From Actinomycetota bacterium (GTDB lineage: Bacteria > Actinomycetota > CADDZG01 > JAHWKV01): a stretch of DNA of 64,000 nucleotides. Numbering within the stretch: position 1 is the stretch's first letter; the number at the start of each line of letters is the position of its first letter. The stretch spans positions 7,252-71,251 of the forward strand of contig JBPCIX010000013.1 of the NCBI GenBank assembly GCA_051005875.1. The letters run 5' to 3'. Shown here piece by piece: positions 1 to 64,000 of the stretch. The position numbers were made by a program, and so were the translations under genes. The notes beneath the pieces are model-generated. The model searched no databases. It saw only the letters and a program-made list of their open reading frames with translations, and was not told where the DNA came from.

Positions 1-80
1 CCCGGTGCTTTGCAGCCGTCTCGGGGCCGAAGAGTCGGCTCGAAACGCAGTCACCACCCCCAACTCAGGCGGTTTTTATT

Positions 81-120
81 TTTGAACCCGTTAAACAACT
101 TTTGAACCCGTTAGACAACT
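81..120. repeat. 20-bp tandem duplication upstream of rpoC
   Basis: TTTGAACCCGTTAAACAACT followed by TTTGAACCCGTTAGACAACT (1 mismatch), immediately before the AAGGAGG Shine-Dalgarno. Confidence 0.85.
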
Positions 121-135
121 AAGGAGGCAACTGGC

Positions 136-4014
<3,879 letters not shown>

Positions 4015-4048
4015 TACCAGAAACCACTCGATGCTCTAGGATGGGGCC

Positions 4049-4423
4049 ATGCCAACAATTCAGCAGCTAGTTCGCCATGGGCGAAAAGGAACACGTACCA
4101 AACAAAAGACGCCTGCACTCAAGGGGTCTCCGCAGCGACGCGGGGTTTGCACGGTCGTAAAAACTCAGACTCCAAAAAAACCTAACTCAGCTCTTCGAAA
4201 GGTCGCTCGTGTGCGTTTGTCGTCGGGTATCGAGGTAAGCGCCTACATTCCCGGCATCGGCCACAACCTCCAGGAGCACTCAATCGTGCTCGTGCGAGGG
4301 GGCCGCGTGAAGGATCTTCCCGGTTTCCGGTACAAGATCGTTCGCGGCAGCCTCGACACCGCTGGTGTTCGCGGCAGGGCCCAAGCTCGCAGCCGTTACG
4401 GCGCGAAGAAAGACTCGAAGTAA
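4049..4423 (+). CDS. rpsL: 30S ribosomal protein S12
   Basis: [29 protein letters not shown]. Confidence 0.99.
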
Positions 4424-4894
4424 TTGCCTAGAAAAGGTCCCGCTACAAAACGGATGCCGGTCGAGGATCCCGTTTATCACAATGCAATGGTGACGCAGTT
4501 GATCAACCGGCTGATGCTGAGGGGCAAAAAGACGCTGGCCGAGAAGATCGTTTACGGCGCGCTGAAGATCGTTTCCGAAAAGACAGGCGGCGACCCGACC
4601 CAGACATTGCGCAAAGCCATTGAAAATGTCCGTCCCCTGCTGGAAGTGAAGTCTCGCCGGGTCGGCGGCGCCACCTACCAGGTGCCGGTAGAAGTTCCCC
4701 CACGCCGTGCCATGACCCTGGCTGTCAGGTGGATGGTCAACTTTTCCAGAGCCCGCCGCGAGCGCACTATGGCCGACCGCCTGGCTGGCGAGATAATGGA
4801 CGCCGCCAATGCAACGGGGGCCTCAGTAAAGCGCCGCGAAGACCTGCACAAAATGGCCGAAGCAAACAAGGCCTTCGCCCACTACCGCTGGTAA
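4424..4894 (+). CDS. rpsG: 30S ribosomal protein S7
   Basis: [28 protein letters not shown]. Confidence 0.99.
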
Positions 4895-5038
4895 ACGAAG
4901 CCTCCTGCACGCCGGAACGCAGCGCTCTGCGCTGCTTGCTGCGTTGCTCGTCGCATTGCGTACCGTCCGGCCTGACGGCCTCCGGAACTAGTACGCGGCG
5001 CTCCTCGCGCCTTGCCTCCGGAGTGCAGGAGGCTTCGT
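4895..5038 (+). repeat. Dispersed palindromic element, copy 1
   Basis: Perfect 16-bp inverted arms ACGAAGCCTCCTGCAC / GTGCAGGAGGCTTCGT; core GCTTGCTGCGTTG...ACGCGGCGCTCCTCGCGCCTTGC is shared with copies at 20383 and 53340. Confidence 0.8.
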
Positions 5039-5251
5039 GGCCCCTCCGGCCTGACGGCCTCCGGATTTAGCCTGGGGCAGGGGTGGGCCAAAACTGGTAA
5101 GGTGTTGGTTGTTCTAATCCACCCTCGGGTCCGCTTTCAGCGCGACTTTCGAGGACGGGAATCTGCACAGGCTAGAGGTAGGAATCTTATACATTGAGCA
5201 CAGTCAACCCGGAGATTTCGCAGACTTTTTAATCTGACGTGCGAAATTTTC

Positions 5252-5280
5252 GGGCCGGGAATCCCCCGGCCCTTTTTGTT
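5252..5280 (+). terminator. Intrinsic terminator-like hairpin in the fusA leader
   Basis: GGGCCGGG-aatcc-CCCGGCCC followed by TTTTTGTT, about 20 nt before the fusA start. Confidence 0.6.
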
Positions 5281-5300
5281 GGCTGAATAACAACTTTTGG

Positions 5301-7442
5301 ATGGTGACAATGGCAACCGATACGGCAGAGGCAAACCCAACCGAGGCAGCTAAGGCTTCGCCTTTCCGCGAGTTCCCCCTTGCCCGCATCCGCAACATCG
5401 GCATCATGGCCCACATTGACGCCGGCAAGACCACCACAACCGAACGAATCCTCTATTACACCGGCAGGACCTACAAGATCGGTGAAGTTCACGAGGGCTC
5501 GGCCGTTATGGACTGGATGGCCCAAGAGCAAGAGCGTGGTATCACCATCACCTCGGCCGCCACCACCACTCAGTGGAAGGGCGATTGGATCAACATCATC
5601 GACACTCCCGGCCACGTTGACTTCACGGTCGAAGTCGAGCGCTCACTCAGGGTCCTAGACGGCGCGGTTGCTGTTTTCGACGCAGTCTCAGGCGTGGAAC
5701 CGCAAACCGAAACCGTCTGGCGCCAGGCCGACAGGTACCACGTGCCACGCATCTGTTTCATCAACAAGATGGACCGTCTGGGCGCCGATTTCTACAGGTC
5801 CGTCGAAATGATCAAAGAGCGTTTGGGTGGCCACCCACTGCCGGTCCAGATTCCGTGGGGAGCCGAGGGCGACTTCCACGGAGTAATCGACCTGCTTGCA
5901 ATGAAGGGTCGGTACTGGACCTCCGAAAAAGGCGAGGAGTGGGAGGACCGCGACATCCCCGAAGAGTTGATGGAAGAGGCCACTCACTGGCGGCATGAAC
6001 TTTACGAGGCTCTCGCTGAGTTCGATGAGGAAGTAATGGAGGCATACGTAGGCGGCGGCGAGGCTTCGGCCGAACACCTTAAGATGGCCCTTCGCAAAGC
6101 CACTTTGGCCAACCAGGCCCAGCCGGTTCTTTGCGGCAGCGCCTTTAAGAACAAGGGCGTCCAGCCGCTTCTCGATGCCGTTGTTGATTTCCTGCCCTCG
6201 CCCGCAGATGTTCCCCCTGTCGTCGGTGAGCACCCCCGTACAGGCGAAGAGGTCATCCGCAAGCCCGAAGATTTCGAGCCTTTCAGCGCCCTTGCCTTCA
6301 AGATAATGTCCGATCCACACGTCGGCCGTATCACTTACATTCGAGTGTATTCAGGCACATTAAAGAGCGGCGGCGCCATGCTGAACGCCACCCGCGACCG
6401 CAAAGAACGAGCCGGGCGGCTGCTGCAAATGCACGCTAACCATCGCGAGGACAAAGAGCAGACCATGACCGGCGACATCGTGGCCGTGGTTGGTCTGAAG
6501 CAAACGTTTACGGGCGACACCCTTTGCGACCCGGACAATCCGGTTCGCCTGGAATCCCCCACTTTTGCCCAGCCCGTCATTTCCATGGCAATCGAGCCCA
6601 AAACGAAGATGGACCAGGACCGCCTCGCCACTGCGCTGCAGCGTCTTTCTGAAGAGGACCCAACCTTCATTATCCACTCAGACAAAGAAACCGGCCAGAC
6701 AATCATCGCCGGAATGGGCGAATTGCATCTCGACGTTTTGATAGATCGCATGACCAGGGAATTCAACGTCGACGCAAACGTAGGCAAGCCCCAGGTGGCA
6801 TATCGTGAGACGATCACCAAGACTGTCACCAAGCACGTCACCCGCTACATCAAGCAAACCGGCGGCAAGGGCCAATTCGGCCACGTCGAAATAAATCTGG
6901 AGCCTACGGGCCCCGGCGGCGGCTACGAATTCGTCAACAAGATCAAAGGCGGCTCTATCCCGAGCGAATTCATCCCCTCGGTCGACGAAGGAATGCAAGA
7001 AGCCATGGCCTCGGGGGTGCTGGCCGGCTACCCGCTCGAGGACCTCCGGGTAACCCTTACCGACGGATCCGCTCACGACGTCGACTCTTCAGAAATGTCG
7101 TTCAAGATCACCGGCTCCATCGCCCTGAAAGAGGCAGCCCGCAAGGCATCGCCGGTGCTGCTCGAGCCGATCATGGATGTTGAGGTTGTGACCCCTCAAG
7201 ACTTTATGGGCGAAGTAATGGGCGACTTGAACTCACGCCGCGGCCGTATCGAAAAGATGGAGAACCGGGGAGTTACCCAGGTAATCCGGGCGCAAGTTCC
7301 CCTGGCGCAAATGTTTGGCTACTCGACGGATCTCCGCAGCAACACCCAGGGCCGGGCTACCTACACAATGCAGTTTCACTCCTACCAACAAGTTCCTCGC
7401 TCACTTGCAGAGGAAATCATTAAGAAAATTCGAGGAGAGTAA
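5301..7442 (+). CDS. fusA: Elongation factor G
   Basis: [37 protein letters not shown]; start could instead be the ATG at 5310. Confidence 0.99.
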
Positions 7443-7748
7443 GTGGCCCAAAAGATTCGAATCAAGCTTAAGGCCTACGATCACGAGATCATCGATCAAA
7501 GCGCCCGCAAGATCGTCGATACTGCCACCCGGACCGGCGCCAGCGTGTGCGGACCTGTGCCTTTGCCGACGAGGATCGAAAAGTTTGCCGTCATCCGCTC
7601 GCCTTTCAAAGACAAAGACTCCCGAGAGCACTTCGAAATGAGAACTCACAAGCGAATAATCGACATCGTCGACCCGACGCCAAAAACAGTGGATTCGCTG
7701 ATGCGCCTCGACCTCCCCGCAGGAGTAGATATTGAGCTGAAGCTCTGA
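7443..7748 (+). CDS. rpsJ: 30S ribosomal protein S10
   Basis: [31 protein letters not shown]. Confidence 0.99.
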
Positions 7749-8398
7749 TGGCAACCATTACGAAGGGCCTTTTGGGCGAGAAAGTGGGCATGACTCAGGT
7801 TTTTGACGACCAGTCGCGGGTTGTTCCCGTAACGGTCATAAAGGCCGGCCCTTGCCGGGTTTCGCAGATCAAGACCACTGAGAAAGACGGTTACTCATCT
7901 ATTCAGCTGTCTTTTGGCGAAGTCGCCGAAAAGCGGATTACGCAACCTGAGCTTGGGCATTTGAAAAAGGCCGGAGTGCCCGCTGCACGACACCTCGTCG
8001 AGCTTCGTTTGGCCGATGTCAGCGGCTTTCAGCTTGGGCAAGAAGTAAAAGCCGATATTTTCGCCAAGGGCGACCGCGCCGATGTGGTGGGGGTCTCGAA
8101 GGGCAAAGGATTCGCCGGAGCGATGAAGCGCCATAACTTTAAGGGCAAATCGGCCACCCACGGCACCGAGCGCAAGCATCGGTCCCCCGGCTCCGTCGGC
8201 GCCTGCGCCACTCCTTCGAGAGTGTTCAAGGGCATGCGGATGGCGGGTCACATGGGTGACGAGCGCGTAACCATGCTAAACCTCGAAATCATTGACGCCG
8301 ATGCCGATCGTGGCCTCCTGTTGGTTCGCGGCGCCATCCCGGGTCCAAACGGCGGCTTGGTAGTAATCCGCTCATCGGTTCGGGGGAACGGAAATTGA
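7748..8398 (+). CDS. rplC: 50S ribosomal protein L3
   Basis: [38 protein letters not shown]. Confidence 0.98.
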
Positions 8399-9024
8399 GC
8401 GCCCAAGCTAACTTTTTCGACGAGAAGGGCGCCAAAAAGACGATTGACCTGCCAGCCGACGTCTTCTCTGCGCCGGTCAACATGCCTGCGCTTCACGAGG
8501 CCGTTCGCAGCCGCTTGGCTGCCGTTCGCGCCGGAACTTCTTCAACAAAAACTCGTGCCGAAGTCCGAGGCGGCGGCGTAAAGCCGTGGCGCCAAAAGGG
8601 CACAGGGCGCGCCCGCCACGGTTCCACCCGAGAGCCCCAATGGGTTGGCGGTGGCGTTGCTCACGGCCCCCGGCCCGGTAGGCGCAAATTGCGTGTCAAT
8701 AAGAAGGCCCGAGCCTTGGCTCTTCGATCCGCACTGACCGACCGCGCCGGACAGGGTCAGATAGTTGTTGTGGATATGCCGGCCTTCGATACACCCAAGA
8801 CCAAGCGGGCGGCCGAACTGCTCACCAATTGGGGAGCGGAAGGCAAGTCTCTTATTGTGTTCAGCCCCGATGAGATGCAAGCCCACCTGAATGCATGGCG
8901 GTCATTTAGAAACCTGCCCTTGGCGCTGCCCGTTGTAGCGCCCGCAACCTACACGGTCCTCGAAGCCGAAACGGTCATATTTACGAAAAAAGCACTCGAC
9001 GCGCTTAGCAAGGCGCCGGCATGA
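8395..9024 (+). CDS. rplD: 50S ribosomal protein L4
   Basis: [27 protein letters not shown]. Confidence 0.98.
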
Positions 9025-9308
9025 CCAACCCCCGCGACATAATTATTCGGCCGGTTATCAGCGAAAAATCGCACGGCCTGATCGACGCCAACACCTACAC
9101 CTTCATCGTCGATCCCCGGGCCCGCAAGACCGAGATTCGCCAGGCGGTCGAGCAGATCTGGGGAGTCAAAGTGGTCGACGTGAATACGCTGAACCGAAAG
9201 GGCAAGGTCAAGCGCAACCGCCTTGTCACCGGCCAGCGCCCCAACACCAAGCGCGCGGTCGTGCGACTTGCTGAGGGCGACAAAATTGAAATCTTCGAAA
9301 CCAAGTAA
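9021..9308 (+). CDS. rplW: 50S ribosomal protein L23
   Basis: [19 protein letters not shown]; position in S10 operon. Confidence 0.97.
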
Positions 9309-9319
9309 GAGGGCTCGTA

Positions 9320-10150
9320 ATGGCAGTTAGAAAATCCAAACCCACAACGCCCGGGCGACGCGGCGCTTCATATTCCGATTTTTCGGAAATCACACGCGAT
9401 CATCCAGAACGCTCCCTTGTAAAGCCCAAGCCGAAAAAGGCCGGCCGTAACGCCCATGGGCGGATCACTACTCGGCGTCAAGGTGGCGGCCACAAGCAAA
9501 GGTACCGGGTCATCGATTTCCGCCGGGAGAAGGACGGCGTTCCCGCTCGCGTTGCCCAAATTGAATACGACCCCAACCGCAACTGCCGGATAGCCCTGCT
9601 GAACTACGCCGACGGCGAAAAGCGTTACATTCTGGCGGCCAACGGCCTCGTTGTGGGCACGCAGCTGGCAAACGGTCCCGCCGCCGAAATAAAGGTCGGA
9701 AACGCTCTGCCGTTGCGCAACATTCCAGTGGGCACAGTGGTTCATAACGTAGAGCTGAAGCCGAGCGGTGGCGGCAAAATGGCCCGTTCAGCAGGAATGT
9801 CGGTGCAGTTGGTCGCCAAACAAGGCGACACCGCAACGCTCAGACTTCCATCGGGCGAGGTCCGCCAGGTCCCCATGGATTGCAGGGCCACAGTGGGCGA
9901 GGTCGGCAATGCGGAGCACGAGTTGATAACCTTAGGGAAAGCAGGCAGGGCACGCTGGAAGAACCGGCGCCCCAAAGTCCGCGGCGTTGCAATGAACCCG
10001 GTCGATCACCCTCTGGGCGGGGGCGAAGGCAAAGCTTCCGGAGGACGCCATCCAACCTCTCCCTGGGGCAAACCCGAGGGCAGGACAAGACGCAAAACGA
10101 AATATTCCGACGACAAAATTCTGCGGCGACGCGGAAGCAAGCGAGGGTAA
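9320..10150 (+). CDS. rplB: 50S ribosomal protein L2
   Basis: [24 protein letters not shown]. Confidence 0.99.
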
Positions 10151-10156
10151 ACAGCT

Positions 10157-10441
10157 TTGCCAAGATCACTTAAGAAGGGTCCGTTTGTCGACGACCATTT
10201 GTTAAAGAAGGTCGACGAGCAAAACAAAACCGGCGAAAAGCGCGTAATTAAGACGTGGTCGCGCAGATCAACCTTGATCCCCGACATGGTGGGCCATACC
10301 ATCGCCGTCCACGATGGCCGCAAGCACGTGCCCGTCTACGTCACAGAATCTATGGTCGGTCACAAGCTCGGCGAGTTTGCCCTCACCCGGACCTTCCGTT
10401 CGCACGGGCACCACACTGAAAAGAGCACGAGGCTTAAATGA
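10157..10441 (+). CDS. rpsS: 30S ribosomal protein S19
   Basis: [21 protein letters not shown]. Confidence 0.99.
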
Positions 10442-10908
10442 ATCCTGCACAAGCGCAAGTTACGGCCAAGGCGCGCTTTATCCGAATGAGCGCCTACAAA
10501 GCCAGAGAGTCGGCTCAGCTGATTCGCGGCAAGCACGTCGACGAGGCGCGCCGGATTTTGGCCTTTACCCCAAAAGCAGCGGCCCGGGCTATTTCGAAAG
10601 TTCTTGAAGCCGCCATATCCAACGCCGAGCACAACTTTCAGATCCCCCAGGAAGAGCTTTACGTCAAGATCGCAAGCGCCGACGAAGGCATGACCATCAA
10701 GCGGTTCCGCCCTCGGGCCCAAGGCAGGGGCTACCGCATTCGTAAGCGCACCTGCCACATCAACCTGACACTCGAGCGAATGCCCGAAACTGCTGTTCCC
10801 GAGGCCCGTCCGCGCAGAGCCCAAAAAGCCAAATCGCGCCAATCAACCAGCTCAGGTTCATCAGCCAAATCGGATCAATCAGGCCAATCAGAAGGGCAAA
10901 AAAGCTAA
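10438..10908 (+). CDS. rplV: 50S ribosomal protein L22 (C-terminal S/Q/K-rich tail)
   Basis: [19 protein letters not shown]. Confidence 0.97.
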
Positions 10909-11669
10909 TGGGTCAAAAAGTACACCCCTACGGCTTTCGCCTTGGGATCGTCACAGATTGGAAGTCGCGGTGGTTCGCTACCGGCGCCCAGTACCAGGAC
11001 TACATCGAGCAGGACAACCTAACCCGTCGTTACCTTCAGGAGACTCTCCCCCACGCGGCTATCAGCAGGGTTGAAATCGAACGCACGCGTGAGCGCCTCC
11101 GGGTCACCGTACACACCGCCCGGCCGGGCATTGTCATCGGCCGCCGGGGCGCTCAGGCCGATGAAATACGCGAGTACCTTGAAAAGACCGAGGGCAAGGC
11201 AGCCAAAGCCCAAACGGGCAAGGCGATCAATGTTCAGGTCAACCTCGACATTGTTGAAGTGAAGTCGCCCGACGCCGACGCTCAACTGCTTTCGCAGGCT
11301 ATTGCCGAACAACTGGTTTCCCGAGTCGCCTTTCGACGGGCCATGCGCAAAGCTGTCAACACGGCGATTAAGGCAGGCGCCCAAGGCGTGAAAGTGCAGG
11401 CCTCCGGCCGCCTGGGTGGAGCGGAAATGAGCCGGCGCGAGGGTTACCACGAAGGCAAGGTGCCCCTTCACACGCTGCGGGCCGATATTGACTACGGTTT
11501 TTCCGAAGCTCGGACGACCGCCGGGGCAATCGGCGTAAAGGTTTGGATCTACAGAGGCGACGTGGTACCCGTCCGTGAAGTCAAACGCCGCCAGGCCGCT
11601 GCCGAAGCTGCGGGCTCAGCAGGAACCGCTACTGAATCCTCCCCACAAACCGCGGAGGTAAAAGCCTGA
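10908..11669 (+). CDS. rpsC: 30S ribosomal protein S3
   Basis: [35 protein letters not shown]. Confidence 0.99.
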
Positions 11670-12085
11670 TGCTGATGCCCAAGCGAACTAAGTTTCGCAA
11701 ACAACACCGCGGCAAGCGTCGCGGCCTTTCCAAAGGCGGCACCACTGTGCATTTTGGAGATTACGGTCTTCAGGCCCTGGAGTGCGGCTGGATTACCAAC
11801 CGCCAGATCGAGTCGGCCCGGGTAGCGATCACCCGTCACGTAAGACGTGGCGGCCGGGTCTGGATAAATATTTTTCCCGACAAGCCATTCACCAAGAAGC
11901 CGGCCGAAACCCGAATGGGCTCCGGCAAGGGCAACCCCGAAGGTTGGGTCGCCGTTGTGAAGCCCGGCAGAGTCATGTTCGAGCTAACCGGTGTTTCTGA
12001 AGCCGCAGCGAAAGAAGCCATGCGGCTTGCCGGCCACAAGTTGCCGATCAAATGCCGCTTTGTGCAACGCGAGGAGGGGGCATAG
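11669..12085 (+). CDS. rplP: 50S ribosomal protein L16
   Basis: [20 protein letters not shown]. Confidence 0.99.
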
Positions 12086-12505
12086 ATGGCTACGAAGTTG
12101 AAGTCCTATGAGTTGCGCGAGCACAGCTCGGATGATCTCACCCACAAACTGGCCGAAGAGAAAGAGGAGTTTTTCAATCTTAGGTTTCAAAACGCCACCG
12201 GCCAGCTCGAGAACTACGGTCAGCTTCAACGAGTTAAGCGCAACATTGCCCGCATCGAGACCATAATCCGGGAGCGGGACCTTGGGATAGAAGACGAAAC
12301 CGGTGGTGCCTCCGAATCGCCCGGCCCGAGTTCTGTAAAATCCGAAAAAAAGGCCAGAAGGTGGGGGTCCAAAAAGGTCGAAGACGCTCCTGAGGACGCA
12401 ACCGTCCTTGATGATAAATCCGAGGACGCAACCGTCCTTGATGATAAATCCGAGGACGCAACGCCCGAAGCCGGGCTAGAAAGCAAGCAGAAGACCGATG
12501 ACTAA
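12086..12505 (+). CDS. rpmC: 50S ribosomal protein L29 with acidic C-terminal extension
   Basis: [16 protein letters not shown]...[11 protein letters not shown]; about 70 extra residues. Confidence 0.95.
12392..12462 (+). repeat. 30-bp in-frame tandem repeat ([10 protein letters not shown] x2.4) in rpmC
   Basis: GAGGACGCAACCGTCCTTGATGATAAATCC twice plus a partial copy. Confidence 0.9.
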
Positions 12506-12755
12506 AAGAGGACAACGTAAGTCCCGAGTGGGCATGGTCGTGGGTGACGCCATGGACAAGACGGTTGTGGTCAACATTGAGCAGACCGTTAAGCACCCTC
12601 TCTACGGGAAAATTTACAAGCGCAACTCCAAGTTGCAGGCTCACGACGAAACCAATGACGCCAAGACCGGCGACAAGGTGCGCGTCATGGAGACCCGCCC
12701 AATTTCGAAAACAAAGCGGTGGCGGGTCACCGAGATAATGGAGCGCGCTAAGTGA
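12498..12755 (+). CDS. rpsQ: 30S ribosomal protein S17
   Basis: [24 protein letters not shown]. Confidence 0.98.
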
Positions 12756-13120
12756 TCCAGAGCGAAAGCCGGGTTCGCGTCGCCGACAACACAGGCGCCA
12801 GGCAGGTGCTTGTGATCAAGGTTCTAGGCGGCTCCAGCAGGCGCTACGCCTCGGTCGGCGACATCGTGGTCGGCACCGTCAAAGACGCCCTGCCAAATCA
12901 GGCCGTCAAAAGAGGCGAGGTAGTCAAGTGTGTTGTTGTTCGAACCGCCAAGCAAAAGCGCCGCAGTGACGGAAGCTATATTCGCTTTGACGACAACGCT
13001 GTCGTGCTCATCAACGAGCAACGCAACCCCCGGGGAACCCGCGTTTTTGGGCCGGTCGCTCGTGAGCTGCGCGACAAAAAGTTCATGAAAATTGTTTCTC
13101 TCGCTCCAGAGGTGCTGTAG
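12752..13120 (+). CDS. rplN: 50S ribosomal protein L14
   Basis: [26 protein letters not shown]. Confidence 0.99.
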
Positions 13121-13440
13121 TGGCCAAGATCATTAAGGGTGACCGCGTGAAAGTTCTATCCGGCAAGGACGCCGGCAAAGAAGGCCGCGTCATCACGGTT
13201 TACCCGGCCAAGAAAAAGGCCCTCGTTGAGGGCGTCAACCGGGCAACACGGCACGAAAAAGTCCGCCCGGCGCGTGGCCGCGCTGGCCAGGAAGGTGGCA
13301 TCGTCGTCAAGGAGATGCCGCTCGACCTTTCAAACGTTGCGCTCATCTGCAAAACAGATGGTCCAACGCGGGTCGGGTTTCGAATCGAGCCCGACGGCAG
13401 CAAAGTGAGGATTTGCAAGAAGTGCGGGGCTGAGCTTTGA
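13120..13440 (+). CDS. rplX: 50S ribosomal protein L24
   Basis: KOW motif [22 protein letters not shown]. Confidence 0.98.
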
Positions 13441-13988
13441 GCGGCTACACTCCCCGGCTCAAGCAGCGCTACAACGACGAGATCGGCCGCAAACTTGCCG
13501 ATAACTTGGGCGTCAACATCATGGCTGCTCCGCGGCTTTCCAAGATCTGCGTCAACATGGGCGTTGGCGACGTTATCTCTGAAAAAAATGCGCTCGAAGA
13601 TGCTCTCGGTGACCTAAAAATCATTACAGGTCAAAAGCCGTTGGTGACAAAAGCGAAAAAGTCGGTGGCCGCGTTCAAGCTGCGCGAGGGGGTCGAGATC
13701 GGCGCCAAGGTTACGCTTCGGGGCGACAGAGCATGGGACTTCTTCGATCGGCTGATTACCTTGGCCATTCCAAGGATCCGGGACTTTCGGGGACTGTCAC
13801 CTAAGGGCTTCGACGGCAGGGGCAACTATACTTTTGGGGTTAACGACCAAACGATCTTTCCCGAGATCGAGTACGACAAGATCGGCAAGACCCGCGGGAT
13901 GGACATAACGGTGGTAACGACCGCCACGAATAACGAGCAAGGCAAAATGTTCCTATCCGCATACGGATTTCCATTCAAACAACAATGA
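13437..13988 (+). CDS. rplE: 50S ribosomal protein L5
   Basis: [27 protein letters not shown]. Confidence 0.99.
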
Positions 13989-14011
13989 TGAAACGGGAAG
14001 GCTAAGGCACA

Positions 14012-14197
14012 GTGGCTAAGAAGGCGTTGGTAAACAAATCAAAAGAAGTCCCTAAGTTCAAGGTGCGCGCATACTTTCGTTGCCGGCGCTGTGGACGGCC
14101 GCGCGGCTATCTGCGGAAGTTCGGAATGTGCCGTTTGTGCGTGCGCGAACTGGCTCACCGAGGCGAACTTCCCGGAATAACGAAATCAAGCTGGTAA
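14012..14197 (+). CDS. rpsZ: 30S ribosomal protein S14, type Z (zinc-binding)
   Basis: 61 aa, CRRCGRPR...[12 protein letters not shown]. Confidence 0.97.
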
Positions 14198-14210
14198 ACG
14201 GAGTTTTTAG

Positions 14211-14609
14211 ATGACAATGACAGATCCAATCGCCGATATGCTCAGCCGAATTCGGAATGCCACCACGGCATCCCACGATTCACTCGATGTCCCCGCATCT
14301 AAGCAAAAGCTGGCAATTGCCCGCCTTTTGAAGGAAGAAGGCTACATCGAGGAGTTCGAGACTACCCCCGGCAACCCCGGAGAGTTGATCCGCATTACTT
14401 TGAAGTACGCCGCCGATAGGTCGAAGACAATCCACGGGCTGAGAAGAATCTCGAAGCCGGGCCTGAGGGTGTATGCAAGAGCCAACGAGATTCCAAAGGT
14501 ACTCGGTGGCATGGGAGTGCCGATTATTTCAACATCCGCCGGGATGATGACCGGTAAACGCGCCTCGCGCGAAAAACTCGGCGGCGAAGTAATTGCCTTC
14601 GTCTGGTGA
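14211..14609 (+). CDS. rpsH: 30S ribosomal protein S8
   Basis: [25 protein letters not shown]. Confidence 0.99.
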
Positions 14610-15142
14610 GTAGAATCGGAAGGGCCCCCATAGCAGTGCCGGCCGGAGTGGAAATTGACCTTAAGCCGGGCCATGTCCGCGTCAAAGGGCCTAAGGGCAC
14701 GCTTGAACGGACCCTGCCCGAAGAAATGTCCCTTTCTCAGCAGGACGGGCAGATTCTAGTTACGCGGCCCACCGATTCTGGCCCTCATCGATCTTTGCAC
14801 GGCCTCACTCGAACCCTCGTGGCAAATATGGTCGACGGCGTCACGCAGGGCTTTGAAAAACAACTGGAAATCCATGGGGTCGGCTACCGAGCCACGCTTA
14901 AGGGCGCCGGGCTTGAACTCACCCTGGGCTACTCGCACTTGATCGAGTATCCTGCTCCTAACGGCATAAGTTTTGAAGTTCCCGTGCCGACGCGGATCAC
15001 GGTCCGTGGAACGGACAAGCAACTCGTCGGGCAAGTCGCCGCAGAGATCAGAGCCTTGCGCAAACCCGATCCCTACAAGCAAAAGGGTGTGCGTTACGCG
15101 GGCGAACATATTAGGAAGAAAGCAGGAAAGACGGCCAAATGA
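14606..15142 (+). CDS. rplF: 50S ribosomal protein L6
   Basis: [25 protein letters not shown]. Confidence 0.99.
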
Positions 15143-15495
15143 AGAACACCTCGAAAGCAAGGCAGATTCGTCACCGGCGGGTTCGCAAGCGGATCTCTGG
15201 ATCTGCAGAACGTCCGCGCCTGGCCGTGTTTCGCAGCAACCGTCATCTGTACGCGCAATTGATCAACGATCTGGACGGCCGCACTATTGTTTCAGCCTCG
15301 ACCATGGATCCGGCCCTGAAATCCAACGACAAGAACGCCACATCCGACGCAGCCGTCAAGGTGGGCAAGTTGGTCGCCGAACGGGCTCTTGAAAAAGGCG
15401 TGAAGACCGTAGTCTTCGACCGGGGCGGCTTTAGGTTCCACGGGCGGATCAAGGCTCTTGCCGATGCCGCCCGCGAGCAAGGTCTGTCCTTTTGA
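15139..15495 (+). CDS. rplR: 50S ribosomal protein L18
   Basis: [24 protein letters not shown]. Confidence 0.99.
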
Positions 15496-16349
15496 CCCCA
15501 GATGCAGACGCACCCGCGGAAACAATTATTCCCGTAACCGAGGCCCCTGCGGCGGCCGAAGCACCATCGGTTCCCCCCCCCTCCACGGTCCCCCCGGCCC
15601 CCCCGGCTAAAGCTCCGGGCCGACCCGGAGCTGAGCCTGGGCGAGGTGGCGGCGGCGGGCGCGGCGGCGGTGGCGGCGGCGGTGGCGGCGGTGGCGGCTA
15701 CCGAGGTGGCGGCGGCGGCGCTGGAGGGTATCGGGGCGGTGGCGGTGGCGGCGGTGGCCAAGGCGGGCCTCGTCAAGGCCGTCGTAATTCCAACAATCGA
15801 GGTCGTGACGACGACCGCGGCGGCTACATCGAAAGAATTGTCGGGCGTCCTCGCCGTGTGGCCAAGGTCTCGAAGGGAGGCCGTAGATTCTCCTTCAGCG
15901 CATTGGCCGTGGTTGGCGACGGCGCCGGCCGGGTCGGCGTGGGACAGGGCAAAGCCCGCGAAGTTCCCTCTTCGATCCAAAAGGCCACCGAAACAGCTCG
16001 CCGCGAGATGTTCAAGGTGCCGATGATCGGCGCAACCATTCCTCACACAGTCATCGGCGAGGCATCGGGCGCCCGGGTACTCCTCAAGCCAGCGTCTCCG
16101 GGAACCGGCGTCATTGCAGGCGGCCCGGTTCGAGCCGTCATCGAGGCAGCAGGAATCAAAGATATCCTCTCGAAGTCGCTCGGATCTTCCAATCCCATTA
16201 ACATCGTCAACGCAACCGTTCAAGGTTTGAAGGCCTTGGAGCATCCCGATGCGGTAGCGCTTCGGCGGGGCAAGGACGTTAAGGATGTGGCGCCCGGCTA
16301 TTTGTTGAAACCTGCAACCCTTCCAATAGCCGGCCCGATTGAGGGCTAG
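15492..16349 (+). CDS. rpsE: 30S ribosomal protein S5 with long Pro-rich and Gly/Arg-rich N-terminal extension
   Basis: [31 protein letters not shown]. Confidence 0.96.
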
Positions 16350-16356
16350 GAGCACC

Positions 16357-16587
16357 ATGGATCAAATTAAGGTCACTCAAATAAAGAGCGCAGTGTCGCG
16401 ACAAAAAGATCAGGGCCGAACTCTTAAGGCTTTGGGGCTAAGACGCATTCATGACTCGGTCGAGGTGGCTGCCAAGCCCGAAATCATGGGAATGGTCAAC
16501 AAAGTCATCCACCTGGTTAAAGTCGAGCTGGTTAAGGTCGAGCAGGTTAAAGTCGAGCAGGTTAAAGTCGAGGCGGCGGGCAAATGA
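16357..16587 (+). CDS. rpmD: 50S ribosomal protein L30
   Basis: IKVTQIKS, TLKALGLRRI, GMVNKVIHLV; ATG at 16357 after AGGAG preferred over the ORF-track start. Confidence 0.95.
   Translation: MDQIKVTQIKSAVSRQKDQGRTLKALGLRRIHDSVEVAAKPEIMGMVNKVIHLVKVELVKVEQVKVEQVKVEAAGK
16513..16572 (+). repeat. 15-bp in-frame tandem repeat x4 ([LQ]VKVE) at the rpmD C-terminus
   Basis: C(T/A)GGTTAA(A/G)GTCGAG four times. Confidence 0.9.
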
Positions 16588-17054
16588 GGATCCACGATCT
16601 AGCTCCCCCTGCGGGCTCAACCAAGACTCCTATTCGGCCGGGCAGAGGCCGGGCAGGCCGGCGCGGAAAAACAGCCGGGCGCGGCACAAAAGGGGCTAAG
16701 GCCCGGGGCCAGATACCGGCCGGCTATGAAGGTGGGCAAATGCCTTTGCACATGCGCCTTCCGAAGCTTCCCGGCTTTCGTAACTTCAACCGGGTCGAAT
16801 TTACGGTGGTCAACCTCGATAGGCTCGAGCAATTTTCCGCCGACTCGGTGATCGACGCCGCGGCGCTGCGCGCCAAAGGCCTGGTCAAAAAGAAGGGTCC
16901 CATCAAGATCCTGGGCACAGGCGAAATAACCAAGCCGCTTCAGGTCCAGGCAAACGCATTTAGCTCGGCCGCCGTTACGAAAATCGAGGCGGCAGGCGGG
17001 TCGGCCCAAGTAATCGCTTCCCCTGGAAGCGCAACACCTCCCGCCGGGGGATAA
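16584..17054 (+). CDS. rplO: 50S ribosomal protein L15
   Basis: GKTAGRGTKG, EGGQMPL, KILGTGE. Confidence 0.98.
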   Translation: MRIHDLAPPAGSTKTPIRPGRGRAGRRGKTAGRGTKGAKARGQIPAGYEGGQMPLHMRLPKLPGFRNFNRVEFTVVNLDRLEQFSADSVIDAAALRAKGLVKKKGPIKILGTGEITKPLQVQANAFSSAAVTKIEAAGGSAQVIASPGSATPPAGG

Positions 17055-17063
17055 TACCCGCCA

Positions 17064-18350
17064 ATGCTTGCAGCAATAAAAAACGCCTTTAAGATTCCGG
17101 ATCTTCGAAAGAAGATCTTCTTTACGATTTTTATCATCATCATTTTCCGAATCGGGGCGTTCCTACCCGCCCCCGGTGTTGACGCTGCGGCGGCACGCAA
17201 GCTTGCCAACTCGTCGGACAACCTGATCAGACTGCTCAATCTGTTCTCGGGCGGCGCCCTTACTTCCCTCGCGGTGTTCGCTCTGGGGATCATGCCTTAC
17301 ATAACATCGAGCATCATCATGCAACTGCTGACGGTGGTAATCCCCAAGCTCGAGGCATGGCAAAAAGAGGGTGAGACGGGCACCAAGAAAATCACCCAGT
17401 GGACGCGGTACCTGACTATTAGCCTGGCGGTCATGCAGTCAACCGGGGTTGTATTTCTGGCGCACAGGGGCGGTTTTAAGGACAGTGCAAACCAGGCGGT
17501 CGATTTGATCCATCCATTTACTCCCGGCAGGGTGGCGCTCATTGTCCTGACGCTCACCGCTGGCACCGCGTTAGTTATGTGGCTGGGCGAGCTGATTACT
17601 CAAAGGGGCATCGGGAACGGAATGTCTATCTTGATCTTTACAAGCGTTGTGTCGGCATTGCCTGCGCAGGGCGGCGACATTTTGGTTCAACTTGGGCCGA
17701 TCTGGTTCTCGGTCATTATCGCCCTTGCAATTGCGATTATCGTGGGGATAGTCATAGTGGAACAAGGTCAGCGGCGAATCCCTGTGCAGTATGCAAAGCG
17801 AGTTGTCGGCAGGAAAATGATGGGTGGAGGCTCAACCTACATTCCCCTCAAGGTGAACCAGTCGGGAGTTATACCAATCATCTTTGCTTCGAGCGTCTTG
17901 TACTTCCCAGCGCTACTTGTCACCGTGGTTCAATGGAAGCCTCTACGTAACTTGATCGAAAATCATCTCGCCAACCAGGCGTCCCCCGTTCACATAATTC
18001 TGTACGGATTGTTGGTGATTGGGTTTGCCTACTTTTACACCGCGATTGCCTTTGACCCGCTGAAAGTGGCCGACGACATGAAGAAGTACGGAGGCTTTAT
18101 TCCGGGGATCCGGCCCGGACGAGCAACAGCCGAGCATCTCAACTACATTTTGGCCCGCATCACCTTGCCCGGCGCTTTGTTCATCGCGTCAATAGCAATC
18201 CTTCCCTCGATAGCCCTTGCGACGTTGCAGGTCAGATCTCTGCCCTTCGGCGGAACATCCGTTCTGATTACGGTCGGGGTTGCCCTCGAAATGATGAAGC
18301 AGTTGGAATCCCAACTGATGATGCGCCACTACGAAGGCTTTTTGTCATAG
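17064..18350 (+). CDS. secY: Preprotein translocase subunit SecY
   Basis: FALGIMPYITSSII, GIGNGMS, IPGIRPG; multiple transmembrane segments. Confidence 0.99.
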   Translation: MLAAIKNAFKIPDLRKKIFFTIFIIIIFRIGAFLPAPGVDAAAARKLANSSDNLIRLLNLFSGGALTSLAVFALGIMPYITSSIIMQLLTVVIPKLEAWQKEGETGTKKITQWTRYLTISLAVMQSTGVVFLAHRGGFKDSANQAVDLIHPFTPGRVALIVLTLTAGTALVMWLGELITQRGIGNGMSILIFTSVVSALPAQGGDILVQLGPIWFSVIIALAIAIIVGIVIVEQGQRRIPVQYAKRVVGRKMMGGGSTYIPLKVNQSGVIPIIFASSVLYFPALLVTVVQWKPLRNLIENHLANQASPVHIILYGLLVIGFAYFYTAIAFDPLKVADDMKKYGGFIPGIRPGRATAEHLNYILARITLPGALFIASIAILPSIALATLQVRSLPFGGTSVLITVGVALEMMKQLESQLMMRHYEGFLS

Positions 18351-18390
18351 TGGCTTCCTGCCGCGCTTCTTCGCCGCAACTGCACTGACG

Positions 18391-19032
18391 ATGAGGCTCG
18401 TCTTCCTGGGCCCCCCTGGGGCCGGCAAAGGCACACAGGCATACCGGCTGACCCGGCATTTCAATCTCCTGCATGTGGCCACGGGCGACATGCTTAGGCG
18501 TGCCGTCGAAAGCGGAACGACTCTTGGGCTTCACATGAAGGAAATTATGGATTCGGGCGACCTTGTCCCCGATGAACTGACGAACCAACTCGTGGGCGAG
18601 GCAATCTCATCCGACGAGGCGGCGAAAGGTTTCATCCTTGACGGATATCCTCGAAATGTGGTGCAAGCGGAAGCGTTAGAAAGCACGCTATCGTCAACCG
18701 GGGCCCGGCTCGACAATGTAGTCCGCTTTATGGTCAAGGGCCCTGAAATTGCAGCCCGGCTTGCCGGCCGAAGAGTTTGCCCGGTCTGCAAGTCGCTCTA
18801 TCACATCCAAACCCACCCACCGAAAGTAAAATGGGTTTGCGACAACGAGGGGGCCGAACTTGTTCAAAGACCCGACGACCAGGAGGAGACTATATTGCGC
18901 CGTCTTGAGGTTTACGGACAAAAGACCCGGCCGCTTTTCGATTTCTATGCGGCGATCAAGCTGCTGACGGATATGGACGCCATGGGCTCTGAGGACGAAG
19001 TATTCGGGCGCCTGCTCACCGCAATTAAGTAA
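18391..19032 (+). CDS. adk: Adenylate kinase
   Basis: GPPGAGKGTQA, GFILDGYPR, LID with CPVC...CDNE. Confidence 0.98.
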   Translation: MRLVFLGPPGAGKGTQAYRLTRHFNLLHVATGDMLRRAVESGTTLGLHMKEIMDSGDLVPDELTNQLVGEAISSDEAAKGFILDGYPRNVVQAEALESTLSSTGARLDNVVRFMVKGPEIAARLAGRRVCPVCKSLYHIQTHPPKVKWVCDNEGAELVQRPDDQEETILRRLEVYGQKTRPLFDFYAAIKLLTDMDAMGSEDEVFGRLLTAIK

Positions 19033-19048
19033 GGACCGGCAGGTCTGA

Positions 19049-19798
19049 GTGATAATTCGTAAGACCCCCGAACAAATCCAGGCCATGCGCCGGGCCGGGC
19101 GCGCGCTGGCCGAGGTTTACAAGGACCTCGAGCAGGCCGTCAAGCCGGGGGCAAATGTCCTTGAACTCGATAAGCTCGTTGAAAGATCTATTCGCCTGCG
19201 GGGGGCCACGCCCTCTTTTCTTGGGTATCGCGGGTTCCCGGCAAGCATATGCGCCTCGGTTAACGATGTCGTGGTGCATGGCATCCCGACCGACAGGGCC
19301 TTGCAAGAGGGCGACATATTTTCGGCTGACCTCGGCCTGATACTCGAAGGCTGGCACGCCGACTGCGCCCGAACCTACCCTGTAGGAAAAATCGAAGCCG
19401 AGACCGCGCGCTTGTTGACCGTCACCGACCAGTCCCTGGCCGCTGGTATCGAGCAATGCCGCCCCGGTAACCACATGACGGACATCTCACACGCGATACA
19501 AACGGTGGTCGAAGCTGCCGGATTCAGCATAGTAAGGGAGTACGCAGGGCACCAAATAGGCCGCCAGTTGCATGAAGGCGACATTTGGGTGTCGAATTTC
19601 GGCACTCCCGGCAAGGGTCCCAAACTCCAGCCCGGAATGGTGTTCGCCATCGAGCCGATGGTAAACGCCGGCGGCTGGCAAACAAGGGTGCTCGACGACG
19701 GTTGGACGGTAGTAACCGAGGACGGAAGCCTCTCGGCGCATTTTGAGCACACCGTCGCCATAACCGCAGAAGGCCCGCTGGTCCTCACCGCGGCCTAG
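19049..19798 (+). CDS. map: Methionine aminopeptidase type I
   Basis: CASVNDVVVHGIP, GHQIGRQLHE, AIEPM, SAHFEHT. Confidence 0.98.
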   Translation: MIIRKTPEQIQAMRRAGRALAEVYKDLEQAVKPGANVLELDKLVERSIRLRGATPSFLGYRGFPASICASVNDVVVHGIPTDRALQEGDIFSADLGLILEGWHADCARTYPVGKIEAETARLLTVTDQSLAAGIEQCRPGNHMTDISHAIQTVVEAAGFSIVREYAGHQIGRQLHEGDIWVSNFGTPGKGPKLQPGMVFAIEPMVNAGGWQTRVLDDGWTVVTEDGSLSAHFEHTVAITAEGPLVLTAA

Positions 19799-19998
19799 TC
19801 CACTAGTGTCGTTAGAGGGGCGGCTGGCGGCGCTGGATTTTGGCGGCGTGAACCGCCCGGCCCACGGGCACGAGCCTGGATGGTATAGTAATTCGTCCGG
19901 GCAAACGCCCCTTTTGCTTGCGCGCAAAGGACGATTAATCGGAATCAGCACCGCGATGTTACTACTTCGCGGTTCTCGCTCGGTGTCAATGGAGGTAA

Positions 19999-20241
19999 AT
20001 GGCAACAAAGGATACGTCCGGCAAGGAAGCCGCTATTCGGGTGGAAGGTACTGTTATAGAGCCGCTGCCTAATGCGATGTTCCGCGTCGAGATTCCGGGC
20101 GGTCACCGGGTGTTGGCTCATATCGGCGGAAAAATGCGAATGAACTACATTCGGGTGCTTCCGGGAGACCGAGTCGAGGTTGAGATGTCGCCTTACGATT
20201 TGACCAGAGGTCGTATCGTCTGGCTTTTCAGGAACAAGTGA
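19999..20241 (+). CDS. infA: Translation initiation factor IF-1
   Basis: [33 protein letters not shown]. Confidence 0.98.
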
Positions 20242-20263
20242 GAATTCTTAAAGAAAGAAGCAA

Positions 20264-20377
20264 ATGAAAGTTAGGCCGAGCGTCAAAAAAATGTGTGAGA
20301 AGTGCAAGATAGTTCGTCGCCACGGCACCGTGCGCGTAATTTGCACCAATCCGCGTCATAAGCAAAGGCAGGGCTAA
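20264..20377 (+). CDS. rpmJ: 50S ribosomal protein L36 (not in ORF track)
   Basis: Translated by hand: [37 protein letters not shown]. Confidence 0.98.
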
Positions 20378-20382
20378 ATGGT

Positions 20383-20486
20383 CCAGAACGCCCCTGCATC
20401 CCCGATCGCGGTGTTTATCAGGCGCTTGCGTGCACAGCACGCGGCGCACCTTCGCGCCTTGCGCTCGGGGCGCAGGAACGTTCTGG
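20383..20486 (+). repeat. Dispersed palindromic element, copy 2
   Basis: Arms CCAGAACG..CCTGC..CCCCGA / TCGGGG..GCAGG..CGTTCTGG; 25-nt core CGCTTGCGTGCACAGCACGCGGCGC identical to the reverse complement of copy 3. Confidence 0.8.
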
Positions 20487-20502
20487 GTCCGGAAGGGACC
20501 AA

Positions 20503-20883
20503 ATGGCGCGCGTAGCTGGAGTAGACCTTCCTCGCGAGAAGCGGCTTGAGGTTGCTCTTACTTATATTTTTGGGATTGGGCCCACTCGGTCCGGCTTAAT
20601 TACCAAGGGCGCCATGGTCGATGCCAACACCCGAGTCAGAGACCTTTCCGATGACGAAGTGGTGCGCCTCAGAGGATTCATCGAAAGCAACTATCAAATC
20701 GAGGGCGACCTTCGTCGCGAAGAAACTCAAAATATTAAGCGCAAGGTTGAAATCGCCTGCTACCAGGGCATTCGGCACCGCAGAGGCCTTCCGGTTCATG
20801 GGCAAAGGACGCACACGAATGCCCGGACCCGCAAGGGCCCCAAGAAGACAGTCGGCGCAAAACGCAAGAAGGGGATCAAGTAA
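20503..20883 (+). CDS. rpsM: 30S ribosomal protein S13
   Basis: [32 protein letters not shown]. Confidence 0.99.
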
Positions 20884-20886
20884 CCA

Positions 20887-21273
20887 ATGCCTAAGCCGAA
20901 AAAAGCAAAGAAGAAGGAAAAGAAGAATATTCCCCATGGCCAGGCTCACATCAAGTCGACCTTTAACAACACGATTGTTTCGATCACCGACCTCGAAGGC
21001 AATTCCCTTGCGTGGGCGTCGGCGGGAAATGTCGGCTTCAAGGGATCCAGGAAGTCCACCCCTTTTGCAGCCCAGCTTGCAGCCGAATCCGCCAGTCGCA
21101 AAGCGCAGGAGCACGGCGTTCGCAAGGTTGACGTTTACGTCAAGGGCCCCGGCTCAGGCCGCGAGACCGCCATTCGATCGCTGCAGGCCTCGGGCCTCGA
21201 GATCCTGGGAATAGTGGATCACACTCCGGTCCCCCACAACGGCTGCCGCCCTCGCAAACGGCGCAGAGTATGA
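20887..21273 (+). CDS. rpsK: 30S ribosomal protein S11
   Basis: [28 protein letters not shown]. Confidence 0.99.
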
Positions 21274-21283
21274 GGACTATTTA

Positions 21284-21910
21284 ATGCCCAACCAAGCTGA
21301 ATCTGTTTGCCGGCTTTGCCGGCGTGAGCGAATGAAGTTGTTTCTCAAAGGAACCCGCTGCGAGGGGCCCAAGTGCGCAATTGAGCGCCGGCCGTATCCT
21401 CCGGGCGAACATGGCCGCGGGCGAATCAAAGAGAGCGAGTACTTGCTTCAGCTCCGCGAGAAGCAAAAGGCGCGCCGCATTTATCGAATTCGCGAAAAGC
21501 AGTTCCGCGGGTACTACGAGCGGGCGACCCGGGCCAAGGGCATCACCGGCACCAAGCTGCTTCAGTTACTCGAGTCGAGGCTCGACAACGTCGTCTACCG
21601 GGGCGGGCTGAGCATGAGCCGCGACCAGGCCCGGCAATTCGTGAATCACGGCCATTTTCAGGTCAACGGCAAAAAGGTTGACATCCCCTCTTATCAGGTA
21701 AAACCCGATGACGTCGTCGAGGTGCGGCCGCGTTCGCGCTCCGTCGGCAGAATCGTTGAATCGGCTGCTTACGCGGCCGGAAGATCGATCCCCGACTGGC
21801 TAAGGCTTGAGCCGGGTGAGCTGCGCATAAGCATCGTTCAAGAACCAACCCGCGAACTGATTGACGTTCCGGTCCAAGAACAACTGATTGTCGAGCTGTA
21901 CAGCAAGTAG
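21284..21910 (+). CDS. rpsD: 30S ribosomal protein S4 (Cys-containing form)
   Basis: CRLCRRE, PPGEHG, LESRLDNVVYR, LIVELYSK. Confidence 0.98.
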   Translation: MPNQAESVCRLCRRERMKLFLKGTRCEGPKCAIERRPYPPGEHGRGRIKESEYLLQLREKQKARRIYRIREKQFRGYYERATRAKGITGTKLLQLLESRLDNVVYRGGLSMSRDQARQFVNHGHFQVNGKKVDIPSYQVKPDDVVEVRPRSRSVGRIVESAAYAAGRSIPDWLRLEPGELRISIVQEPTRELIDVPVQEQLIVELYSK

Positions 21911-21990
21911 CGCCACTTTTCGCATCTGAAAAGGGCCACCGTTGGCGGATTCAGGACGCTAACGGTAAAGAAAACTAGAAGGAGACAGAT

Positions 21991-22944
21991 TTGGAATCCA
22001 ACCTACTGATCGTTCACCGACCCCACATTTCCGTTGACGAGGGGGATGATCCCAACCAGGCAAAGGTGACGATCGAACCTCTCGAGCCGGGATTTGGCTA
22101 CACCCTGGGCAACTCGCTCAGGCGCACCCTCATTTCCTCAATCCCGGGGGCCGCTATTACGTCGATTAAAATCGAAGGGATTCAGCATGAGTTCTCGACG
22201 ATTCCGGGCATCAAGGAAGATGTCACAGACATCATCTTGAACCTCAAGCAACTTGTACTGCGCTCTGAGTCGGATGAACCGATCGCGATGAGAATCAACC
22301 TTTCGGGGCCCAAAGATGTGACTGCCGCAGATATCGAGGCGCCCGCGGAGATAACAATCTTGAATCCCGACCTTCACATCTGCACGATTAACAAGCGGGC
22401 GCACTTTGAAGTTGAGCTAAATGTCGAAAAGGGCCGCGGCTACGTTCCTGCCGAGCGCAACAAGCCGGTGGGGTCGCCTATAGGGCTGGTTCCCATCGAC
22501 TCGCTGTTTTCGCCGACACGGCGGGTCACCTACTCCGTCGAATCAACCCGTGTGGAGCAAAAAACCGACTACGACCGACTGATTCTAGACATCGAAACCA
22601 ACGGCAGCTTGACACCCAAGGAAGCGCTCTCCGCAGCCGGCGGCACCCTCGTCGAGCTATTTCAGCTCTTCTCGGAACTTGCCGAAGGCCCTGGGCTGCA
22701 GTTGGGGCCGGAAATCGGCCCAGAGGCTGCCGGCATCGACCTCGGCATGCCTATTGAGGACATGGAGCTTTCCGTACGTTCCTATAATTGCCTAAAGCGT
22801 GAAAGCGTGGTCAACCTGGGCCAGCTTATCGAGCGAACCGAAAAGGATCTTTTGGATATCCGGAACTTTGGCCAAAAGTCCATCGACGAAATCAAGCACA
22901 AACTGATGGAAATGGGCATGACACTCAAGCAGAAGGACTGGTAA
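21991..22944 (+). CDS. rpoA: DNA-directed RNA polymerase subunit alpha
   Basis: [35 protein letters not shown]. Confidence 0.99.
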
Positions 22945-22951
22945 CGGCCCG

Positions 22952-23674
22952 ATGCCCAAACCTACAAAAGGAACAAGGCTGGGCGCCAGCCCATCTCATC
23001 AGGCAATGATGCTGAATGGCATGGCATCGCAACTCATCGTTCACGAACGAATCCGGACCACCGAGACCAAGGCCAAGCGCCTGCGCCCGGTGGCCGAAAA
23101 ACTGATCACCCTGGGCAAAGACGGCTCGGTCCATGCGCGCCGAAGGGCCCTCAGGATGATCGAGGATCGCGAGGTCATCCATAAGCTCTTCGCCGATGTT
23201 GCCCCCAGGTTCGCCGACCGCAACGGCGGATATACCAGGGTCCTGAAACTGGGTACACGACAGGGCGACGCCGCCCCGATGGCCATCATCGAACTTGTCG
23301 AAGGAGCGGTGGAAGCTGCGCCCTCGCCCGACGCCGACCAAAAGCGCCGCCGTGGCCTAAGAAGGCGCAAGCCTGCGAAGATCCCGGAAGCCGAGGCATC
23401 CGCAGTAGAAACCTCGGAAGTCGAGGAAGCCCAAGCGCCCGCGGCAAACACTGTTGTGGAACCCGAGGTCCAAGATGGCGCCGGCGAGGCCGTAACAACG
23501 GCTGCTCCCGAAGCCGCTGCCACTCCCGAAGCCGAGATTGCCGAGCCGGAAGCTGGGCCGGCAGCGAATCCTACCGAGGCAGCGGTCGAAACAACCGCCC
23601 CTCAGCCTGAAGTTAAAGCAGACAAACCTGAAGTTAAACCAGACAAAGACGAGGAAACCGGTAGCCCGGCCTAA
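22952..23674 (+). CDS. rplQ: 50S ribosomal protein L17 with acidic Ala/Glu/Pro tail
   Basis: [28 protein letters not shown]. Confidence 0.97.
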
Positions 23675-23704
23675 AGGATCTTTAGGCACCGCCGAGCGCA
23701 CTTA

Positions 23705-24454
23705 ATGCCGACTTACAGGCTTGTCCTTGCCTACGATGGCGGGGGGTTCCGTGGATTTGCAACTCAACCCGGCGCCGAGACTGTTCAGGGCTCGATAGAG
23801 GGTGCGCTGGCCAAGGTGTGCGGTCAAAAGATCACCACGACAGGCGCCGCCCGCACCGATGCGGGTGTTCATGCTCTGGGGCAAGTAATGTCCTTTCGCG
23901 TCGACGCTGAGCTTGACACGCAGGATCTCCTCCAGTCGTTGAACTCCATTTGCGGCCCAGAGATAGCGATTTTCTCGCTGGATAGGGCACCCGACGGTTT
24001 CGACGCCAGGTTTTCAGCCGAGGCTCGCAGCTACGAGTACGCAATCTTCAACAGAAGCATCCACGACCCTTTCTCGCGCCACACCACCTGGCACATTCCC
24101 CATCCCCTCGATCACGCTTTAATGGCCAAGGCTGCCGAACCCCTTCCCGGCGAGCACGCTTTTGACTCTTTTGGAAGGGTTTTCGAGGGAAAGCCGACGG
24201 TTCGCCGCCTAGAGTCAATCGAGATCGAAAAAACCGGAGATTTGATCGCCATCCGCCTGACGGCCAACTCCTTTCTTCAGCAGATGGTGCGCTCCATCGT
24301 GGGCACCCTGGTGAAGGCGGGGCAGGGCAAGTTAGACCCGGCTGAAATGGATGGCATACTTCATGCAAAGGATCGATCAGCGGCCGGTCCCGTAGCTCCC
24401 CCGCATGGCTTGTTCCTCGTTTCAGTGACGTACCCCGAGGAACTCCTTGGCTAG
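23705..24454 (+). CDS. truA: tRNA pseudouridine(38-40) synthase
   Basis: AYDGGGFRGF, ARTDAGVHALGQV, FLQQMVRSIVG, APPHGLFL. Confidence 0.97.
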   Translation: MPTYRLVLAYDGGGFRGFATQPGAETVQGSIEGALAKVCGQKITTTGAARTDAGVHALGQVMSFRVDAELDTQDLLQSLNSICGPEIAIFSLDRAPDGFDARFSAEARSYEYAIFNRSIHDPFSRHTTWHIPHPLDHALMAKAAEPLPGEHAFDSFGRVFEGKPTVRRLESIEIEKTGDLIAIRLTANSFLQQMVRSIVGTLVKAGQGKLDPAEMDGILHAKDRSAAGPVAPPHGLFLVSVTYPEELLG

Positions 24455-24597
24455 CGCCCTGACCCAGCAATCGACGAATTGGGCACAGGGAGCGATGCTC
24501 TGTTACCGTACTACTACGCTTTCAGGTGTCGCTCAGCGAGCGAGCTTAGAGTAAAGCAAAATCGCGCCGGAATCGAAGCCGGAATCGAAAGGTCTAA

Positions 24598-25110
24598 ATG
24601 CAAAAAACTCATGCTGTAAAACTGTCGGAAATTGATCGCAAATGGTGGATCGTCGATGCCACAGACATCATTTTGGGGCGTCTGGCCGCCGACGTAGCCC
24701 ACGTCCTTCGTGGCAAGCACAAGGCCGCTTTCGTCCAGCACCTCGACAACGGTGACAACGTCATCGTCGTCAACGCTTCGAAGATTCGGTTGAGCGGCAA
24801 TAAGGCGACCGCCAAAGTTTGGTACCGCCACTCGGGATTTCCGGGGGGGCTGACCGAGATGACCTATGACAAGCTGCTGGCCACACGCCCGGAAAAGGCC
24901 GTCGAGAAGGCCATCACCGGCATGCTGCCCCGCACCCGGTTGGGCCGGGCGATGGCGCACAAATTGAAGGTCTACGCAGGTCCGGAGCATCCTCATGAGT
25001 CTCAGCAGCCGCAACCTCTGAAGATCGGCACCTTCCGGGGCGAAGCAGTTGTGGCAGGAACCGCCGTCGCCGCGACCCAAACTCACGCCGCTGAAAAGGT
25101 AACCACTTAA
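24598..25110 (+). CDS. rplM: 50S ribosomal protein L13
   Basis: [33 protein letters not shown]. Confidence 0.98.
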
Positions 25111-25532
25111 TGGCTGGCGCTACCAAGGACAAGGTGAAGAGCCCGGAATTATCCCGCGCGACGGGACGCCGGAAAGAGGCGGTTGCCAGAGTCCGGCTCG
25201 CCCAGGGTGAGGGCAATTTTGCAATAAACGGCAAAAGGCCGCTTGACGACTATTTCCCCAACATCGCCATCCGCAGAATCATCCTTGAGCCCCTCGAAGT
25301 TGTCGAGCGAATGAACGCATACGACATCAGCGCCCGCATCGAAGGCGGCGGTGTCAGTGGGCAAGCCGGGGCGCTCAGGCATGCAATCGCCAGGGCCCTA
25401 ATTGAACTTGAGCCGGACCTGAGACCAACCCTTAAAAAAGCCGGCTTCTTGACCCGCGATTCAAGAATCAAGGAACGGCGCAAGTACGGGCTGAAGAAGG
25501 CTCGCAAGGCGCCTCAGTACTCCAAGCGTTAG
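25110..25532 (+). CDS. rpsI: 30S ribosomal protein S9
   Basis: [33 protein letters not shown]. Confidence 0.99.
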
Positions 25533-25599
25533 GCCTGCTCGAACCAGCTCGTGGGTCAAGGCAAACAATTGACCGGCGTGGGAACTATAGGATCTGAAA

Positions 25600-26949
25600 A
25601 TGTCTAAGCTTTTTGGCACGGACGGGGTGCGGGGAATCGCCAATACGGAGCTAACGCCCGAGCTGGCTTTGGCATTGGGCCGAGCCGCCGCTCAGGTCCT
25701 GGGGGGCGGGGCGAGCAGGCCGAGAGTAATGGTGGGCAGGGACACCAGAGCGTCGGGCGACATGCTTGCCTCGGCCCTTGCCGCGGGCCTGCTATCTGCC
25801 GGCGCCGACGTGATCCGGGGGCGGGTTCTGCCGACCCCTGCCGTTGCGTTTTTGGTAACTGAGCTTTCCGCCTCAGCGGGGGCCGTAATCTCGGCATCAC
25901 ACAACCCGTCGGAAGACAATGGGATCAAATTTTTCGGGTCCGACGGATTCAAGCTCTCCGACACCCAGGAGCAGCAAATCGAAAACCAGTTGGACTCAAA
26001 CTTTAGCCGCCCTACGGGCGCAGGAATAGGGCGGCTGGAATTTGTTCCGGACGCCAACGATAGATACGTGGACCATGCCCTTAAAGCCCTTGAGGGCCGC
26101 AGCCTGGCCGGGCTGAAAATTGTGATGGATTGCGCCCACGGGGCCGCATACAAGACCAGTCCCCAGGCCCTTAGCCAAACCGGGGCTGAAGTGATCGTGA
26201 TTGGCGATAAGCCTGATGGATTGAACATCAATGAAGGCGGCGGATCGCTCCAGCCCGAAACAGTCGCCGAGCAAGTCCTTGCCAGCGGAGCGAACCTCGG
26301 TCTTGCTCACGACGGCGACGCCGACAGAGTAATCGCCGTGGATGAAAAGGGACAAGTCGTCGACGGCGACGCGATGCTTGCGGCGCTTGCCCTTGAACTA
26401 TCGGGGGAAGGCAAGTTATTCGGCAACCAGGTTGTAACTACCGTCATGGCCAACCTTGGCTTTAGGAAAGCAATGGAAGGTGCGGGCATTTCGGTAATCG
26501 AAACGGCCGTAGGCGACCGATTTGTCCTTGAAGCAATGTGCCAAAACGGCGCCGTGTTGGGCGGTGAGCAGTCGGGCCACTTGATCTTTTTGAATTGGTC
26601 CACGACCGGCGACGGGCTGGTGACGGGCCTGAGGCTCGCGGGCCTTATGGCCTCGACGGGCAAGCCACTATCGGAGATTGCAGCTCAATGTCCGAGGTTT
26701 CCACAGGTTTTGTCGAATATCAAAGTAACGGGCAAAGAAAGACTCGCGAATTGTGATCCGATTTGGAAAGCTGTGGAGCAAGAGCAGATCAAACTCGGTT
26801 CGACCGGGCGGGTTCTTGTGCGGCCCTCGGGGACCGAACAGCTCGTGCGGGTCATGGTTGAAGCACCAGATGATTCGACCGCCAGTGCGGTTGCCAATCA
26901 TATTTCTCAGGTGGTTCGAGAAGAATTAGCCACGCTACCGGCAATTTAA
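25600..26949 (+). CDS. glmM: Phosphoglucosamine mutase
   Basis: FGTDGVRG, SASHNP, DGDADR, GGEQSGH, RPSGTE. Confidence 0.97.
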   Translation: MSKLFGTDGVRGIANTELTPELALALGRAAAQVLGGGASRPRVMVGRDTRASGDMLASALAAGLLSAGADVIRGRVLPTPAVAFLVTELSASAGAVISASHNPSEDNGIKFFGSDGFKLSDTQEQQIENQLDSNFSRPTGAGIGRLEFVPDANDRYVDHALKALEGRSLAGLKIVMDCAHGAAYKTSPQALSQTGAEVIVIGDKPDGLNINEGGGSLQPETVAEQVLASGANLGLAHDGDADRVIAVDEKGQVVDGDAMLAALALELSGEGKLFGNQVVTTVMANLGFRKAMEGAGISVIETAVGDRFVLEAMCQNGAVLGGEQSGHLIFLNWSTTGDGLVTGLRLAGLMASTGKPLSEIAAQCPRFPQVLSNIKVTGKERLANCDPIWKAVEQEQIKLGSTGRVLVRPSGTEQLVRVMVEAPDDSTASAVANHISQVVREELATLPAI

Positions 26950-26986
26950 GTGCGCCGGTGAGCGAAATAGCGAAAGTCCATCAGGC

Positions 26987-28819
26987 ATGTGCGGAATAGT
27001 TGGTTTCGTCGGCGAAACTCCGGCGCTCGGCGTTCTTCTCGAGGGGCTTAGATCACTTGAGTACAGAGGGTACGATTCCGCGGGAATAGCTCTGGTTGAT
27101 GATTCCGAGATTGAGGTAGTCAAAAGAGCCGGCAAGGTGGCCGAGTTGGATGAGGCCGCCAAGGGCCTGGCGAACCGGGCAGGTGTCGGAATCGGCCATA
27201 CCCGCTGGGCCACGTGCGGCGCCCCGACCGAGGCCAATGCCCATCCCCATGTCGATTGCAAGGGCCGGGTTGCCGTGGTGCACAACGGAATTATCGAAAA
27301 TCATCTGGAACTCCGAGATGATCTTGAGTCACAAGGGCACAAATTTGCGTCACAAACCGACAGCGAATGCCTCGCTCATCTTATTGAAGCCGAAATGGAT
27401 GCCGGTGGCGGTTTGCTTGAAGCAACCCGCTTGGCGTTGGCTAAGGTCGTGGGCTCCTACGCCATCTGCGTTGCCGCGACCGCCGAGCATTCCGGCTTTG
27501 TGGCCGCACGCAACGAGTGCCCCCTAGTCATCGCTTTGGGGGACAAGGCTAACTTTGCCGCTTCAGACATGGTCGCGGTTTTGGGGCAGACCCGCCGCAT
27601 GGTCACTCTTAAGGACGGCCAGCTGGCCCACTTGACCCCCGCTGGAGTCAAAATAATCGATCTTTCCGGCCAGAAGCATCCTGTCGAGGCCACAGAAATC
27701 GATTGGGACTATGAGGCCGCCGAAAAGGGTGGGTACGAGCACTTCATGTTGAAGGAGATCAACGAACAGCCCCAGGCCGTTAGAGAGACCCTGAGGGGAC
27801 GATCAGACGCTAACGGCCGCCTAAGGCTCGATGAACTTAGAATAAGCGATGAGGACATTCGCTCAGTAGACAAAGTATTCATAGTTGCCTGCGGATCATC
27901 GTTTCACGCTGGGCTTGTTGCCAAATACGCAATCGAGCATTGGACCCGGCTCCCGGTAGAAATCGATGTGGCCAGTGAGTTCCGCTACCGCGACCCGGTT
28001 CTGGATTCGAACACCCTGGTCGTGGGAATATCTCAGTCGGGCGAGACCGCCGACACCCTCGCCGCCACCCGGCACGCCGCCGATCAAAAAGCCAGAGTCA
28101 TCGCCATAACTAACGTGGTTGGGTCTTCCATCACGCGCGAAGCCGATGCCGTTTTGTACACCAGGGCGGGGCCGGAAGTTGGCGTCGCCGCGACGAAAAC
28201 CCTGAGCACCCAGATGACCGCATTATGGCTTCTTGCCCTTTGGATGGCACAAACCATCGGCACCGAATACCCTCAGGAGACGCGCAAGCTTCTGAACGAT
28301 CTCTATAGGATTCCGGACCAAATGAAACAAGTTCTCAACCAAGACTCTCTAATTCTGAAAATCGCCCAGCGCTACGCTGCGGCATCTACCTTTTTGTTCA
28401 TCGGCCGGGGTGTCGGGTATCCCGTGGCTCTCGAAGGCGCTCTCAAATTGAAGGAGCTTTCTTACGTTCACGCCGAAGGGTTCGCCGCAGGAGAAATGAA
28501 GCATGGCCCGATTGCCCTCCTGGAACCCGGTGTGCCGGTAATAGCTGTGGCGACGGCGAGCCGCACGCACGGCAAATTGCTCTCCAACATCGAGGAAGCC
28601 AAGGCCCGGGGGGCCGAAGTCTTAGCCATCGCCAACCCCCAAGACGCCGGAATTAAGAATCTGGCAGATGAGGTATTTGTTGTTCCGGAGACGTTCGAGC
28701 TGCTGTCTCCCATCATCGACGTGATCCCTCTCCAGCTTTTTGCGTATCACATAGCGCGCCTTAGATCCCTTGACCCGGACAAGCCGCGGAACCTTGCGAA
28801 GTCTGTGACGGTGGAATAA
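26987..28819 (+). CDS. glmS: Glutamine--fructose-6-phosphate aminotransferase
   Basis: MCGIVG, EYRGYDSAG, SQSGETADT, PRNLAKSVTVE. Confidence 0.99.
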   Translation: MCGIVGFVGETPALGVLLEGLRSLEYRGYDSAGIALVDDSEIEVVKRAGKVAELDEAAKGLANRAGVGIGHTRWATCGAPTEANAHPHVDCKGRVAVVHNGIIENHLELRDDLESQGHKFASQTDSECLAHLIEAEMDAGGGLLEATRLALAKVVGSYAICVAATAEHSGFVAARNECPLVIALGDKANFAASDMVAVLGQTRRMVTLKDGQLAHLTPAGVKIIDLSGQKHPVEATEIDWDYEAAEKGGYEHFMLKEINEQPQAVRETLRGRSDANGRLRLDELRISDEDIRSVDKVFIVACGSSFHAGLVAKYAIEHWTRLPVEIDVASEFRYRDPVLDSNTLVVGISQSGETADTLAATRHAADQKARVIAITNVVGSSITREADAVLYTRAGPEVGVAATKTLSTQMTALWLLALWMAQTIGTEYPQETRKLLNDLYRIPDQMKQVLNQDSLILKIAQRYAAASTFLFIGRGVGYPVALEGALKLKELSYVHAEGFAAGEMKHGPIALLEPGVPVIAVATASRTHGKLLSNIEEAKARGAEVLAIANPQDAGIKNLADEVFVVPETFELLSPIIDVIPLQLFAYHIARLRSLDPDKPRNLAKSVTVE

Positions 28820-29641
28820 GTGGCGAGAATTCTGGATACGATCCCCGCTTTTGAGCAGTTTGCTCGCAAGGCCGGCCTTGAGGGGCCGCTCATGCGTGAA
28901 GAGCTTTGGAAGAATATGTACCAGGCCGCACATAAGGATGTCTTCGAGGCATTTTTTGCTTCTCAGGGCGGGCGTGACGGCATGCACGCTCTGGCCCGCG
29001 AGCTTTCAAAGGTTCGCATGAAAGTGAATGAGGCCGTCCCAGAAATGCCAGGCCTTATTGAGCAGGTAGAGCCGAAGGTGCGGGCCCTTCTCGGCGTAGC
29101 TGAAGATCCGGCGCCCTTGCATGTGCTCATGGTCGGAACGTTTTCAACAAATGCATTCGTCGCTCGCCTCGGCGACGACGTCGCGCTATTCCACTGCCTC
29201 GAATGGTTTGCGGGGGCCGGGCCCACGAGCGTTCTGATCGCGCACGAAGACGCCCACGCGTGGCACCTTATTTCACTCGGCGAATCTCCGCCCGAGGATC
29301 TTGCCTACACGGCTTTTTACGAAGGTCTGGCAATTCAGGCTTCAAAAGCCGCCGTTCCCGACCGGCCCACCGACGACTATTTTTGGTACGGCGTCGCAGG
29401 CTTTGAAGAGTGGATGGCCGATTGCGAGAAGGACGAAAAAACTCTGCTCAAAAACTTCCGTCAATCTCTAAAGCGCGATGACGCCACCGAGATGTTCTTT
29501 GGTAACGGGTTCATCGAGAAAAAGTGGCGAACCGGTTACTACATTGCCGACTTACTTATGCGAAGAATCGATCGTCCCCTCGATGAACTCGTCAAACTCA
29601 CCATCGATGAGGGCCGAGAGGCCATTAAGGACGCTCTGTAG
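28820..29641 (+). CDS. Hypothetical protein, possible gluzincin-type Zn peptidase (DUF2268-like)
   Basis: HEDAH (HExxH) plus downstream EGLA; abuts the glmS stop. Confidence 0.55.
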   Translation: MARILDTIPAFEQFARKAGLEGPLMREELWKNMYQAAHKDVFEAFFASQGGRDGMHALARELSKVRMKVNEAVPEMPGLIEQVEPKVRALLGVAEDPAPLHVLMVGTFSTNAFVARLGDDVALFHCLEWFAGAGPTSVLIAHEDAHAWHLISLGESPPEDLAYTAFYEGLAIQASKAAVPDRPTDDYFWYGVAGFEEWMADCEKDEKTLLKNFRQSLKRDDATEMFFGNGFIEKKWRTGYYIADLLMRRIDRPLDELVKLTIDEGREAIKDAL

Positions 29642-29656
29642 CAAGTGTGCTGCTAG

Positions 29657-31186
29657 TTGCTCCAAGTCCTCACTCCCGAACAGATGAGAAGAGCCGATCA
29701 GGCCACCATCGATTCGGGAACACCTTCGTTTGAGCTTATGCGGTCCGCCGGCGCAGCAGCGGGCCGGGCGGCGGTGGCAATGATGGGCGGATGCTACGGA
29801 CGCCGGGTGGCCATAGTGTGCGGCAAGGGAAACAACGGAGGCGACGGTCTGGTCGCTGCGAACTACTTACACCGCCGCGGCGCGACGGTGAGGGCGATAC
29901 TCCTCGAGGATCCGTCGACGCTTACCGGCGACGCAGCCATAGCGCTCCGAACCTTGTCATCCGGAATCTATTCGCCATTTGACATCGCCGCTTTTGATCG
30001 AGAGGCCAAGAGGTCTAGCCTGGTAATCGATGCGCTGTTTGGAACCGGCTTTCGGGGCGCTGCCCAGGGCCCCGTGGCTGAAGCTGTGCAAATCATCAAC
30101 GATGCGGCGGTGCCAGTTCTGGCGATCGACATCCCTTCCGGCGTCGACGGCGAGACCGGCGCCATTTCCCGAGTCGCCGTTAGGGCGACCAGAACGATCT
30201 GCTTGGCGGCCCTTAAGCCGGGCTTGCTTCTCGAGCCCGGAGCAAGCTCAGCGGGCGAAATCGAAGTAGTGGACATTGGGGTTATTACTGCAAACATCGA
30301 AAACGCCGCCTCAATGCCTGTAGCAGCCGACGTCGCACAAGTCTTGCCGCCTCGCTCCCCTACCTCGCACAAGCGCAGCGTTGGCAAAGTGTTGGTCATC
30401 GGTGGGTCGCCGGGAATGTCCGGCGCCGTGGTGCTTGCTTGCACGGCCGCATTAAGGACCGGGGCCGGGCTGGTCTGGGCGGCCGTTCCCCGATCCATTG
30501 CCGACCAGGTAGGTCAAAGCGCGACAGAGGTCGTTGTCGCAGGCCTTCCGGAAACCCCAGATGGGGCGATCGAAGCAAGCGCCGTTGAACAGGCCCTAAA
30601 ACTGGCCGGCCAAGCCGACGCAGTGGTTTTAGGGCCCGGACTCGGCCGGGAAGACGAAACCGTAGAATTCGTGACCTTGCTCGCAGCAAAACTGGATAAA
30701 CCTTTGATTCTGGATGCAGATGGGATCAGCGCCTTTGCCGGCAGCGCTGAACAACTTCAGTCCGTAGCCGGGCCCGTGGTGATAACTCCGCACTCTGGCG
30801 AGCTTGCCGCTTTGCTCGGCACATCTTCGGCCTACATCGATGGGCTTCGAACCGAGAGCACTCTGAAAGCGGCATCCCTCACGGGTAAAACAGTCCTACT
30901 AAAGGGGGGGCCGACTCTGGTTGCCGATGCAAGGGGCAAGTTGGTTTTCGTCAACCGGGGAACTGCGATCCTGGCAACGGCCGGAACCGGGGATGTGCTG
31001 GCGGGTGTCATCGGCGGCCTGGCTGCAGGCGGCAGCCCGTTGTTCGACGCTTCCTGGGCGGGAGCGTGGCTGCACGGCGTGGCCGGCCGAGTGGTCGGCG
31101 AGCTGCAGGGCGACCGCGGGATGTTGGCCTCGGATCTCCTCAGGGCTCTGCCCGAGGTCATCAGGGAAGTTGAGTCCCTGAATTGA
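29657..31186 (+). CDS. nnr: Bifunctional NAD(P)H-hydrate epimerase/dehydratase
   Basis: CGKGNNGGDG, DALFGTG, DIPSG, ITPHSGE, ATAGTGDVLAG. Confidence 0.96.
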   Translation: MLQVLTPEQMRRADQATIDSGTPSFELMRSAGAAAGRAAVAMMGGCYGRRVAIVCGKGNNGGDGLVAANYLHRRGATVRAILLEDPSTLTGDAAIALRTLSSGIYSPFDIAAFDREAKRSSLVIDALFGTGFRGAAQGPVAEAVQIINDAAVPVLAIDIPSGVDGETGAISRVAVRATRTICLAALKPGLLLEPGASSAGEIEVVDIGVITANIENAASMPVAADVAQVLPPRSPTSHKRSVGKVLVIGGSPGMSGAVVLACTAALRTGAGLVWAAVPRSIADQVGQSATEVVVAGLPETPDGAIEASAVEQALKLAGQADAVVLGPGLGREDETVEFVTLLAAKLDKPLILDADGISAFAGSAEQLQSVAGPVVITPHSGELAALLGTSSAYIDGLRTESTLKAASLTGKTVLLKGGPTLVADARGKLVFVNRGTAILATAGTGDVLAGVIGGLAAGGSPLFDASWAGAWLHGVAGRVVGELQGDRGMLASDLLRALPEVIREVESLN

Positions 31187-32307
31187 GCCGCGACGTTGAT
31201 GCCCTTCCAACCTGGGCCGAAGTCGATCTAGGGGCAATAACGCGCAATGTGACTCGGCTGAAGAATCTGCTTACTCCCGCCACGCAACTCCTAACGGTCG
31301 TTAAGGCAGGCGGATACGGACACGGCGACACACAGGCCTCAGCCGCAGCCATCGCAGGCGGCGCGACGTGGCTCGGCGTGGCAAGGGTGCAAGAAGGCAG
31401 AGCCCTTCGTGACGCCGGCGTCGAATCGCCGATCCTGCTGTTGGCGGAACCACCTTCGGCTTCGGTGGCGGAAGTGGTGGAACTGGATCTCACGCCCACT
31501 CTTTACAGCGAAGCCACGGCCGACGCATTCACCGCAGCGGTCCGAGGCCGCTCGGGCAAAGTTGGCGTGCACCTAAAAGTTGATACCGGGATGCATCGCT
31601 ACGGTGTTCCTCCCGGCAGCGCCGCACATTTCTGGAACAGGATTGAGTCCAGCGGGTCTTTGGAGGTTCGGGGAATCTGGAGTCACTTCGCCGTCGCGGA
31701 AGACGTCTTGAATCCCTTCACAAAGCAGCAGTTTGAGCTGTTCATGGACGTACTCGGCTCCCTTGGGTCCCGGATCGACGGAGTAATTCGCCATATCGCG
31801 AACTCAGCCGGAACAATCACTTTCCCCCAAGCCCACCTCGATATGGTGCGCTCGGGAATAGCCGCGTACGGGATTCACCCGTCGCCCGACTTGACCGAAG
31901 AAATAGAGCTTGACCCGGCGATGAGTCTGAAGTCCCGGATAGGCCTCATAAAAAAGCTGCCCAAGGGCGAACCGATCTCCTACGGACAGCGTTACACAAT
32001 GCCAAACGAGGGCTTCCTTGCAACAATCCCGTGCGGATACGCAGACGGGATGCGCCGGGGGCTAACAAACAGGGGCGACGTCTTAATAAACGGCAAACGC
32101 TACCCAATCTGCGGGTCTATAACAATGGATCATTTCTTGGTAGATACGGGCACAGACGAGATGGCAATCGGAGACGAAGTAGTCATCTTGGGCTCACAAG
32201 GCAAAGAGCAAATATCGGCCCAAGAAATCGCAGACAACCTGGAAACGATCCCCTACGAAATAGTCTGCGGAATCAGCTCTCGAGTCCCCAGGATTTACCG
32301 CGGGTGA
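31183..32307 (+). CDS. alr: Alanine racemase
   Basis: VVKAGGYGHG (PLP lysine), HLKVDTGMHR, GYADG, TIPYEI. Confidence 0.97.
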   Translation: MSRDVDALPTWAEVDLGAITRNVTRLKNLLTPATQLLTVVKAGGYGHGDTQASAAAIAGGATWLGVARVQEGRALRDAGVESPILLLAEPPSASVAEVVELDLTPTLYSEATADAFTAAVRGRSGKVGVHLKVDTGMHRYGVPPGSAAHFWNRIESSGSLEVRGIWSHFAVAEDVLNPFTKQQFELFMDVLGSLGSRIDGVIRHIANSAGTITFPQAHLDMVRSGIAAYGIHPSPDLTEEIELDPAMSLKSRIGLIKKLPKGEPISYGQRYTMPNEGFLATIPCGYADGMRRGLTNRGDVLINGKRYPICGSITMDHFLVDTGTDEMAIGDEVVILGSQGKEQISAQEIADNLETIPYEIVCGISSRVPRIYRG

Positions 32308-32318
32308 CGGGTGGGCGG

Positions 32319-32368
32319 GTGCCGAACCAGGGGGCGGGCCGCGTGCCGAACCAGGGGGGGCGGGCCGC
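32319..32368. repeat. G-rich direct repeat x2 downstream of alr
   Basis: GTGCCGAACCAG(G)nCGGGCCGC twice, differing only in G-run length. Confidence 0.8.
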
Positions 32369-32577
32369 AGAACTCGCTGCCTGCCAGGGAACGATTTTGT
32401 GCCAACCCTATGCGCGGGTCCCCCAACTCTTCTTTTCTCAGCTCTCGTTGCCTTTTCGGGCTGGCCTGCAGCGAAACCTGCGGCCCACCCCTTTCTCCAG
32501 TTTGGCACGCGGCCTACCCCTTTGGCCGTGGTTCCGTTCCGGCTATAGCATTGGGTAACTTTTTGGAGGCGATTTAA

Positions 32578-33213
32578 CTGGTCTGGAATTCACTTGAGGA
32601 CGTTAGAAACGAGGCACTTGGCTGCGTTAAGTGTGGGCTGCACACGGGGCGGACTCAGGTTGTTTGGATTGATGGGAATGTTGATTCGGACCTTATGTTT
32701 ATCGGCGAGGCGCCTGGGTTTCACGAAGACCGACAAGGGCGGCCGTTTGTAGGCGCTGCGGGCAAGCTGCTCGACCAGATGTTGGCGTCGATCGGACTCG
32801 ATCGCACCCAGTGCACGATATGCAACGTTCTTAAGTGCCGGCCCCCCGGTAATCGAAATCCCTTACCCGTCGAGATCGAGACCTGCAACCCTTATTTGGA
32901 AGCTCAGATCAAATTCATCGACCCTCAGGTGATCGTCACCCTTGGGAACTTCGCCACTCGATTTATGCTCAAAAGCCAGGTCCCCATCTCGAGAGTGAGA
33001 GGGCAGAAATTCAAGCATGGCCGGGCTACAGTGATTCCCACATTTCATCCCGCGGCAGTCCTTCATGGGGGCGGAGCGGCCAAATCGCCTGCCATGGTCG
33101 CCATAAGGGCCGACTTCGGTCTCATCAGCGAAACGCTCGAATCCACAAGAAGCGCCGGGCAACCGGTCTTGGGAAAAGCCGAAGCGCCGATTGAGCAGGC
33201 TTCGCTCTTCTAA
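32578..33213 (+). CDS. Uracil-DNA glycosylase family 4 (Fe-S); probable CTG start
   Basis: GEAPG...E...[18 protein letters not shown]; the frame extends upstream of the ORF-track ATG to include CVKC...RTQVV; CTG follows GGAGG and an in-frame TAA. Confidence 0.92.
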
Positions 33214-33779
33214 TGTCAAACCAAAAGCTGGTCGTCGAAACCCATTCAGCCGGCGAAACCGCTCGGCTCGGAACGGCGCTCAGCCCAGTCCTCATACCTG
33301 GTGACGTCATCGTACTTTCGGGAGATCTTGGCGCGGGAAAGACTACTTTTACCCAAGGGCTGGCGGTTGGCCTCGGCATCACCGAGAACGTAACAAGCCC
33401 AACATTCCTATTGATGAAGGAGTACTTCGGGGGCCGTTACCCTTTGATGCATATGGATATTTACCGGCTGGAGCGGATCCAGGAGGTCATCGACCTGGGC
33501 TATGACGAGTTTCTTGACCCCGCCGACATTGTTGTCGTCGAATGGGGAGACATGGTGGAGCCACTATTGCCAAAAGACCACCTTCAAGTGATTTTGCGGC
33601 ATATCGATGACAACTCTCGCACCGTTGAGTTGGTCCCCAAAGGCGCCGACTGGCAGCCCCGGATGCAGACTGTCCGCATGCTTGTCAACGAGCTATTTTC
33701 CGCAGGCAGGAAGGCTGATCCCGGATACTTCGGTGACTTTGAGTTCGAAAACCTCTCCGGCCCCGAAGCCGCCAACTAG
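33213..33779 (+). CDS. tsaE: tRNA threonylcarbamoyladenosine biosynthesis ATPase
   Basis: [26 protein letters not shown]. Confidence 0.97.
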
Positions 33780-34471
33780 TGCTGGTACTTGGGATTGAAA
33801 CCTCGACCCCTTGGGCTTCCGTCACGATTGGATCTGAACAAGGCATTATCGGATCCTGCCTGGTGTCCAGAGGTGCCTCGCACGGCGAATTCATCCTTCC
33901 CGCGATTGAGTTCTTGATGACCGAAACCAACATTGGATATAGGAATCTTTCCGCCGTGGCCATCGGGCTCGGACCTGGCCTATTTACCGGAATGAGAATT
34001 GGAATCGCGACGGGCAAAACGCTGGCTCAGGCCCTTTCGGTTCCAATAGTAGGCGTCGGATCCCTCGACTTGCTTGCCTTCGACGTGAGGTATTCGAGCA
34101 AGCTGATTTGCCCCGTTATAGACGCGAAGCGCAAGGAGGTTTTCTTTGCTTTTTACCGCCAGGTGCCGGGCGGAATAGCGCGAATCAGCAAGGAGTACAT
34201 GGTTGGGTCCCCGGAAACGTTGGTGGCGGAGATTGAAAGCGCCGGAGAAGAGGTTCTTTTGGTCGGGAATGGGGCATTGCTATACCAAAACGAACTAATG
34301 GAGGCCGGCAGAGTGGAGTTTGGATCAATCGCAAATGCTTTCCCCGGCGCCACTTCATTGGTGGAGCTTGCCCTTCCCCGGCTGTTTCGAGAAGACTTCG
34401 ACCGGCTGTTTGACCTGGAGCCGCTTTACATGCGGCGTACAGATGCCAAAATCAATTGGGACAGATTATGA
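33779..34471 (+). CDS. tsaB: t6A biosynthesis protein TsaB
   Basis: LGIETST, GPGLFTGMRIG, IDAKRKEVF, PLYMR. Confidence 0.96.
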   Translation: MLVLGIETSTPWASVTIGSEQGIIGSCLVSRGASHGEFILPAIEFLMTETNIGYRNLSAVAIGLGPGLFTGMRIGIATGKTLAQALSVPIVGVGSLDLLAFDVRYSSKLICPVIDAKRKEVFFAFYRQVPGGIARISKEYMVGSPETLVAEIESAGEEVLLVGNGALLYQNELMEAGRVEFGSIANAFPGATSLVELALPRLFREDFDRLFDLEPLYMRRTDAKINWDRL

Positions 34472-35040
34472 GCGCTCTTGCCCACGCCCCTGATTTCGAT
34501 GCGAATGACATCGAGCTTGTACCAATGCGTCGCCGGCACGTTCGGCCGGTCATGCGAATTGAATCTCAGGTTTACGAGCGGCCATGGAGCGCCGCCTTGT
34601 TCCTTCAGGAGATCGCTCGCAGAGGGGACCGCTTTTACGTTGTAGCCCGGTATGAGGCGGCCGTGGTCGGATACGGGGGCATCATGTCGTCGGGCCTTGA
34701 AGCCCACATAACCACCATAGCCGTCGACCCCGTTTATCACGGTCGCCACATCGGGATGAAACTCATGCTCTGCCTGATGGATGCCGCAATCGAGCGCGGC
34801 GGGCGAACCGTCTCGCTGGAAGTTCGTAAATCAAATGATTCCGCGCAAAATATGTACGACATGTTTGGGTTCCAGCCGGTTGGTGTTCGCCGCGGCTACT
34901 ACGTTGAGACTGGGGAGGATGCGATCGTGATGTGGGTCGACGGAGTTCACACCTCGCGATATGCCGATCGACTGGACGACTTGCGGAGCCGCGTAGAAGG
35001 TGGGCGTCACGATCGCGAAAACGATGAGGACGACTCGTGA
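34468..35040 (+). CDS. rimI: Ribosomal protein S18 N-acetyltransferase (GNAT)
   Basis: AHITTIAVDP, LEVRKSN, RRGYY...EDAIVM; ATG at 34468 overlaps the tsaB stop. Confidence 0.93.
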   Translation: MSALAHAPDFDANDIELVPMRRRHVRPVMRIESQVYERPWSAALFLQEIARRGDRFYVVARYEAAVVGYGGIMSSGLEAHITTIAVDPVYHGRHIGMKLMLCLMDAAIERGGRTVSLEVRKSNDSAQNMYDMFGFQPVGVRRGYYVETGEDAIVMWVDGVHTSRYADRLDDLRSRVEGGRHDRENDEDDS

Positions 35041-36131
35041 GCGCCACCGAGGCCACTATCCTGGAACTTCCAGAAGTTGAAGTAAAAACGTCGCCCCTGC
35101 TGGAAACAATCGAGCCAGACTCGGAGCCTAAACTCATTCTTGGAATCGAAACCTCTTGCGATGAGACTGCCGTCGCCATTGTTCGGGGCGACCGCGAGGT
35201 CCTGTCGAACGTCATCTCGTCGTCGGCGCCGCTTCACGAAAAATACGGCGGGATCGTTCCCGATATAGCCTCGAGAGCTCACGTTCAGGCGATCAACCCG
35301 GCAATTGAAGAGGCATTGAGCCAGGCCGACCTCACCTTGTGGGACCTTTCGGCAATTGCGGTAACAAGCGGTCCGGGACTTATCGGGTGCCTGGTAGTCG
35401 GGGTGGCGGCAGCCAAGTCGTTAGCGTCGGTTCTCGAGGTGCCGTTGATCAGCGTGAACCATCTCGAGGCCCACATTTACGCTAACTTTCTCGAGAATCC
35501 AGACTTCGCTCCACCTGCCATCGGCCTGATCGTTTCAGGTGGCCACACTTTGCTTGTGAGGATGCACGACCACGGACTATACGAAATCATCGGACAAACC
35601 CTGGACGACGCGGCCGGCGAGGCATTCGACAAAATCTCTCGTTACCTTGGGTTGGGGTTTCCAGGTGGGCCGGCAATTGAGCAATCGGCCCTAAAAGGCG
35701 ATCCCAACGCCATCAGGTTCCCAAGAGCAATGAGCGAGGACGGCTACAACTTTTCGTTCTCCGGCCCGAAGACTGCGGTGTTGAGCTACATAAACAAGTT
35801 GAAGGCAGACGGCAAAACCCCGGATATTCCCGATCTATGCGCGTCATTCCAGGAAGCAATCGTCGAAGTGCAGGTAACGAAAACCATCCGGGCCGCGCGC
35901 AACTTCGGAATTAAAACGGTGTTCATTTCAGGAGGAGTAGCCGCCAACCGAAGATTGCGAGAACTACTCCAGGCTGAGTGCACGAAGATAGGCGCAACAA
36001 TGTTCCACCCATCCCCCGTTTACTGCACAGACAACGCAGCAATGGTGGCCTGCTGCGGAGCCCATCGCTCTAAAAGAGGAATAAGAAGCGCAATGGACAT
36101 AACAGCAGACCCAAACCTCCCCCTAGCCTAA
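35037..36131 (+). CDS. tsaD: tRNA N6-threonylcarbamoyltransferase
   Basis: LGIETSCDET, HLEAH, VSGGHT, DDAAGEAFDK, TDNAAM. Confidence 0.98.
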   Translation: MSATEATILELPEVEVKTSPLLETIEPDSEPKLILGIETSCDETAVAIVRGDREVLSNVISSSAPLHEKYGGIVPDIASRAHVQAINPAIEEALSQADLTLWDLSAIAVTSGPGLIGCLVVGVAAAKSLASVLEVPLISVNHLEAHIYANFLENPDFAPPAIGLIVSGGHTLLVRMHDHGLYEIIGQTLDDAAGEAFDKISRYLGLGFPGGPAIEQSALKGDPNAIRFPRAMSEDGYNFSFSGPKTAVLSYINKLKADGKTPDIPDLCASFQEAIVEVQVTKTIRAARNFGIKTVFISGGVAANRRLRELLQAECTKIGATMFHPSPVYCTDNAAMVACCGAHRSKRGIRSAMDITADPNLPLA

Positions 36132-36157
36132 GCGCCGCCGATGGCTGGCGCGAAGAC

Positions 36158-36451
36158 CTACTTTTTGGAGGCGACTACCGCCAGAATGTCTCGCTCATTC
36201 AGAATCAGCAGTTCTTCGCCCTTTACTTTCACTTCCGTGCCGCCATACTTCGAGTAGAGGACGCGGTCGCCGTTCTTAACATCCATGGGCACGCGCTTGC
36301 CTTCGATGTACGCGCCGGGGCCAACTGCAAGAACGGTGCCTTCTTGAGGCTTTTCTTTGGCTGTGTCGGGAATTACCAGGCCTGACGGAAGGGCCTCTTC
36401 TCCATCTTCGGGCTTAACGAGTACCCGGTCTGCTAGTGGCTTAAGATCCAT
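36158..36451 (-). CDS. groES: Co-chaperonin GroES
   Basis: [31 protein letters not shown]. Confidence 0.99.
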
Positions 36452-36540
36452 TAAATTACCTCCATGTTTGTGAGCGAACCTCAGAGTCCAGAGATCCTCA
36501 GAAATTTCATCGGGCGGGTTGCCCGCCTTACCCTAAGAGA

Positions 36541-36567
36541 TTAGCACTCTCGGCTATTGAGTGCTAA
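36541..36567. promoter_or_regulatory. CIRCE element (HrcA operator) upstream of groES
   Basis: Exact TTAGCACTC-N9-GAGTGCTAA. Confidence 0.97.
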
Positions 36568-36582
36568 CGAGGGGGGCTATGA

Positions 36583-36628
36583 AAGGAGGGGGGAGCTAGG
36601 GAAGGAAGGAGGGGGGAGCTAGGGAAGG
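36583..36628. repeat. 23-bp tandem duplication spanning the M23 peptidase stop
   Basis: AAGGAGGGGGGAGCTAGGGAAGG twice. Confidence 0.85.
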
Positions 36629-37755
36629 AAGGAACGGGGGTTTCGGGGGGCGCCGTTAACCCGTATTTCGAAATGCAGATGTGAGCCTGTGCAGCTACCC
36701 GAGCAGCCCACGTAGCCAATCACCTGACCCGCCGAGACGCTTCCCCCACTTATTGCGCGGCGGCTTTGATGCGCATATAACGACGACACGCCTTGTCCAT
36801 GGTCAACGATGGTGCAGTTTCCGTAGCCGCCGCCACACCCGACCGATGCAATCTGCCCCGCCTTGGTCGCCCTGATCGGATCCCCCGTGCTGCCATCGAT
36901 ATCCAAGCCAAGGTGGGCCCGGCCACGGCGGGGACCGAAGGGAGATGTGACTGCCCCTCTGACGGGCCACACGAATCCAGATTTCGAAGCGCCGCCAACG
37001 TCGCCGCCGTCTTTCGTGCGCGACAACGTCTTACCCAAGACGCCGGTCAGCCGGCGGCTATCCTCCTCGAGTTGCTTCAAGTCCTCTTCCTCGACAAGTA
37101 TCTCTTTGGATACGGATCGAAGAGCAAGGTCACGATCGGCGCGAACGCCTTGGGCGAGCTCGCGCTGGTCCTCGACCCACGTTTTCTGCGCATTTACGTC
37201 GGCCTTAATCTTGTTCAAATCGTCACGGCGCTCAGCCAGTTCGCTCTTTAGCCTCGCTGTGTCGATCATGGTCTTGCCGTCCATTTCTGAAGCAACCTGA
37301 AACCAGAATTGAAGACGCACAAATTCAACAAGCGATTGAGCGGAAAAAATCCTGGAGATAGCCTGGGCCGGCCCCGCTTTATAAAGCCGTCGCGCACGTT
37401 CGTTCGAAGCCTGCGTGGCTCGCAGATATTGAGCCTCCAGGGTGGCAATCTGGATCGAGGCGGTGCGAGTACCCGATTCAAGTTTTGAAAGATCGTGCTG
37501 CCCGCTTTCGATCTGCTTGTTCAACGAAGCGACCTGCTTATCGAGAGCACCGACTTGGGATTTAATGACGGCCTGGCGCCCCTTAGCCTCGGCCAGCTTG
37601 CTACGAATCTGGTCGATCTTTTTCTTCGTCGTCTGAAGCCTTGCCGACTCCGGCTCGGTCGCAGCCTGGGTTATCCCAGGGATCTGCAATATAAGCAGCA
37701 GAGCCAAACCAGCCCCCACTAGGGACCTTTGTTGAATTGGGGGGCGAGGAAACAT
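36619..37755 (-). CDS. Coiled-coil plus M23 peptidase protein (EnvC/RipC-like murein hydrolase)
   Basis: Signal peptide, long coiled coil, HLGLD (HxxxD), YAH, TGSHLHFEIR. Confidence 0.9.
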   Translation of the reverse strand: MFPRPPIQQRSLVGAGLALLLILQIPGITQAATEPESARLQTTKKKIDQIRSKLAEAKGRQAVIKSQVGALDKQVASLNKQIESGQHDLSKLESGTRTASIQIATLEAQYLRATQASNERARRLYKAGPAQAISRIFSAQSLVEFVRLQFWFQVASEMDGKTMIDTARLKSELAERRDDLNKIKADVNAQKTWVEDQRELAQGVRADRDLALRSVSKEILVEEEDLKQLEEDSRRLTGVLGKTLSRTKDGGDVGGASKSGFVWPVRGAVTSPFGPRRGRAHLGLDIDGSTGDPIRATKAGQIASVGCGGGYGNCTIVDHGQGVSSLYAHQSRRAISGGSVSAGQVIGYVGCSGSCTGSHLHFEIRVNGAPRNPRSFLP

Positions 37756-37850
37756 CCAGGTTGAGGGTAAGGGCTTTAGCGGACGCAGTCAAGTTCGACT
37801 GGGGCGCCTGCCCGGCCCCCTCAGGCGTTTCATCGTTTAGGGTAAGCCGA

Positions 37851-38219
37851 ATGATTATCACAACCGCCCACCGCTTTATAGGACTCACTTTGGCCGGAAT
37901 TTTTCTGGTAATAGCCTTGTTCGGCTTGGTCTCCTGGATCAGCAACCGTGACCCGAATAAGTGGTTTTGGCGGTTGCTTGCAGCGGGGCAGGTTGGGCTT
38001 GTGGTCCAAATCCTTGCCGGCCTGCTGCTGTTGGTGACCAAAGGCAATCAACCCCCCTTGCATTATGTTTACGGCGCTTTTCCTGTGCTTGTACTCTTGT
38101 TCGCTCACCGGATATCGAAACGCCTCCAGGGGTTGGAATGGGCGGCTTTTGCAGTGGCCAGCTTCTTCATTTTTGGACTTCAGCTGCGCGGCATGATGAC
38201 GGGATCAGGCGCAGGATAA
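37851..38219 (+). CDS. Small four-TM membrane protein, function unknown
   Basis: Four hydrophobic segments and LHYVYG; ATG at 37851 preferred over the ORF-track start. Confidence 0.7.
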   Translation: MIITTAHRFIGLTLAGIFLVIALFGLVSWISNRDPNKWFWRLLAAGQVGLVVQILAGLLLLVTKGNQPPLHYVYGAFPVLVLLFAHRISKRLQGLEWAAFAVASFFIFGLQLRGMMTGSGAG

Positions 38220-38274
38220 GAAACGGCGCGGGTTCTGGCGGTAAAGTCGAATAGATCACCGGGAGGTTAAATAG

Positions 38275-39441
38275 TTGGAAGTCGGAATAGGGATTGGAAA
38301 GGCAGCCCGTAAGGCATACGGCTTTGACGACATCGCCATCGTGCCTTCCAGGCGAACGAGGGACCCCGACGACGTAGATATCTCTTGGGAAGTCGATGCC
38401 TACCGCTTCGACCTGCCGGTTCTTGCGGCCGCCATGGACGCGGTCGTATCGCCGGCAACAGCCGGTCAGATAGGCGGCCTGGGGGGCCTGGCGGTGTTGA
38501 ACCTTGAAGGCTTGCAAACACGCTATGCCGACCCAGATTCCGTTCTCGCAGAGATTGCAGAGTTGCCCGAGGACAAGGCCACGGCAAGGATGCAAGAGGT
38601 CTACAGCGAGCCCATTAAGCCAGAGCTGATCGGGCAGCGGATTCAGGAGATAAAGGCCTTCGGAGTCACTGCCGCGGCAAGTCTCACGCCGCAAAAGGTC
38701 GAGGAATATTCGAAGATCGTCCTGGAGGCCGAGCTGGACATTTTTGTCATCCAGGGCACCGTGGTCTCGGCGGAGCATGTATCCACCCAGCTGGAACCAC
38801 TCAACCTAAAACGCTTCATCGCCAATTTTGATCTCCCTGTAATCGTCGGCGGCTCGGCTTCTTACCAGCCTGTTCTGCACTTGATGCGAACCGGGGCAAT
38901 CGGAGTTCTCGTTGGAGTAGGCCCCGGCGCCGCTTGCACCTCGCGCCAGGTTCTCGGGATTGGAGTCCCACAGGCAACTGCTATTGCCGATGCTGCGGCG
39001 GCGCGGATGCGGCATCTCGATGAAACCGGCCGTTACGTTCACGTGATCGCCGACGGAGGAATGCGAACCGGCGGCGACATCGCCAAAGCAATCGTTTGCG
39101 GCGCCGACGCGGTGATGATCGGCTCTCCGTTGGCCCGCGCCCACGAAGCGCCGGGCCGCGGGTACCACTGGGGAATGGCGACCTTCCATGCGGCTTTACC
39201 TCGGGGCGTTAGGGTCGCTTCACAACCGCTGGGTACCTTGAAGGAGATCCTGCTTGGCCCGACCAGCGTCAACGATGGGACCGTGAATCTGTTTGGGGCC
39301 CTAAAGAATTCAATGGCAACCTGCGGCTATCAGTCGGTCAAGGACTTCCAAAAAGCCGAAGTCGTGATAGCCCCTTCGATCAAGACCGAAGGAAAGCACC
39401 TACAACAACAGCAAGGTCTCGGGCAAGGCAGCAGGGGTTAG
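38275..39441 (+). CDS. guaB3: GuaB3-family IMP dehydrogenase-related protein
   Basis: [35 protein letters not shown] (catalytic Cys), IADGG; no CBS pair. Confidence 0.92.
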
Positions 39442-39448
39442 GGCACTT

Positions 39449-40216
39449 CTAACTTCCGACTGAAACCCTAAGGGCGCCCCATTCTGTGAGGCCCTCGAGA
39501 GTGTCGCGCAGCTCTGCTTCATCGAGACCCGAGGTCTCAACCATCTCGGGGAAACTCCTTTGACCGTCGGCTAGTTCAAGCAGAGCCTCCATCGCAGCCG
39601 TACTGTGGGCCACGATCACTCTTGCGTGAGGCGAGCGCGCAACGAGCAATCGAACGGGAGTCTGGGGCGCCATCGGGATTTGCGCCGGGGACTTCAAAAT
39701 CTCAGCCAGCACAACCGTTATGTCGTATTGCAAATCGAGCAGCCGAGTACCTTGCGCTAGCTCAAAAACCTCCCCCGCAGCGTTGGCCGCTTCGGCCGTG
39801 TCTCGCCAAACACGGGGGCCGGACTCAGCGATCATCATTGCCTGCTCGTAGTTGAGCAAATCATCGATGTAGGGGATTCGAGACTTCGCCTGGGTAGTCC
39901 CCACGTATTCCACGACCAACTCTGAAACCTGCTCCGCGCTATCCCGGCTGCCAAGAGTGAGCCTCGAGAGCAAATCGTGAAAGCCGGGACTGGCAAGGAT
40001 CGCCTCGGGGCGGCGGGCTGTTGCGGACGCTAACGCTAAAGAGTACTTAAAGAAGTGAACTATCCGCTCATAGTAGAAATGGCGAGCAAGGAAGCGAGCG
40101 AACTTTTCAACCCTTGCGGGTTCGGCTAAATTGCGGCTTAGCCACTCCGATGAGGTCCGGAATTTTGCGTCGGCAAGCGCTGTTATGACCAGATCTTGCA
40201 GATCACGATCGCTCAC
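39449..40216 (-). CDS. Putative MNIO partner protein with C-terminal winged-helix/RRE-like segment
   Basis: GTGA overlap with the DUF692 gene; DLLNYE motif; C-terminal LLELADGQRSFPEM...LEGLTEWGAL. Confidence 0.6.
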   Translation of the reverse strand: MSDRDLQDLVITALADAKFRTSSEWLSRNLAEPARVEKFARFLARHFYYERIVHFFKYSLALASATARRPEAILASPGFHDLLSRLTLGSRDSAEQVSELVVEYVGTTQAKSRIPYIDDLLNYEQAMMIAESGPRVWRDTAEAANAAGEVFELAQGTRLLDLQYDITVVLAEILKSPAQIPMAPQTPVRLLVARSPHARVIVAHSTAAMEALLELADGQRSFPEMVETSGLDEAELRDTLEGLTEWGALRVSVGS

Positions 40217-41025
40217 AGAGTGGCGCGGATGCGCTCCACCGTGTTGAAGATGGAGTCCGCCGTCAAAGCCGGCGAGAACGCATCAAACGTGACCGCTCTG
40301 GCCTTGGGGCAGCGGGCCAAAGCGTGCTTCATGAACTGAAGCATTTCGTCATCGGGCTCGGCCGGCGCGATCCACGGCCCTTCGAGATCTTCGTCTTCTT
40401 CCACGCCGGCGACATGAATTTCCCAAACGTGGTCGAGGGGAAACTGCTCCAGCCATTCCTCGGCGGGGATCTTTTTGTAGTGGGCCTGGAGCCAAAGGTG
40501 GGGCAAGTCCAGCAAGAACCCCACCCCGGTGGCCTGAAAAAAGCGCTTCAACCAAACGGGCTCGGGCATCTGGCTGGTTTTTACGTCGAAAAACCCGGGA
40601 ATGTTTTCCATCACCAAAGGCTGGTCTAGGCGCGATGCCAATTCTTTGGCATTAGCGACAAATCGACCCAGGAACTCCTCCGTATACAAAGGCGGGAACA
40701 CGTAGTTCAAGCTATGAACACCATCGGCCGTGTGCAGGCATTGAAAATGCTCCGCGACCCAGGGGCTGCGATACATCTCGGCCAAAGAACGCGATCTTTC
40801 AATTGATCGCTCATCAAAGGGCTCCGACAATTGTCCGAGGTAGTCATGCAATAGCAAGGTGAATTTGTCTCGGATTGGCTCGAAGTACGGGTCGTCGCCA
40901 CGGGGCGGGTCGGCCATAGCCAGGTGATCTATCTGAACCGGGGCGTTCAGAAGCTCCAACCCAAGGTGGGGGTTGTAGAACCCCCCAACCATGATCGAGC
41001 CGGGTTGTTGGGCGGCCTTGGTCAT
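40213..41025 (-). CDS. DUF692 family multinuclear non-heme iron oxidase (MNIO; MbnB/TglH/ChrH-like), divergent
   Basis: Ordered motifs LLH, PWVAEH, LVMENIP, FLLDLPH, EIHVAG; 270 aa from the ATG at 41025 (ATGA overlap with the AKR stop). Confidence 0.82.
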   Translation of the reverse strand: MTKAAQQPGSIMVGGFYNPHLGLELLNAPVQIDHLAMADPPRGDDPYFEPIRDKFTLLLHDYLGQLSEPFDERSIERSRSLAEMYRSPWVAEHFQCLHTADGVHSLNYVFPPLYTEEFLGRFVANAKELASRLDQPLVMENIPGFFDVKTSQMPEPVWLKRFFQATGVGFLLDLPHLWLQAHYKKIPAEEWLEQFPLDHVWEIHVAGVEEDEDLEGPWIAPAEPDDEMLQFMKHALARCPKARAVTFDAFSPALTADSIFNTVERIRATL

Positions 41026-42110
41026 GGTGTCACCATTCCTTCGGCGGCCAGTTGATCCACGAATTGTCTGACCTGCGCCCCCATCAGGTGCGTGTCCTCG
41101 GCCTCCGACCATTCGGCGGCTATCGAATCGTAGGAGGTGCGCCCGTCGAGGCGGTCGACGATGAACTGCTCGCGCCCACCCCATTCGGCGGCGGCCTCGC
41201 GAGCAGCTTGCGTAGCGGCGGCCGGTTTGAACACCTCGGCAACCGCCTCATTCACGGCTGCGATTTCTTCGCCCTCCAAGGGTTTGTTTTTGGCCTCCAG
41301 GTTTTCCTCCAGCTGTTTTGGGGTTCGCGCCCCTGCCAAAACCACGCTAACACCGGGCTGGTTTAAAGCCCAGCCAATTGCGAGTGCACTGACGGTGCGG
41401 CCCCCCTTCGCCGCGATTTGCCTCAGCCGATCGAGTACGGCTACCCGGCGGGCCAATTCGGGGCCCTTGAACCACCAGATCCCGTGGCGGTGGTCGTCGG
41501 GAGCAAGATCGGACACCGATTCCTGAGAGAAGGTGTCGGTCAACACACCGGATGCAAGGGACCGGTAGGCAAGGAACGAGAGCTTGTGCTTCCGGCAGAG
41601 GGGGGTCTCCTTTTGCTCCACCTCGCGGTCGAACAGGTTGTAAGCCGCCTGGTAGGTGCTTAGCGGCGCAAATTCGAGAGCCCTGGAAAGTTGCTTGCCG
41701 GTTGCGTTGCAAAGACCGATGGCGAGAGCCTTGCCTTCTTCTTTTAGCCTGGAGAGTTCCTGGAGTGAGCGCTCGAAATTATCCCCGACTTCGTGCAGCT
41801 GCAAAAGGTCCACATACTCGGTATCAAGCTTGCGAAGTGACACTTCGAGGCTTGCCCGCGGATCGTCTCGGGGACCGACCTTGGTTGCCAGAACAATCTT
41901 GGCCCGCTGCTGCTTGAGCACCCGGCCCAACAATTCCTCGGACTCGCCGTAGGTAGGAGCCGTATCGAAAACAACAACGCCGCGCTCAGCGGCGAGTTGG
42001 ACCGTCTTTTCGCGCGTCGTCCAATCTGCGCCCGGACCCCAGTCCTCGCCGCCAACTCCCCAAGCGCCGAACCCAATCTGGGCCGGACAGGACTCCCAAG
42101 TGAACGCCAT
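41022..42110 (-). CDS. Aldo/keto reductase with C-terminal PqqD/RRE-like extension
   Basis: GFGAW, FDTAPTYG, ATKVG, LLQLH (D/Y/K/H tetrad), GARTPKQLEEN; extra ~60-aa tail IVDRLDGRTSYDSIA...VRQFVDQLAAEGMV. Confidence 0.88.
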   Translation of the reverse strand: MAFTWESCPAQIGFGAWGVGGEDWGPGADWTTREKTVQLAAERGVVVFDTAPTYGESEELLGRVLKQQRAKIVLATKVGPRDDPRASLEVSLRKLDTEYVDLLQLHEVGDNFERSLQELSRLKEEGKALAIGLCNATGKQLSRALEFAPLSTYQAAYNLFDREVEQKETPLCRKHKLSFLAYRSLASGVLTDTFSQESVSDLAPDDHRHGIWWFKGPELARRVAVLDRLRQIAAKGGRTVSALAIGWALNQPGVSVVLAGARTPKQLEENLEAKNKPLEGEEIAAVNEAVAEVFKPAAATQAAREAAAEWGGREQFIVDRLDGRTSYDSIAAEWSEAEDTHLMGAQVRQFVDQLAAEGMVTP

Positions 42111-42150
42111 TTCTACCGACTCGGCGTTGGCATGAATTTGGTCATGTTTT

Positions 42151-42543
42151 CTAAACCTTAATCACCTGAACGAAGGACCCGTCCAGTCCGTCGTAATCGC
42201 CATCCTGAGCAACCACGGGAACTCCCAGCGCCATAGCCGTCGCAGCAATCCAGGAATCGTTTACAGGCATCCGTCGGTTGTTGTCTCGCAGCCAGAGCCG
42301 GAGTTTCGCCCACGACTCGGACACTGCTTCATCCACAGGCGTTGGATCCAATCTCAATGCCTCGATTAGAGTCGCCAACCGGCGCTCACGGAGCTCGACG
42401 GTTTCGGCGGCGAGAACACCTGCGCGCAATTCTCCGATCGTTATAGCCGACACCGCAATTTCGTCCGGAAGCGCGTCGGCGCGAAGGGGGCGTCCCGTTT
42501 CCCCAGCAATGAAGACCGATGTATCGGCCAGGCCGCGACTCAA
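42151..42543 (-). CDS. vapC: VapC-type PIN domain toxin
   Basis: LADTSVFIA, ITIGEL, NDSWIAATA, QDGDY. Confidence 0.92.
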   Translation of the reverse strand: MSRGLADTSVFIAGETGRPLRADALPDEIAVSAITIGELRAGVLAAETVELRERRLATLIEALRLDPTPVDEAVSESWAKLRLWLRDNNRRMPVNDSWIAATAMALGVPVVAQDGDYDGLDGSFVQVIKV

Positions 42544-42791
42544 AAGTCCAAATCGTCGGTCGTATCAGGGGCGAGTTTGCGGAGTTCGTTTCCAAGGGCC
42601 GTGTCGGCCTGTTTGGTTCCAATGCGGTGAACAAACTCGGCGCGGCTGATCCACCGAGGGCGGCGTCCAAGCGGACTCAGCAATGCCACAGGCCTGCCAT
42701 CGACCCTAATGGTGATATTTTCGCCGGCCTCTGCCCTGCTTAAAAGTGCGCGGGTGTTGTTGCGCAAATCTCGTGAAGCCGCCTCTCCCAT
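42540..42791 (-). CDS. Phd/YefM-family antitoxin
   Basis: SRDLRNNTRALLSRAEAGENITIRVDGRPVALL; TTGA overlap with vapC; ATG at 42791. Confidence 0.88.
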   Translation of the reverse strand: MGEAASRDLRNNTRALLSRAEAGENITIRVDGRPVALLSPLGRRPRWISRAEFVHRIGTKQADTALGNELRKLAPDTTDDLDF

Positions 42792-42792
42792 T

Positions 42793-42823
42793 ACACAACT
42801 GTAGCATGTCGCTACAGTTGTGT
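42793..42823. promoter_or_regulatory. Palindromic operator overlapping the extended -10 of the TA pair
   Basis: ACACAACTGTAGC-atgtc-GCTACAGTTGTGT, perfect 13-bp arms; the minus strand reads TGcTACAGT-N6-ATG. Confidence 0.75.
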
Positions 42824-42851
42824 GCAATTTCGTGAGTTCCCGGAAAGGGAA

Positions 42852-42877
42852 GAGCCCGAACCTAAAGGTTCGGGCTC
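42852..42877 (-). terminator. Stem-loop downstream of the repeat peptide gene
   Basis: GAGCCCGAACC-4 nt-GGTTCGGGCTC, followed on the minus strand by TTCCCTTT (weak U tract). Confidence 0.65.
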
Positions 42878-42895
42878 CTGCCCATCCTTACTTCT

Positions 42896-43078
42896 CTAGG
42901 CGTGACACGTGGGCTGCAATTCACTTGCCTCGACCACTGATGGCCTATGACATGTGGGCTGCAATTCATCGGCCTCAACAATCTGGGGCCGGTGACACGT
43001 GGGGTGCAGCTGGCTTGCCTCTACGAGACGGGGCCGGTGACACCCTGGTACGAGTTGCTCACTTTCGACGATCCTCAT
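42896..43078 (-). CDS. Putative RiPP precursor peptide: four ~15-aa repeats each containing Cys-His
   Basis: MRIVESEQLVPGCHRP/RLVEASQLHPTCHRP/QIVEADELQPTCHRP/SVVEASELQPTCHA; strong SD AAGGAGGTGA; repeats differ at synonymous positions (CAC/CAT, CGG/AGG, CCC/CCA, ACG/ACA). Confidence 0.85.
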   Translation of the reverse strand: MRIVESEQLVPGCHRPRLVEASQLHPTCHRPQIVEADELQPTCHRPSVVEASELQPTCHA

Positions 43079-43199
43079 CCAATCACCTCCTTTAAACTGA
43101 TGGAAGTTAAGCTGTAACCCTACAACAAACCCAAAACTACGTTGCCCGCGAATAGGCTCGGGCGGACGGTTCGTCGCATTCGCTTTCGAGGTCTATTCT

Positions 43200-44165
43200 T
43201 TGCCCATTCCAACCGTTCCAAACATTCAAACGACGACGCTGTTGACCGAGGAAACACTCGCGGAACAATTCCTTGCCGGTATCGCCCGGCGGAGCCTGGA
43301 CGAGAAGTTCTTCTATTGGTTCCCATTGTCGGTTCGCGCATGGCTGGAGCTTTGCAGCGATGGCGACTATCGAAACTTTGTGCGCTCTCGGTCGCTTATC
43401 GAAAGCTCCGCAAAGGAATTGGCTGCCAAAATCCCTCCCAACCAAATCGATGTCTTCAGCATAGGGTGCGGCCAAGGCGATAAGGACGGAATACTGCTAC
43501 AGGCGCTTCGCGAAAGTGTGCAGACGGTAAATTATCTTCCGACCGATGCAAGCCAGTCCCTTCTGGAAATCGCCTGCGCTGGAGCTCTTAAGGCAGGATT
43601 TGCGGTCCGCGGGTTCAAGGCCGATTTCACCGACCCGGCTCACTTGCAGGCCATCGCTCACGAGGGGGACTCGTCCGAACGCCTTTTCATGATGATCGGC
43701 AACACCATGGGAGCGGCGGATCCCTTGTCGACCGCAAAGGATCTGCGCCGGATGCTTCGGCCGGGAGACCTGCTGCTGGTTGACGGCGAGATCTATTCGC
43801 CGGGAACCATCGCCGGCTACGACAACCCAATTAACCGGCGCTTTGCCTGGGCACCCTTATATTCGGTCGGAATTCGGGACGATCAGGGCGAAGTCGCCTT
43901 CCGCGATGAGATCGACGACCGCCTGCCGGGACTTCATCTTGTATCCAAGCATTTCTCGGCTGCGCAGCCTGTGGTTGCCCTGACCGGTGGGAAATCCATG
44001 AAGATCGAAGCAGGGCAACGTTTGGAAATGAACCATTCCTACAAATATTCCCTCGAGGCCTTCGACGCAGTTCTGGATCAGGCCGGCCTTGAGCCTAAAT
44101 GGTCGGCCCAAAGCGAAGACGGCAAGTTCGTAATGACGTTGGCCGAGGCCCGTAACCCTAATTAG
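43200..44165 (+). CDS. EgtD-like (Methyltransf_33) SAM-dependent methyltransferase, atypical
   Basis: [43 protein letters not shown] match the EgtD-family layout. Confidence 0.8.
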
Positions 44166-44184
44166 TGGGGTTATCCTGAGGCAA

Positions 44185-45747
44185 GTGGAACTCAATGAGG
44201 AATTTGACCGAATACTTGTAGTTGATTTTGGTGCCCAGTATTCGCGACTTATCGCCCGTCGGGTTCGTGAGTGCCACGTCTTCTCAGAGATTGTCCCCCA
44301 CTCGATAACACCCGAGGAAGCCAAGCAGCTTCGCCCAAAGGGGATCATTTTCTCGGGGGGTCCAAAAAGCGTCCACCAGGAAGGCGCCCCCAGGGCGGAT
44401 CCGGAACTTTTCAACCTTGGCGTACCGGTTTTGGGAATCTGCTACGGCCACCAGCTGATGGCTTCGAGTCTCGGCGGCAAGGTGGCGAAGGGCTCGTCAG
44501 GCGAGTTCGGCCGCACAAGCCTGACCGCTGAACAGGGGCTCTTGTTCAACGACCTGGGTCTTGCTCAGGACGTTTGGATGAGCCATACCGACGCGGTAAC
44601 TGAGGCTCCTGAGGGGTTTCGCACTGTAGCGAAGACAGAGTCTTCCCCGGTTGCGGCTATGGAGGACATTCAGCGGGGCCTCTACGGTGTGCAGTTTCAT
44701 CCTGAGGTTGCCCACACGCCGTGCGGAGTCGATTTGCTCAAGAACTTCCTCTACAACGCCTGCGATTGCACGCCGTCATGGACCGCAGCGGGAGTGATCG
44801 AGACGGCGGTTGAGAAGATTCGGCGGCAGGTTGGTGACGCCTCGGTGATTTGCGGGCTCTCCGGAGGCGTTGACTCCGCCGTCGCGGCGGCGCTCGTCCA
44901 TAAAGCCATCGGACACCGGCTGACCTGCATCTTCGTGGACCACGGAATGATGAGGGCAGGCGAAGCCGAAGAAGTGGTCGAGGCCTTTCAGCGACACCTG
45001 AAAATTGATCTCATTCATTCGAAGTCCCAGGATCGGTTCATCGACAAGCTGGCCGGCGTAGACGACCCGGAGCAAAAGCGGAAAATTATCGGCACCGAGT
45101 TCATCCGTGTCTTCGAAGAAATCGCATCGCAGGTTGCGAGCGAGGGATCCGAGCCCCTTCGTTATTTGGTTCAAGGAACCCTGTACCCAGATGTGATCGA
45201 ATCCGGTGGAATTGGGAAAGTCGCGGCGGTAATCAAAAGTCACCACAATGTCGGCGGACTGCCCGACGATATGAAGCTCGAGCTCGTGGAGCCCTTGAGG
45301 GATCTTTTCAAGGATGAGGTTCGGCGTGTCGGCGAAGAATTGGGCCTTCCTGAGGACATAGTGTGGCGCCAGCCTTTCCCGGGGCCCGGCCTCGCCGTAA
45401 GAATCATCGGCGAGGTGACCCGAGAGCGCCTGGAGCTTGTTCGGGCCGCAGATGCCATTGTGGTCGAGGAAATCAAAAGGGCCGGGCTCTACAGACAAAT
45501 TTGGCAAACCTTCGCAGTCTTGCTCCCCGTCCGCAGTGTCGGCGTGATGGGGGATGAGAGAACCTACGGCCACCCTGTGATCGTTAGAGCAGTCACATCT
45601 GAAGACGCCATGACCGCCGATTGGGCCAAACTCGACCACGGTCTGCTGGAAAGAATCTCAAGCCGAATCATCGCCGAGGTTCCCGGCATTAACCGGGTCG
45701 CCTACGACATCTCTTCGAAGCCGCCGGCGACCATCGAGTGGGAATAG
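44185..45747 (+). CDS. guaA: GMP synthase (glutamine-hydrolysing)
   Basis: [43 protein letters not shown]. Confidence 0.99.
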
Positions 45748-46919
45748 CGCGGCCACGGGGGCTGCGGCGGGCCTCATGTTTTCTTGCTCTTGTAGTTCTG
45801 GCGGCCTGTGGCGGGGGGGGCCGGATACAACCTTCGCCTTCGCCATCGCTGATTGCGGGCCCCCTCAAGCTTGACCTGGTGGGAAGTTTCAGCGAACCGA
45901 TTTACGTCGCTTCACCGCCCAGCGACCCGCGGCTGGTCGTTGTCGAAAAGGGCGGAACAATCAAGGTGCTCGACGAAAACGGCAACAAGCAGACGTTTCT
46001 GGATATTTCAGATCAGGTTTCCTCGGGCAGTGAACAGGGGCTGTTTTCGATTGCTTTCGCACCCGATTACGCCACAAGCGGTCTCGCCTATGTGGACTAC
46101 ACGGATCGACAGGGAGATAGCCGTATTGTTGAATTCAAGGTGGATCCAGCCGACGCCAATCGTCTGGATCCGAAGAGCCGCCGTGAGATTCTTTTCGTTA
46201 AGCAACCCTTCGCCAATCACAACGGCGGCTTGCTGTTGTTCGACGCTGAGGGAATGCTGGTGATCGGTTTTGGCGACGGGGGCAGCTCCGGCGACCCCGG
46301 CAAACGGGCTCAGAATCTAGGCCAGCTTCTGGGTAAACTTTTGCGCATCGACCCTCGGCGCCCGGCCGGCGGGAAACCCTACGGCATCCCGCCGGACAAT
46401 CCTTTTGTTAAGAAGGCAGGCGCCAGGCCCGAAATCTGGGCCTATGGCCTGCGCAACCCCTGGAGATTCTCGTTTGATCAGGAAACCGGGGATCTATATG
46501 TCGGCGACGTGGGCCAGAATCTGTTTGAAGAAGTGAGCTATGTGCCTCCGGCCAAACAGGCCGGCGCCAACTTTGGCTGGAGCAAATACGAAGGCTCGCA
46601 GATTTTCAAACGGGAGCGAATCGATGAATCAAAACTCGTGAAGCCAATCGTCACGTACCCGCTTAAATCCGGCGCATGCGCGGTCACCGGCGGAGGGGTT
46701 TACCGTGGCTCGGTTCAGGCTCTGCAGGGCTTCTACATTTATTCGGACTTTTGCCAGGGCAAAGTACAAGGCTTTCGAGTTGTTAACGGCTTGAGGACCG
46801 ACGAAAAGTCTTTTCCTCAACTCAATGCATCTTCGATCGCCTCTTTCGGCCAGGACTCTGAAAACGAGATGTACGTCGTTTCGCTGGAAGGCAAGGTTTA
46901 CAAAATTGGGACCGGCTAG
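45738..46919 (+). CDS. PQQ-dependent sugar dehydrogenase family (GSDH) lipoprotein
   Basis: Lipobox [39 protein letters not shown]. Confidence 0.9.
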
Positions 46920-47701
46920 GCTTGTCGCTTCATCAGGAACTCGCGCATTGCTTGGGAAACGGCCGCTGGGTTTTCTATCGGAGGCAGATGCCCCGCTCCG
47001 GGAATCGGGACAAAATTCGCCCCCTTAATCCCGGCCGCCATTTCTTGAGCTTCGTCAATGGGCATTAGCTCATCAGCCTGCCCGTGCAGTACCAAGGTCT
47101 GAACGGTGATGCTCGCAAGATCTGGCGTTGAAGCGGGCCGCATGCCCATGGCCAAAGAATCGGCCGCGGCCCCACCGGGCGGCAGGTCCTGCACCATCTT
47201 TTTCATAGACTCCCGCGCCTCGGGCCCGGCGTTGGGGCCGAACAACTTCGGGAACATCATCGGTATCAGCTCCGACGTCCCCTTTTCCAGAACCAGAGCG
47301 GCAACTCGCTTGCGGCCCTCCTTGCCGACGGGGGGATCTTCAGTGCTGCGTGTGCTGATCAGAATCAACGATCTCACCAATTCGGGGTGCCTTCGCCAGA
47401 AGGCAAACAGTATGTAGCCGCCCATTGAAACGCCCGCAAGATCAACTGGACCGGCGTCCAACGACTTGATCGTCTTGGCAAGGTGGTCGGCATAGGAGTC
47501 CATCGACGCTTCCCCTGGCCCGTCGGCTTGCTCTGGGCTCTTGCCGCGGCCGGGGAGATCGACGGCAACCACCCGGGCTACTCCGGCAAGATCCCGCAGC
47601 TGAGAACTCCAAATCCTGCGATCCATCGGGAACCCATGCACCAGGATTAAGGGCTGACCTTCACCGGCTTCGTCGTAACCTAGTGGGACCACAAACGTCA
47701 C
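46916..47701 (-). CDS. Alpha/beta fold hydrolase
   Basis: LVHGFP, DLPGRG, GVSMGG nucleophile elbow, AGHLPPIE. Confidence 0.92.
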   Translation of the reverse strand: MTFVVPLGYDEAGEGQPLILVHGFPMDRRIWSSQLRDLAGVARVVAVDLPGRGKSPEQADGPGEASMDSYADHLAKTIKSLDAGPVDLAGVSMGGYILFAFWRRHPELVRSLILISTRSTEDPPVGKEGRKRVAALVLEKGTSELIPMMFPKLFGPNAGPEARESMKKMVQDLPPGGAAADSLAMGMRPASTPDLASITVQTLVLHGQADELMPIDEAQEMAAGIKGANFVPIPGAGHLPPIENPAAVSQAMREFLMKRQA

Positions 47702-48471
47702 TCGGCAAATGCTTTCAACAAGTCGAGCATCTCTTCACATGAGGCCACGACCAGGTCGGTGTGCTCGGTGAAGCCGGGGGGGGCCTCCGGCGAAGCAACA
47801 CCCACTCTAAGGGCGTTAGGAGCGATTTCACCGGCCCTTGCCATGGCTTCGACGTCGCTCGAGTCATCGCCGGCAACCAGAAGGTAGTTTAGGCCATGGT
47901 CAACCACGAGGCGCTCGAGGGCAAAGGCCTTCGAGAACCTGGCAGGCCTCAGTTCAACGACCTTTCTGCCCACCCCGGCGATGAACCCGTGCCGGGGCGC
48001 CGCCCCTTCGGCCCAGGCCGTGATCAGAGCGGGGGCGCCGGGATCTAAAGAATTGCGAAAATGGACCGACACCGCCATGCCCTTTTGCTCGACGTTCGAC
48101 CCCTCAAGGCGATTATCGTCCAGCAGTGCTTGCGCCGCCAGCGCCAAATCTCCGGCTTTGGTTCTCAATGTCGGGGCGTCGTCAGGTGCACGGGTCTTCC
48201 CGTCGACGAACTCTTCGCCGCCATAAAGCCCAATGTAAGTGAGGCCCGGCACACCGACCTTGGCGGCCACGTCCTCGGCGCTCCTGCCTGAAACCAAAGC
48301 GACCAGCGCAAATTGATCTCGCAGCGCAGTCAGGACCCCGGGGGCGCCCGGCAGGATAGAGGCCGCCAAAGGGTCGGTCACGATATGGGCCAACGTACCG
48401 TCGAAATCAAGGATGAAGCCGCTACCGCCGGGATTTTCTCGGAAGGTATTCACCCATGCTTGAAGGTCCAT
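47698..48471 (-). CDS. otsB: Trehalose-6-phosphate phosphatase (HAD IIB)
   Basis: LDFDGTLA, VSGR, GRKVVELRP, AGDDSSD; ATG at 48471 preferred. Confidence 0.88.
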   Translation of the reverse strand: MDLQAWVNTFRENPGGSGFILDFDGTLAHIVTDPLAASILPGAPGVLTALRDQFALVALVSGRSAEDVAAKVGVPGLTYIGLYGGEEFVDGKTRAPDDAPTLRTKAGDLALAAQALLDDNRLEGSNVEQKGMAVSVHFRNSLDPGAPALITAWAEGAAPRHGFIAGVGRKVVELRPARFSKAFALERLVVDHGLNYLLVAGDDSSDVEAMARAGEIAPNALRVGVASPEAPPGFTEHTDLVVASCEEMLDLLKAFAE

Positions 48472-48525
48472 GCACAAAAGATAACCCGCTCCGGTGCCCG
48501 CAAGAATAGCTATACACTCGCCCGC

Positions 48526-49398
48526 GTGATCGGGTCCCACCGCAAGCTCCTCGAAACGCCCTTGCCTCCGGCGCCTGGGAGACGCTGTTTGGCGCTTACA
48601 GCGGTGCTACTTCTGGCCCTCACCGGATGTGCTGAGAAGAAAATCTCGCTTTCTTATCGGTTCCCCGCCGGGTACCAGGCGACGTATCGCTGGTCGATCA
48701 TCTCCATTACTTCTAAAGAGTCGCCGCAAGAACAAAGCACCAGGCGCTTAGAGGCCGTCTTGGAGATGCAGGAGAGTATTGCACCCGGGCCCGGTGACCG
48801 CATGACTTTGACCATCCTTCTAAAGCCGCTCAGCTTGAAGGAAAACGGCAAGCAGGGCTTCAAGCCCCCGCCGAGCAAAGTGAATTACGAAATTGCCTCC
48901 GACGGGCGGATACTCAAAGTCCTGGCGGCAGATCTGGGCCCCGGGGCCATTGCTTCGCTGGAATTAGATGCGCTCGCTTCAGAAACGCGGCCCCCCTTAT
49001 CGGCTCGTCCGGTCGGCCTGGGTGAGATTTGGAATGCCCCCCTCAAGCTGCAAAGCGAACGAAGTTCCATCGCCTTCGCCGGCACCGGCAAACTCTTGGG
49101 ATTTGATCTTGTGGACAGCCTTAGGGTCGCCAGGATCGAGACTGTTCGGCGCGGCCCCGTCAATTCGAAGCAAGTCTTAAACAAGTTGCCGGTGACGCTA
49201 AAGGGTTTCTCGACAAGTAAAGCCCTGTCGCTAGTGAACGTGGACCGAGGAACCCTGGTTTCTTCCGACTATCAATCCAGCTCGAATTTCGATGTGGTTC
49301 TGTCGAGTGGGACCGCTGCCAGGATTAAGGTTTCACTCACCGGCAAACTACAGCTGATAGGGCACTCATCCCCCCCTCGGACTCAGGCGCCCGGCTGA
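48526..49398 (+). CDS. Hypothetical beta-rich lipoprotein
   Basis: GTG start, hydrophobic stretch and LTGC lipobox; no recognised domain. Confidence 0.6.
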   Translation: MIGSHRKLLETPLPPAPGRRCLALTAVLLLALTGCAEKKISLSYRFPAGYQATYRWSIISITSKESPQEQSTRRLEAVLEMQESIAPGPGDRMTLTILLKPLSLKENGKQGFKPPPSKVNYEIASDGRILKVLAADLGPGAIASLELDALASETRPPLSARPVGLGEIWNAPLKLQSERSSIAFAGTGKLLGFDLVDSLRVARIETVRRGPVNSKQVLNKLPVTLKGFSTSKALSLVNVDRGTLVSSDYQSSSNFDVVLSSGTAARIKVSLTGKLQLIGHSSPPRTQAPG

Positions 49399-49403
49399 AA
49401 AGG

Positions 49404-49940
49404 TTATGGCTTGTAGTCGGCACCTATAACGAAAGCCAACGGTATTTGCTTATCGAGGTTTTCCGGCGCAGTCAGGGTGTCCGCAGCCGATACCGACATA
49501 AGGGCGGCCAGTTCCTTGGCCTGGGCCGCGAAACCCTCCTGATAAAAAACTGTGGACTTGGTATACCGGCGCGAGGCCTCTGAGGTAGTGGTGATGCTAT
49601 AACCGGCGCCCTTCAACTTCGTCTCGGCCGACGTTAGGGACCGGGAGCTGCCGGTGCCGTTCAGAATCTGAGCGTTCGGCTTGTTCGAAGGTTTTGCACC
49701 CGGCGACGCCGAGGCAGAGGCGCCGGGCGTTGGCGAAGGCGGCGCGGACTCGCTTGGGACAACAATGGCCGGGTCGTCCGTCCACCCAGCGCCAGGGGTC
49801 GGTGTTTTGTCGCGGCTGAGTAAATTCCACCCACCGACTACGGCGAGTATCGGCAAGACGGCCAAAGCCATCCATTTGAGGATTGATAGAGACATGGAGC
49901 GCCAAAAATGGCCACTCTCGCCTAGCGAATGTTTACCCAA
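49404..49940 (-). CDS. LytR C-terminal domain membrane protein
   Basis: MGKH N-terminus, one TM, Pro/Ser linker, ILNGTG...STVFY...VIGADY. Confidence 0.8.
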   Translation of the reverse strand: MGKHSLGESGHFWRSMSLSILKWMALAVLPILAVVGGWNLLSRDKTPTPGAGWTDDPAIVVPSESAPPSPTPGASASASPGAKPSNKPNAQILNGTGSSRSLTSAETKLKGAGYSITTTSEASRRYTKSTVFYQEGFAAQAKELAALMSVSAADTLTAPENLDKQIPLAFVIGADYKP

Positions 49941-49978
49941 GAATTGTTTTGTATCATGCCCGGCCCGGGGAAGGCTGC

Positions 49979-50263
49979 CTATCCATTGTCATCCAGGCGA
50001 ACACCAAGCTTGCGAGCCGTCCGCTGGCGCCGCCTAAATGCCCGCAGCCTTTGAAGCCGCTTGACCAAAATAGGGTCATGGTTCAGTGCCTCGGGCATGT
50101 CGATAATTTCGTTGAGCAGCTGATAGTAACGCGTAGCCGAGAGCGCAAAGTTCGCCCGGATCGCCCGCTCCTTGGCCCCCGCATACTTCCACCAGTAGCG
50201 CTCGAAGTCCAAAATCTTGCGCTCCCGCTCGCCAAAGGCGGGCTGCTGATCGCCTTGTTCCAT
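49979..50263 (-). CDS. DUF3263 family protein
   Basis: ILDFERYWW...KERAIR...SATRYYQLLN...DPILVKRLQRLR. Confidence 0.88.
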   Translation of the reverse strand: MEQGDQQPAFGERERKILDFERYWWKYAGAKERAIRANFALSATRYYQLLNEIIDMPEALNHDPILVKRLQRLRAFRRRQRTARKLGVRLDDNG

Positions 50264-50440
50264 TTCTCACCCCGCAAAGTAGCCGCCGTTGGCCCCTACG
50301 AGCCAGTCGATAACCTCGGTTAATCACATCAATGTAATTTAACCAACCTTACCTTACGAAATGGCAACTGCCTAATGCAAGCATTCCCCGCCTAGGCTGA
50401 GACAGCCAACGGCTCCCCGCTACAATCGTGATTGCACATC

Positions 50441-50514
50441 GCTGGTGTGGCGCAATCCGGCAGCGCAGCCGATTTGTAATCGGCAGGTTCTCGGTTCGAA
50501 TCCGAGCACCAGCT
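50441..50514 (+). tRNA. tRNA-Thr(UGU), CCA not encoded
   Basis: Acceptor stem GCTGGTG/CACCAGC, anticodon arm GCCGA-ttTGTaa-TCGGC, T-loop GGTTCGAATCC. Confidence 0.96.
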
Positions 50515-50623
50515 CTTATTCGCCCGATCTTATCTAAAGCTAAGTAATACCAACATGGGATTCATTGGCCGGCAACCCCGGCCATAACTGAGAACGGGTC
50601 GGCTTCTAGCGCCACGGGCCGGT

Positions 50624-52057
50624 TTACTTCCTGAGGCGCCAGCGGGTCCCCGATGGGGTGTCTTCTAGGTCTACCCCCAGGGTCGACAGTTTCTCGCGAA
50701 CAAGATCCGCTTCTTCGAAGCGCCGGTCGGCTCTGGCCTTTTCTCTCAACTCGATCGCAAGTTCGATAAGCCCGGCGTTCATTTTTGAGTCGCCGTCGGC
50801 AGCGCCGGCAGCCCCCGTTGGGGCAACACCCAGAACCGAAGTCATTTCATTGAAAGCCGAAACTAGGCAGAGCAGACTACCGGCGGCCCCATCGTCGCCC
50901 CGCTGGGCTTGCTCCAGTTCCGAGTTACCTTTTTTTACGAGTTCGTGAATCACGCTCAGCGCGACCGGTGTGTTGAAGTCGTCGTCCATGGCGGTTGTGA
51001 AGCGAGCGATAAATTCCTTGGCGGCCTGGGTCCCCGCGCCGGCCTCGCCAGGGTTGGATTCTGGAGTGGCTACTTTGGCTCTGGCGGACGCGAAGTTCTC
51101 GAATCTTTCGAAGGTTTTTTTGGCTTGCGACAAGGCTGCCTCGCCGAAATCTACGTCGCTTCGGTAATGACCGCCAATTGCCATCAGGCGCAGTACCTGG
51201 CCGGGGGAAGCCTCCAGAAAATCCTTTGCCAGCACGAAGTTGCCGAGAGATTTCGACATCTTTTCCTCGTCGAAGTTGACCATTCCGTTGTGCAGCCAGT
51301 AGCGAACGAAGGGGGCCTCACCAGTCGCTGCCTCCGCTTGAGCGATTTCGTTTTCATGGTGCGGGAAGATGAGATCGGAGCCCCCGCCGTGGATGTCGAA
51401 GCCCATGCCCAGATATTTCGTTGACATACTTGAGCATTCGATGTGCCAGCCGGGGCGGCCGTCACCCCAGGGACTCGGCCAGGCCGGTTCACCGGGCTTG
51501 GCGCCCTTCCACAAGGCGAAATCCGCCGGGCCGCGTTTGTTTGGATCAGGTTCGATCCTTTCGCCGCCGGCGACATCCGAGGTTCGGCCCGACAACTTCC
51601 CGTAGCCTCTGAATTTATCAACCTCAAACCAGACGCTACCCCCGGCCTCGTAGGCAAAACCCCTGTCTATCAACGACTGAATTGTCGAAACCATGTCGTC
51701 GATGTGGTCGGTTGCCTTGACGAGAATATCGGGCGGCTCGATCCCCAGGTCCTTCATCACTTTCTCGTATTCCCTGGAGTAATCATCGGCAACTTCCTGG
51801 GCGGGACGGCCTTCTTCAGCAGCCTTGGCGATGATCTTGTCGTCGACATCGGTATAGTTTTGGACGAAGGTGACCTGGAGCCCCCGCCAGTTGAGGTAGC
51901 GCCGGATGAGGTCAAACACGATTGCAGCCCGGGCGTTTCCGAGATGGATGTGGTTGTAAACAGTGGGGCCGCAAACGTACATCCCGATCTTGCCCGGCTC
52001 GCGGGGCGTCAACTCTTGTTTGCGGCGCGTCAGAGTATTGGTTACGGAAAGACCCAT
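50624..52057 (-). CDS. cysS: Cysteine--tRNA ligase
   Basis: YVCGPTVY, HLGN, GRPGWHIECS, KMSKS. Confidence 0.99.
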   Translation of the reverse strand: MGLSVTNTLTRRKQELTPREPGKIGMYVCGPTVYNHIHLGNARAAIVFDLIRRYLNWRGLQVTFVQNYTDVDDKIIAKAAEEGRPAQEVADDYSREYEKVMKDLGIEPPDILVKATDHIDDMVSTIQSLIDRGFAYEAGGSVWFEVDKFRGYGKLSGRTSDVAGGERIEPDPNKRGPADFALWKGAKPGEPAWPSPWGDGRPGWHIECSSMSTKYLGMGFDIHGGGSDLIFPHHENEIAQAEAATGEAPFVRYWLHNGMVNFDEEKMSKSLGNFVLAKDFLEASPGQVLRLMAIGGHYRSDVDFGEAALSQAKKTFERFENFASARAKVATPESNPGEAGAGTQAAKEFIARFTTAMDDDFNTPVALSVIHELVKKGNSELEQAQRGDDGAAGSLLCLVSAFNEMTSVLGVAPTGAAGAADGDSKMNAGLIELAIELREKARADRRFEEADLVREKLSTLGVDLEDTPSGTRWRLRK

Positions 52058-52101
52058 TTGCCTACCTTATCTAAAGCTGCAGAATTGGTCCGTAATTGAC
52101 G

Positions 52102-52566
52102 CTACTGAAGCGTCGCTATGGCCATGGCGGCAATTCCTTCTGCCCGGCCGATGAAACCCAGTCCGTCGGTGGTTGTTGCCTTCATGTTCACGAGCCCTGC
52201 TGGAATAGCGAGAACTTCGGCAATTCTGTTGGTCATTTGTTCGCAAAAGGGGCCGATGCGGATTTGCTGGACAACGACAGTTGAATCGATATTTCCAATT
52301 TCAAAACCTGATTCCGCCAAGAGCCTTGTGACCTCGAAAAGCATTTCAAGACTCGAAGAACCCTCCGCCACTTTCTCCTCCGGGAAGTGATTGCCCAGGT
52401 CCCCGAGTCCGGCGGCACCCAGCAATGCGTCGGCTATGGCATGCGAAACGACATCGGCATCGGACCATCCTGCGAGGCCGGGAGCCCCCTCGATGGTGAC
52501 CCCACCGAGTACCAGGGGCCTTGAGTCGTCAAAAGCGTGAACATCGAAACCGATTCCAATTCTCAT
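52102..52566 (-). CDS. ispF: 2-C-methyl-D-erythritol 2,4-cyclodiphosphate synthase
   Basis: RIGIGFDVH, SDADVVSHAIADALLGA, KATT. Confidence 0.97.
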   Translation of the reverse strand: MRIGIGFDVHAFDDSRPLVLGGVTIEGAPGLAGWSDADVVSHAIADALLGAAGLGDLGNHFPEEKVAEGSSSLEMLFEVTRLLAESGFEIGNIDSTVVVQQIRIGPFCEQMTNRIAEVLAIPAGLVNMKATTTDGLGFIGRAEGIAAMAIATLQ

Positions 52567-52599
52567 TGGCAGGACCCGGCACGGGCGTCAGCCAGGCTT

Positions 52600-53409
52600 C
52601 TAATCTTCCCACACATATTCGACGCCGGATCTGGTTCGAAGGATCATCTCGCCAAGCTTGAGATCCTCGGCCCTGGTCAACTTCATGTTGTACGGATCAC
52701 CCTCGACAAGCTTAACGCTAAGGCCTGCCCGCACGACTAATTCCGAGCAATCGGTTGACTCAAAACCCTCTTCGTCGGCCAGGCGCAACCCTTCCTCAAG
52801 AGCAGCCCGTTGAAAGACTTGAGGAGTTTGGGCCCGCCAAACCAGATCCCGGCCGAGGCTTCTCAAAATTTCGCCTTCAGGCGAGCCCTGCTTGATTGAA
52901 TCCTCAAGAGGAACCGCGGAGATGGCGCCGTCGGCGCCTTTCAAACCGTCGAGAACATCCACGACCTGGGTTTCATTAACGAAGGGCCGCGCTGCGTCAT
53001 GAATAAGCACCACGCTCGTCTGGCCGGGAATGCGGGCCATGCCGGCCGACAAAGATCCCTGTCGGGTCTTGCCTCCGCGCACCATCGAGGTGATCTTCGG
53101 CAGGCGAGCCGCCTCGTCAACCTTTAGGTCCCGTACCGCGGGCAGCACAACAACGACGGCATCTACCCGCGTGCAAGAGACGAGGACCCGCAGGGGGTGA
53201 ACAAACGCAGGCTCCCCCATCAGCGGAGCGAACTGCTTAGGCGTATCCCCGCCGAACCGCTCCCCCGCGCCAGCAGCCAAAAGAATGGCAGTGACGAAAG
53301 GTTCACTTACTCCTAATTCGGGGCCTAGTGAGTTACTCAGAGCGCCTCTGGGGCTTCGAAGGCAAGGCGCAAGGAGCGCCGCGTGCTGTGCACGCAAGCG
53401 ACGCAACAA
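52600..53409 (-). CDS. ispD: 2-C-methyl-D-erythritol 4-phosphate cytidylyltransferase (start uncertain)
   Basis: LLAAGAGERFG...PKQF, GGKTRQGS, IHDAARPF, AQTPQVF; the 5' end runs into a palindromic repeat. Confidence 0.93.
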   Translation of the reverse strand: MLRRLRAQHAALLAPCLRSPRGALSNSLGPELGVSEPFVTAILLAAGAGERFGGDTPKQFAPLMGEPAFVHPLRVLVSCTRVDAVVVVLPAVRDLKVDEAARLPKITSMVRGGKTRQGSLSAGMARIPGQTSVVLIHDAARPFVNETQVVDVLDGLKGADGAISAVPLEDSIKQGSPEGEILRSLGRDLVWRAQTPQVFQRAALEEGLRLADEEGFESTDCSELVVRAGLSVKLVEGDPYNMKLTRAEDLKLGEMILRTRSGVEYVWED

Positions 53410-53458
53410 CGCAGCAAGCGCTGCGCAAGCAGCGCGGTTCGATGTCCCAGTGGCGCTC
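53340..53458 (-). repeat. Dispersed palindromic element, copy 3
   Basis: Arms GAGCGCC.CTGGG..TCGAA / TTCGA..CCCAG.GGCGCTC; core shared with copies 1 and 2. Confidence 0.8.
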
Positions 53459-53983
53459 CTAAACTACAGCTTTGGAGCAATCTAGTACGTCGTCGAGCAT
53501 CTTGCCTGCTTCTTCTTCGTTGACGTTGGCCGCAAAGGTCATCTCCGAAACCAGAATCTGCCGGGCTTTGGTAAGCATGCGCTTCTCGCCGGCAGACAGA
53601 CCCTTCTCGGCTTCTCGTCGCGCAAGGTTTCTCACGACTTCAGCCACCTGGTAAATGTCACCCGAACGAAGCTTCTCGACGTGGGTCTTAAAGCGCCGGC
53701 TCCAGTTGCTGGGCATGCGACATTCCTTGGACCTTAGAACCTTGAAAACTTTGTCGAGTTCGTCTCTGGCGATGATGTCGCGGATCCCGACTTCTTCGCA
53801 GTTGTCGGCAGGGACCATGAGAGTCAGGTCACCATAAGCGAGCCGCAAGATGTAGTACTGCTTCTTCTCGCCTTGGAACTCTTTTTCTTCCAAACTTTTG
53901 ATGATTGCTGCGCCGTGATGGGGATATACAACCTTGTCCCCGACTGAAAATGTCGTGCGGATTGAAGTTGCTGTACTGGCCAA
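53459..53983 (-). CDS. carD: CarD family transcription regulator
   Basis: FSVGDKVVYPHHGA, NWSRRFK, LSAGEKRML. Confidence 0.97.
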   Translation of the reverse strand: MASTATSIRTTFSVGDKVVYPHHGAAIIKSLEEKEFQGEKKQYYILRLAYGDLTLMVPADNCEEVGIRDIIARDELDKVFKVLRSKECRMPSNWSRRFKTHVEKLRSGDIYQVAEVVRNLARREAEKGLSAGEKRMLTKARQILVSEMTFAANVNEEEAGKMLDDVLDCSKAVV

Positions 53984-54146
53984 ACGGACCTCCTTATTTA
54001 AATAACAATTAAATAAAACATAGGGCCCGATTGACCCAGATCTTCGCGCAGCAAGGTATGAAACTTAGCGCCAAATGTGACCGGAACTTGAACCAATTGT
54101 AACAGGTCGCCCGCACCCACCTCAATCTGGGTGGCTCGTTCGACGA

Positions 54147-55481
54147 TCATGAAGGCGACATCGCCGGGATCGGCTCAAGCACGTCGATTGCCAAATCGAT
54201 TCTGGTCAGCCCCAGCACTTCGACGCCGGGCATGTTCGACGCGGATGTTGGGCCAACCACGCAAGTGAACCCAAGCCTGCCCAGCTCTTTTATTCTGTTT
54301 TGAATACCAGGCACCGGGCGGATATCGCCGCTCAACCCAAGTTCGCCCACCGCTGCCATTTCAGACGGCATTCTTAGGTTCATGCTGGAACCGGCAATGG
54401 CAAGGGCCAGAGCCAAATCAACACCGGGTTCCGCGGCCCTTAGGCCGCCCGCGACCGCTGCGTAAACATCACCGTTTTTGATCGGAACGTTGGTCCACTT
54501 TTGAAGAATCGCGAGCATCATTACCAGGCGGGAGAGCTCGACACCCTGTGCAACTCGCCGCGGGGCCGGCGAATTGTTTGCAACGACCAGGGTCTGCAAT
54601 TCAACGGCCACCGGCCTGCGCCCCTCGATGACGCAAGCAACAACCGAACCGGGGATTCCGGGCTGACGATGTTGAAGGAACAGCTCCGACGCATCGGCCA
54701 CCTGACGCAGGCCGCTCGGCAGCATTTCGAAGACACCCAACTCGCCGGTCGGCCCATAGCGGTTCTTGATGCCTCTGAGAGTCCTGATGCTGTGGCCCCG
54801 GTCGCCGTCGAATAGCAGAACCGCGTCGACAAGGTGCTCGAGGGTCCTTGGACCGGCCACTTCGCCGTCTTTGGTGACATGCCCGACCAGCACGAGCGCA
54901 GTATTTGCGGCCTTAGCCGCCGTCGCCAGCTTCGCTGCTCCCGACCTCACCTGAGCAAGCGAACCTGCATTACCCGAGACCTCAGGGTCGAATAGCGTCT
55001 GGACGGAGTCGACAAAGGCCACATCGAATTGCGAGAGTGCCGCAGCGATCTCATTAACGTCAGTCGCCGGGGAAATCTTTGCCGCCCGCGGACCGCCGAG
55101 ACGGTGAGCCCTCGTGGCGACTTGCGCGAGCGATTCCTCGCCACAAAAAAGACCCACCCGCTGCTCGCGAAGCTCCAGTCCCGCCGCCGCCTGAAGCACG
55201 AGCGTCGATTTACCGACTCCCGGCTCGCCCGCCAAAAGCACTACAGAGCCTTTCACCAGCCCTTCGCCGCCGAGGACCCTGTCGAACTCGGCAAGCCCCG
55301 TGCTAAGCACCGAGTGAGAATCGATATCTACATTGTTGATGGGCACTGGGGCCGGTCCGGCGCCCTTCGCGGCGGGAACTACCTCAGAAAATGAATCCCA
55401 TGCGCTACATCCAGGACACCGGCCCACCCATTGGAACGATCGGTACCCACATTGGCGGCATACAAGAGCAGTTTTGACCAT
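54147..55481 (-). CDS. radA: DNA repair protein RadA/Sms
   Basis: CxxC..CxxC, GEPGVGKST, GHVTKDG, KNRYG, GELGLSG. Confidence 0.97.
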   Translation of the reverse strand: MVKTALVCRQCGYRSFQWVGRCPGCSAWDSFSEVVPAAKGAGPAPVPINNVDIDSHSVLSTGLAEFDRVLGGEGLVKGSVVLLAGEPGVGKSTLVLQAAAGLELREQRVGLFCGEESLAQVATRAHRLGGPRAAKISPATDVNEIAAALSQFDVAFVDSVQTLFDPEVSGNAGSLAQVRSGAAKLATAAKAANTALVLVGHVTKDGEVAGPRTLEHLVDAVLLFDGDRGHSIRTLRGIKNRYGPTGELGVFEMLPSGLRQVADASELFLQHRQPGIPGSVVACVIEGRRPVAVELQTLVVANNSPAPRRVAQGVELSRLVMMLAILQKWTNVPIKNGDVYAAVAGGLRAAEPGVDLALALAIAGSSMNLRMPSEMAAVGELGLSGDIRPVPGIQNRIKELGRLGFTCVVGPTSASNMPGVEVLGLTRIDLAIDVLEPIPAMSPS

Positions 55482-55526
55482 GCCCTCACTATAAAGACGA
55501 CCCCCGACAAAACTTAGCGCCGCTCC

Positions 55527-58043
55527 TTAGATTTCTACTGGGCCTGCGGCTCCTGCTAGTTCTGGCTCTGGGGGTTCCGGCGCCGTTGGTTTCGACGTGG
55601 TGAACTCTAGCTTCTTCTTTTCGGGATTCTCGGGGTCATCGACCCTGTCGACCGTTATGTGTTGGCCGGCCTTGAACTCCTTCCACAGGATCTTCTCAGA
55701 CAAAGGATCCTCAACGAGGCGCTGGATCGCACGGCGAAGCGGACGGGCGCCCAGGTTCGGATCGTAGCCCTCTTCGGCAAGATGATCCTTGGCGGCGGGC
55801 GTCAGTTCGATGGTGACGTCCTGCGACTGGAGCTGTTCCTTAACCCGCTTGAACAGCAAGTCGACGATCTCGCGCACGTTCTCGCGGCTCAACTCACGGA
55901 AGACGATCACATCATCGATCCGGTTTAAGAACTCGGGCCTGAAGTTCTGCTTCAACTCCTGCATAACCTTGTCTTTCATCTTCTCGTAGGTCAGTTCACC
56001 GCTCGACTGAGCAAAGCCAAGGCTGGATTTGCGCAGGTTCTGGGTGCCCAGGTTCGAGGTCATGATGATGACCGTGTTTTTGAAGTCCACCGTACGGCCT
56101 TGGGCATCGGTTAAACGCCCGTCTTCAAGAATCTGAAGGAGCGTGTTGAAAACGTCGTTGTGGGCCTTTTCGATCTCGTCGAACAGAACGACCGAGAATG
56201 GCCGGCGGCGCACAGCCTCAGTTAGCTGGCCGCCCTCTTCGTATCCCACGTATCCGGGAGGTGAGCCGACCAACCGGCTGACCGTGTGCTTTTCCATGTA
56301 TTCAGACATGTCGAGCTGGATCAGCGCGTTTTCGTCGCCGAACAAAAATTCCGCCAGGGTCTTGGAAAGCTCGGTCTTGCCGACACCGGAGGGGCCGAGG
56401 AAGATGAACGAACCCGAAGGTCGTTTGGGGTCCTTAAGACCTGCCCGCGTCCGGCGAATCGCTTGCGAAACTGCTCTGACGGCATCGGACTGATCGACGA
56501 TCCGCTTGTGCAGCTCGTCTTCCATGCGGATCAACTTTTCGGTCTCTGCCTCGGTCAGCTTGTAAACGGGGATTCCGGTCCACACCGAAAGAACCTCGGC
56601 GATTTCTTCCTCACCGACTTCGGGCAAAACCTGATCTTCTTTGTCCTGCCAAGCGGCTTGCTTGGCCTCGCGGTCGGTCTGGAGCTTCTTTTCTTCTTCG
56701 CGCAGCCGCGCGGCTTGTTCGTAGTCCTGAGCCTCGACCGCCAATTCCTTGTTCCGCCTAATCTCGGAAACCTTGTCGTCGATCTCACGGATGTCCGGAG
56801 GCGCGGTTTGCCGGCGGATGTGCAGGCGCGAGCCCGCCTCGTCGATCAGGTCGATGGCTTTGTCGGGCAGGAAACGATCTGAAATGTAGCGGTCGGCCAA
56901 GTTCGCCGCTGCAACCAAGGCCTGGTCTGTAATCTGAATGCGGTGGTGAGCCTCGTAGCGGTCACGAAGGCCCTTCAATATCTCGATGGTGTGGGCAACC
57001 GAAGGCTCGCCGACGATGATCGGCTGGAACCTGCGCTCGAGGGCCGCGTCCTTTTCGAGATACTTGCGGTACTCCTCGAGGGTAGTGGCCCCGATGGTCT
57101 GCAGCTCGCCACGGGCCAGCATCGGCTTCAAGATTGAAGCGGCGTCAATTGCGCCCTCAGCCGCCCCGGCGCCGACAAGGGTGTGCAGCTCGTCGATGAA
57201 CAGCACGATGTCACCGCGGGTGCGGATCTCTTTTAGCACCTTCTTCAGGCGCTCCTCGAAATCGCCGCGGTAGCGCGACCCGGCGACGAGTGCGCCGAGA
57301 TCCAGTGTGTAAATTTGCTTGTCTCGAAGGGTCTCGGGGACTTCGTTTTTTACGATAAGCGAAGCAAGGCCCTCGACAATCGCCGTTTTGCCGACGCCGG
57401 GCTCGCCGATCAGGACCGGGTTATTTTTGGTCCGGCGAGAAAGCACTTGCATGACGCGTTCAATTTCCTTCTCGCGGCCAATGGTTGGATCGAGCTTGTT
57501 GCCGCCCGCCAGCTGAGTGAGGTTCCGCCCAAACTGGTCGAGGATTGGAGAACCGCCGGCCGCGGCAGCACCTTCCGCGCCACCGCCCTTTTCGCCCTGC
57601 GCCGAGCCGAAGCCCGAAAGCAATTGGATGACCTGCTGGCGAACACGGCCAAGATCTGCGCCGAGCTTCTGCAATACCTGCGCGGCAACGCCTTCGCCCT
57701 CGCGAATCAGGCCGAGAAGGATGTGCTCGGTGCCGATGTAGTTGTGGCCGAGCTGCAGCGCCTCGCGAAGCGACAGCTCAAGCACTTTTTTAGCGCGCGG
57801 AGTAAACGGAATGTGCCCCTGGGGCGATGAAGACCCCGTGCCGATGATTTCTTCGACCTGCGACCGCACCGAATCCAGCGAAACCCCAAGGGATTCCAGA
57901 GCCTTCGCGGCGACCCCTTCACCTTCGGAAATAAGCCCGAGCAAAATGTGCTCGGTACCGATGTAATTGTGATTTAGCAGCCGAGCCTCTTCTTGAGCAA
58001 GGACGACTACTCTTCGAGCCCGATCTGTAAAACGTTCAAACAT
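55527..58043 (-). CDS. clpC: ATP-dependent Clp protease ATP-binding subunit ClpC
   Basis: [13 protein letters not shown] start at 58043, two AAA+ modules, UVR middle domain, LGF loop. Confidence 0.98.
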
Positions 58044-58129
58044 GGCCACTCTCCTTGTAGCAGGGCCCACCAACTGAGGTTCAATTATACGGGTTGCGGG
58101 ATTTACAGGTTAGGCATGCCTAACTATAC

Positions 58130-59620
58130 CTAGTCTGAACTTAACTTTTCGGGCCGAAGCGCCGGGAACAAGATCACCTCTCGGATGGACGCCTGGTCGG
58201 TTAATACCATTGTGAGCCTGTCGATCCCGAGTCCGAGCCCCCCAGCCGGGGGCATTCCGTACTCCAGCGCCGTCAAGAAGTCTTCGTCGATAACTGGTGC
58301 TACCTCGCCTTTTGAATCGCGGGTGGCCAACTGCGCCTCAAATCTTTTTCGCTGCTCTAGGGGATCGGTTAACTCGGAATAGGCGACTCCTATCTCCATT
58401 CCGGCGATTACCAAGTCAAGATGTTCGGTGAAGCGGCTGTCGCTGCGATGCTGCCTGGCGAGCGGCGACACCTCCTTGGGAAAGTCCATTACGAAGGTCG
58501 GCTGGACCAAACTCCGCTCCACCTTCTTCTCATAGATCTCAAGGAGCAGCTTTCCCCAAGGCCACTTCGGATCAAAAGCTATTCCGAGCCTTTCGCATTC
58601 CGACCCGAGGTCCGCTTCCACGTCGACACCTGCCTCGGCCACCAAATCGATTAGACGCGCCCGGCGAAAAGGGGACTCAAAATCTAGTTCTTCCCCCTGG
58701 TAGGGCAGGCGCAGCCCCCCCGAGGAAGCCAAGCAGACGGCTCGAATCATTTCCTCAAGCAAGCGGGCCATCGCCTCGTAATCGCCCAAGGCTTCGTAAA
58801 GCTCAAGCATTGTGAACTCCGGATTGTGGCGAACGCTGATTCCCTCGTTGCGGAAGCTACGATTGATCTCGAACACTTTTTCAACGCCGCCGACCAGCAG
58901 CCGCTTCAGGTAAAGCTCGGGTGCGATTCGAAGATAAAGCTCCATGCCGAGAGCCTCATGAAAAGTCACGAAAGGCTGCGCAAGCGCTCCTCCCGGAATC
59001 GGCTGCAACATGGGAGTTTCCACTTCGATGAATCCCCGATCCGTGAGCCACGACCGGATTGTCGAAACGGCCCGCGCCCGATTCTGCAGCACCTCCCTGG
59101 CTTCCGGATTTGCAATCAGATCAAGGTACCGCTGACGGTATCTAAGCTCTACGTCTTTCAGGCCGTGCCATTTCTCCGGCAGGGGCCTGAGACTCTTTGA
59201 CAACAGCTCAAAACGATCGACCTTGACCGTAAGTTCGCCGCGACGGGTCTTGATGACCTGCCCCGTCGCGCCCACCCAGTCCCCGGGGTCAAGGGTGGTG
59301 AAATCTTCGAACTTGTCGCCAAGGCCTTCTTCATCGGCGAGCAGCTGGATGCCCCCGGTAGCGTCCTTTAAGTCGGCGAAAGCGAGTTTGCCGTGCCGGC
59401 GCAGCGTGAGGATACGTCCGGCTACGCGGACCTCGCCGTCGGCTTGTCCTTCCGGGGGAAGTTCGCCGTGGAGCCGGGACAGTTCTTCCAGGCTGTGGGT
59501 TCGCTCGTATCCGAGCTCGTAGCCTCCGACTCCCTTTCCGCGCCAGGCCTCGAGCTTGGCCAAGCGAGCCTGGTGGTGATCGGCCGGCTGCTCGCCCGCC
59601 TCAGAATTATTCCGTGACAT
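58130..59620 (-). CDS. lysS: Lysine--tRNA ligase (class II)
   Basis: YRQRYLDL, LRIAPELYLK, FRNEG, HNPEFT, GLGIDRL. Confidence 0.99.
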   Translation of the reverse strand: MSRNNSEAGEQPADHHQARLAKLEAWRGKGVGGYELGYERTHSLEELSRLHGELPPEGQADGEVRVAGRILTLRRHGKLAFADLKDATGGIQLLADEEGLGDKFEDFTTLDPGDWVGATGQVIKTRRGELTVKVDRFELLSKSLRPLPEKWHGLKDVELRYRQRYLDLIANPEAREVLQNRARAVSTIRSWLTDRGFIEVETPMLQPIPGGALAQPFVTFHEALGMELYLRIAPELYLKRLLVGGVEKVFEINRSFRNEGISVRHNPEFTMLELYEALGDYEAMARLLEEMIRAVCLASSGGLRLPYQGEELDFESPFRRARLIDLVAEAGVDVEADLGSECERLGIAFDPKWPWGKLLLEIYEKKVERSLVQPTFVMDFPKEVSPLARQHRSDSRFTEHLDLVIAGMEIGVAYSELTDPLEQRKRFEAQLATRDSKGEVAPVIDEDFLTALEYGMPPAGGLGLGIDRLTMVLTDQASIREVILFPALRPEKLSSD

Positions 59621-60435
59621 CAGTGAGCTGCCTTCGCCGGCTTGTCCTGGCCCTGGGAAGCAAACCGGTCATGGGTGTTTCGCTCATGAAGAATCCTTAA
59701 GCCCGTCAGCGTAAGAGTGGGCTCGCAGGTTATTTCTGTCTTGCAGTGCGAGACAACGAGGGCGGCGAGGCCTCCTGTCGCAACCGTCCTGGCCCCGGGC
59801 AATTCGGCCTGCATTCGTGAAGCCATTCCATCGACCATAGCCGCCGCCCCCAAGACAACTCCGGCCCTCAATGATTCCGTGGTCGACTTCCCGATAATAG
59901 ATTTAGGGGAGACCAGTTCCACCCTTGGCAACAATGCGGCCGCATTCCATAGCGCCGCCGCCGAGACTTGAATCCCGGGGCAAATTGCCCCGCCAAGATA
60001 TTCACCTGCTTGGCTTATTGCATCAAAGGTAGTTGCCGTGCCGAAATCCACGACTACTAGCGGCCCACCAAACAATGAGAAAGCCGCAAGTGAATTAACC
60101 ACCCTGTCGGCGCCCACTTCTTTCGGATTGTCGGTCAAGATCGGCAGTCCGCTGCGGGTCCCTGGACCGACGATCACCGGTTGGAACGCGAAATACTTGG
60201 TTACCATTTGTTCAAGGGCCACCGTTACCGGCGGTACAACGCTCGCAATAGCAACGCCGGTTACGTCGTTTGAAAAGGATAGGTCTTCGAAGGACAAGAA
60301 TTGCTGAATAGCCAGAGCCAACTCATCCGCTGTCCTGCGGGGTTCGGTGGAAATTCTCCATTGGGCTAGAAGCTTCTCGCCGTCGAAGATTCCTATGTGA
60401 GTCTGTGAGTTGCCGGCGTCGATTACTAAGAGCAT
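59620..60435 (-). CDS. coaX: Type III pantothenate kinase
   Basis: IDAGNS, VGADR, VDFGTATT, YLGGAICPG, ATGG. Confidence 0.97.
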   Translation of the reverse strand: MLLVIDAGNSQTHIGIFDGEKLLAQWRISTEPRRTADELALAIQQFLSFEDLSFSNDVTGVAIASVVPPVTVALEQMVTKYFAFQPVIVGPGTRSGLPILTDNPKEVGADRVVNSLAAFSLFGGPLVVVDFGTATTFDAISQAGEYLGGAICPGIQVSAAALWNAAALLPRVELVSPKSIIGKSTTESLRAGVVLGAAAMVDGMASRMQAELPGARTVATGGLAALVVSHCKTEITCEPTLTLTGLRILHERNTHDRFASQGQDKPAKAAH

Positions 60436-60453
60436 GGGCCCGGCGTGGTGGAG

Positions 60454-60819
60454 CTAATGGGAAAAGGCGGCGGTTACCGGACGATTGGAATCGTCTACCA
60501 AAACTACTTTCGGCTTGTGGCCGGCGGCCTCGGAATCCTTCATTTGCGCATAAGAAATGATGATTACCTTGTCGCCCTGGGAAACAAGCAAGGCGGCCGC
60601 CCCATTCATTATTACCTTGCCGGAACCGGCTTCGGCTTCTATCAGGTAGGTTACAAGGCGAGCTCCATTATTTACGTCAACAACGTGGACCTGCTCGAAG
60701 GGCAGCATGCCGGCTGAGCGAATTAAGTCTGAATCGACCGAGATGCTGCCTTCGTAATCGACATTGGCCTCGGTGATGGTCGCACGATGGATCTTGCCGG
60801 ACATCATGGTGCGTTTCAT
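60454..60819 (-). CDS. panD: Aspartate 1-decarboxylase
   Basis: KIHRATIT, YEGSI self-cleavage site, NGAAA. Confidence 0.98.
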   Translation of the reverse strand: MKRTMMSGKIHRATITEANVDYEGSISVDSDLIRSAGMLPFEQVHVVDVNNGARLVTYLIEAEAGSGKVIMNGAAALLVSQGDKVIIISYAQMKDSEAAGHKPKVVLVDDSNRPVTAAFSH

Positions 60820-60881
60820 AAAAACCCTTCCTCCTGTTCAGGCCGTCTTCACGGTCCCGACTTTGTATTTGCTCTGTTAGC

Positions 60882-61742
60882 TTAACCCTTAGGTACCAGT
60901 TCTATGTTGTCTATTAGCCTTACTGGGCCTACTTGGGCCGCTAATACCATTAGGGATCCCGGAGTAATTTCATTTTGGGGCTCGAAGGTGGCCGGGTCTA
61001 CTATCTCCAGGTATTGCAGGGTTACGGCTGGTTCGGCTTCAATGAGTTCTTTGGAGTGGTCAACTAAGGCTCGGACTGAGTGCTCCCCTTTTGAGGCTAG
61101 ATTCGCGGCTGCGAATAGGGCTTTCGATAAAACCGTCGCTGCGCTGGCTTGGGCTTTGTTTAGGCGCTGGTTTCGGCTTGATAGGGCGAGGCCCGATGCG
61201 CTTCTTACTGTCGGGCGAAGGACTATTTCTATTGGGATGTTGAGATCATTCACGACCTGGCGGATGACTGCTATTTGTTGGGCGTCTTTGATTCCGAAGT
61301 AGGCGCTTTTTGGTTGGACTATGTTGAATAGCTTTACGCACACCGTGGCCACGCCGGAAAAGTGTCCCGGCCGGTATTTACCTTCGCAGACTTCGCCTAT
61401 TCGGCCCACCTCTATTCGGGTGGCTGCCTCACCTTTCGGATACATCTGTTCTGTCGGGGGGACAAACAGATGAGTCGCCCCCGCCTTTTCGGCTAGGGCT
61501 TTGTCGCGCTCGGCGTCTCTTGGGTAACTTTCGAAATCCTCGGACGGGGCGAACTGCAGGGGATTGACGAAGATTGAAACGACCACCACTTCGTGGTTGC
61601 TTGCTGCTTGCCGGATCAAGGCCAAATGCCCTTCGTGCAGGGACCCCATCGTCGGCACAAAACCAATGGATTTCTCACTTCCCCGGCCGGCCAGGCCGGC
61701 CAGGTCTTGGCGAAGGTCACTGATCTGCTCGAAGGTTTTCAA
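60882..61742 (-). CDS. panC: Pantoate--beta-alanine ligase
   Basis: VPTMGSLHEGH, SIFVNPLQF, RPGHF, LSSRN, RLIDN. Confidence 0.98.
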   Translation of the reverse strand: MKTFEQISDLRQDLAGLAGRGSEKSIGFVPTMGSLHEGHLALIRQAASNHEVVVVSIFVNPLQFAPSEDFESYPRDAERDKALAEKAGATHLFVPPTEQMYPKGEAATRIEVGRIGEVCEGKYRPGHFSGVATVCVKLFNIVQPKSAYFGIKDAQQIAVIRQVVNDLNIPIEIVLRPTVRSASGLALSSRNQRLNKAQASAATVLSKALFAAANLASKGEHSVRALVDHSKELIEAEPAVTLQYLEIVDPATFEPQNEITPGSLMVLAAQVGPVRLIDNIELVPKG

Positions 61743-62248
61743 GAAGGGTCTGCTTGCTGGTTAAGGCGGTATGGGGTTTTGGTCACCCCTGGATCCCGAA
61801 CCGGCGCCTGAGGGGAAACTGGGACGCCGGTGGGCAGAAGGAGATCTGGGGCCAACTCGTGGAGTGGAATCAGCATGAACGTGCGGTTTAGTAGTTCCTT
61901 GTGCGGCACCTTCAAATACAGTGAGTCAATGGTTTGGTCTCCGTAAAGCAGGATGTCCAGATCTATTGATCTCGGCCCCCATCTCTCAGCGGGGGCCCTT
62001 CCCATTTCCTTTTCGATTGTCTTTAGCGACACCAGCAAACCTTGTGGCCGCAGATGCGTTTCGACCTCGCAGACTGCGTTTAGGTAATTGGGCTGAGGCG
62101 GCCCCACGGGTTCTGTTTCGTAGACAGACGAAACATTGTTCACGATTACCCCTTTGTGGGACATCAGCGCCAATGCCTGGCGGAGATTGGTCAGCCGGTC
62201 GCCCAGGTTCGATCCGAGACCCACGAATATTCGCGGGGCGTCGCTCAT
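61739..62248 (-). CDS. folK: HPPK (hydroxymethyldihydropteridine pyrophosphokinase)
   Basis: GLGSNLGDR, SSVYET, WGPRSIDLDIL. Confidence 0.97.
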   Translation of the reverse strand: MSDAPRIFVGLGSNLGDRLTNLRQALALMSHKGVIVNNVSSVYETEPVGPPQPNYLNAVCEVETHLRPQGLLVSLKTIEKEMGRAPAERWGPRSIDLDILLYGDQTIDSLYLKVPHKELLNRTFMLIPLHELAPDLLLPTGVPVSPQAPVRDPGVTKTPYRLNQQADPS

Positions 62249-62622
62249 GTTCCGGAGTAACGGCCCCGATGGATTTCGATTGAAACCGATTCCAGGTCTG
62301 CGTCTATCGGCGGTGAGGGCTTCGCCACTCTGACGACCACAGAATTCACTTGAGGATCCTCGAGGGCGGATGAAGCTATGCGCTCACCCAAAGTCTCAAT
62401 CAAATCGTAGCGGTCTGCGGTCACGATCTTTTGAACTTTCTCGATTAAGACGTGGTAGTCCATTGCTGAATCGAGCGAGTCGGTTGCGGCGGCCCGGCCC
62501 AAGTCAAGGCTGCACTCCACATCGACGACAAAGAACTGGCCGGTGTCCTTTTCATACTGAGTCGCCCCGTGCCGACCGAAGACCCTGAGGCCCTTAATAA
62601 CAATCTTGTCACCCAATGTCAC
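62245..62622 (-). CDS. folB: Dihydroneopterin aldolase
   Basis: FGRHG, GQFFVVD, DY, LIETLGE, KP; lies between folP and folK. Confidence 0.95.
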   Translation of the reverse strand: MTLGDKIVIKGLRVFGRHGATQYEKDTGQFFVVDVECSLDLGRAAATDSLDSAMDYHVLIEKVQKIVTADRYDLIETLGERIASSALEDPQVNSVVVRVAKPSPPIDADLESVSIEIHRGRYSGT

Positions 62623-62637
62623 CTAAGGAGTGTATTG

Positions 62638-63483
62638 CTAACGGGCGTGGCTTATAGCTTCGACCATCCGCACCACGTGAGACATGGGCCCCACATCGTG
62701 GACACGGATTATGTGGGCGCCGTTGGCGGCCAGCCATGCCACTGTGGCCGCGGTGCCTTCGAGGCGCTCTTCGACCGGCAAATCCAGGACGGCGCCGATG
62801 AAGGACTTACGAGATGGGCCGACCAGCAGTGCGTAACGCTCGGTCGTCAAAAAACCCACGGCTTTAATTAGAGAAAGATTGTGGTCCAGGGTTTTCCCAA
62901 AACCGATACCGGGGTCCAGCGCAATAGAATCGGGGGCGACTCCGGCTTTTTCGGCATCGACGGCCCAGCCCAACAGCGCCCGCTTAATGTCGCCGACGAC
63001 ATTAAGGTACATCGGATCCGCCTGCATGGTCCTGGGCTCGCCACGCATATGCATCAGCACCACCCCGGCCCCCGAACGCGCCGCAACCGCGGCCATGCCA
63101 GGGTCAAATTGCATTGCGGACACATCGTTGATGATGACCGCTCCCGCTTCAACGGCGGCCTGGGCTACCGCTGCTTTCGTCGTGTCAATTGAAATTGGGA
63201 GATCGATGTCCGCTGAGATCCGTTCAATGACCGGAATAACCCGATCGATCTCTTCGGCGGCGGAGACCGGTTCGGCCCCGGGCCGGGTGGACTCGCCGCC
63301 CACGTCGATAATGTCGGCCCCCTCAAGCTGCATTTGAAATGCTTGCTTAAGGGCCGTCTCGGGACTGAGGAACAAACCTCCATCAGAAAAAGAATCCGGC
63401 GTAACGTTCAAGACCCCCATCAGGTGAACCCGCTCTCGTACTGGGAGCAGCCGGTCCCGGCAACGCCAATCCAGCGGAATCAA
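62638..63483 (-). CDS. folP: Dihydropteroate synthase
   Basis: MGVLNVTPDSFSDGG, GGESTRPG, DPGIGFGK, SRKSF, RVHDV. Confidence 0.98.
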   Translation of the reverse strand: MIPLDWRCRDRLLPVRERVHLMGVLNVTPDSFSDGGLFLSPETALKQAFQMQLEGADIIDVGGESTRPGAEPVSAAEEIDRVIPVIERISADIDLPISIDTTKAAVAQAAVEAGAVIINDVSAMQFDPGMAAVAARSGAGVVLMHMRGEPRTMQADPMYLNVVGDIKRALLGWAVDAEKAGVAPDSIALDPGIGFGKTLDHNLSLIKAVGFLTTERYALLVGPSRKSFIGAVLDLPVEERLEGTAATVAWLAANGAHIIRVHDVGPMSHVVRMVEAISHAR

Positions 63484-64000
63484 AGTCCCCGCAAAAGCCG
63501 CATAGCCTCTTCACGGGTGGCTGCGTTATCGCGCATCAAGCCTCGGACGGCAGACGTGACGGTGGTGGCGCCCGGTTTCTTGACGCCCCGAAAAGACATG
63601 CACAAATGCTCTGCTTCCATGACAACCATCACACCCTGAGGCTCTAGCTTGCGCTCGATAGAATCGGCGATTTGCATGGTCAGACGCTCCTGAACCTGGG
63701 GCCTTTTCGAAGCTGCATCCACGACCCGCGCCAACTTCGACAGACCGGTGATCTGTCCCTTCTTGTTTGGGATATATGCAACGTGAGCCTTGCCGAAGAA
63801 GGGAACCAAATGGTGTTCGCAGGTGCTTTGGAAAGAAATATCCCGCACCATGATCATCTCGTCGTAGTCGGAGGCGAAGAAAACATCGATCTCGTCGGCC
63901 GGGTCTGTCCCCACAGCAGAGAACATTTCCTCATACATATCAGCCACCCGTTCCGGCGTAGCCGCCGTCCCCGAATGAAGCGCCTCAGGCCCAATGGCTT
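63480..64000 (-). CDS. folE: GTP cyclohydrolase I (5' end beyond window)
   Basis: CEHHLVPF, GLSKLAR, QVQERLT, HLCM; frame open to the window edge. Confidence 0.96.
   Translation of the reverse strand, partial: AIGPEALHSGTAATPERVADMYEEMFSAVGTDPADEIDVFFASDYDEMIMVRDISFQSTCEHHLVPFFGKAHVAYIPNKKGQITGLSKLARVVDAASKRPQVQERLTMQIADSIERKLEPQGVMVVMEAEHLCMSFRGVKKPGATTVTSAVRGLMRDNAATREEAMRLLRGL

Follow-up and report, generated by a model that had tools for sequence, protein, structure and literature searches.

The stretch of DNA analysed here (the window, 64,000 nts from an Actinomycetota bacterium) carries between its guaB3 and guaA genes what is, on sequence comparison, an inserted and horizontally spread five-gene cassette of 'RiPP-like' character built around an MNIO (multinuclear non-heme iron oxidative enzyme). 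Because the gene set recurs widely, with hundreds of soil bacteria having it, it is probably an undescribed pathway leading from a ribosomal peptide to a sulfur- and histidine-based product; the novelty suspected in the original prediction stands, as the literature searched yielded no published account of such a cluster. That this is a real peptide-modifying pathway, with the cassette's repeat peptide as its substrate, is very probable.

The island is bordered on its left by a guaB3-like gene (38275-39441, plus strand), which has 77-85% identity to its orthologue in 20 relatives, and on its right by guaA, for GMP synthase (44185-45747, plus strand). In relatives guaA orthologues adjoin guaB3, as judged by tblastn, and guaB3 is directly followed by guaA in 5 of 11 of the relatives' loci. 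Direct reading and profile searches of the window found every island feature at the position given beforehand and with the domains expected. The gene junctions are also as first described: the gene for the aldo-keto reductase (AKR) overlaps that for the MNIO at ATGA, and the latter overlaps that for the MNIO partner at GTGA, the partner start being GTG.

One part of the original prediction does not survive. It had listed a toxin-antitoxin pair with the system, and the window does have, on the minus strand, a gene for a PIN-domain VapC toxin (42151-42543; PIN match 54.2 bits) overlapped by one for a Phd/YefM-like antitoxin in the VapB position (42540-42827; PhdYeFM 17.3 bits, and TIGR01552 20.3 bits against a cut-off of 20.8). 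However, outside the window the pair is in none of the 80 genome loci and none of the 80 metagenome loci described below. Since it is absent from all 160, it lies outside the system and, on this locus comparison, is an insertion unique to the window that landed inside the cassette and is unrelated to it.

The loci come from two scans. The first, seeded with the MNIO, kept 80 genome loci, mostly from soil Gemmatimonadales with others from Actinomycetota and Terriglobales, and their common order is peptide-AKR-MNIO-partner, with the methyltransferase gene divergent from that of the peptide. The peptide was found by tblastn in 73 of the 80, the AKR also in 73, the partner in 76 and the methyltransferase in 71, nearly all the misses being at contig ends. 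When a peptide is counted as present only if it has two or more P[TSA]CH units, 74 of 81 sources (the 80 loci and the window) have one; in the other seven tblastn gave none, and the cassette starts at or near the start of the locus (L069, besides missing the peptide, has only a 99-aa AKR fragment). The second scan was independent, being seeded with the methyltransferase in 80 metagenome loci, and counts were taken only where the flank sufficed. It gave the peptide in 65 of 67 (a 66th, L107, holds an N), the AKR in 50 of 51, the MNIO in 44 of 44 and the partner in 38 of 38. In both, the enzyme sets essentially always adjoin a CH-repeat peptide, far more often than chance would give. Four members (peptide, MNIO, TglI-like partner and EgtD-like methyltransferase) essentially always travel together, and the AKR-winged-helix fusion nearly always does so.

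The peptide gene itself (42896-43078, minus strand) encodes 60 aa in four 15-aa tandem units, each ending in P[G/T]CH, and its product could be a precursor or a scaffold. It matches no family in Pfam or NCBIfam. It does align with homologues from three phyla, and is extremely conserved across them. The unit consensus across loci is [IV][VI]E-x-x-E-L-x-P-[TS]-C-H, with 2-4 units per peptide and nothing else: the first unit begins right behind the Met, there is at most one residue beyond the last CH, and there is neither leader nor signal peptide. None of the 160 units departs from the Pro, Cys and His, successive units are spaced 15 aa apart in 78 of 88 intervals, and all 74 peptides have at least two units. 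(In the window three of the repeats are 73% identical as DNA, with a spacing of 45 nt.) We infer a string of 2-4 self-contained units, not a precursor of the leader-plus-core type.

The peptide gene has its own Shine-Dalgarno sequence, AAGGAGGTGA (43083-43092, minus strand), which ends 4 nt ahead of the ATG. Downstream of the gene is a stem-loop (42842-42887, minus strand; −33.9 kcal/mol, z −4.1, equalled by none of 200 shuffles in RNA folding) and then UUCCCUUUCC. Though a scan for consensus terminators does not list it, the hairpin with UUCCCUUUCC is likely to be a terminator or attenuator, and in the closest relative a GC hairpin with a U-run is likewise between peptide and AKR genes. These features bear on whether the short ORF might not be a substrate at all, encoding instead an unmodified Cys/His metal-binding mini-protein or serving for regulation as an upstream ORF, while the enzymes work on some other metabolite, or on whether its position is mere synteny. 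This is highly improbable: the gene comes with a strong ribosome-binding site and a hairpin of its own, the linkage survives rearrangements and inserted genes in three phyla, the gene is missing from only one (L172) of 67 methyltransferase-seeded loci, and the fold of the MNIO partner matches that of TglI, from a family that presents peptides.

The MNIO (270 aa; 40213-41025, minus strand) is a clear DUF692 protein, as first proposed, with a PF05114 score of 89.3 bits against a cut-off of 25, and it is the only PF05114 protein encoded in the window's genome. It falls far short of the NCBIfam cut-offs for ApyH (89.7 bits against 400), BufB (83.9 against 310) and HvfB (42.5 against 360). Its own family aligns with a mean column identity of 74%, residues H60, H93, E140, D173, H176, H204, D211, D213 and D248 being invariant, and forms a tight clade that a long branch separates from other MNIOs, to which identity is only ~25-29%. 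Among solved structures TglH comes closest (8hci_D, E 9.6e-12), followed by 3bww and MbnB. The protein that had been proposed as its partner (255 aa; 39449-40216, minus strand) has weak NCBIfam matches to ApyI (22.4 bits) and HvfC (22.3 bits), and is of TglI/DUF2063 type by fold: Foldseek with its AF2 model (pLDDT 91.4) ranks TglI first (8hi7_A, E 1.3e-6, matched over its full length; 8hci_A, 1.2e-5) and then NGO1945 (3dee, 3.2e-5). Its C-terminal winged helix, residues ~190-250, taken as a profile gives a weak match to an Lrp/AsnC-type HTH. The function of this partner family is to present peptides. By sequence and model, the pair is closest to TglHI.

TglHI of Pseudomonas syringae acts on a scaffold peptide from which a small molecule, 3-thiaglutamate, is released (the pearlin pathway), and the Cys on which it works has been attached to the C-terminus by a tRNA-dependent ligase. 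What the cassette would have in common with it is an MNIO and winged-helix partner acting on Cys of a ribosomal scaffold peptide, and Cys is the likely target of the cassette MNIO. However, here the Cys is encoded by the gene itself, lies within the peptide, has a His after it in every case and occurs 2-4 times, and there is no gene for a PEARL-type ligase, a carboxymethyl-transferase or a protease. ApyH and ApyI of the aminopyruvatide pathway are the best NCBIfam matches for MNIO and partner respectively, but at scores far under the equivalog cut-offs (400 and 200). ApyH is reported to act on a C-terminal Asp; the cassette peptide lacks one, and the cassette lacks both a P450 and a B12-radical SAM enzyme. 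A different parallel is with PQQ and mycofactocin, cofactors made from peptides with a PqqD-type RRE, in that the short ribosomal peptide would be discarded once a small redox-active molecule had been built on it. Those pathways rely on radical-SAM enzymes and a dedicated peptidase, and their cores are single-copy, whereas the cassette has an MNIO, repeated units and an RRE-like domain fused to an aldo-keto reductase.

A released small molecule, as opposed to a modified peptide, is favored here as the product only tentatively, its chance being put somewhat below even. Its main rival, itself rather unlikely, is a modified peptide that serves as a metallophore. As happens in bufferins, oxazolins and methanobactin, the MNIO would make a 5-thiooxazole or oxazolone-thioamide from each [T/S]-Cys. 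The imidazole of the adjacent His would be a further ligand, at least two units together would chelate Cu(I) or some other soft metal, and the AKR and methyltransferase would tailor the peptide. BufB/BufC and MbnB/MbnC are also MNIOs with DUF2063-type partners that act on Cys of ribosomal peptides, and the BufB profile is second-best in NCBIfam for the window MNIO and best (99.8 bits) for the Terriglobales MNIO. According to PMC12452194, some precursors of this group repeat Cys motifs, for instance EGKCG. Most described Cys-acting MNIOs yield copper-binding groups (PMC12452194 and other abstracts), and most of those characterised make metal-binding heterocycles that, by published abstracts, are retained in the peptide. 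The presence of at least two units in every peptide tells against a released product, as a metal-binding peptide that requires two pairs of ligands would explain it better than independent, disposable units would. On the other side, the peptide has no Sec signal peptide, which most MNIO metallophore precursors have (PMC12452194), its P[T/S]CH motif is different, the neighborhoods annotated showed neither DoxX nor copper or TonB genes, and every equivalog cut-off is widely missed. The MbnB profile has no match in the window and reaches 24.7 bits in L087 against a cut-off of 325, and among solved pairs it is TglHI that comes nearest and not MbnBC. Moreover, in the texts searched an AKR-winged-helix fusion and an EgtD-like methyltransferase are unreported for these systems, and a metallophore would leave without a role a strictly linked EgtD-family enzyme whose amino-acid carboxylate site is intact.

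That enzyme (321 aa; 43200-44165, plus strand, divergent from the peptide gene) is an EgtD/EasF-family SAM methyltransferase and the only Methyltransf_33 protein of the window's genome (PF10017, 82.4 bits against a cut-off of 23). It has the fold and family of EgtD, the L-histidine N-alpha-methyltransferase of ergothioneine synthesis, and hhalign matches it to true EgtDs over 274 columns at a probability of 98.65%. Its TIGR03438 (EgtD) score is 64.7 bits against a cut-off of 290.9, so 'atypical', as it was first called, is apt. According to PMC8593015, EgtD Tyr56, Tyr206 and Ser284 are carboxylate binders. They align to invariant Y57, Y207 and S280 of the cassette enzyme, Tyr39 aligns to its Y39, and the SAM-binding region is conserved. 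In contrast to EgtD, the alpha-amine binder Asn166 is replaced by Ala172, and the side-chain pocket is altered by Thr213 becoming Asn212 with a 2-residue deletion and by Glu282 becoming Asn278. Family membership and the carboxylate binders kept point to a substrate that is free and amino-acid-like. In the methyltransferase-seeded scan the enzyme is always paired with the MNIO cassette, not with egtABCE. Canonical EgtD is in none of 21 cassette-bearing genomes, these being related and incomplete MAGs that represent only ~4-5 independent lineages, while it is present in 66 of 151 genomes of a Gemmatimonadales-order sample and in 14 of 19 of the window's own family. Searches for EgtB came up empty for the window's genome and for all of five Gemmatimonadales carriers. 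This distribution is in line with the favored small-molecule product.

The AKR (41022-42110, minus strand; PF00248, 187 bits) was correctly called at the outset, its catalytic tetrad D49, Y54, K77 and H106 being invariant in 33 of 33 sequences. PDB AKRs cover only residues 10-292 of the fusion, the AKR part itself being ~10-292, and residues ~293-362 (DNA 41025-41243) form a C-terminal winged helix with a predicted fold of pLDDT 89 and conserved positions W21, G22, R24, E25, L32, D33, G34, A42, W45, A56, Q57 and D63. The proposal of an AKR-RRE fusion thus holds for the conserved domain, but not for its identity as an RRE, for which the likeness is below curated or decisive thresholds: the PqqD match, over residues 316-360, is 15.5 bits against a cut-off of 23.4, and the ranked VIA matches are PqqD 3g2b (Z 7.3, the best), lasso B1 (6.5) and TbiB1 (6.1). 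Five loci (L048, L074, L085-L087) lack the AKR and have the peptide directly ahead of the MNIO, so its step is accessory.

Neither protease nor transporter had been noticed originally. This is the case in the window, which has no hydrolase or transporter, but not in Gemmatimonadota, where a quaternary-amine (betaine-type) ABC importer of OpuBC/OpuCC/EgtUC type adjoins the methyltransferase gene, and MFS and EamA transporters and alpha/beta hydrolases are near the cassette. Among the 80 genome loci the importer ATPase is in 59, the permease in 56 and OpuAC in 53 (in L076 the importer is in a rearranged, fused form), and MetX-like alpha/beta hydrolases are within the operon in 12. The importer and the hydrolases speak for the released molecule, whereas the MFS and EamA exporters of Gemmatimonadales would suit a metallophore. 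As all these links are only within Gemmatimonadota, they could be lineage synteny.

The further alternative, an improbable one, is that the peptide, with Cys and His cross-linked or rearranged, acts as a signal, antibiotic or redox peptide or the like and is neither a metallophore nor the source of a released molecule. MNIO chemistry is diverse enough for this, including, by published titles and abstracts, ortho-tyrosine and nitrile formation, homocitrulline hydroxylation and backbone rearrangement, and the clade is distant from all named equivalogs. However, there is no leader/core division, leader peptidase or dedicated peptide exporter, the active-site features of the methyltransferase point to a free carboxylate substrate, and the peptide is extremely conserved across phyla. 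Antibiotics usually diversify.

For the released small molecule, the following route is proposed. The acidic/hydrophobic [IV][VI]E-x-x-E-L-x-P of each unit would be a handle bound by the winged helices of partner and AKR, with [T/S]-C-H as the reactive end. The MNIO and partner would bind the Cys thiolate at the iron cluster and oxidise the Cys beta-carbon/sulfur with O2, as known Cys-acting MNIOs do, and the invariant neighboring His would enter the product. The AKR, with NAD(P)H, would then, as an accessory step, reduce a carbonyl left on the peptide-bound intermediate. Hydrolases, cassette-encoded in some Gemmatimonadota and housekeeping elsewhere, would free the modified Cys/His moiety, and the EgtD-like enzyme would methylate the released His-derived compound at a stage when it has a free carboxylate. 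This route would yield a methylated sulfur/imidazole compound, small and cytoplasmic, which may have a redox or metal-buffering role.

A leaderless repeat peptide, a TglHI-like pair made up of a multinuclear non-heme iron oxidative enzyme (MNIO) and its partner, and an EgtD-family methyltransferase (MT) form a conserved, mobile and inseparable gene set, of which an active-looking aldo-keto reductase (AKR) with a winged helix is nearly always also a member. The window's genome, a 1.8-Mb MAG that is 89% complete, has a single MNIO gene (PF05114, 88.9 bits in the genome scan). A close homologue occurs in just 1 of 60 relatives (G004, an unpublished genome of the same family; 78% identity) and three others have unrelated MNIO types (25–29% identity). 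Claims on G004 and on a further genome, G216, rest on unpublished genomes, and the genomes G009, G021, G022, G027, G138 and G149 served solely as tally members or outgroup. When one genome per species was scanned with the MNIO as seed, 112 relatives came up, of which 80 loci, 59–77% identical, were kept; soil Gemmatimonadales MAGs supply most of these, and Actinomycetota and Terriglobales/Acidobacteriales a few. On tblastn with the window proteins as query, nearly all 80 have the MT gene divergent from the order peptide-AKR-MNIO-partner. The partner is found in 76, the AKR in 73, the peptide in 73 and the MT in 71, and almost all of the missing genes fall at contig ends. At five loci (L048, L074 and L085–L087) the AKR is absent and the peptide is immediately upstream of the MNIO. 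An independent metagenome scan seeded with the MT alone reached at least 434 relatives, of which 80 were kept; where the flank suffices, the MT is accompanied by the peptide in 65/67, the AKR in 50/51, the MNIO in 44/44 and the partner in 38/38. The expected recurrence of homologous enzyme sets near a CH-repeat peptide is thus seen from either seed (73/80 genome loci and 65/67 metagenome loci). One of the two peptide misses, L107, has a peptide with an N inside it; the other, L172, is genuinely without one, its MT, AKR, MNIO and partner being present and its gap of ~100 nt (about 6880–7010) having no peptide gene. The genome locus L069 has an AKR fragment of only 99 aa, looks truncated, and shows no peptide or MT match in the 1.4 kb upstream. 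Both L172 and L069 may be decaying copies. The metagenome contig L155 (1619 nt) encodes a peptide of four units that shares 97% identity with that of the window, and its MT gene is likewise followed by guaA; it thus represents a near relative of the window's organism in another metagenome record.

Every element named in the original prediction was recovered from the window by ORF listing and HMM scans. The partner gene (39449–40216, minus strand; 255 aa) gives weak ApyI and HvfC matches, the MNIO gene (40213–41025, minus) matches PF05114 (DUF692) at 89.3 bits against a gathering cut-off of 25, and the AKR gene (41022–42110, minus) matches PF00248 at 187.4 bits and encodes ~70 extra C-terminal residues. 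The sequence does show the ATGA and GTGA overlaps of start and stop codons. The ORF for the 60-aa peptide, four 15-residue units each with a PGCH or PTCH end, is at 42896–43078 (minus), the Methyltransf_33 gene encoding the MT is divergent from it (43200–44165, plus), and guaB3-like and guaA genes border the set. By reading of the sequence, the Shine-Dalgarno of the peptide gene is near-perfect. A hairpin 3′ of this gene has a folding energy of −33.9 kcal/mol, equalled by none of 200 shuffles. The hairpin is not listed by a consensus scan whose counts for terminators (8 found vs 6.1 expected) and promoters (2 found vs 1.8 expected) are both at shuffle level. At the related locus L008, the 83-nt intergenic fold is no better than shuffles overall (z −0.89); it contains a GC stem and a U-run. 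Three DNA repeats inside the peptide gene are only 73% identical, the motif nonetheless being retained. One DNA sequencing run, possibly of the source sample, includes the full stretch and others small shares of it; no RNA sequencing run with it is listed.

The hairpin of the peptide gene and the AKR gene are separated by a toxin-antitoxin pair (42151–42827, minus), which parts the precursor from the enzymes. It has the arrangement of a type II VapBC system: the gene for a PIN toxin, VapC (42151–42543, minus; PIN 54.2 bits), comes after a small Phd-like antitoxin gene (42540–42827, minus; 20.3 bits, just under the cut-off of 20.8) which it overlaps at 42540–42543. Since VapBC is missing from all 160 related loci it is a recent insertion, and a role as a pathway component is ruled out on the same count. 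The cassette enzymes may now be transcribed from the toxin-antitoxin promoter. The 4.7-kb block as a whole is also an insertion, because guaA directly follows guaB3 in 5 of 11 loci of cassette-free relatives (G003, G005, G006, G011 and G023). For the guaB3 orthologue of another relative, G002 (C3:31441–32595, L190), one in-frame TGA is reported. Base composition gives no island signature in the window, GC being 0.54–0.64 throughout. In the MNIO tree four Actinomycetota sequences, the window's included, are nested within Gemmatimonadales, with Terriglobales basal, and this nesting suggests transfer of the cassette into Actinomycetota.

At least two P[TSA]CH units in one reading frame are present in 74 of 81 sources (the 80 genome loci and the window); the remaining seven have no peptide by tblastn and their cassettes start at or near the locus start. 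There are two units in 64 sources, three in 6 and four in 4; of the 88 intervals 78 span 15 residues, and the linker varies (RP, nothing or xNFK). A unit has the consensus x-[I/V]-[V/I]-E-[T/A/M]-x-E-L-x-P-[T/S]-C-H, in which Pro, Cys and His never vary (160/160 units), Glu −9 is kept in 155 and Glu −6 in 151. The last His is followed by a single small residue, except in Terriglobales, where nothing follows it. The N-terminus of the window peptide, MRIVESEQ, runs straight into the first unit. Because translation begins 1–2 residues before the first unit there is neither a separate leader nor a signal peptide, and an ordinary leader-plus-core RiPP is ruled out, the peptide being all repeats. 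The peptide has no match in Pfam or NCBIfam, and a protein-atlas search with it gave best scores of 0.84–0.85, to unnamed clusters and below the meaningful level. Each unit may be viewed as a handle (IVE-x-x-EL-x-P) followed by a reactive end ([T/S]CH).

The MNIO clade is highly conserved (mean column identity 74%) and FastTree places a long branch between it and other MNIO types. Aligned TglH and 3bww carry the same residues at its H60, H93, E140(N141), D173 and H204, which are invariant in 32/32 family members; we take these columns to be the iron ligands. The enzyme's scores against the NCBIfam equivalogs all fall about fourfold or more short of the cut-offs. The partner (AF2 model pLDDT 91.4) has a full-length Foldseek match to TglI (E 1.3e-6) and then to NGO1945/DUF2063 (3.2e-5), a likeness visible by fold search, its profile giving only weak HTH matches against PDB sequences; its last ~60 residues are a winged helix. 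On this fold match and the linkage counts, a partner of the DUF2063/TglI/MbnC kind and a short precursor do adjoin the MNIO as had been proposed. We are confident that the cassette is a real peptide-modifying pathway, and the target of its MNIO is probably the Cys, which the MNIO pair would oxidise with the neighbouring His taking part.

The AKR retains D49, Y54, K77 and H106, the catalytic Asp-Tyr-Lys-His tetrad of the AKR family, in 33/33 sequences, and may reduce a carbonyl on a peptide-bound intermediate. Solved AKRs align to residues 10–292 of the window protein only. Of the AKR-RRE fusion originally proposed, a conserved winged helix fused to the AKR stands, with a confident predicted fold (pLDDT 89), but its RRE/PqqD likeness is below thresholds. 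It reaches 15.5 bits against PqqD (PF05402; cut-off 23.4, E 0.022), Foldseek ranks the RRE-bearing heterocyclases TruD and LynD highest for it (weak, E 0.3–0.8; no match at E up to 0.001), and in VIA, where a Z under 8 is not decisive, PqqD (Z 7.3), lasso B1 (6.5), TbiB1 (6.1) and the PbtF RRE (5.6) stand among generic winged helices. A complex prediction of this domain with the peptide, run without controls, scored 0.00 and weighs neither for nor against binding. An RRE-like nature of the tail is plausible, its best structural neighbours being RRE-bearing yet weak matches.

For each of the closest known families, one or more defining features rule out membership. TglHI/pearlin is the best match to the cassette MNIO and partner in both sequence and fold. 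In that system a C-terminal Cys comes from a tRNA-dependent peptide ligase and a protease regenerates the scaffold, whereas the cassette Cys is encoded and internal with His next to it, and neither ligase nor protease is found among the cassette genes. Against BufB (NF050167) the MNIO scores 83.9 bits vs 310 and, unlike in a bufferin cluster, the peptide is without a Sec signal and DoxX is absent from the annotated neighbours. For ApyH/ApyI (NF050151/NF050149) the scores are 89.7 vs 400 for the MNIO and 22.4 vs 200 for the partner. With MbnB (TIGR04159) the window MNIO gives no match at E up to 0.1, that of the related locus L087 gives 24.7 vs 325, and PDB MbnB is matched at E 4.2e-4 only. EgtD shares its carboxylate binders with the MT, which falls short of the EgtD equivalog score; the EgtB of an ergothioneine gene set was not found in the window's genome. 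PqqD-dependent peptide-derived cofactors are also among the closest systems. The openly accessible main-text literature searched holds no description of the cluster type. In it no paper joins MNIO or DUF692 with an aldo-keto reductase (the sole co-mention is an unrelated plant flavonoid review), pairs MNIO with ergothioneine, links MNIO with Gemmatimonadota or related terms, or combines a multinuclear iron enzyme, RiPP, aldo-keto reductase and histidine methyltransferase. EgtD and ‘multinuclear’ meet only in an unrelated edible-fungi review, and DUF692 with ergothioneine, ovothiol or hercynine has none among the matches listed. The main text of an MNIO landscape paper (PMC12452194) has no Gemmatimonad- term, histidine, methyltransferase, aldo- or EgtD, and that of an MNIO SSN paper (PMC12257519) no aldo-, EgtD or Acidobacteri- term; the supplement of either may list the cluster. 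No curated family or paper was found to match leaderless tandem P[T/S]CH units together with an AKR-winged-helix and EgtD-family enzyme set.

That no protease or transporter is visible holds for the window but not for Gemmatimonadota, where an ABC importer, MFS and EamA transporters, and hydrolases are beside the cassette. There the MT gene is followed by the importer and then by MFS and EamA genes, with ATPase, permease and OpuAC matches in 59, 56 and 53 of the 80 genome loci, MFS in 49 and EamA in 37. The importer's substrate-binding subunit is a quaternary-amine binder of the OpuBC/OpuCC/EgtUC type and is not specific, because it scores similarly for choline/carnitine binders (173–187 bits) and for the ergothioneine binder EgtUC (170). 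One locus, L076, has a rearranged, fused importer form. At two others, L024 and L029, the OpuA-type transporter genes are on the opposite side of the cassette, not beside the MT, so that the transporter link survives at least one rearrangement within Gemmatimonadales. A MetX-like alpha/beta hydrolase (NCBIfam PRK06489 ‘hypothetical protein’, 488 bits vs cut-off 305) is present in 27/80 loci, 15 times a few kb downstream of the partner and 12 times between AKR and MNIO (L051, L055, L057, L058, L060, L064, L065, L068, L070, L072, L075 and L083, all Gemmatimonadales). It is a candidate for the releasing or acyl-transfer enzyme of the pathway. An LssY_C protein is encoded between MNIO and partner in 25/80 genome loci (for instance L021:8783–9985, plus strand; 400 aa, PF14067 139.7 bits, no NCBIfam match), an ArsC/Spx-like protein is found in 30/80 and a VirJ-like hydrolase in 4/80, again within the operon or shortly after it. 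The transporters, hydrolases, LssY_C and ArsC/Spx-like proteins are absent from the window and from the Actinomycetota and Terriglobales loci, and are therefore possibly lineage-specific.

An account of M. tuberculosis EgtD (PMC8593015) gives Tyr56, Tyr206 and Ser284 as carboxylate binders, Asn166 as alpha-amine binder, and Thr213 and Glu282 as imidazole-pocket residues. Profile-profile alignment of the MT with six true EgtDs from relatives (probability 98.65%, 274 columns) places Tyr56, Tyr206, Ser284 and Tyr39 on MT Y57, Y207, S280 and Y39, invariant in 30/30 sequences. Asn166 becomes Ala172, Glu282 becomes Asn278, and Thr213 becomes Asn212 in a segment that is 2 residues shorter and now an invariant Asn-Arg. 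The MT scores 64.7 bits against EgtD (TIGR03438) with a cut-off of 290.9, true EgtDs of relatives scoring 335–366. The description of it as an atypical EgtD-like enzyme is therefore apt: the family and the carboxylate site are kept, the Asn166, Thr213 and Glu282 positions are altered and the equivalog cut-off is missed. From its sequence, with the carboxylate binders retained, the MT still seems fitted to a substrate whose amino-acid carboxylate is free, and the three changes point to an altered acceptor end and side-chain pocket. It would act after release, on a small His-derived compound, as it is without a peptide-binding domain but has an intact carboxylate site. A small released compound as product is a tentative reading, held at somewhat under even chances. 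Its main rival, a thiooxazole/His metallophore peptide, agrees with the precedent of most Cys-acting MNIOs and with the presence of two or more units in every peptide; it accounts for neither the MT nor the missing signal peptide, and we consider it unlikely.

EgtB (TIGR03440) was not found in the window's 89%-complete genome and is above cut-off in 0/5 cassette-bearing Gemmatimonadales. A canonical ergothioneine operon is ruled out, EgtB not being found and the MT lying far under the EgtD cut-off. By the TIGR03438 cut-off, 14/19 genomes in the family to which the window belongs encode a canonical EgtD, and one more copy there is truncated at a contig end; for genomes of its order the figure is 21/26. 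Both cassette carriers, the window's genome and G004, are without it. Across the three families of this order an EgtD match is seen in 16/19, 6/6 and 1/1 genomes, and in 0/34 of another family of the same class. In a Gemmatimonadales-level order sample of 151 genomes EgtD is present in 66 and the cassette MNIO in 6, with EgtD in 0/6 of the latter, and 13 more cassette genomes reached via loci have no canonical EgtD. The total of 0/21 cassette genomes is for MAGs, of perhaps 4–5 independent lineages, and is uncorrected for phylogeny. A peptide-templated route to a thiohistidine betaine (ergothioneine, an isomer or an analogue) that replaces the canonical pathway is improbable, distinctly more so than the metallophore. 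In such a scheme, chemically consistent yet wholly inferred, the MNIO would join the Cys sulfur to the neighbouring His imidazole in a four-electron oxidation, a coupling that the mononuclear sulfoxide synthases EgtB and OvoA perform with free substrates. After elimination His would keep the sulfur, a dehydroalanine- or pyruvoyl-type carbonyl would remain for the AKR to reduce, hydrolases would free the thio-His, and the EgtD-like enzyme would methylate it. If this were true, the carriers would dispense with canonical EgtD and EgtB.

Few sources of new peptide chemistry are growing as fast as the MNIOs. The present clade is large, with 112 relatives among one-per-species genomes and at least 434 metagenome stretches, tightly conserved and cross-phylum. 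The Cys-His pair very likely undergoes an MNIO reaction that is new, and there is a good chance of new chemistry in an MNIO-dependent RiPP-like pathway. If the product is a small thiol or imidazole betaine, the cassette would represent a new biosynthetic logic for ergothioneine-like antioxidants. To our knowledge 3-thiaglutamate is the sole prior case of an MNIO small-molecule product built on a peptide scaffold, and this would be only the second. If true, it would have implications for redox and metal homeostasis in the abundant soil Gemmatimonadota.

Follow-up and report, generated by a model that had tools for sequence, protein, structure and literature searches.

Introduction

The nearest curated models of an MNIO (DUF692) oxidase and its partner protein come from aminopyruvatide biosynthesis (ApyA, the MNIO ApyH, the RRE protein ApyI, the RRE-bearing ApyD and the methyltransferase ApyS). 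As described in PMC10635010, the genes of the MNIO and its partner overlap, more than one RRE-bearing protein (ApyI and ApyD) is present in the cluster, and a methyltransferase comes after the MNIO: ApyH makes an alpha-keto acid, which is then modified by the downstream enzyme ApyS. In pearlin-type biosynthesis (TglA/TglHI, 3-thiaglutamate), a ribosomal scaffold peptide carries a terminal Cys, from which the MNIO and its partner make a small thiol-bearing amino-acid derivative (PMC9016710). PqqD-type domains are described as peptide binders (PMC10635010), and their three beta strands as the RRE-defining and leader-pairing surface (PMC10635010 and PMC12710340); one paper of the RRE literature counts helical bundles without an intact domain as false positives.

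The solved AKR11 enzymes (B. subtilis YhdN/GSP69, 1pz1; IolS, 1pyf; G. oxydans AKR11B4, 3n2t) are stand-alone aldo-keto reductases (AKRs). The C-terminal loop of AKRs forms part of the wall of the substrate pocket, and the nomenclature demands more than 40% identity to place enzymes in one family. Reductases that tailor RiPPs, such as the short-chain dehydrogenase ElxO (epilancin 15X) and the LanJ dehydroalanine reductases, carry out an NAD(P)H- or flavin-dependent late step on a ribosomal peptide. They belong to other superfamilies, and we know of no RiPP-tailoring reductase that is an AKR or bears a PqqD-like domain.

Here, we describe an AKR with a C-terminal tail encoded next to an MNIO gene in a 64,000-nucleotide stretch of actinomycetotal DNA (the window). 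On balance, we favour the reading that it serves an MNIO-type peptide pathway as a dedicated, NAD(P)H-dependent carbonyl reductase and that the tail recruits it to its substrate.

Results and discussion

An AKR11-like reductase with a conserved C-terminal tail

The gene at 41022..42110 on the minus strand (stop TGA at 41022-41024) was taken from the list of open reading frames and encodes a protein of 362 aa. Residues 12-290 (41241..42077, minus strand) form an aldo-keto reductase barrel, as indicated by Pfam Aldo_ket_red (PF00248; E 3.8e-55, 187.4 bits against a cut-off of 24, profile positions 2-290 of 291), by 1pz1 and by Foldseek. A sequence search returned AKR11 enzymes as the closest solved relatives (1pz1_A, 3.1e-42 over query residues 10-289; also 1pyf), and a Foldseek search with the full AF2 model (pLDDT 91.7, pTM 0.90) matched 1pz1_A (E 9.9e-23, 33% identity, TM 0.72/0.78), supporting an (alpha/beta)8 barrel fold. 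The preliminary description of this gene had proposed an intact catalytic tetrad. Indeed, D49 (41964-41966), Y54 (41949-41951), K77 (41880-41882) and H106 (41793-41795, all minus strand) line up with the D/Y/K/H of 1pz1 and are invariant among 30 members of the reductase family (alignment A1); we take these positions to be the Asp-Tyr-Lys-His tetrad of AKRs. Among the solved members, to which alone the comparison was made, identity to AKR11 enzymes amounts to 29-33%. Barrel, tetrad and barrel length are common to these enzymes and the window protein, which by sequence and fold is an AKR11-like reductase with a predicted NAD(P)H-dependent carbonyl-reducing activity.

The same description had pointed to an extension past the usual AKR end, and the strings it quoted, REQFIVDRLDGRTSYDSIAAEW and QVRQFVDQLAAEGMV, are present in the 362-aa translation. 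All AKR matches stop at residues 289-292, leaving a tail of 69 residues (294-362; 41025..41231, minus strand), delimited by AF2 and conservation. The solved AKR11 enzymes, unlike the tailed reductase, stop in a loop about 20-40 residues beyond the aligned region and carry no PqqD-like domain; moreover, they stand alone, whereas the tailed reductase lies within a peptide-modification cassette. The tail is predicted to comprise a short strand, helix a0 (301-310), helices 312-320, 327-337 and 344-356, and a final short strand, the same elements being obtained from the whole protein and from the tail alone (tail-alone pLDDT 91.1; in the whole-protein model, the conserved part of the tail has a pLDDT of 95-97). 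It is not a low-complexity sequence. The mean frequency of the top residue is 0.786 for residues 310-358 compared with 0.738 for the barrel, and W310, R313, E314, I317, L321, D322, G323, A331, W334, A345, Q346 and D352 are invariant. Judged by these alignments, selection on the tail is as strong as on the barrel.

Relationship of the tail to PqqD-type recognition domains

The tail had been likened to the helical half of PqqD-type recognition elements, and profile as well as structure comparisons bear this out. The similarity is located in residues 315-360 (41031..41168, minus strand; hhalign, Pfam PqqD and VIA-align), which are predicted to form three helices and an LDG turn. In hhalign, the tail alignment (A2) matched 29 genuine PqqD domains with 92.6% probability (E 4.5e-7), tail positions 22-67 falling on PqqD columns 30-77 of 77. 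Pfam PqqD (PF05402) matched the isolated window tail with E 5.6e-4 and 20.6 bits (profile positions 21-67 of 67), below the cut-off of 23.4, and reached 15.5 bits within the whole reductase. Matches at E<=1 were found in 52/55 family tails, each of them weak (best 1.7e-5). With a custom PqqD HMM, the AKR frame ranked first among the 956 six-frame ORFs of the window, yet with an E of only 0.034. Over 139 cluster loci, 52 of the 53 matches at E<=1 were AKR tails. Structural comparison by VIA-align against 48,161 chains placed PqqD 3g2b_A at the top (Z 7.8, rmsd 1.9, 55 residues), a Z that lies within this program's common range for small helical domains, generic winged helices scoring nearly as high; the RREs of lasso B1, TbiB1, TigE, PbtF and LynD were listed as well. 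Furthermore, the structural neighbours of the tail in ESM-Atlas include PqqD clusters (TM by query about 0.71-0.81). A fold unlike PqqD or a winged helix was thus not found, the three-helix bundle being present in the model. A Foldseek search of the tail model against the PDB gave no match at E<=1e-3, RRE proteins appearing only in weak rows, and the tail profile returned three matches among the sequences of solved structures (E 0.5-0.7; uteroglobin fusions and a methyltransferase), none of them meaningful.

Like the PqqD/RRE domains (PF05402; 3g2b, 5sxy; lasso B1 6jx3, TbiB1 5v1u, LynD 4v1t), the tail has three helices, the h-h-x-x-L-D-G turn and a C-terminal amphipathic helix that ends in G-L-V; both occur near a small precursor gene, either as fusions with RiPP enzymes or as products of adjacent genes. 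The three beta strands of canonical RREs, however, have no counterpart in the tail: PqqD columns 1-29 remained unmatched in hhalign, and in place of the N-terminal three-stranded sheet the tail model has helix a0 (301-310) and a two-residue strand. Profiles and models together indicate homology between the tail and the three helices of PqqD/RRE domains, the resemblance being beyond chance. Since the strands are missing, a different binding mode and a protein partner are equally possible. Such a tail would escape Pfam annotation based on cut-offs and does not satisfy a strict definition of RREs. Its fusion partner is an aldo-keto reductase, a combination found in no paper in the literature searched.

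Occurrence of the tail

A phmmer search with the tail against 1.84 billion representatives yielded 15 matches. Twelve of them lie in, or are apparent pieces of, the tailed AKR family (11 were read; P0129, 374 aa, was assigned from its length and the position of its match). In 9 of the 11, the tail is preceded by AKR residues or by frame-shifted AKR DNA, while P0126 (67 aa) and P0132 (99 aa) have no AKR residues ahead and may be fragments or chimeric calls. The other three matches are repeat proteins, P0135 and P0136 being unrelated and P0122 (5144 aa) matching in 18 short stretches. Together with 21 more distant AKR loci, all tail-less, these matches show that the tail is not common on AKRs outside RiPP clusters; as far as the 1.84 billion representatives tell, it is confined to one AKR clade. 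In a tree of 30 tailed barrels and 17 tail-less AKRs, the tailed group formed one side of a branch, but with a support of only 59/86 and very distant outgroups (branch 4.1) the tree contributes little. The distribution is patchy and tracks the cassette described below: a tailed AKR with its cassette was found in 2/113 genomes of the same class (one being the unpublished G105) and in 15/301 sampled genomes of a Gemmatimonadales-type order (one being the unpublished G455).

A conserved gene cassette around the reductase

The cassette consists of an EgtD-like methyltransferase gene and, divergently, genes for a repeat peptide, the AKR, the MNIO and its partner. Among 59 close genome loci anchored on the AKR, we found the tail in 55, the MNIO in 54, the partner in 49, the repeat peptide in 58 and the methyltransferase in 57, with every miss at a locus end (for the two methyltransferase misses, the locus start was cut). 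Anchoring on the MNIO gave the same picture: in the evaluable cases among the best 80 of 510 metagenome loci, the tail was present in 74/74, the AKR in 61/61, the methyltransferase in 49/49 and the partner in 50/50. Cassette genes occurred in 0/21 of the more distant, tail-less AKR loci. The suggestion that the reductase belongs to an MNIO pathway is thus well founded, as the MNIO gene adjoins it and the cassette genes co-occur from both anchors. Since the tailed AKR is always found in one conserved peptide-modifying gene set and has a PqqD-related domain, it probably acts as a tailoring enzyme dedicated to a new pathway for a peptide natural product. Among named enzymes, its nearest relatives are reductases of the general stress or methylglyoxal type, as would suit a general detoxifying AKR that merely adjoins MNIO genes, but such a role is highly improbable in view of the strict co-occurrence from both anchors, the start/stop overlap with the MNIO gene and a patchy distribution that follows the cassette.

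The precursor peptide of 60 aa (42896..43078, minus strand; an ORF) is built of four hhExxxLxP(G/T)CH units separated by RP, and AAGGAGG (43086-43092) lies 7 nt ahead of its ATG. Homologous peptides of 30-60 aa with the pattern (hhExxELxPxCH)n were detected by a regular expression in 56/59 genome loci, and the peptide was present in 56/57 evaluable metagenome loci (best 80 of 510). E5, L9, P11, C13, H14, E50, E53, L54, P56, C58 and H59 are invariant, and the cassette thus holds a small precursor gene with a conserved Cys (invariant P-x-C-H) beside the enzymes. Directly after the precursor stop, RNA folding revealed a hairpin (42842..42887, minus strand) with a 13-bp G+C-rich stem followed by UUCCCUUUCC; its fold of -33.9 kcal/mol (z -4.1) was equalled by 0/200 shuffles, making it a candidate attenuator. 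A complex prediction for the whole reductase (A1) and the 60-aa peptide (A3) gave a score of 0.00 and a mark of 0.32, with controls not folded, and speaks neither for nor against binding.

Between precursor and AKR, the window carries genes for a Phd-like antitoxin (42540-42827) and a PIN/VapC toxin (42151-42543; together 42151..42827, minus strand; Pfam and NCBIfam). The pair is absent from 80/80 genome loci and 80/80 metagenome loci, and the spacer measures 786 nt in the window, whereas across 118 loci its median length is 47 nt. On this comparison, the pair is an insertion and no part of the pathway.

The MNIO (40213..41025, minus strand; Pfam MbnB_TglH_ChrH, PF05114, E 5.5e-25, 88.5 bits against a cut-off of 25) is the only one in the genome. 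Its NCBIfam scores (ApyH 88.9 bits, cut-off 400; BufB 83.2 bits) fall well short of the cut-off of each curated MNIO equivalog, and to our knowledge no carbonyl-forming reaction has been described for its subfamily. The partner protein (255 aa; 39449..40216, minus strand) was assigned from the gene junction, its conservation and weak NCBIfam matches to ApyI (6.4e-5, 22.4 bits, cut-off 200) and HvfC (1e-4, 22.3 bits, cut-off 142); position, overlap and conservation fit a role of the DUF2063/ApyI/HvfC kind. Its C-terminus (207-250) is weakly related to PqqD (hhalign 19%, E 1.2e-3) and forms a strand-plus-helix domain that could supply peptide recognition. A comparison of this C-terminus with the AKR tail gave an hhalign probability of 4% (E 0.01); we therefore rejected the idea that the tail is a recent duplicate of the partner's domain.

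The MNIO ATG (41023-41025) overlaps the AKR stop as ATGA, and the GTG start of the partner overlaps the MNIO stop as GTGA, which couples AKR, MNIO and partner translationally. Such coupling is expected for subunits of a fixed ratio, and the tail might accordingly be a protein-protein docking module that fixes the reductase to the MNIO-partner complex, where a reactive oxidised intermediate would be handed over and the recognition stretch of the peptide left untouched. The absence of the leader-binding beta sheet from the tail agrees with this idea, as does the partner's own C-terminal domain, which may already provide peptide recognition. PqqD-type domains, however, are known as peptide binders, and in some loci a gene of 1.0-1.2 kb lies between AKR and MNIO or between MNIO and partner, so that tight coupling is not universal. 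We consider docking of this kind rather unlikely.

The divergent EgtD/EasF-like SAM methyltransferase gene (Methyltransf_33; 43200..44165, plus strand; Pfam E 3.9e-23, about 1e-6 to EgtD in the PDB) is the only one of its family in the 89%-complete genome. In Gemmatimonadales, the genes that follow co-directionally encode an OpuCC/EgtUC-family quaternary-amine ABC importer (50-51/59 loci) and an EamA exporter (34/59). In L003, the neighbouring ABC system has a substrate-binding protein that matches OpuBC/OpuCC and EgtUC alike and is therefore not specific. DinB_2/mycothiol-transferase-like and ArsC-like thiol genes were found in 18-19/59 loci.

We saw no gene for a protease in the cassette, and neither a peptidase nor a peptide exporter among the conserved Gemmatimonadales neighbours, which are small-molecule transporters (the quaternary-amine ABC importer and EamA). 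These neighbours would suit a tail that is a structural part of the reductase, either as a lid that covers the substrate pocket instead of the usual C-terminal loop of AKRs or by mediating oligomerisation; the substrate would then be a small molecule released from the peptide and not the peptide itself. The tail does take the place of that loop, and the whole-model pTM suggests a fixed packing of the tail on the barrel. A lid, however, would have no need to keep the PqqD helices and the LDG turn as closely as the profile comparison indicates, and no other AKR was found to bear the tail. We thus regard this explanation as unlikely.

Comparison with described pathways

The cassette shares with aminopyruvatide the overlap of MNIO and partner genes, several recognition domains in one cluster and a methyltransferase beside the MNIO, but it lacks a P450 or radical SAM enzyme, includes an AKR, and its methyltransferase is EgtD-like; the aminopyruvatide precursor ends in YLYD, while that of the cassette is a Cys-His repeat. 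Unlike the pearlin type, the cassette has no peptide-aminoacyl-tRNA ligase, and its Cys residues, which recur in the repeats, are encoded by the gene. In the literature searched, we found no paper on the cassette. There, MNIO together with aldo-keto reductase occurred in no relevant paper (the sole match was a plant flavonoid review), RiPP recognition element together with aldo-keto reductase occurred only in one general review, and no paper paired Gemmatimonad with multinuclear non-heme iron. The main text of the MNIO landscape paper PMC12452194 contains neither 'aldo' nor 'Gemmatimon' nor 'methyltransferase'. PF00248 is absent from one 12-kB supplementary file of PMC12710340, whose fusion tables might list an AKR fusion.

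Proposed pathway

In the pathway that we favour, with a reductase recruited by its tail, the precursor would be a short peptide of 2-4 units, each with a recognition-like stretch (hhExxEL) ahead of a Pro-x-Cys-His core. MNIO and partner would oxidise the core, most likely at Cys, and the reductase would next reduce the carbonyl (an aldehyde or alpha-keto group) made by this oxidation, while the EgtD-like methyltransferase would add methyl groups. The tail, probably a three-helix module derived from PqqD by loss of the beta sheet, would recruit the reductase either by holding the recognition stretch of the repeat directly or by docking on the complex of MNIO, partner and peptide. Aminopyruvatide offers precedents, in that its cluster has two RRE-bearing proteins (ApyI and ApyD) and its MNIO makes an alpha-keto acid for a downstream enzyme. 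The preliminary reading of the gene is supported in part. The identity of the domains, the relationship of the tail to the PqqD helices, the strict linkage of the genes and the translational coupling of AKR, MNIO and partner are established by the analysis, and we infer the binding of the peptide by the tail, the order of the steps and the chemical group that is reduced.

A more specific idea is that the cassette represents a ribosomal scaffold-peptide route to a small sulfur/histidine-derived quaternary-amine metabolite (ergothioneine- or ovothiol-like) instead of a peptide product, for which the scaffold of the pearlin type offers a logic. Each repeat unit would contribute one Cys-His pair, the MNIO would perform C-S chemistry, and the tailed reductase would reduce an aldehyde or keto group of the former Cys while its pared-down PqqD module keeps it on the recognition stretch; the EgtD-like enzyme would N-methylate the histidine part. 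No more than hints in this direction are the C-H pair that invariably closes each unit, the fact that an EgtD-family methyltransferase is a core gene, the quaternary-amine importer and EamA exporter genes behind it in Gemmatimonadales, the DinB_2/mycothiol-transferase-like and ArsC-like thiol genes, and the lack of an EgtB-type domain in the 89%-complete genome. We nevertheless judge this route distinctly improbable. No paper in the literature searched paired thiohistidine with ribosomally synthesized. The canonical ergothioneine pathway was rejected, as no FGE-sulfatase/EgtB domain and only a single Methyltransf_33 gene were found in the genome. If true, the scaffold route would be a new principle in the biosynthesis of thiol-histidine betaines, and its reductase would be the first AKR to act on a ribosomal peptide.

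Conclusions

New peptide natural-product pathways are found chiefly through recognition domains that are fused to tailoring enzymes. The cassette reported here is common in soil metagenomes, one scan of which returned 510 MNIO relatives, and with a short repeated precursor and a five-gene core it lends itself to an easy test in a heterologous host; ApyHI has been reported to be inactive in E. coli. If the three-helix remnant of PqqD still recruits the reductase, the meaning of a recognition element would become wider, and aldo-keto reductases would join the enzymes that work on ribosomal peptides.

A predicted reductase with a conserved C-terminal tail

The ORF at 41022–42110 on the reverse strand encodes 362 residues, of which residues 12–290 form an aldo-keto reductase (AKR) barrel (Pfam E = 3.8e-55, 187.4 bits). 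The nearest solved relatives were AKR11 enzymes (1pz1_A at 3.1e-42, also 1pyf), and an AlphaFold model of the whole protein (pLDDT 91.7, pTM 0.90) retrieved 1pz1_A by Foldseek with E = 9.9e-23 and 33% identity. Judged by sequence and fold, the barrel is AKR11-like. Residues D49, Y54, K77 and H106 aligned with D/Y/K/H of 1pz1 and showed no variation in an alignment of 30 family members, in agreement with the intact tetrad claimed in the preliminary description; the reductase is thus predicted to be catalytically intact. All AKR matches to the ORF ended at residues 289–292, leaving residues 294–362 as a tail. The extra residues previously reported past the usual AKR end were thereby recovered, and the strings quoted for them were found in the ORF.

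In a word-indexed search with the AKR, 8000 candidates were scored and 495 of them reached E ≤ 0.001. Not counting the window's own protein, 119 matches were listed, of which 117 covered at least 90% of the query (51–69% identity, 356–389 aa) and therefore bear the tail. In the 30-sequence alignment, the mean top-residue frequency was 0.786 for tail residues 310–358, 0.738 for the barrel and 0.594 for the linker (294–309), and twelve tail residues were invariant; these values mark the tail as a conserved domain. When the tail was searched exhaustively with phmmer against 1.84 billion representatives, 15 proteins were retrieved, and this single sequence reached no genuine stand-alone PqqD. Twelve were found within, or resembled pieces of, the tailed AKR family (11 of them assigned by reading their sequences), and the other three, two of which were checked, were repeat proteins with numerous short stretches. 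Among these representatives, the tail appears to be found nowhere but on the tailed AKR clade. One Gemmatimonadales locus (L037:4955–5605) carries a frameshift within the AKR tail, the frame continuing through 217 residues of unrelated sequence; the copy is damaged or the assembly is wrong at this point.

The cassette in the window

An MNIO gene (Pfam MbnB_TglH_ChrH, 88.5 bits) lies 3′ of the AKR gene on the same strand, followed, again on this strand, by a gene for a 255-aa partner protein with weak ApyI and HvfC matches. The nearest curated models for the MNIO were ApyH and BufB, with scores far below their cut-offs; the ApyH/ApyI equivalogs are thus the nearest to the MNIO and its partner, which are not members. 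The AKR stop and MNIO start share an ATGA overlap and the MNIO stop and partner start a GTGA overlap, showing that the AKR is translationally coupled to both proteins. Located 5′ of the AKR, behind a strong AAGGAGG site, is the gene of a 60-aa precursor peptide with four units each ending in P-(G/T)-C-H. A very stable hairpin directly after its stop codon (42842–42887, reverse strand; –33.9 kcal/mol, z –4.1) could tune the precursor-to-enzyme transcript ratio. An EgtD/EasF-like methyltransferase gene is divergently oriented on the 5′ side of the AKR.

A Phd-like antitoxin and PIN/VapC toxin pair (42151–42827, reverse strand) is inserted between the precursor and AKR genes, extending the spacer to 786 nt compared with a median of 47 nt. 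The pair was absent from all 160 related loci; its position cuts the precursor gene off from the enzyme genes, with a possible effect on expression of the operon. The cassette is flanked by housekeeping genes (33213–36131, 38275–45747; named from translations, with Pfam checks for the cassette genes), with a TsaE/TsaB/RimI/TsaD-like block, GroES, an M23 peptidase and a GuaB-like protein on one flank and GMP synthase on the other. The GuaB-like neighbour is retained in the closest relative, L006, at 83% identity.

Conservation and variable neighbours

An AKR-anchored scan with one genome per species gave 80 loci. In 59 of these, mostly from Gemmatimonadales with a few from Actinomycetota, the AKR was 41–62% identical, and tblastn detected the tail in 55, the MNIO in 54, the partner in 49, the peptide in 58 and the methyltransferase in 57, all misses falling at locus ends. 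None of the five was found in the 21 distant loci (AKR 25–39%). In an MNIO-anchored metagenome scan, from which the best 80 of 510 relatives (69–75% identical) were taken, the tail stood directly 5′ of the MNIO in 74/74 sufficiently flanked loci; where the flank sufficed, these 80 also contained the AKR (61/61), peptide (56/57), methyltransferase (49/49) and partner (50/50). These scans show that the tailed AKR is strictly linked to MNIO, partner and repeat precursor. Gemmatimonadales precursors were near-identical two-unit 30-mers (MQIVETQELVPSCHRPEIVETSELxPTCH+1), while those of Actinomycetota and one divergent locus had three or four units. The distribution is patchy: the cassette occurred in 2/113 genomes of the window's class (one being the unpublished G105) and in 15/301 sampled genomes (including the unpublished G455) from the order that holds locus L003.

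In Gemmatimonadales, at L003:2702–5860 and the corresponding place in about 50 other loci, the EgtD-like methyltransferase gene is followed on its strand by genes of an OpuCC/EgtUC-family quaternary-amine ABC importer (ATPase, permease, binding protein) and of an EamA-type exporter. Of the 59 loci, 50–51 contained the importer and 34 the exporter; the window contains neither. Changeable accessory genes lie within or behind the cassette (L003:8847–12199 and relatives). An LssY_C protein gene separates MNIO and partner in 18/59 loci, an alpha/beta-hydrolase gene separates AKR and MNIO in some (L030, L046), and ArsC-like (19), DUF4760 (16) and DinB_2/mycothiol-transferase-like (18) genes occur downstream among the 59; a secreted propeller-like protein is encoded in L011 and a membrane protein in L016. 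In the window's genome (1.8 Mb, 89% complete), the cassette holds the sole MNIO gene and the sole Methyltransf_33 gene, and no FGE-sulfatase/EgtB domain was found. Solely from the Gemmatimonadales gene content and this missing EgtB-type domain, the cassette might be read as making a betaine derived from Cys-His by way of a scaffold peptide, a reading we regard as improbable.

Relationship of the tail to PqqD

Pfam PqqD aligned with the window's tail over profile positions 21–67 of 67 (E = 5.6e-4) at 20.6 bits, compared with a cut-off of 23.4; at E ≤ 1 it recognised 52 of the 55 family tails (the best at 1.7e-5), and the next families reached 11/55. Profile–profile comparison related the tail profile to a profile built from 29 genuine PqqD domains of same-phylum genomes (one locus of an unpublished genome excluded) with a probability of 92.6% and E = 4.5e-7. 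Tail positions 22–67 (residues 315–360) fell on PqqD columns 30–77 of 77, and columns 1–29, the strand region, had no counterpart in the tail.

The tail-only AlphaFold model (pLDDT 91.1) comprised a two-residue strand, helix a0, three more helices and a short terminal strand. Foldseek matched this model to nothing in the PDB at E ≤ 1e-3, with LynD, TruD, PqqD, PbtF and lasso B1 among the weak rows. The top VIA-align match among 48,161 chains was PqqD 3g2b (model 12–69 on chain 36–92; rmsd 1.9, 55 residues) with Z 7.8, although values under 8 can reflect a common arrangement and generic winged helices reached 6–7.4 in the same list. Lower matches included lasso B1 6jx3 (6.9), TbiB1 (6.1), PqqD 5sxy (5.5), TigE (5.3), PbtF (4.9) and LynD (4.8). 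For the ESM Atlas model of residues 294–362, its own AKR cluster came first, and PqqD-type clusters were among the neighbours after it (TM by query 0.71–0.81). A custom PqqD HMM ranked the AKR frame top of the window's 956 six-frame ORFs, yet only at E = 0.034; when it was run on 139 cluster loci (16,766 frames), AKR tails accounted for 52 of the 53 matches at E ≤ 1 and a partner protein for the other. Taken together, the Pfam, profile–profile, model, fold-search and custom-HMM results show that the tail is homologous to the alpha1–alpha3 part of PqqD and has lost the sheet.

Passages of PMC10635010 describe all known RREs as having three helices and a three-stranded sheet, with which the precursor pairs as a fourth strand. 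The PqqD/RRE-like domain of the preliminary description therefore stands as regards homology to the PqqD helices, but, lacking the sheet, the tail is outside the strict RRE definition. A weak match to the tail profile (E 1e-4 to 4e-4) also came from the N-terminal PqqD-like segment (LDGxRTYDDIA) of membrane proteins of 535–589 aa in two same-class genomes (L088:154–1914, reverse strand, and L086). These proteins contain an HExxH motif and may be membrane proteases directed at peptides.

Proposed role of the tailed reductase

Because the sheet is absent from the tail and a strand-plus-helix domain is retained at the partner C-terminus, it is conceivable that the tail docks on the MNIO–partner complex and not on the peptide, or that it forms a lid of the substrate pocket; both are less likely rivals of the role proposed below. 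The tail and the partner C-terminus are not recent duplicates (hhalign 4%), and PqqD likeness is stronger in the tail (92.6% vs 19%). No publication describing an AKR within an MNIO pathway, an AKR joined to a recognition element, or the cassette itself emerged from our literature search, which covered two survey papers chiefly by their text. The peptide-directed reductase of the preliminary description is supported in part. Precedents are described in parts of PMC10635010: the MNIO ApyH yields an alpha-keto acid subsequently modified by the downstream enzyme ApyS, and two recognition-domain proteins, ApyI and ApyD, occur in one cluster. We propose that the PqqD-derived tail would carry the reductase to its substrate. 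MNIO and partner would oxidise the P-x-C-H core of the precursor, the reductase would then reduce the carbonyl formed at the oxidised core, and the methyltransferase would complete the product.
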